A DNA stretch of 64,000 nt from Eledone cirrhosa (taxonomy: Eukaryota), in assembly GCA_964016885.1 (NCBI GenBank), contig OZ024757.1, positions 26,412,001-26,476,000 on the forward strand, given 5' to 3'. A program made the position numbers and the translations under genes. Shown in pieces: positions 1 through 64,000 of this stretch. The notes under the pieces are model-generated. The model worked only from the letters and a program-made list of their open reading frames with translations. It did not search any database and was not told where the DNA came from. Numbering within the stretch: the first letter of the stretch is position 1; the number at the start of each line of letters is the position of its first letter.

Positions 1-724
1 ATGCACATACACACACACACACATACACACAGATGCACATACATACACATACACACACATGCGCACACAGATGCACATACATACACATACACACACACAT
101 GCACACACAGATGCACATACACACACATGCACACACAGATGCACATACACACACACACACACACACGCACACACAGATGCACATACATACACATACAGAC
201 ACATGCACACACAGATGCACATACATACACACACACACACACATGCACACACAGATGCACATACATACACATGCACACACAGCGGCACAGACACACACAC
301 ACACACACACGCATAAAGCACACCACTCTCTAACCCCCAACCCCCACCCCACCACCACTCCCCCCCCCCCATACGGCCCCATAACCACCCCCACCCCACC
401 CCAGCCCCACCCCACCGCCTCTCTAAACATATTAGGCTTTACTAGTGTGTACTCGTCTTCTTCGGGATGAACATGCCAACATCAGATAGGTTGCATAGCA
501 AGTGCTGGATCGATAAAACGAGGTATTGCACTGGTGTTGTTTTTGCTGCTACTGAACACTATGGCTGGCTGCAGTGTGCAGTGTGCAGTGTGCAGTGTGC
601 AGTGTGCAGTGTGCAGTGGTGTCCATACTAACTACCACAAATTTCTCTATAGGAATTTAGACAGAACACGCATGCATGTGTGTGTATATATATATATATA
701 TGTATATGTATATGTATATGTATG

Positions 725-755
<31 letters not shown>

Positions 756-1305
756 ATATATATGTATGTATGTATATATATATATATGTATATATGTGTA
801 TGTATATATATATATGTATGTATGTATATATATATGTATATGTATGTATATATATATGTATATGTATATATATATGTATGTATATATATATGTATATGTA
901 TATATGTATGTATATATATATGTATATGTATATATGTATGTATATATATATGTATATGTATATATGTATGTATATATATATGTATATGTATATATGTATG
1001 TATATATATATGTATATGTATATATGTATGTATATATATATGGATATAAATATATGTATATATATATAAATATTTACTCGTTGTTAACCCAACAATTTAA
1101 ATATAACTTTCCATGTATATATATATATATATTTATGTATATAGATATATGTATATAAATATATGTATATATATATATATATGTGTGTGTGTGTATATAA
1201 ATATATGTATATATATATATATGTATGTGAGTGTGTCCCACCCTTGCAAGCAGGGAAAAGCGGACGTAAAATGATGATGTTGATGATGTGTGTGTGTATA
1301 TATAA

Positions 1306-1378
<73 letters not shown>

Positions 1379-1466
1379 CACTTATATATATACATTTATA
1401 TGTCCCACCCTTGCAAGCAGGGAAAAGCGGACATAAAATGATGATGTTGATGATGATGTGTGTGTG

Positions 1467-1503
<37 letters not shown>

Positions 1504-1578
1504 TTCATTTTACGTCCACTTTTTCCCTGCTTGCAAGGGTGGGACATATAAATGTATATATATAAGTGTATATATAAA

Positions 1579-1648
<70 letters not shown>

Positions 1649-1651
<3 letters not shown>

Positions 1652-1726
1652 GGTGTCCTAAAAAATGTATACATATTTCAACAACAGATAACTCAAAGTG
1701 TGGGTACATTTTAGGAGGACACCCTG
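1649..1726. mobile_element. Tc1/mariner-type MITE
   Basis: TA-cagggtgtcc...ggacaccctg-TA; diverged copy at 53305-53383. Confidence 0.85.
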
Positions 1727-1751
1727 TATGTATATATGTATAATATATATA

Positions 1752-1798
<47 letters not shown>

Positions 1799-2028
1799 AA
1801 GCAAGTGTTTAAAATACTATAGTATTTAAAACATTCATATATCAACTGAATGTACACTCAATACTGGCAGGTAGTATTGAGTATAAGAAGAAAAGTGACA
1901 GTTTATGTTGTGTATATATTCGTTTGTATACACACACGTGTATAATAAATTATACACGTGTGTGTATAATTTATTTTTTAAGAAAAGTGACAGTTTTCTA
2001 GTTATAATATATATATATACACACACAC

Positions 2029-2100
<72 letters not shown>

Positions 2101-2103
2101 CAT

Positions 2104-2816
2104 AATAATAATGAAATTATTGTGTAAAGTGCTCAGGTGCACTACAACTCGTCAAAGGTGTATGTATAGTACATAGAATAATTGTTTCTACTTTAGGCAC
2201 AAGGCCAGCAATTACCCAGTGCATTACTGGTACTTTATTTTATCGACCCCGTAAGGATGAAAGGCAAAGTCAACCGCGGCGGGATTTGAACTCAGATCAT
2301 AAAGGGACGTAACTATGCTGGAAAGCATGGCGTTCGACCCTCTACCGATACTGCCAATAGAATAATACACAAATGTCAGGGAAGTACATGTGTGTATGTG
2401 TTAGCTGTAGTGTTGGCGGATCTCGGGAAGCATGGAGGCCTTAAAGGATGCAGTGTCTCGACAGCTAACAACTGATGCAGGTAGTTTGTTCCATGCTTCA
2501 GCAACTCTGAGCGTGAAAAAATGTTTCCGAAAGTCATGGGAGCTGTGCTGTTTTCTTACTTTGTGGGCATGTCCACGTGTGTTAGACACATGGAAATCAA
2601 AAAGGTACTCAGGGTTGTTGTTGGCAACATGGTTAACAATTTTGTGGTTGTTTACCAAGTCAGTTGCCAGGCGTCAGAGCTTCAATGTATCCATGCCCAG
2701 GGAAGCAAGGCGCTCAGAGTATGGTAGATGCCTGATGGAGGCTATTCGCTTGGTTGCACGTCTCTGAACAGTTTCCAGGCGGTCAATGTTCTGAGCAAGA
2801 TAGGGGTTCCAGACTG
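2104..2816 (-). mobile_element. CR1-type LINE 3' fragment interrupted by a SINE
   Basis: Minus frame SNTRGHAHKVRKQ...RKHFFTLRVAEAWNKLP...FK is the CR1 ORF2 C-terminus; 3'UTR ends in (ATT)n; homologous to 41714-42190. Confidence 0.88.
2183..2356 (-). mobile_element. tRNA-derived SINE family 1, nested in CR1
   Basis: B box gttcaaatcc, central gcctttcatccttacggggtcgataaaataaagtaccag; TSD atagaataat at 2173-2182 and 2357-2366. Confidence 0.9.
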
Positions 2817-2864
2817 GTATTAAATTCAAATATTAACAAAATAGATATTCTTGTGATCAATTAA

Positions 2865-2930
2865 ATTTTATTATACATATTTCAGAGGTGCTTGAATCAA
2901 GTTCAACAGTACGTCCTCATCAGATAAAAT
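2865..2930 (-). ncRNA. Type-I hammerhead ribozyme motif
   Basis: Minus strand attttat-CTGATGA-[stem II]-GAAA-tatgta-TA-ataaaat; 7-bp stem I; second copy at 39199-39264. Confidence 0.7.
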
Positions 2931-3073
2931 AAAATGATACATGACATACCCTGACACGTTAGATGGTTAAGATTTAATCAAAGTAGTATTATATATATAT
3001 GTGTGTGTAACCTCAGTTTTATGTGTGTGTGTATATTTGTATATAAAGAATATATTTTGATATCAACATATTA

Positions 3074-3118
<45 letters not shown>

Positions 3119-3196
3119 ATAGAGGTATAGACAGACAGACTGGCAAACAGATATTTGATATCGAAATATATTCTAAATATTTCTTTATAAATAAAT

Positions 3197-3260
3197 ATTT
3201 CTTCTGATGAATGAAGACAGACATAAATATCTGACTTCAAGAAACCACTGGTAAATGAAT
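3197..3260 (+). ncRNA. Type-I hammerhead ribozyme motif
   Basis: CTGATGA (3204), stem II tgaag/cttca, GAAA, stem III acca/tggt, GUA triplet; stem I imperfect. Confidence 0.7.
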
Positions 3261-4144
3261 TATCTTATGTTGTTTTTTACATAACTAAAAAGCTCTGTAG
3301 CCTACATAGAGCACTCTCTTTTCCTTTACCTTTCCTACGGAAATACTTCATTGTTATATATATATATATATGTGTATATATATGTGTATATATATATATA
3401 TGTATATATATGTGTGTATATATATATATATTTACAGGTAATAGATTGTAGGAAAATCATGAAGGTAGAGATGTTGATATTGAATATTCCATATTTATTA
3501 ATAATTCCAACATATATATATATATATGTACATATGTATATATGTGTGTGCATGCACAAACACACACATGCCATATGATCTACATTTATGAAATTTTTCC
3601 CAAAAATAAAAAGGGAAAAAAAATATTCTTTTAATAATAAAATAAATATTTGATAAATCAAATTTTAAAAAATCTGAAATTCCGATATGCATTTTTTTCT
3701 TTTTTATTTTGTTTTTTTTTTGTTTCATTAAAATAAAATAAAACCCCCAAAATATAATAATTAAAAAAAAAAGATTTTAAAAGTACAAGGAAGGAGGTGG
3801 GAGGGGGGCTATATTCTGTTAGTAATACATATATGAATATGTTTTAAGCTGCTCTGTGTGGTTAATATAACCAAGAATATTTTACTAGTGGTACAGAATA
3901 TGTTTTTTAGTTCTACGTATTGAGCCTCAGGTGCTCTAAACCAGGATTTCATTGTCAAACTGAGTTTATATACAATCAAAAGATAGAGTTATTTTAAATA
4001 AAACAGCCACAACAGCTACAATAATATATGGTCTAATGCTGTGTACTGTATGTATGAGAAATTGTAAAAAGGAAAAGAGAAATTTGAAGTCTCAGAAATA
4101 TAACTGTGGTAAATAACCAGGAACATTATCAAGTTTATGGTTAA

Positions 4145-4336
4145 AGGCGGTGGATTGGCAGTATCGGGAGAGGGTCGGACAACATGCTTTGTAGCACAGA
4201 GTTACGCCCCTTTCTGATCTGAGTTCAAATCCTGCCGAGGTTAACTTTGCCTTTCATCCTTACAGGGTCGATAAAATAAAGTACCAGTAATGCACTGGGG
4301 TAATTGCTGGCCTTGTGCCAATAGTAGAAACAATTA
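4145..4336 (+). mobile_element. SINE family 1
   Basis: ggcggtggattggcag head, gagttcaaatcc B box, same body and tagaaacaatta tail. Confidence 0.9.
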
Positions 4337-4351
4337 TCAAGTTTATACAGA

Positions 4352-6172
4352 GATACATACTTACATACTCATATACATATATACATACAGACTCATATAC
4401 ACATGTACATACATACAGGCATACATACTTACATACTCATATACATATATACATACAGACTCATATACATACCCACACATGTACATACATACAGACATAC
4501 TTACATACTCATATACATATATACATACAGACTCATATACATACCCACACATGTACATACATACAGACATACATACTTACATACTCATACATATATACAT
4601 ACAGACTCATATACACATGTACATACATACAGGCATACATACATACTCATATACATATGTACATACAGACAGACATACTTACTTACATACTCATATACAT
4701 ATATACATACAGACTCATATACACATGTACATACATACAGGCATACATACATACTCATATACATATATACATACATACTCATATACATACACACACATGT
4801 ACATACAGACATACATACATACTCATATACATATATACATACATACTCATATACATACACACACATGTACATACAGACATACATACTTACATACTCATAT
4901 ACATATATACATACAGACTCATATACACATGTACATACATACAGGCATACATACATACTCATATACATATATACATACATACTCATATACATACACACAC
5001 ATGTACATACATACAGACATACATACTTACATACTCATATACATATATACATACAGACATACTTACTTACATACTCATATACATATATACATACAGACAT
5101 ACATACTTACATATATACATACAGACATACTTACTTACATACTCATATGGTGGCTGCCAACTCGTTTTCGAGTACGGCCACTACTTTATATCCATGTAGG
5201 AGAACCCCTACCGATGCGCTGAACGAGTGTGACTTTTTAGTCCAGCCAGCGACTTGAAAACTCTGGTACAAACACTACACTTGTGACAATTATTGACACT
5301 TAGTGCTGGGCCCATGGTACCATGTGACGACAAGTGCAGAGAGATCTCCAGATATAAAGCAATGCCTGTGCCGTGAAGCTTTTATAGTGAGCAAAGGCAC
5401 TGCACAAAGCCAGTCCCACTCTCTTAACCAAGATGATATTTACCAAAAAGAAGAACAAGTCAACATCATTGGATACCATCAGAGTTGCAGGTGTTATATC
5501 AGAGTTTTCCTTCTCCTAGAATTCTGCCTTGACAAAGGCTAAGGGGTCATCTCTCCCATACTCATATACATATATACATACAGACATACTTACTTACATA
5601 CTCATATACATATGTACATACAGACAGACAGACAGACTTACTTACATACTCATATACATATATACATACAGACATACTTACTTACATACTCATATACATA
5701 TATACATACATACTTACATACTCATATACATATATACATACAGACATACTTACTTACATACTCATATACATATATACATACAGACAGACATACATACTTA
5801 CATACTCATATACATATATACATACAGACATACTTACTTACATACTCATATACATATATACATACATACTTACATACTCATATACATATATACATACAGA
5901 CATACTTACTTACATACTCATATACATATATACATACAGACAGACATACATACTTACATACTCATATACATATATACATACAGACATACTTACTTACATA
6001 CTCATATACATATACACATACAGACAGACATACATACATACTCATATACATACATACAGTCAGACAGGCAGACAGACATACTACATACTCATATACATAC
6101 ATTCATACATACAGACATACTTACATATTCATACAGACAGACATACTTACATACATCATACACACTCATACA
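4352..6172. repeat. TACA-derived minisatellite
   Basis: Repeated catactcatatacatatatacatacagac units. Confidence 0.9.
5148..5558 (-). mobile_element. Unclassified ~410-bp insertion, end resembles an RTE 5'UTR
   Basis: Unique sequence interrupting the catactcata minisatellite; minus-strand ctaggagaaggaaaactctga resembles RTE 5'UTR motifs (from memory). Confidence 0.4.
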
Positions 6173-6279
6173 TAGTAAAAAGCAAAATTGTTTATTTTAT
6201 TTTTTAAATCTTGAATTTTACTTTTACAACTTTGCTACTGTTGGAGAAATATTCAATATAAATCACATTCATTTAAATT

Positions 6280-6612
6280 TTGCTCCCTCTCACCTAGTAA
6301 CACAGGGCTACTTAATCTGTACCTAGTAGTATAGGGGTAACATTGCTCCCTCTGTACCTAATAATACAGGGCTACCATAACTCCCTCTTACATAATCTGT
6401 ACCTAGTAACCAGGGCTATCATAGCTCCCTCTTACATAGTCCCATACCTAGTAATACAGTGCTACTTACATAGTCTGTACCTAGTAATACAGGGTACCAT
6501 AACTCCCTCTTACATAGTCTGTACCTAGTAATACAGGGTACCATAACTCCCTCTTACATAGTCTGTACCTAGTAATACAGGGCTATCATAGTTCCCTCTT
6601 ACACAGTCTGTA
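6280..6612. repeat. ~44-bp minisatellite
   Basis: gtacctagtaatacagggtaccataactccctcttacatagtct repeated. Confidence 0.9.
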
Positions 6613-6809
6613 GCTATATTTTAGATTGAATAGTCAAGAATGCATTAATATTATAGTTATGGCAAGTGGCATGACCAAAATATGGAACACTATTATAGGT
6701 ATTTGGTGCACCAAACCACCTAACGAGCACAAGAATACAATAACTTCTGTACTAGATAATTCCATGAACAGTTATTTAAATAATTCTGTTGACCCAGGTT
6801 GCAGTTAAG

Positions 6810-7068
6810 AATACAGCAACTTTCAAAGTAGAAGGGTTATGTCATCTAGCTGAATAACTGATCGACAAAACTATGGTGTCAGTCTCAGGTGACATAGAAC
6901 TTCCAAGATCATATATCGGAATGTGTGAGGGAAATTTCAAGAGTAGTTATTTAAACCATAATTTCCTCTTCAAATATTTACAGATAAAATAAATAGTATA
7001 GAATTATCAAGCCATATATGGAACTTGAAAAGTCATAGTATTGACAGCTTTGATATTATCTGGTCTAC
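6810..7068 (+). mobile_element. Penelope-like GIY-YIG endonuclease remnant
   Basis: YIGMCEGNFKSSYLNH (6912 onward), then after a frameshift ELSSHIWNLKS...IIWS, resembling the YIGxTExxFKxRYxNH...ELSxYIWxLK pattern. Confidence 0.75.
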
Positions 7069-7450
7069 ACTGCTCTTCAGTAACAAGTACATCTCCTTGT
7101 CAAGCTTCTGTGGCCTTTTAAAAAGAACGAGCCCTCGTGAGCTGGAGTGGCTGTTTCTGCATGTCTCCCTTGCTATCCTCCAGGACAACATTTTCTCCAT
7201 TCTGTCCAGGGCCTATGAGAGGTTGGGTCCAGCCGGTACTTTGTTCCTGGACGCAAAAGCTAAGAATGCCCCCACAGCAACCATGCGACATCCATTTTGA
7301 GAAAAAAAATTTTGCCTGCTTCAGGCCGCCATGCAAAATTTCTCGTGGGGGCCCTGATTCTGTCCACTGGGAGCATGAGGTGGACTAACCCTTAATTGAG
7401 AGTGAAATTGATTGTTAAACTTAGGGGGAAATAGTTCTTTAGGAACACTA

Positions 7451-7618
7451 ATAACTGTTTCTACTTTTGGCACAAGGCCAGCAATTACCCCAGTGTATTA
7501 CTGGTACGTTATTTTATCGACCCCGGTCGGATGAAAGGCAAAGTTAACCTCGGCGGGAATTGAACTCAGGCCGTAAAGAGGCATAACTATGCTGGGAAGC
7601 ATGGTATCCGACCCTTTA
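7451..7618 (-). mobile_element. SINE family 1
   Basis: Reverse complement of the same consensus. Confidence 0.88.
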
Positions 7619-8164
7619 CACTGAACAGTCAGTTTCTAAATGTAAAAGAGCTGAGGCTGATCACATATGGTAGGCATAGCTCATGACCAACAGACAAACG
7701 AGATGAGATAACAATGTTATTTTGTGTGTCTATTACTTGTGTCTCAAAGGTATATTATGGCTGGAATTTAATTTTTTTTTTTTTTGTCCTTTCTGTTAGC
7801 TGGTTACATATATACATTTAATTAAGAAAAATAGTATTTATTTGGTTTATTGTTAACCAAGGCACATAGTGACCACACACACTCTCTCTCTCTCTCTCTC
7901 CCACACATACACATATATATACACACACCACACATATATATATACATATATATACATATATATACATATATATATATACCCCACTCTCCAGAGCGTGAAA
8001 TTAATAAACATTCGTTGTACTGCCTCTCTGTTTTGTTCCTGTTCAAATTTTCCATTATATATATATATATCAATATATATATATACTGCCAATTCAACTT
8101 TTCAAATACAAGTCGATGTTGTACGGTATGTCAAATCTATTTATCTATAAAACTGTTTATATTG

Positions 8165-8230
8165 TATTTTGTCTGAGGAAGGCATAGCATATTGTTAATA
8201 TGATATCCCTGAAATATATATAATGAAATA
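8165..8230 (+). ncRNA. Type-I hammerhead ribozyme motif
   Basis: tattttgt-CTGAGGA-agg..cct-GAAA-tatata-TA-atgaaata; homologues at 9294-9363 (+) and 40571-40631 (-). Confidence 0.65.
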
Positions 8231-8271
8231 GATATGGTTTTATAAATATAGTTTCCATTTATTTAATATCG

Positions 8272-8304
<33 letters not shown>

Positions 8305-8707
8305 AAGTAATTAAGTCAAATATTTAAAATTTGGCTTCGTTTATTAAAGATGTACTGTGCTTAGATATATATTTCGGTGACAGCCATCATTAGCTGTGAC
8401 CTCTTCAGGCAGTCCGAATTGGTGTGGTAGAGACAGGTACACATGTTGTTAAAGTGTTTTACTCTGTCAATACTCCGATATGTCCAGCTCCTGGTTGGGG
8501 TGTTATTTCTCTGAGGAACTGGAATCATATGAATTCGAACAAACGAATTTCGGCATCATAGGACACTCTCTCCTCCCATTGGTCAGTTTAAATATTTGAC
8601 TTAATTACTTTATTTTACATTACTCCGGAGTAACCAAACCAACCTGCGTACTTCGTCGAGTGGTCCAATCTGCATACTGAGGTGTCGGTAAACAACCAAC
8701 ATATACT

Positions 8708-8755
<48 letters not shown>

Positions 8756-9067
8756 AAACAAGGACAAGTGGTTACTCCTTCATTACGTTTATTGGTTGGT
8801 GACGCGTGTTTCGCCACTGATCAGCTGAAGGTTTGATCTGTATTGATCTAGCCCGACTCTGTAATCCACGGCACGTCAAACCCCTTATAATTGTAATATA
8901 TATATATACAGATTCACACACGCACATACATATCGACAGTCGATCAACTTTCGTCAAATCGGACCAAGGAAACAATGTTTCCATTGGTCTTTCCAATTAC
9001 TAATACTATCTATCGGTCGCAACTCCAGGTAGAAGGAGCAAAATGAATAAATATATATATATATATG

Positions 9068-9405
9068 CAAAAGTTCTATTTAAAGTTGTTGGGATACAAC
9101 AAGTAAATATTTTTATAACTGATATGAAGCACTCGACAAATTTTTGGAGTAGATATACGATATTAATAAATGGAAACTATATTTATAAAACCATATTTAT
9201 TTCATTATACATATTTCAGGGATACAGCCTCCAAAAGTAATGGTTGTATTTTAAAGGGTACGTCAAACCTATTTGTAAAACTGTTATATATTGTATTTTG
9301 TCTGATGAAGGCATACCATAATTTAATGTGGTATCCCTGAAATATAATATATATAATGAAATAAATATGGTTTTATAAATATAGTTTCCATTTATTAATA
9401 TCGTA
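9068..9405. mobile_element. Fold-back element family E with hammerhead motif
   Basis: 9153-9225 is an inverted copy of 9331-9406. Relatives at ~8040-8275, 40528-40740, 2819-2990 and 39153-39320. Confidence 0.8.
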
Positions 9406-9553
9406 TATATATATATATATATATACAGTGCACCACCCTTTGGTTTCTATATATATGTGTGTGTGTGCATGTGTGTGATTATATCATCATATTTATATAC
9501 ATATTTACATATATATATATATATTTTTACATACATATATATATATATATATA

Positions 9554-9910
<357 letters not shown>

Positions 9911-9917
9911 ATATATA

Positions 9918-10152
9918 TAAGATCAAAAGATGGTTAAATGAGTTCCATGTATTTTATTATGCGCATTTCAAAAACAAATATCATCATGCAATAACATGAT
10001 ATTTGTTTTTGAAATGCGCATAATAAAATACATGGAACTCATTTAACCATCTTTTGATCTTATATATTATGTATACTCCAGTCCTACAAACTGTAGAGTG
10101 CTTCTTATCCGATATCTGCATTGCTTTATTGTACTACAATAAAACTCACCTC

Positions 10153-10157
<5 letters not shown>
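9918..10157 (+). mobile_element. Fold-back element family B in (TA)n
   Basis: 67-bp arms 9918-9984 / 9996-10062, 11-nt loop, ~95-bp tail. Confidence 0.85.
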
Positions 10158-10196
<39 letters not shown>

Positions 10197-10200
10197 ATAT

Positions 10201-10566
10201 CTAGGGCGGGTAAAATTCCCGAGATCCATGGACGAGTTCTCTCCAGCGGTCTCTGTCCCTCATTATCGCTGCCATGTCCTGCCTCTCCAACAGACCAGTG
10301 TCTGTCTTTAGGACATCAACATACGTTAACCTTGGTCTTCCTCTTCCAGTGTGTCCATGTAGGGGCTCCCACAGGAGCACTGAGTGCAATGTCAACTCTG
10401 GATGTTGGCGAGCATGTCCAGCTAACCTCAATCTCCTCTGTGTCACTTTTGAGCTGACTTTTGGGAGGCTCCCATACAGCTCTGAGTTTTTCATCCTCCG
10501 TGTATACTGATTAATGTTCAGAGCCATCCTCAGCATTCTCGTGTAGCACCCATCCACCATCTGAGT
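10201..10566 (-). mobile_element. RTE-clade LINE 3' fragment (second family)
   Basis: DGCYTRMLRMALNI...RRLRLAGH...GRGRPRLTYVD...DRDRWRE; the stop codon is followed directly by (AT)n. Confidence 0.88.
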
Positions 10567-10580
10567 GATATATATATATA

Positions 10581-10778
10581 TAGGAAAAAGTATGACCCCG
10601 ACCGCAGAGCTCAAGCCGTTTCGACGGCTATTTCTAGACTGAGTCCAGAAATAGCCGTCGAAACGGTTTGAGCTCTGCCGTCGGGGTCATACTTTTTCCT
10701 ATTTCCCACTCTACTACCCTAAGTATTGAGTACTCTGGTGCGTTATGGTCCATCTGATTCCTTACCACATTTCCTTTG

Positions 10779-10780
<2 letters not shown>
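10581..10780 (+). mobile_element. Fold-back element family A
   Basis: Near-perfect palindrome 10581-10701 plus the same tail; (TA)n on both sides. Confidence 0.88.
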
Positions 10781-10823
<43 letters not shown>

Positions 10824-11001
10824 GCATACACAATCACCCTTCTTCAGCAGAGAAAGTGTGGAGGGAGAGAGAGAAGAAAACGGGGGGGGGGTATAACAAT
10901 AGTGTCAGCTGTAAAGATTAAGGGACACTGCTCCTCACACATATCAATATATCAAGTGTAGAGTAAGGAGGAGGAGGAGGTACACATAAATATATATATA
11001 T

Positions 11002-11046
<45 letters not shown>

Positions 11047-11111
11047 TATGTGCACACATACATACACATAGATACACATACACACACACATAGATACAAA
11101 TACACACACAC

Positions 11112-11142
<31 letters not shown>

Positions 11143-11861
11143 TATATATATATATACATATATATGCACACATATACATACACATTTACGCACACACACG
11201 TATACAACACTCATACACATACACACACACACTCACACATACATACATACACACATACACACACATACATATATACAAACTTAAGCGCGCACACATATCC
11301 AACTCATACATACACACACATACATATATATATATATATATGCACACACACATACAAACACATATACAACACTCATACATACACATACATTCACAGATAC
11401 ATACACATTCACACACACATTCACACACACACACGTATACGCACACACACAGACATATATATATATATATATATATATATACACGCACATATCCAACACT
11501 CACACATACACATAGTTACACACTCACACACACACACACATAAATACACAAAGGAGAGAGAATTAGAAGACTGATGGTGGGGAGAGTGGGATGAAGAGGG
11601 GGGGGGGGCGTGAGTGGAGAGGGTCCATGGAGGGGGGGGAAGAGAAAGGGAGAGGGTGGGAGGGATGAGTACAATAGGAGGCACTCCTTGAAAAATATAT
11701 AAGCAGCAGCTTGACTGACTGTAAATACCTCCTCCCCCCTCTTCTTCTTCCTTAACCCCTGCCTTGTCTGTCTGTCACTGATGCCCTATATACACACACA
11801 TATATATATACATGTATATATATGTATATATAGAGAGAGAGAGGGTCCCTTAGAACTACAA

Positions 11862-11898
<37 letters not shown>

Positions 11899-11900
<2 letters not shown>

Positions 11901-12102
11901 GGAGAAAGTATGACCCCGACGGCAGAGCTCAAGCCTCCTCGACGGCTATTTCTGGACTAGTCTTTAGTCCAGAAATAGCCGTCGAAACGGCTTGAGCTCT
12001 GCCGTCGGGGTCATACTTTCTCCTATTACCCACTCTACTACCTTAAGTATTGAGTACTCTGGTACGTTATGGTCCATCTGCTTCCTTACCACAATTCCTT
12101 TG

Positions 12103-12103
<1 letters not shown>
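11899..12103 (+). mobile_element. Fold-back element family A
   Basis: Palindrome 11899-12025 plus the same tail; (TA)n on both sides. Confidence 0.88.
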
Positions 12104-12150
<47 letters not shown>

Positions 12151-12215
12151 ATTTGAAGACTAAAATCCCTTTAAGGGTGAAAGCAGCGATTCTTTGCTTA
12201 AACTTTAATCTGTTA

Positions 12216-12266
<51 letters not shown>

Positions 12267-13111
12267 ATGTATATATATAGAGTCCCTTACAAATTCAAAC
12301 ACACATATATATGTATATATATATATGTGTGTGTGTGTGTGTATATATGTGTATGTATGTATATATGTATATTTATGTATATGTATATTTATGTGTGAAT
12401 ATATATATATATTAATGTGTGAATATATATATATTTATATGTGTATATATATATATATATATATTTATGGGTGTATATATACATATAAATATGTGTGTGT
12501 GTGTGTGTGTGTGTGAGTGTGTATAAAGAGAGAAAGACTCCTGTAATAATACATACACACATATGCATACGTTAGCATACACATACAAATACTCACACAT
12601 AGATGTGTATATATGTGTGTGTGTGTGTGTGTGTATATATAAGTATGTGTGTGTGTCTGTGTGTTTATGTGTTTGTGCATGTGTACATATGTATGTGTGT
12701 GTGTACGTATGTATCTATGTATTATGTGTGTGCATGTGTATGTATGCATGTGAGTGTGTATGTATCTATCTATGTATTATGTGTGTGTTTATGTGTATAT
12801 GTATTATGTGTATGTATGTATGTGTGTTTGTAAATATATATGTATGTTCTTCTGGTTTTATTATTTTAAAATAAATAAATAAAGAAATAAAGAAATCATT
12901 ATTTTTACGTCCCTTTATGATCTGAGTTCAAATCCCGCCTTTCATTCTTACGGGGTCGATAAAATAAGGTACCAGTAATGTACTGGGTAATTGCTGGCCT
13001 TGTGCCAGTAGAAACAATTATTTTATAAAATGTCCCCCAACACAGAGTGAGAGCCGGTTTCTAACATAGACACAAGACTCCTTCATTGGAATTTAGACAT
13101 CAACTCAGTAA

Positions 13112-13865
13112 ATACGTCTGTATGTGTATGTCTGTATGTGTATGTCTGTATGTATGTGTATGTCTGTATGTATGTGTATGTCTGTATGTGTATGTCTGTA
13201 TGTGCATGTATGTCTGTATGTGTATGTCTGTATGTGTATGTCTGTATGTATGTGTATGTCTGTATGTGTATGTCTGTATGTATGTGTATGTCTGTAAGTG
13301 TATGTCTGTATGTATGTGTATGTATGGATGTATGTGTATGTATGTATGTGTATGTATGTATGTCTGTATGTGTATGTACGTCTGTATGTGTATGTCTGTC
13401 TGTATGTGTATGTATGTCTGTATGTGTATGTATGGATGTATGTGTATGTATGTCTGTATGTGTATGTCTGTCTGTATGTGTATGTCTGTATGTGTATGTA
13501 TGTCTGTATGTGTATGTATGTCTGTATGTGTATGTCTGTATGTATGTGTATGTCTGTATGTGTATGTATGTCTGTATGTGTATGTCTGTATGTGTATGTG
13601 TGTATGTCTGTATGTGTATGTCTGTATGTGTATGTATGTCTGTATGTGTATGTATGTCTGTATGTGTATGTCTGTATGTATGTGTATGTCTGTATGTGTA
13701 TGTATGTATGTCTGTATGTGTATGTATGGATGTATGTGTATGTATGTCTGTATGTGTATGTATGTCTGTATGTGTATGTATGGATGGATGTGTATGTATG
13801 TCTGTATGTGTATGTATGGATGTTGTTGGATGCGTGGATGTGTATGTATGTGTTGTATGTGTATG
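13112..13865. repeat. (TGTA)/(TCTG) compound microsatellite
   Basis: Direct reading. Confidence 0.9.
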
Positions 13866-13997
13866 GACCTGTAACGTCTGATGGAGTTGTAATGGTCACA
13901 TAGTAACATACAGCGTGTCTTGGGTATTTTAAACCTGGCCGAGCCCATCTTCTCTCCAGGTCTGAACACAGCTGATTTCTTCTAGAGGAAGAGAGAT

Positions 13998-14055
<58 letters not shown>

Positions 14056-14434
14056 AAAAAGAGACATAGAGGAAGAATTGACTGTCACCCATACATCTCA
14101 TTAAAGTCATGAGGACACCAACATGATATCTAATGTGTCTTGGACACTTATTTAAAAATCTGGTGGGCCCATCCCTTCACCAGATTGGAACACAGTCAAT
14201 TTCTTCCAGAGAAGGAAAAAGAAAGTTAGAAAAAGATATAGAGGAAGAATTGACTCAAGTACTGGACTGCTACTTTTTTTAATCATCCCCGAAAGGATTA
14301 AAGGCAAAGAAAACCTTGGCGAGATTTGAACTCAGAAAGCTGGAATATGTACTGTAAAGCATTTTATCCAACATTCTAAGAACTCTGCCAATTTGTTGCC
14401 ATTTCTCACATTTATGCCATTGTTATTGTGTTAA

Positions 14435-14630
14435 GGGCGGTGGATTGGCAATATCAGTAGAGAGTCGGATGCCATACTTTGCAAGCATAGAGTTACAGTC
14501 CTTTATGATCTGAGTTCAAATCCCACCGAGGTTAACTTTGCCTTTCATCCTTACAGGTTCGATAAAATAAAGTACCAGTAATAAACTGGAATAATTGCTG
14601 ACCTTGTGCCAAATGTAGAAACAATTATTA
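14435..14630 (+). mobile_element. SINE family 1
   Basis: Full-length copy. Partial or degenerate copies at ~12905-13021, 14255-14400, 15148-15240, 47061-47105 and 52280-52410. Confidence 0.88.
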
Positions 14631-14639
14631 TTGTGTTAA

Positions 14640-14860
14640 CCCTTTAGCATTTAAACCAGCCATGTCTGGCCAAAATTCTCTCACCTCTTTCTGTTCAAAC
14701 CAGCTGTAACTGGTCACTCATAATGACGTTAAGGTATTGTTCTCAAAATAAATAATATCAAAATCTCATAGATTCGATATTATGTGAGATAATTATGTGA
14801 AGTAAAGCCTTTACCACAGCAATACAATAGTAAATATAGAGTAATGTTAATGCTAAAGGG
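14640..14860. mobile_element. TTAA-flanked (piggyBac-type) MITE
   Basis: TTAA-ccctttagcatt...aatgctaaaggg-TTAA; partial copies at ~33208-33290 and ~52830-53008. Confidence 0.85.
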
Positions 14861-15477
14861 TTAAATTAATTTAGTTGATATGACAATTATATGACTTACT
14901 CCAAATGCTTCTGGACAATTTGCCATTAAAAATCCAGGTTAAAATTCTTTTTAAAACAAGCAAAGTTTTGTAATCCAGAAAACGGCACAATGCTTTACTC
15001 AAAAGTTCATAAACAAAAAAAGAAGGGTGGTGCCCCAGCATGGCCTCAGCCGGATGGCTGGAACAGGTAAAAAAGTAAAAGAGTAAAAAAATTGTTTATA
15101 TAGTGAACTGGTGAATGCCTCAGTATTCATTCTGACTTACTGTGTTCTGTCTGAGTTCAAATCCTGCTAGAGTCAACTTTGCCTTTCATTCTTTCGAGGT
15201 TGATAAAAATAAAAGTACCAGTCTAATACTGGGGTTGATTCTTTCATTTTCTGTTTTTGGAAACAACTAGCTATGTTCAGACCTGCAGAGAGATGGGTTC
15301 TGCCAGGTTTTAAATGCTCAAGACATGTTGTGTATCAAGACCTTGCCCCTATGAATCCATCAAGAATTAAAGAACCCTTTATCTAAATATAGTAAACCAG
15401 TGAATTGCTGAAGGGTCTTTGGAGTAACATTACTCAATAAAGTGCATAACTTGGAGATCAGAGAGTCACTCCAGGTA

Positions 15478-15917
15478 ATAATAATTGTTTCTACTTTTGG
15501 CCCAAGGCCATCAATTACCCAGTACATTACTGGTACTTTATTTTATTGACCCCGTAAGGATGAAAGGCAAAGTTGACCTCGGCGGGATTTGAACTCAGAC
15601 CGCAAAGGGACGTAACTATGCTGGAAAGCATGGCGTCCGACCCTCTACCGATACTGCCAATCCACCGCCCTAATAAATAATAATAATAATAATAATAATG
15701 GTTTCTTATATAGGCACAAGGCCAGTAATTTTGGTGGAGGGGAAAGTCGATTAAATCGACCCCAGTGCGTGACTGGTACTTTATTTTATCGACCCCCGTA
15801 AGGATGAAAGGCAAAGTTAACCTCGGCGAGATTTGAACTCAGATCATAAAGAGTTGTAACTCTATGCTGGAAAGCATGGCGTCCGACGCTCTACCGATAC
15901 TGCCAATCCACCGCCCT
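15478..15917 (-). mobile_element. Two tandem SINE family 1 copies in (TAA)n
   Basis: 15478-15670 (short form) and ~15695-15917 (long form with extra ggtggaggggaaagtcgattaaatcgacc). Confidence 0.9.
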
Positions 15918-15921
15918 AATA

Positions 15922-15966
<45 letters not shown>

Positions 15967-16994
15967 GAAAAATAAGAAAAACCCGAACGTAAGTAGAGGA
16001 ATGGATGAAGCACACTGTCTAAATTAATGAGACAGTCGCTAAGATGAAATAAATTAACGAGACAGTCACTAGAATGGGAAAAGGCATGACTGGAAAGCAT
16101 CAGCGACATAGCTCAGTCAATGTAACATCGTTAGCGGAGGATTGTAGAGGGGAATCCTACTAAATACTTCGTTTATCTGTCGTGTCAATGGGTGATTAGC
16201 TGTATTCACTTTGTGGTGGTGGTGGTGCTGGTGCTGGTGCTGGTAGTTCTGGTGATGGTGATGGTACGGTGGTGGTGGTGGTGGTGATGGTGGTGGTGGT
16301 GGTGGTGATGGTGGTGGGGTGGTGGTGGTGGTGGTGGTGGGGAGGTAATGATGATGGTGGTGGTGGTGGTGGTGGTGGAATATATGAAGAGACAGTGTGG
16401 TGGTGATTGCGATGGTGGTTTGTGATCGTTTTCGGTGACGTTAACATTGCCGTGGTGGTGGTGGTGGTGATGGTGATGGTGCTGGTGGTGGTGGTGGTGG
16501 TTGTATGGAAGTGGTCGTTGGTGATGGTAGTCATTGTTGTTCTCACAGTGGTGGTAGTGATGATGATGATGGTAATGGTGGTGGTTAATGGTGATGGCAG
16601 TCGTCATTATGCTGATGGGTAGGGTGGGTGTTTCAAACAGGAGCTGCTCCACCTGTTTCCATTACTATAAACCTTTGAAATGGAGCTGTAGTTTAGTGCC
16701 TGCCCCCTTCAAGTTGATGAAATGAAACACTTGTTGGTCGGTTATGTACGATCAACATGTCCCCTTGTATCAGTGAACGATACCAAACTATGGCCCTTAA
16801 CCCTGTCATTACCATATTTCTAATGACAGACACTACGTATGATTTTCAAATAAGTTTGAAAATAACCAAGAATTTGTAGGGATTTAGTAATATAACTTTT
16901 TTATTAAGCTTGTGTTTGGAGCATAAGAAAGGTTCTTAGAATTATTGTGGGAGGTGTTTAGATATACAAAAGCCTGAAATAGGATTCCTTCAAA

Positions 16995-17345
16995 GGTTCT
17001 TTGGAGTAACGTTACTTGATAGAGTGCATAGCTCGGAGGTCAGAGAACCACTCCAGGTAGAGCTGCTACTTCTCCGAATTGAGAGATCACAGCTCCAATA
17101 TTATGGGCATGTGGTTAGAATGTCTCAGGAAATAATCACTGGAGAGATTTTACGGGCAAAATCAACCGGCAGGAGACTCAGAGGTTGACCCCGAGCAAGA
17201 TGGTTGGATAACATCCATGAGTTATCATTTAGTCTCGCTTGGGAATCAAGCCAGATCAATTGGAGACAGCTGCTTCGGACAGGACCCACCTGAAGGATTG
17301 TTTGAGGACTCTGACCCCACGACCCTCCCAGCATTAAGTGGGTGA
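16995..17345 (+). mobile_element. Degenerate RTE-clade LINE fragment (third family)
   Basis: LLLRIERSQLQYYGHVVRMS...GRRLRG*PRARWLDNI; a related piece lies at 15412-15476. Confidence 0.75.
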
Positions 17346-17424
17346 AAAAGAAGGTTCTTAGATAAATATATACAGTATGAAATAAACAATTTTGTATCAT
17401 AGAACCAGGAGCAGTTTCAGTTAT

Positions 17425-17788
17425 TCACTGTGGTACAGTGTAATACACTGTATTACACTGTTATATATTATAGTACACTGTATTACATTATAGTACACTG
17501 TTGTACACTGATATATATTATAGTACACTGTATTACACTGTGATATATTATTGTACACTGTTCTACATTGTATTACACTGTGGCCACACTGTAATAGATA
17601 GACAGTTTTATACTGTGGTACATTATGGTACACTGTATTACACTGTAATACACTGTGGTACACTGATGTACACTGTAATTCACTGCGGTACACTGTAATA
17701 CACTGTGATACACCATGGTTCACTGTATTACCCTGTGGTACACTATAATACACTGTGATACACTGTGATACACTGTGGTACACTGATA
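17425..17788. repeat. 10-bp minisatellite (tacactgtNN)
   Basis: Direct reading. Confidence 0.9.
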
Positions 17789-18111
17789 CCTATTTACAGC
17801 TGTGAACTACACATTGTCCAGTATCCACTTACAACTAAGTGGTATTGGTCAGTGACAACTGAAGTACTTTGGCTATAGATACAACAATGCACTACTGGTG
17901 GTAGGGTCTAGATTGGTTGACCTCTCCGCTATTCCACTCATAACCTCAGCACACCCAACCCTCCTCTCACTACTTATTGTTTCTGTTAGAGGAATGTATG
18001 TATGTGTGGACCTTTAACTCCTAATGGAGATGTATAGGCTCTGGCACGGCATATCTCGGGCATTTGAATCCTAGGCAGAGCTCATTTCCTCTCAAGGTCT
18101 GAACTGCTATA

Positions 18112-18900
18112 TTGGCTCCCACTTTGAAGGATACACTTCTTCAATCCAAGGAAATCAACACAAAATACCCGATTCACAAAGATGTCATCACGGTACTGTC
18201 TACTATGAGGCATGATGTAGTGGCCAAAACACTGAACAATGCAATCCGTAAAAAAAATAGCCCCGATAATAAACACATTAAAAGCTATAGCAATGTGGAA
18301 GACATACATATACATAATATGAAAGAGTACTGGTGGAATGTCATGATATGGGACAGGGAAAAGAGGGCATGCACAGTAGTGGAAGTTAGCTGCCCAGCAG
18401 ATGAAATATAATATCAAAGATTAGCGAAAAGGAGAATATCTATGCAGAACTAATGAGAAATCTGCAGATACTCCACCCTGACTATACCTTCAGATTTATG
18501 CCTGTGATTATTGAGGCACTGGGTTATGTTAGTAACTGCCTCAATACAAATCTTGAGAAGCTAGGCTTCACAGGAACAGAGAGAACATGACTAGTTAGGA
18601 AATTACAAGTGCAATCCATTAATGGAACAGTAAAAATATGTAAAACATTCCAAAAATGTTGCATCTAATACATACACTAGTACAGATACAAAGCATATGC
18701 ACATGCCCACATACAACTTAAAACATACACATCCACTCATACAATAACATCTATACCTACACACATGCACGCATGCAGACATACATATCTACCTAGTTGA
18801 TGTTGTGTAAATTGCAATGAGGGAGTCTTGTAACTATGTTAGAAACTGACTCTCTCTCTATTGGTAAAAATTTGTGAAATTATAAAACCAGAAGAATATA
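18112..18900 (+). mobile_element. RLE-endonuclease (R4/Dong-like) non-LTR 3' remnant
   Basis: RHDVVAK motif, then WD.EKR.CTVVEVSCPAD, K..YAEL, PVII.ALG; frameshifted; ends in (TACA)n-like repeats. Confidence 0.75.
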
Positions 18901-19268
18901 CATGCATACAATCATACATGCATACATACATATGTACATTCATACATATACACATACATATACACATACATTTTATTTTTAAAACAGTATTCAGCATTTA
19001 ATTAGTTTAAGAATAGAATTAGAGGGACCACATTTTGTTCATAAATCAATGAGGACAGAGAAGGAAAGGATATAGATACCATAACTGTGGAGACGGAAAA
19101 ATTCCCTATTAAATATACATTTATAATACATTCTCTTTCATATCTATTGACTAAATTCTATTTTCTCTTCTCTTCTATTCTTTATTCAATGAGCACTTCA
19201 GGAAAAATGAGTAATTAAATTAAAGTGACCTCCCTTTGTTCAACAACCGAAAGGTCATAACTTCACTT

Positions 19269-19300
<32 letters not shown>

Positions 19301-19493
19301 CTCATATACAAACCAATAATGAATGAATTGATATATTCATAACACCACTCTCCACCTCATGTATAGATATGTGTCTGTGAATGTGTGTATATATATATAT
19401 AAGAATTATATATATATATATGAATTATATGTTGAAAAGGTAACACACTAGAGAGAGATAGTGCGCCATCAATAAAACAGGGAAAAACCACCA

Positions 19494-19618
<125 letters not shown>

Positions 19619-20121
19619 GGTTGACTGAGCACACACATGCTTTCTTCCTGTGAAAAAAATGCTTTGTTTTTTTTCCATTTCTTCCTCTCATCTATCCTCC
19701 TATCCTTCTATTTCTGTTATCTCTCATTCTATCTTTCCAATGAAGGACTAATGACCAAAACCTTAAGACTCTCTCCCTACTATATCAAGCATTAAATTAA
19801 TATATAACATCATTGCACTGTATTGTTCTCCCGTGTTATTTTTCCTTGTTGATTTTTCATATACATACATACATACTCATACACACATACACATGTATAT
19901 ATAAGTATATAATGCACTGATACCAAAGTGATTTCCAGAGGTTGACCAAGAAGATAGGACTGTTTGTCTTTCTGTTGTTTTTTCCATTGGTTTTTTTTTT
20001 TTTCATGTACACTCCTATATTTTGAATATATCTAAACTATAATAAAGGAAGGTCTGCGGGACTGCGTACGTTTTTTTTTTTTTTATCCCGGTTAGTAAAA
20101 TAAGTTGGATTGCTTTGAATA

Positions 20122-20257
20122 AATAATTGTTTCTACTTTAGGCACAAGGCCAGCAATAACCCAGTGCATTACTGGTACTTTATTTTATCGACCCCGTAAG
20201 GATGAAAGGCAAAGTCAACCTCGACGGGATTTGAACTCAGATCGTAAAGGGACGTAA
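20122..20257 (-). mobile_element. SINE family 1, 5'-truncated
   Basis: Same consensus. Confidence 0.88.
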
Positions 20258-21433
20258 TGAATGAATATTACATAATTTATCTACTAAATTTCGTAAAAAT
20301 AAATAATTTAAAATTGACTTCTTTTCAAAGTTGCACTTCCGGTATATCGTTGCTACCACCACCACTTCAACTACCATATATATAGAAAGAGAGAGTGTGT
20401 GATGTCAACACTTCCAGTGGCGATCACTTAAATAAAAATACTAATTTTCTGTCACTAATTTTCTCCTAATGCAGTTTATATATAATATCGTCTTTTTTTA
20501 ATGTATCATGGATTACGTTACTGATTACTTAAGACAGTGTAACAACGTTTTCGTTCAATTTCTGTTTATATTGTCAATTACAATTTTATTTGATGTGTCA
20601 TATCTACATGTTTATATACTTGCGTATAATATCAATATACACACTACACATGCTAGCAGAAAACCACCTGAAGGGTGTTTTTTCTGCTAGTATATATAAC
20701 AAAGAAGGTGTGGTAAGAAACCAGGTGGACCATAACGCACTAGAGTAATCGATACTTAGAATAGTAGAGTGGGTAATAGGAAGAGTCAGGACCACACATA
20801 CATACATACATTCCTCTAACTTATATATATAAGGAACAAGGGGCTGTGTAGTTGATAAAGTGTATTTAGAAATAAAAGGAAACCACAAACAAGAGATAGG
20901 TCCCCTCTTCAGTTGTCTGCTGGCGGTCTCAGACATTTCAACGCATTAAAGATAATATGTCTATATAGGGATTGTAACATCCTGTTAATGTAGGTTCACC
21001 AGAGTGAGCACTCGATGCTTAGTTTCCAGAGTAGGGTTAGATCAATACAGATCGAATCTTGAGCTGATCAATAGCGAAACGCGTGTCACTACTCCATAAA
21101 CATAATGAAGACATAACAAATCATCCTTTTATTACTATTGTGTTGTTTCCTTGAACAAGACCTTTTATTTCACATTGCTCCAGTTTACTCAGCTGTAGAA
21201 ATGAGATGATAGGGACTGGGGTCCCTATCATACCACTGTAAAGTGGTCGTGGAGGGGCCACGGCAAAAAAGCACCCAGCACTCACTGTAAATGAGGTTGG
21301 TGTTAGGAAGGGCATCCAGCTGTAGAAATCAAGCCAGAATCAGTTCCCATCCCACCCTTGCAAGCAGAGAAAAAGCGGACATAAAATGAAATGATGTTGG
21401 TGATGATGATATATTTATGCATATATATCTATA

Positions 21434-21469
<36 letters not shown>

Positions 21470-21742
21470 AGCCTGTAGGTTGAGGAAAAGGAGGAGGAGA
21501 GGAAAGGAGTACAAACTCTTCGTACTCCTGGAGTTGAGGGTTGCACATTTTTTCGGGGGTATGTGTTACCCATATGAACTGTCTCCCCCTATTGGGGAAA
21601 ATCGACTAACTTTTTAAATTGCATTTGTGATAACATTTTACACATTTTTATTGTGTGTAAACTTCCCCCTTTGTATTTGTCCCCTTCTTTTGTGCCCCTG
21701 TGGCTAATAAAGAAACATATCTATCTATCTATCTATCTATCT
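21470..21742 (+). mobile_element. 5'-truncated Tx1 3'UTR copy in (TATC)n
   Basis: ttgcacattttttcgggggt and ccccctttgtatttgtccc...aataaagaaa match the full-length element's 3'UTR; (TATC)n on both sides. Confidence 0.85.
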
Positions 21743-21743
21743 C

Positions 21744-21799
<56 letters not shown>

Positions 21800-22189
21800 C
21801 ATGTATAAATATATGCATAAATCATCATCATCATCATCGTTTAACGTCCATTTTCCACGCTAGCATGGGTCTGGACGGTCCATATATGTATATATAAACA
21901 CACACTCACACACACTATATATATATATACACACACGCACACATATGGTGCCTTTACTACTCAAGCAGGAATTACGGGTCATACATACATAAATATTTAT
22001 TACCATTTAAGGCATGATTTCCATGTGGGACCAACATGTAACCCAAAGAAATGTTGTGTAAGATAGTTGTAATGTAACTATTATAGCTGTTCAGTGGCTT
22101 TAGAGAGATGTTACCACATGTTGAATATTACACTACACACAGACATATACACATACATACACACACATATATACACGTACATACACACA

Positions 22190-22231
<42 letters not shown>

Positions 22232-22472
22232 CACATACATACATTCACACAGACACACGCACACATATATATATATATACATACACACACACACACACAC
22301 AGGCACACACACATATATATACATATACACACAGACACACACACATATATATACATATACACACAGACACACATTATACACTTACATACATACACACACA
22401 AACACACACACATATACATATACACACACATACACATACACATACATATACATACACACACATGCAACATAC

Positions 22473-22523
<51 letters not shown>

Positions 22524-22839
22524 TATATATATACACACACATATATATATATACACACACACACATATATATATACACACACACACTCATATACACACAC
22601 ACACTCATATATACACACACACACACAGAGTAGGAGAGAATGAGAGTCAGACAGATGTAGACATAGACAGACACGTGTCTATATATGCTTGTTGAAACAC
22701 ACATATACACACACTTGCACACACTTATACATACACACAGACTTGCAGGAACACAGTCATGCATATAAATGTGGAGGGTGGGGGGGCAGCTAACCAACTG
22801 ACCCTCCAGCCCACCAGTCAATTGGTCCACCAGCCAGTC

Positions 22840-23345
22840 AACCAGCCAGCTAGCTAAGCAACCAGCCAACTAGTTAACCAACCAAACCAACTAGTTAACC
22901 AACCAACCAACTAGTTAACCAACCAACCAACTAGTTAACCAACCAAACCAACTAGTTAACCAACCAACCAACTAGTTAACCAACCAAACCAACTAGTTAA
23001 CCAACCAAACCAACTAGTTAACCAACCAACCAACTAGTTAACCAACCAACCAACCATTAAGTCAGCTCTTCAGTCAGCCAACCAACTAACAAACAAGCCA
23101 GCTAGTCAACCAACCAACAAGCCAGCCAACCAACAAGCTAGCTAGCCAACCAACCAACCAACAAGCCAATCAGCCAACCAACCAACAAGCCAGCCAACCA
23201 GCCAACCAACCAACCAGCTATCCTGCCAGCCAACCAGTCAGCTTGCCAGCCAACCAACCAACAAGCCAGTCAGCCAACCAACAAGCCTGCTAGCCAACCA
23301 GCCAACCAACCAACCAACCAGTCAACCAACCAACCAACCAACAAT
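22840..23345. repeat. (CCAA)n/(CCAG)n with a 20-21-bp ccaactagttaa higher-order unit
   Basis: Direct reading. Confidence 0.9.
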
Positions 23346-23411
23346 CCAGCCGGCCAGCCAGTCTACCAGCAGGCATAAGAACAGAGATATTCCCATTGAA
23401 TCCCACAGGGC

Positions 23412-23442
<31 letters not shown>

Positions 23443-24033
23443 AAGAAGAAGAAGAAGAAAATAAATATATGGTGAGGGGGGGAGTGGAGTTGGGTGGGGT
23501 GGGATGGAGTGGGGTGATGTAACAAGGAAGGCTGCAGTCTATTGTCTAACTGTGAAAATATGAATAGAAAGGTGGGGATGAGGAGGAAGAGGAGGAGATG
23601 AGGGGGAGGGGGGAAGGGTTGGAGTGAGTGATAGATTAAATAGAGAGGAGTGAATGCTTGTGTGAATGTGTGTACATGCATTGCAGGCACACGGACATAT
23701 ATGCAAATAGATGTATATACAGGTTATTATATAAATATATATATGTATGTATGTATGTGTGTGTGTGCGTGTGTGTGTATACATGCATATATATGTGTGT
23801 GTGTGTATACATGCATATATGTGTGTGTATGTGTATATATGTGTGTGTATATGTGTGTGTATGGATGTATGTGCGCATAAATGTATATATGTATGTGTAT
23901 ACATGCATACATACATATATATATATATAAATAAATATATACTCACACACACATATTTACACACATATATATATATATATACCCACATATATACATTTAT
24001 GCACACATACATCCATACACACATACACAGACA

Positions 24034-24103
<70 letters not shown>

Positions 24104-24153
24104 TACACATATACAGACATATATACATTTATATATATAAATAAATATATACT

Positions 24154-24207
<54 letters not shown>

Positions 24208-24421
24208 CACATATATACAGTTATGCACACATACATCCATACACACATACACAGACATGTGTGTGTATATATATATACATACATATATACACATATACAG
24301 ACATATATACACATATACAGACATATATACATTTATGCGCACATACATACATACACACAGTCACAGACGTGTGTGTGTATATATATATATTTATATTTAT
24401 ATATATATGTGTATTTGTCTG

Positions 24422-24481
<60 letters not shown>

Positions 24482-24919
24482 TATACATATATGTGTGTGT
24501 GTGTGTCTGTATATATATATATATATATATATATAGATATATAGATGTGTCTATATATGTATATATATATAAAATTAGAATTTTATTTATAACCCATACG
24601 TACATATGTATATGTATATATATGTGTACATGTGCATACATATATATATGAGAACCAGTGGATTGGGATGGAGAGAGAAAGAGAGAGAGAGAGAGTTAGA
24701 GAAAGAGAGAGAGAGAGAGAGAGAGACGTAGAGAGAGAGAGTTAGAGAAAGAGAGAGGGGGAGAGGGATGGGTAAAAGTGGGATGGGTGATGACAAGAAA
24801 GTGGAAGACTTTAGAAAAGGCAGATGCACATAAATAGTAAACTGGGCCTCAGAGATAAGAAATTCCATTGACCGGTCTCATTAGTTTGATCTATAAGTGA
24901 ATAGTGAAGTATTGCATGT

Positions 24920-28757
<3,838 letters not shown>

Positions 28758-29090
28758 TATTTAAAAAAATAGACGTGTGACACATGAGTTGTGATATATT
28801 AGTAAAAAGGAGAAGAAAATGGTGACAAAATTTTCCCAGTGAAAAATAGATTAATTAGGAATAAGTATAAATTAGTAATAAGTATTAGTTAGTATTCTGT
28901 TTTAGTTTTAAGTTTTTACCGGTTGGGCATTTCTTATGCTTTTCAAAAATAATTTTGAGATAGAATGCTAGTGATTTTTTCTCTAATCTCAGATTAAAGC
29001 AAAAATCACGAGCACTCTATCTTAAAATTATATGTATTATATATATATATTATATAAATTATATATATTATATATACATATATATTATAT

Positions 29091-29237
29091 TAGTGAAGTA
29101 ATTCCGTCGGAAAGGTCCAGGATAAAAGAGTGCTCTATGTAGGTTACAGAGCTTAATAGTTATGTAATAAACAACATAAGATAATTATTTCATTTACATG
29201 TAAATGAAATAATTATCTTATGTTGTTTATTACATAA
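29091..29237 (-). mobile_element. Fold-back element family D
   Basis: Palindrome ~29160-29237 (centre tttacatgtaaa) with tail 29091-29159; same family at ~3190-3352 and ~30570-30665. Confidence 0.8.
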
Positions 29238-29376
29238 ATATATATATATATTATATATATATATGTATATATATATATATAATATATATATGTATTATAT
29301 ATATATATGTATTATATATATATATATATATTTTATATATATATTATATATATATTAGTGCATATATATATATATA

Positions 29377-29932
29377 AAAAGTGCAGGGCGATAAAAATAG
29401 ACGGTAGCAACGGAGTAGGCAGACCCAGAAAAACCTGGGACGACTTGATAAATTCCGACCTCACACACTTACACCTCTCCAAGACAATGTCACTGGACCG
29501 AGATCTTTGGCGCTACACAGTAATACAGAAGACCCGTCTTGCCTAAGTACAAAGCGAAACCTACAGTCAGTAGGCACCTCTAACAAAAATACACCCCCCC
29601 CCCCCCCCCGTCCCACTTCTCCCATCCCATCCACACCACCCCTTTCAATGTAAAGTTATGTTGGTACCACAACATCCAGTCCGAAACAAATGAGGTCGTG
29701 TAGGTGTCACGAAAAAAACACACAGTCCACGCTGTAATGTGGCTGTGTAGGTAACACGGTAAAAACCTCCAAGTCCACACTGTAAACGTGGTTGGTGTTA
29801 AGAAGGGCATCCAGCCGTAGAAAACCCGCCAGACAGTCCTATACGACAAAGACAACCAATCTTGCCTCAAGTGGGAAAATTCCTGTCCAAACCCATGCAA
29901 GTGTGGAAGAAGGGCGTTAAACGATGATGATA
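29377..29932 (+). mobile_element. RTE-clade LINE 3' fragment (same family as 56118-57175)
   Basis: KKCRAIKIDGSNGVGRPRKTWDDLINSDL; 3'UTR near-identical to 56660-57160. Confidence 0.9.
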
Positions 29933-30151
29933 TTATATATATATGTATTATATATATATGTATTATATATATATATATATAAGAATTAAAATACTAGAGT
30001 GTGTTGGAGTTAAACACCCTCTTCATATTATAGAAATGACAGTATAAGATATAGCTCAATGTAATTAAACAGAGACGAAGAATTATAAAAAATAAACCAG
30101 ACTTTTGATATATTGAAGGCTTCTTTGGTTTATTTTTTATAATTTTTTATA

Positions 30152-30192
<41 letters not shown>

Positions 30193-30805
30193 ATATATAT
30201 ATATAATATATGTTTTATATATATATATATTATATATATATAATATATATAGATTTATATTATATATATATATATATAAATATATTATATATATATACTA
30301 TATATATATATATGTATTATATATATATATATTTTATATATATATATTATATATATATATTTATTAAAATAACAGATTAAAGTTTAAGCAAAGAATCGCT
30401 GCTTTCACCCTTAACGGGATCTTTTTGGATTTTAGTCTTCAAATTTATTATTATTACTATTAGATATATATATATATTTTATATATATATATATTTTATT
30501 ATATATATATAATATATATATTATATATAAAATATATATTATATAATATATATATATATATATATTATTAAGTGTTTCCATAGGAAAGATAAAGGAAAGG
30601 AGAGTGCTCTATGTAAGCTACAGAGCTAATTAGTTATGTAATAAACAACATGAGATAATTATTCCATCTTCAGCTCGATCTAAAGATCCACATAAGGTGA
30701 AACAATTGTTCTCAGTATGGTGAACTAACTGTTGTGTTACCACTTCTACCAAACTCGTCCCATGGACTGAGTGCTCTACCAGTACAGAGTGCTCTACCTT
30801 CCAGT

Positions 30806-30939
<134 letters not shown>

Positions 30940-31340
30940 GAGGTTCATTATAAAGTGAATTACAGGGCTATGAAAAAGAATACTTATTACCTTACTAGAG
31001 TAAAATATTATATATTCCAAGCTGAATGTTTGTGTGTCACTACTCAGAGTTTCTCATGACCAATCTTCATGGGAAAGTTGTCTTTCTATTTATACTTATA
31101 CCTATAGTCAGTTATGTACTACCTTACATGATCTCATATTATAGTTGGAAGTATACATCATATGTTGTAGAGTGCTTTATACTGTTTATACCTCTATTTA
31201 TTAATTAGAGCAAAGAAGGAAATGCTTCGCTGATAACCGATTAATTAAACATTTGGTAAGAAAACTATATACAAGTATATATTTATATAATTATATGTAT
31301 GTATACATTTATATGTGTGTAGGTATGTATATATTTGTAT

Positions 31341-31411
<71 letters not shown>

Positions 31412-31451
31412 ACCCATGCCACCGTGGAAAAATGGACATTAAACGGAAATG

Positions 31452-31482
<31 letters not shown>

Positions 31483-31744
31483 CACACATACATACAAGTA
31501 TATACTTAACTACTTGCATATAAATATATCTTTCCTATGATGATGGTGGTACAGGTGAAAACTATGTGGATGATGGTAGTGGTGGTGGTGGTGGGGTGGT
31601 GGTGTTGTTGGGGATGCTGGTGGTTTTTGGTGGTTAAAATGATCACAAAGTCACTTCATAACGACATGCCTTCACTTTCAGTCACACCACACAGCACCTT
31701 GAGCAAGATTCTTCTACTATTGACCTGGGTTAACTAACGACTTA

Positions 31745-31955
31745 TGAAACTGTTTAAGATCTACAATGGCATTGGCTCCTCAGAGCTGAGCTGATTCACC
31801 TTATGCCACCTTCAATGAAACCCCCTTTTCCTCACACATCTCTCCTCCTATCATCCCCCATATTGTGTCCAACAGTCAAGGCCTTGCACTGACCACTACA
31901 CCAGTCATTCCTCCCCAGAACTTAATCCCCCTGGAATTCTTTCCTTCCACAGGTC
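31745..31955 (+). mobile_element. Degenerate CR1/L2-like LINE remnant
   Basis: KLFKIYNGIGSSELS ... FLPRT..PWNSLP motifs with stops and frameshifts. Confidence 0.5.
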
Positions 31956-31975
31956 AGCTTGCATTATTGTAAAAA

Positions 31976-32169
31976 GGGCGGTGGTTTGGCAGTATTGGCA
32001 GAGTGTCGGACGTCATGCTTTGATGCATAGAGTTATGGCCCTTTCCATTCTGAGTTCAAATCCCGCCGAGGTCAACTTTGCCTTTCATCCTTACGGGGGT
32101 CAATAAAATAAAGTACCTGTAATGCACTGGGTAATTGCTGGCCTTGTGCCAAAAGTAGAAGCAATTATT
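31976..32169 (+). mobile_element. SINE family 1
   Basis: Full-length copy; attattgtaaaa flanks both sides (probable TSD). Confidence 0.9.
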
Positions 32170-32355
32170 GTAAAATAAACATCAAGAACAGGAAAATTTA
32201 TAATTGGAAATGAATAAAAAATATATTACATGTACACCATTTAATGTGTGTGTATGGTGTGTGTGCATGCACAAACGTACATATTTACATACACACACAT
32301 ATATATATATATACATATTTACATACACACATATATATATATATATATACATATT

Positions 32356-32392
<37 letters not shown>

Positions 32393-32451
32393 TTACATAC
32401 ACACATATATATATATACATATTTACATACACACACACACATATATATATA

Positions 32452-32534
<83 letters not shown>

Positions 32535-60800: not shown

Positions 60801-61244
60801 TGCATCTAGGATGTCATTCCAATCCCCCGCTAGAAGCAGGGAACGCGACGTTCCCAGAAAAGTCTCCAAACGCTGGAAGAAGTCGGGCCGTTCAGCTCCG
60901 AAAGGGGAGTAGACGGCGACCAGTCTCAAGGCCGCACTTTCACTACTGCCAACGTCTAGCACCAACAAACGACCCTCCGGGTCCGAGTGCACAACCTGTA
61001 CGGCAAGACCCAGGTGTTTTTGCAGCAGCACGACAACCCCACCCCCACCTCCAGGTTGACAGAGAGATGCATGCACCTCAAAGTCATCGAAGGTGGGGGC
61101 CAGCTGCCGCATGACGCTGATTCGAGTCTCACAGATAACCATTACATTTATACTACATGACCTGAGGTCATTTAGAAGCTTTGCTTGCTTCCAAGTTGAG
61201 CCCAGGCCACGTGCATTCAAACATCCTACTCTTAACACATCCAT
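57807..61244 (-). CDS. ORF2: APE endonuclease + reverse transcriptase + C-terminal CCHC finger (1145 aa)
   Basis: APE motifs CLNARGL, ICETR, AGDWN, SYLDRF, TDHK and Tx1-typical PGYWKLN. RT motifs KSPGLDG, FRPITLLNTELKILAK, LDQSKAFDRV, RQGCPLS, YADD. C-terminal CPRC...ETVAHALVQC. No stops. Confidence 0.97.
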   Translation of the reverse strand: MDVLRVGCLNARGLGSTWKQAKLLNDLRSCSINVMVICETRISVMRQLAPTFDDFEVHASLCQPGGGGGVVVLLQKHLGLAVQVVHSDPEGRLLVLDVGSSESAALRLVAVYSPFGAERPDFFQRLETFLGTSRSLLLAGDWNDILDARWDYAGACPNRGGCNSLKGLLDRFNLVDRYRLDFPTVPTWTWRNHSGQSRSYLDRFLVRSKDRDILSCPEMRTVGYTDHKLVTCVVNLEKTHRQGPGYWKLNLSLPAKETYRNRISRLVKERLTGAIVNNRWWASLKREIRTESISYSKMLAANRNRNEKELTGKLEEAIKSEDVARVLASRTALNQFFDAKHEGCVIRSKIRALGNEGAKAVGWARVTEAKSGNRSTIRSLQDEDGRVIREPKQMCEAFQKHFARLFGGGEGPGRGVDFGPYLDGLPRLSNKEAESCEGPISADEIGDALSQCSRRKSPGLDGIPYELYLAMPVFFSELLEAVYCNWQQNGRIPCSVAKGVVTLVRKDENKGDSINNFRPITLLNTELKILAKVLAKRLALVVGGLVGDAQTCAIPSRSIHDNLHLMRYIIERVGNKPGFGGALINLDQSKAFDRVDHGYLDAVLAAAGFGPVFRGWITALHSNHICSRIKVNGYLSKPFEITRSIRQGCPLSSLLYVLTLEPLLRKLELLQGIPLEPGLSKAVSAYADDVTVMVSTDSEIEAIGTLLEEYERLSGAKLNREKSIGLQLGTWRGKPMPPDGVVGHWTEGPVKLLGVWFGPDLQVEKNWNEVTNKVFALTQKWAKCKLSLKGRAEVANIYIASVTYYRLTVVPCPKETLTTMERMLFQFLWKKRPPMVRRSICCQQPSKGGLGMPWLMMRRHALRLRHLQVFLTGQPVWAPFVKRAFPRLVSLTELQSWVKQRSGKLGDWHTECAQALRALWQAGRAIGGESTSSFYRGLVASRGDDTLGESLDMEEDELASLFGRTFGPGPMDNFQKSLAWQCYRGALPVRERLYRHGRPGRDPSKKICPRCVRHEETVAHALVQCPGVADLWGYAEQLLSRVAPIKLTAESVMTIKPPPLFTKEAKAVFLCVIAMLKEVVWWTRLKGLRSGNFLSGHSLVYFFRYHFGRRIRMEREVLGHRQFYERWVIVARMARVNGPSLYTIL

Positions 61245-61277
61245 GTGGGCGGCAGAGCCAAAGGAGAGTGTAGAGAC

Positions 61278-63158
61278 CTACCTTTCCGCTTCCCGGGGTT
61301 CGGGTTGCACGACTTCCATGGGGTCGGGGGTGTTGGGTGAAGGGGTGTCTTGTGGTGGTGTGGGGTCGTCGGTGTGTGGTGGGGTTGGGGTGTTTGGAGT
61401 TGTGTTGGGGAGGGGAAGGGGAGGGGGAAAGCTTTTTAGTAGGACGCGGTTTATGGGTTTGACAGAGGGTGGTCCTACGTCCTCCTTAAAATCCTTTTTT
61501 AGTTTTTGGTAGAGGTTCATTGGGATTTTTATTAGTTTTAAATGTGGGTGGTTTTCTGATGAAACAAAGTTTACACCTTCGGTTTGTACCGAAGGATTAT
61601 TGTATATGAGTTCATTTAATTTATTATTGTTTCTGTTGATGTAAGTATAGTGTAATGTCTTTTTTTCCGATGGTGTGAGTGTTTCGAAGAGGGGAGGGGC
61701 AGGTTTGGTTTTGTTTGTTGCTGGAGGGGTGTTTTCTGTTTTGTTAGATTGTGTTGCGATTTGGGTGGGGGTTGTTTGTCCTTGTGTGTTTTGCACATGT
61801 TTTCTTTTTTTCCTTTTAATCTGTCTGAAGGACTCCGTTTCTTCCTCCGAATTCGTTGGGTTATCTTCAGTGTTGGAGGGAAGAGGTATGTTTGCTGGTA
61901 ATGTTTCCGTGTTGGTTTTCTTTGTGGGGGAGATGGATGTCACTATGTTAGACTGTGTTGTGTGTTGTGTCTGCGGTGGTTGTGTTGTTTTATTGAGTGA
62001 GAGGTTGGGTGGGCCTGTATTTTGTTTTGGGGTAATGTGTTGTGACTGTTTGTGTTGTGGTGGTGTTGTGGTGTTACTGAGGGACGGGTTGGGTGGGACT
62101 GAGTTTTGTTGTTTGTTTATCTGTTGTGGTGGTGGTGGTGGAGCTGGTGTTGGTAGCAGGGTTTTCTTTTTGTTGAGTTGGGGACAAGCGGCCTTCAGGT
62201 GCCCTCTGCCTGCACAGATATGGCAGGACGGCCTTCTCCCCTCCACGCTAATGTTTATATACCCGTGGTCCTCTAATAGGATTCTGTCGGGTATTTGGGC
62301 GATGCGTTCAGGCTTCATTTGTACTACCAGCTCTATACCTGTTCCACTGAACGCATTGCCTGTGGTTTTCCCAATGGAAATCACGTTGTCATTCACTGGA
62401 TCGATGAAGCCAGCTATGAGCCAGCAGTAGTCCACATCTGGCATCATTGCATCCAGCCATATGCGTTGAGTTTTTTTCCCCATATAAGATGGATAAAAGG
62501 TGAAATTTTTCGAACGAATCGGTGACAAAGCACATTTTTTTGCCGCCGATTCGTTCTTCATGATAATTGCTAGGCTTCCATACAGTCTGTCTTTTCTTAT
62601 GAAAGTTGTTTCATTCAGTACTTCTGCGAGTACTGTTTTGATATCTGCTTGAGAAGGCTGTTCAGGTTTTTTTGTACTGTTGTTGATGGTCCGAAACTTG
62701 ACCGTTCGGCTTTCAATGTCTTTCGTGAATTCTTGAGGCATTTTTACCAATAAAATACCATTCTCACCTTCACTTATGTATTGTTTTGCGTCCGTGATCC
62801 TTCGTACCACATCTGAAATGTTTTCCGCTATATAAGTCAAAGATTTCTTTGTTTTCTGTGCAAAAGAAATCTTGTCGTCTGCTTTGTTTTCTGATATTAT
62901 GTTATTTTCAACTGTTATTTTTTTGTTTGTTGTGTCTTTGTTTGTGTTATTAGTATTGTCATGCAATTTTTCAAATTTTTTTTTTTCGTTGTTTTCGTCA
63001 TTTAATTTTTTTTCCTCCGCAGATTCGTCCGTTTTTATTTTCATTTTTCCTTCCTTCTCTATGACGTTAGTTGGGAAGGAAGGGAGGACTAAAGCGTGCG
63101 AGCTTACAACTCTTACCGCTGTCCCCCCACCACTATTTTCGTTCGCTGCGTTTAACAT
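61278..63158 (-). CDS. ORF1: gag-like nucleic-acid chaperone with one CCHC zinc knuckle (626 aa)
   Basis: Uninterrupted ORF ending 33 bp before ORF2. CHICAGRGHLKAAC fits C-X2-C-X4-H-X4-C, followed by a P/T/Q-rich low-complexity region. The start codon is uncertain. Confidence 0.9.
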   Translation of the reverse strand: MLNAANENSGGGTAVRVVSSHALVLPSFPTNVIEKEGKMKIKTDESAEEKKLNDENNEKKKFEKLHDNTNNTNKDTTNKKITVENNIISENKADDKISFAQKTKKSLTYIAENISDVVRRITDAKQYISEGENGILLVKMPQEFTKDIESRTVKFRTINNSTKKPEQPSQADIKTVLAEVLNETTFIRKDRLYGSLAIIMKNESAAKKCALSPIRSKNFTFYPSYMGKKTQRIWLDAMMPDVDYCWLIAGFIDPVNDNVISIGKTTGNAFSGTGIELVVQMKPERIAQIPDRILLEDHGYINISVEGRRPSCHICAGRGHLKAACPQLNKKKTLLPTPAPPPPPQQINKQQNSVPPNPSLSNTTTPPQHKQSQHITPKQNTGPPNLSLNKTTQPPQTQHTTQSNIVTSISPTKKTNTETLPANIPLPSNTEDNPTNSEEETESFRQIKRKKRKHVQNTQGQTTPTQIATQSNKTENTPPATNKTKPAPPLFETLTPSEKKTLHYTYINRNNNKLNELIYNNPSVQTEGVNFVSSENHPHLKLIKIPMNLYQKLKKDFKEDVGPPSVKPINRVLLKSFPPPLPLPNTTPNTPTPPHTDDPTPPQDTPSPNTPDPMEVVQPEPREAER

Positions 63159-63599
63159 TTCTGTTAGACGATTGAAATTTTTTACACAAAATTTTTTAAA
63201 ACAGGTTTTTCACCTCTAGGAGGGGTAAAGATGAGCTGACCCACCGCCTGACAGTTCAGACGGAGGGTCAAGCTACACAATTGTATCAAAATTAAGTTTG
63301 AACTCACAAAATTTCCTCAATAAATTTGAACAAAACTTCTGTGCGAAGTGAATGACATCCACACTGTAGAACAGACGACAGCTAGATTAATATATAGATA
63401 GATAGATAGATAGATAGATATACACAATAAGGTAACACCAACCACATTTACAGTGTATGCTGGGTGCTTTTTGTCATGACACCTACACGATGACTTTACA
63501 GCGTGAGCTGGGAGCTTTTTTGTAGTGATACCAACTCCACTACATTACAGTGTGGGCTGGGGACTGGAACAAAAGTGTAAAAGCATTGGAGAAGGGTGC

Positions 63600-63635
<36 letters not shown>

Positions 63636-63846
63636 GCACATACAAACACAGAGAGCGAACCATGAGAGTTGAGGAGCTGAGTTCAATATCTTATCCTGCC
63701 ATTTTATCTGACAACATAAAAATATTCAACATTTTTTCTATGCAAGTTTTTGTTGTTTATGTTATCGTTCATCTTTAGTTTTTTGTATTGATTCATTTAG
63801 ATTTTTTTTCCTCTATTTATTTTGTTTTCTTGTTTAATTGTTTGTT

Positions 63847-63903
<57 letters not shown>

Positions 63904-64000
63904 ATAATAATAAATTTGAAGACTAAAATCCAAAGAGAGCTCGATAAGGATAAATATAGTTAAGGGTGAAAGCAGCAATTCTTTGCTTAAACTTAAATCT

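Follow-up and report, generated by a model that had tools for sequence, protein, structure and literature searches.

Penelope-like elements (PLEs) of the Hydra clade are about 3 kb long, encode a reverse transcriptase (RT) with a C-terminal endonuclease that carries DKT, CxCX5C and CxxC/CxH motifs, and insert into (TA)n targets; according to the accessible text of their description, a 5′-truncated copy, accompanied by a truncated one in inverted orientation and by a tail on one side, is the usual anatomy of Penelope insertions (Craig et al. 2021, PMC8557442). In the rotifer Adineta vaga, head-to-head inverted pseudo-LTRs (pLTRs) of Penelope with a palindromic junction, an optional tail and an initiator-like pLTR motif, TCACT, have been explained by self-priming on an antisense template, according to the sections available to us (Arkhipova et al. 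2013, PMC3846280). For the anole element Poseidon PAc, the parts of the in vitro study that we could use report that both target strands are cut and extended, that two RT start sites bound the tail, that a dimer is predicted, and that ribozyme cleavage is not needed (Frangieh et al. 2024, PMC11167929). Type I hammerhead ribozymes occur in PLE pLTRs, among them that of Schistosoma Cercyon with a U3-A8 core, a known PLE variant, and opposite-strand ribozyme pairs 100-700 bp apart were noted in the consulted portion of the same survey (Cervera and de la Pena 2014, PMC4209133). Non-LTR retrozymes, as far as the available part of a recent preprint describes them, are head-to-tail tandem units with a whole ribozyme in each (bioRxiv 2026.07.22.740005).

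We analysed a window of 64,000 nucleotides (64 kb) from Eledone cirrhosa (contig OZ024757.1) that contains ribozyme-bearing palindromes of five families, here called A to E. Family A resembles the Hydra clade in all of the characters given above. Compared by motifs with the available description, it lacks the canonical pLTR hammerhead of that clade, its core being U3-A8 or C3-A8, reads RWR instead of RWK (in its longest copy, L148), has a tail of about 80 nt rather than 30-40 nt, and occurs as tens of thousands of very short head-to-head pairs (PMC8557442). With PAc, which belongs to a different clade, the palindromes would share two RT starts that bound the tail, extension of both strands, and an uncleaved RNA template; the origin of inverted repeats and a cap-derived G are not addressed in the accessible part of that study (PMC11167929). 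The A. vaga elements have the same head-to-head pLTRs, palindromic junction, optional tail and initiator-like motif, but an extra G and an asymmetry between the arms here point to a sense, capped template that was primed twice, as opposed to the antisense template proposed in the part of that work we draw on (PMC3846280). A second primer from the other target strand, microhomology end-joining and a 5′ untemplated G are also features of LINE-1 twin priming, and in the available sections untemplated G at full-length 5′ ends of L1 and SVA is read as a copied cap (PMC4859970, and PMC11702581 for twin priming); whereas in L1 inversions it is another part of the RNA that is copied, the starting points of the two primers here would be no more than 80 nt apart and one stretch would be copied from both, which yields a palindrome. 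Family A shares with Cercyon the type I pLTR ribozyme and the U3-A8 core, and differs from the PLE hammerheads in the consulted part of that survey (PMC4209133) by its 5-bp stem III, its loop II of 31-33 nt, and a putative transcription start inside loop II.

Results

Two retrotransposon ends joined head to head

The sequence at 10581-10701 is self-complementary at 114 of 121 positions and forms a near-perfect palindrome with (TA)n runs on both sides. It is genuine, and consists of two 3′ ends of a Penelope-like retrotransposon of about 3 kb placed head to head in (TA)n. The centre of this copy, at 10641, lies 19 nt ahead of GAAAC, and both arms stop 18 nt 5′ of that motif. A preliminary description of the window had recognised the 3′ half of a hammerhead in the right arm, and GAAA, stem III, GUC and a G-rich stem I strand are indeed present there; it had also placed the centre within the ribozyme near stem II, which agrees with our position in loop II and with removal of the 5′ half, although the letters that it gave, GAAACGGC, have to be replaced by GAAACGGT. 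The window contains four family A palindrome copies and one tail-only piece, as follows.

10581-10640, minus strand: tail-less inverted arm, running from the pLTR end (3′ end of the element) to the start site A+1
10641, plus strand: untemplated G ahead of A+1, the palindrome centre, likely a copied RNA cap (parent base T)
10642-10701, plus strand: sense arm between the putative transcription start, in loop II, and the pLTR end
10649-10686, plus strand: predicted type I hammerhead 3′ half (a long natural copy folds to a three-way junction)
10649-10657, 10660-10663 and 10663-10681, plus strand: 3′ strand of stem II, GAAA, and stem III, respectively
10682, plus strand: base after which GUC cleavage is predicted; the stem I strand follows at 10683-10686
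10702-10780, plus strand: tail of about 80 bp, on one arm only, equal to 5′ UTR sequence ahead of the ORF in the near full-length copy L148
9556-9739, plus strand: family A copy with a shortened tail arm, the tail-less arm extending to A+1
11901-12103, plus strand: family A copy with a few additional bases at the centre
40228-40424, minus strand: family A copy of a different subfamily, its variants mirrored between the arms
20699-20782, minus strand: family A piece, tail alone

Exact matches to a 29-base family A core number 36,161 across the 3.0-Gb genome, as against none for the reversed control. Contigs from public sequencing runs, which may derive from the assembly's own sample, span family A centres, so these centres are not only a feature of the assembly.

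The parent element

Searches with sequence upstream of the arm recovered long family A copies of up to about 3 kb, in which broken ORF pieces encode an RT, then a CxCX5C linker, then a GIY-YIG-type domain. Such pieces were found in 8 long, broken copies, and their translations, read by eye, contain the DKT, CxCX5C, CxxC and CxH motifs of the Hydra clade, the last two around E and N. RT and GIY-YIG endonuclease lie on one ORF, as in EN+ Penelope-like elements, and family A also shows the 5′ truncation, the inverted 5′-truncated copy and the optional tail, identical to what follows the pLTR, that are traits of those elements. Pfam and PDB searches with the ORF gave no significant match; among its Atlas neighbours (0.96-0.98), HTH_animal, RVT_1 or GIY-YIG occur in 20-100% of members. 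The longest copy, L148, starts within the tail, whose sequence continues into the 5′ UTR and ORF, and a whole upstream direct pLTR is absent from the 8 long copies. Arms occur with or without the tail of about 80 nt, and junctions vary between copies. On motifs matched by eye to the published clade description, and on its insertion into (TA)n, we would file family A as a Hydra-like Penelope element, and as Hydra-like only; its head-to-head repeats and one-sided tails are already known Penelope anatomy. A non-LTR retrozyme was ruled out, as the copies are head-to-head pairs or single arms and not head-to-tail tandems. Other Penelope-like RT ORF pieces lie beside two of the long copies (L144, minus strand, about 2224-1550; L148, minus strand, about 6399-5500).

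A U3-A8 hammerhead in family A

In 48 of 56 long arms the 5′ half of the family A hammerhead is UUGANAA (U3-A8) and not CUGANGA, with position N7 taking all four bases and the rest constant. The genome-wide search for this half returned 4,960 matches; among the matches listed, U3-A8 accounts for 91 of 100, C3-A8 for 9, and G8 (C3-G8) for none. Searches of family A with CUGANGA gave only chance, chimeric or unrelated-repeat matches, and the copy with gacccc-CUGANGA-gacggc that the preliminary description had suggested looking for was not found, family A using UUGANAA instead. The idea that family A has no ribozyme was dropped once the U3-A8 core appeared in long copies. An Rfam scan of the window showed no hammerhead among the matches listed (150 of 405), which are miRNA models under gathering score, mostly on microsatellites.

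Folded without constraint, a long natural copy forms a three-way junction. Over 10 long copies the stems are 92% paired, as against 26-57% when slid; these copies contain no double-sided (compensatory) change, and one divergent copy retains stem II through paired changes. With its three stems, conserved core, 3-8 pair and NUH site, the modelled hammerhead appears real in structure. The UUGANAA half of the long copies and the three-way-junction fold together place the family A centre inside this predicted hammerhead, within loop II (31-33 nt).

The arm boundary and an extra G

We measured arm ends in 169 family A arms taken from regions not selected by centre. The distance from GAAAC was 0-10 nt in 20 arms, 11-22 nt in 124, 23-39 nt in 8 and greater in 17, so that 25 of the 169 pass 23 nt. 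The wall sits at the A of T(T/C)AGTC and is not confined to a single base, ends ranging from +8 to -4. Where both arms end at the wall and the centre is one base, that base is G or C in 45 of 50 cases among the matches listed (50 of 197), and the parent base at that place is T in 93, C in 6 and G in 1 per 100 read-through copies listed (45/50 against 7/100, Fisher p about 5e-25). At a control position 3 nt further downstream, all 50 centre bases are the templated A or T, and 0 of 50 are G or C. From these counts we infer that A+1 is likely the transcription start in the pseudo-LTR and the extra G the copied 7mG cap. The site lies on the 3′ strand of an inner hairpin in the predicted fold of loop II, so a structural stall may add to the family A wall. 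At three family A junctions (L178, L182 and L232) runs of 13-17 T stand immediately 5′ of the start site, perhaps from untemplated A on the cDNA end, or from slippage.

Boundaries in families B to E

The window copies of the other families are listed below.

9920-10158, plus strand: family B palindrome (9920-10060) with tail, centre in loop II, atypical for B
33479-33745, plus strand: family C palindrome (33479-33656) with tail; the family boundary, between TT and AGTTT, is 5 nt ahead of the core
29094-29237, minus strand: family D palindrome (29160-29237) with tail, centre in stem III, atypical for D
3195-3350, plus strand: family D single arm with a whole hammerhead, CUGAUGA at 3204
9066-9404, plus strand: asymmetric family E pair (palindrome 9159-9402), its sense arm with the whole ribozyme, CUGAUGA at 9302

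Each family has one boundary with an untemplated G, and we call these boundaries initiator-like on the general initiator consensus, which we take as given. The boundary lies in loop II in A, in stem I in C, and 60-90 nt upstream of the core in B, D and E, whose hammerhead cores are canonical (known here from their ribozyme-bearing ends). In family B, 1,865 centres fall between TC and ATATG, about 70 nt upstream of CUGAUGA, as against 59 within stem II and loop II (by a pattern with a gap of up to 30, outside which the window copy, with a gap of 44, falls). Among the 50 family B centres listed of 1,865, at least 8 have a G that is not derivable from the parent C, 7 are ambiguous, and none reads on upstream of the boundary. 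Family C has 328 palindromes centred between TT and AGTTT, where the parent base is T; G or C occupies 15 of 16 one-base centres among the 50 listed of 328. In a subfamily related to D, 11 of 13 centres between TC and ATATAG have a G; 28 family D palindromes are centred near stem III, and other D arm ends lie widely scattered between start site and core. In family E, 3 of 5 arms that end at A+1 (between TC and ACTATCC) have a G, and 100 palindromes are centred at that place, mostly via a short self-complementary stretch. The G evidence of B and E is weaker, being confounded by microhomology and parental C. The counts come from listings made by eye with search patterns of unequal stringency, so ratios between sites are rough. 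Taken by family, they indicate that the hot spot follows the G-marked site and not the ribozyme.

For the window copies, what had been described beforehand is mostly right: the family B centre lies ahead of GAAA (in loop II), the family D centre 2-3 nt 5′ of the cleavage site, and the inverted arm of the family E pair, which carries the tail, ends in stem II. The position given for family C also stands, but its supposedly intact core (at 33594 in the window) is a point variant, most C arms having CAGAAGA (U4A) with a CUU site, a sequence that suggests a possibly inactive or unusual hammerhead. The extension from these copies to their families is what fails. The window palindromes of B and D are atypical of their families, and loss of the CUGAUGA half is no general rule, CUGANGA being retained in 15 of 22 B arms, 35 of 47 D arms and 29 of 34 E arms.

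Other repeats of the window

A sixth palindrome (family F, 57196-57345) is self-complementary at 146 of 150 positions and adjoins (TA)n; no ribozyme core was seen in it, and no relative was found among the genomic regions compared. A further hammerhead-bearing family is joined head to head with A arms at L027, L044 and L050 (about 1200-1512), and occurs in the window at 8408 and 41044 on the minus strand. Whole type I hammerheads with a long stem II and a palindromic stem III lie in short TA-flanked repeats at 2923 (minus), 8173 (plus), 39257 (minus) and 40623 (minus). A LINE with two long open frames occupies 57807-63209 on the minus strand; one frame (1,156 aa) has endonuclease, RT and zf-RVT Pfam matches, and the upstream one (643 aa) has a zinc-knuckle-like motif and no Pfam match. 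At 56076-56828 (minus) there is a LINE ORF remnant, its 3′ part by look, which we take to be RTE-type. An abundant dispersed repeat of about 190 bp is present at 2173-2358, 4135-4337, 7445-7619, 14423-14629, 15480-15671, 31964-32169 and 41268-41460, and 25370-28770 is a degenerate (TA)n array of 3.4 kb with a core of 7% GC.

A probable origin from two cDNAs of one RNA

We think it probable that the palindromes are two cDNAs copied from one RNA that was primed twice, each run off at the capped start and the two then end-joined. Under this model a single cut in (TA)n would supply a primer from each of its sides, and an enzyme, perhaps a dimer, would extend both on the same RNA template from two RNA sites, the pLTR end and the tail end; each cDNA would likely run off at the capped RNA start. 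Initiation near the RNA 5′ end would give cDNAs of 60 and 140 nt, both halting at the cap, and with them the mass of short palindromes; from the 3′ copy both arms would run further. The two cDNA 3′ ends would be trimmed and joined by microhomology-mediated repair, sometimes via ribozyme stems. With a start in loop II, the first ribozyme copy of a family A transcript would be without its 5′ half. The retroelement arms include the uncut ribozyme, which the cDNA has passed intact.

A single cDNA could also run off at the capped start, fold back and self-prime its second strand, later deletions blurring the centres; we regard this as unlikely. Self-priming has already been inferred from palindromic junctions in rotifer Penelope, in the sections available to us (PMC3846280). 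It would account for the pairs that are symmetric within 3 nt (27 of the 67 scored among 69 short family A pairs), and it predicts equally well that both arms belong to the same subfamily, which they do in 60 of 63 pairs as against 21% by chance. In 25 of the 67 pairs, however, the tail-less arm exceeds its partner by more than 3 nt (in 16 by more than 10 nt), the tail arm being the longer in 15, and fold-back from a tail-bearing cDNA cannot give a longer tail-less arm. Nor can fold-back from a tail-less cDNA produce a tail, and yet, of 9 long insertions that have an inverted end next to them, 3 carry the tail on the short arm alone; arm lengths in the 9 differ by up to 2.4 kb. Some of the asymmetric pairs could stem from later deletion at the centres of the palindromes. 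Also against fold-back, an A arm is paired head to head with an arm from another family at three loci, and this second arm begins each time at one and the same initiator-like site (the pattern search that recovered these loci favoured such joins); G occurs on both arms flanking centres of 0-3 nt, and the predicted cDNA fold leaves the final 5 bases unpaired. Many pairs are therefore incompatible with simple snap-back of the cDNA, which had been put forward as the general origin of the palindromes.

One RNA primed twice fits both the subfamily match and the partners of the long arms, of which 7 of 9 likewise extend beyond the start site and none ends at it. Family A junctions show microhomology, templated duplications and poly-T inserts, as end-joining would leave.

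What sets the palindrome centres

The preliminary description was right that the palindromes are ends of ribozyme-bearing retroelements. It went on to propose that the stems or cleavage end of the ribozyme make the cDNA snap back, which would give the ribozyme a structural role in integration. The hot spot of family A does lie within the ribozyme. The joining sequence belongs to stem III in about 22 of the 50 short A palindromes listed (of 170, by eye), roughly ten times its uniform share by a hand estimate, and in about 8 of 28 D palindromes; those of A may be primary joins or later deletions. However, these 170 palindromes of one A subfamily, centred between stem III and stem I and so spanning stem III and the cleavage site, compare with 874 or more at the start site, and the enrichment at stem III, though present, is minor beside it. 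The cleavage site is the start of 5 of 23 short tail arms (p about 0.005), and of 5 of 98 tail arms; a second set of arms, however, has only 2-6 of 76 such ends and no peak, and about 18 of the 50 listed of 170 centres fall there, near the third expected from pattern geometry by a hand estimate. Across counts, the evidence for enrichment at this site is mixed and weak.

The mapping of centres that had been suggested as a check, here with 169 A arms and pattern counts, puts the main peak at the G-marked site, whose place relative to the ribozyme differs by family; that the hairpins set the centres is not supported as the main rule. The ribozyme is whole in most arms of B, D and E, the proposal leaves the extra G unexplained, and ribozyme mutants insert normally in vitro in the accessible part of the PAc study (PMC11167929). 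As a main rule, snap-back at the ribozyme is refuted by the per-family centre counts, a scaffold role in integration does not hold, and we rate this proposal as very unlikely; ribozyme stems contribute only minor microhomology.

It is highly improbable that the boundary is instead a place where RT is halted by RNA structure and appends a non-templated C: the family A wall does lie inside the inner hairpin of loop II, but the G is position-specific (0/50 three bases away), five families stop at a pyrimidine-A motif in unrelated structural positions, and the strongest local structure is downstream of the wall. Barely credible is a MITE-like unit copied whole from a palindromic master, as the best matches to the full palindrome share one centre only under a whole-palindrome query that favours identical centres, while unbiased copies have diverse junctions, G on either arm, subfamily variants mirrored in both arms and a long coding retroelement parent; the junction diversity and this parent rule out a palindromic DNA transposon.

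Discussion

Our results lead us to favour, somewhat over its negation, a broader proposal: that Penelope-type elements routinely use two adjacent start sites on one capped RNA to prime both ends of a break, and join the cDNAs cap to cap, inverted pLTRs with a one-sided tail being one product. Palindrome centres would then map each family's start, and in family A the start would have moved into loop II, so that the first ribozyme copy cannot self-cut. Our literature search, outside of which lay most subscription papers and supplements, found no link of Penelope inverted junctions to the cap.

The origin of the inverted repeats and tails of Penelope elements is named an open problem in the accessible text of the Hydra-clade description (PMC8557442); here the evidence from thousands of independent junctions, spread over five families, speaks for a sense RNA template that carried a cap and was primed twice. 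Searches with CUGANGA overlook an abundant ribozyme family, that of family A. If the proposal is true, the in vitro result of two start sites would be tied to genome anatomy, and transcription start sites would be readable from DNA alone, at base resolution, in tens of thousands of palindromes.
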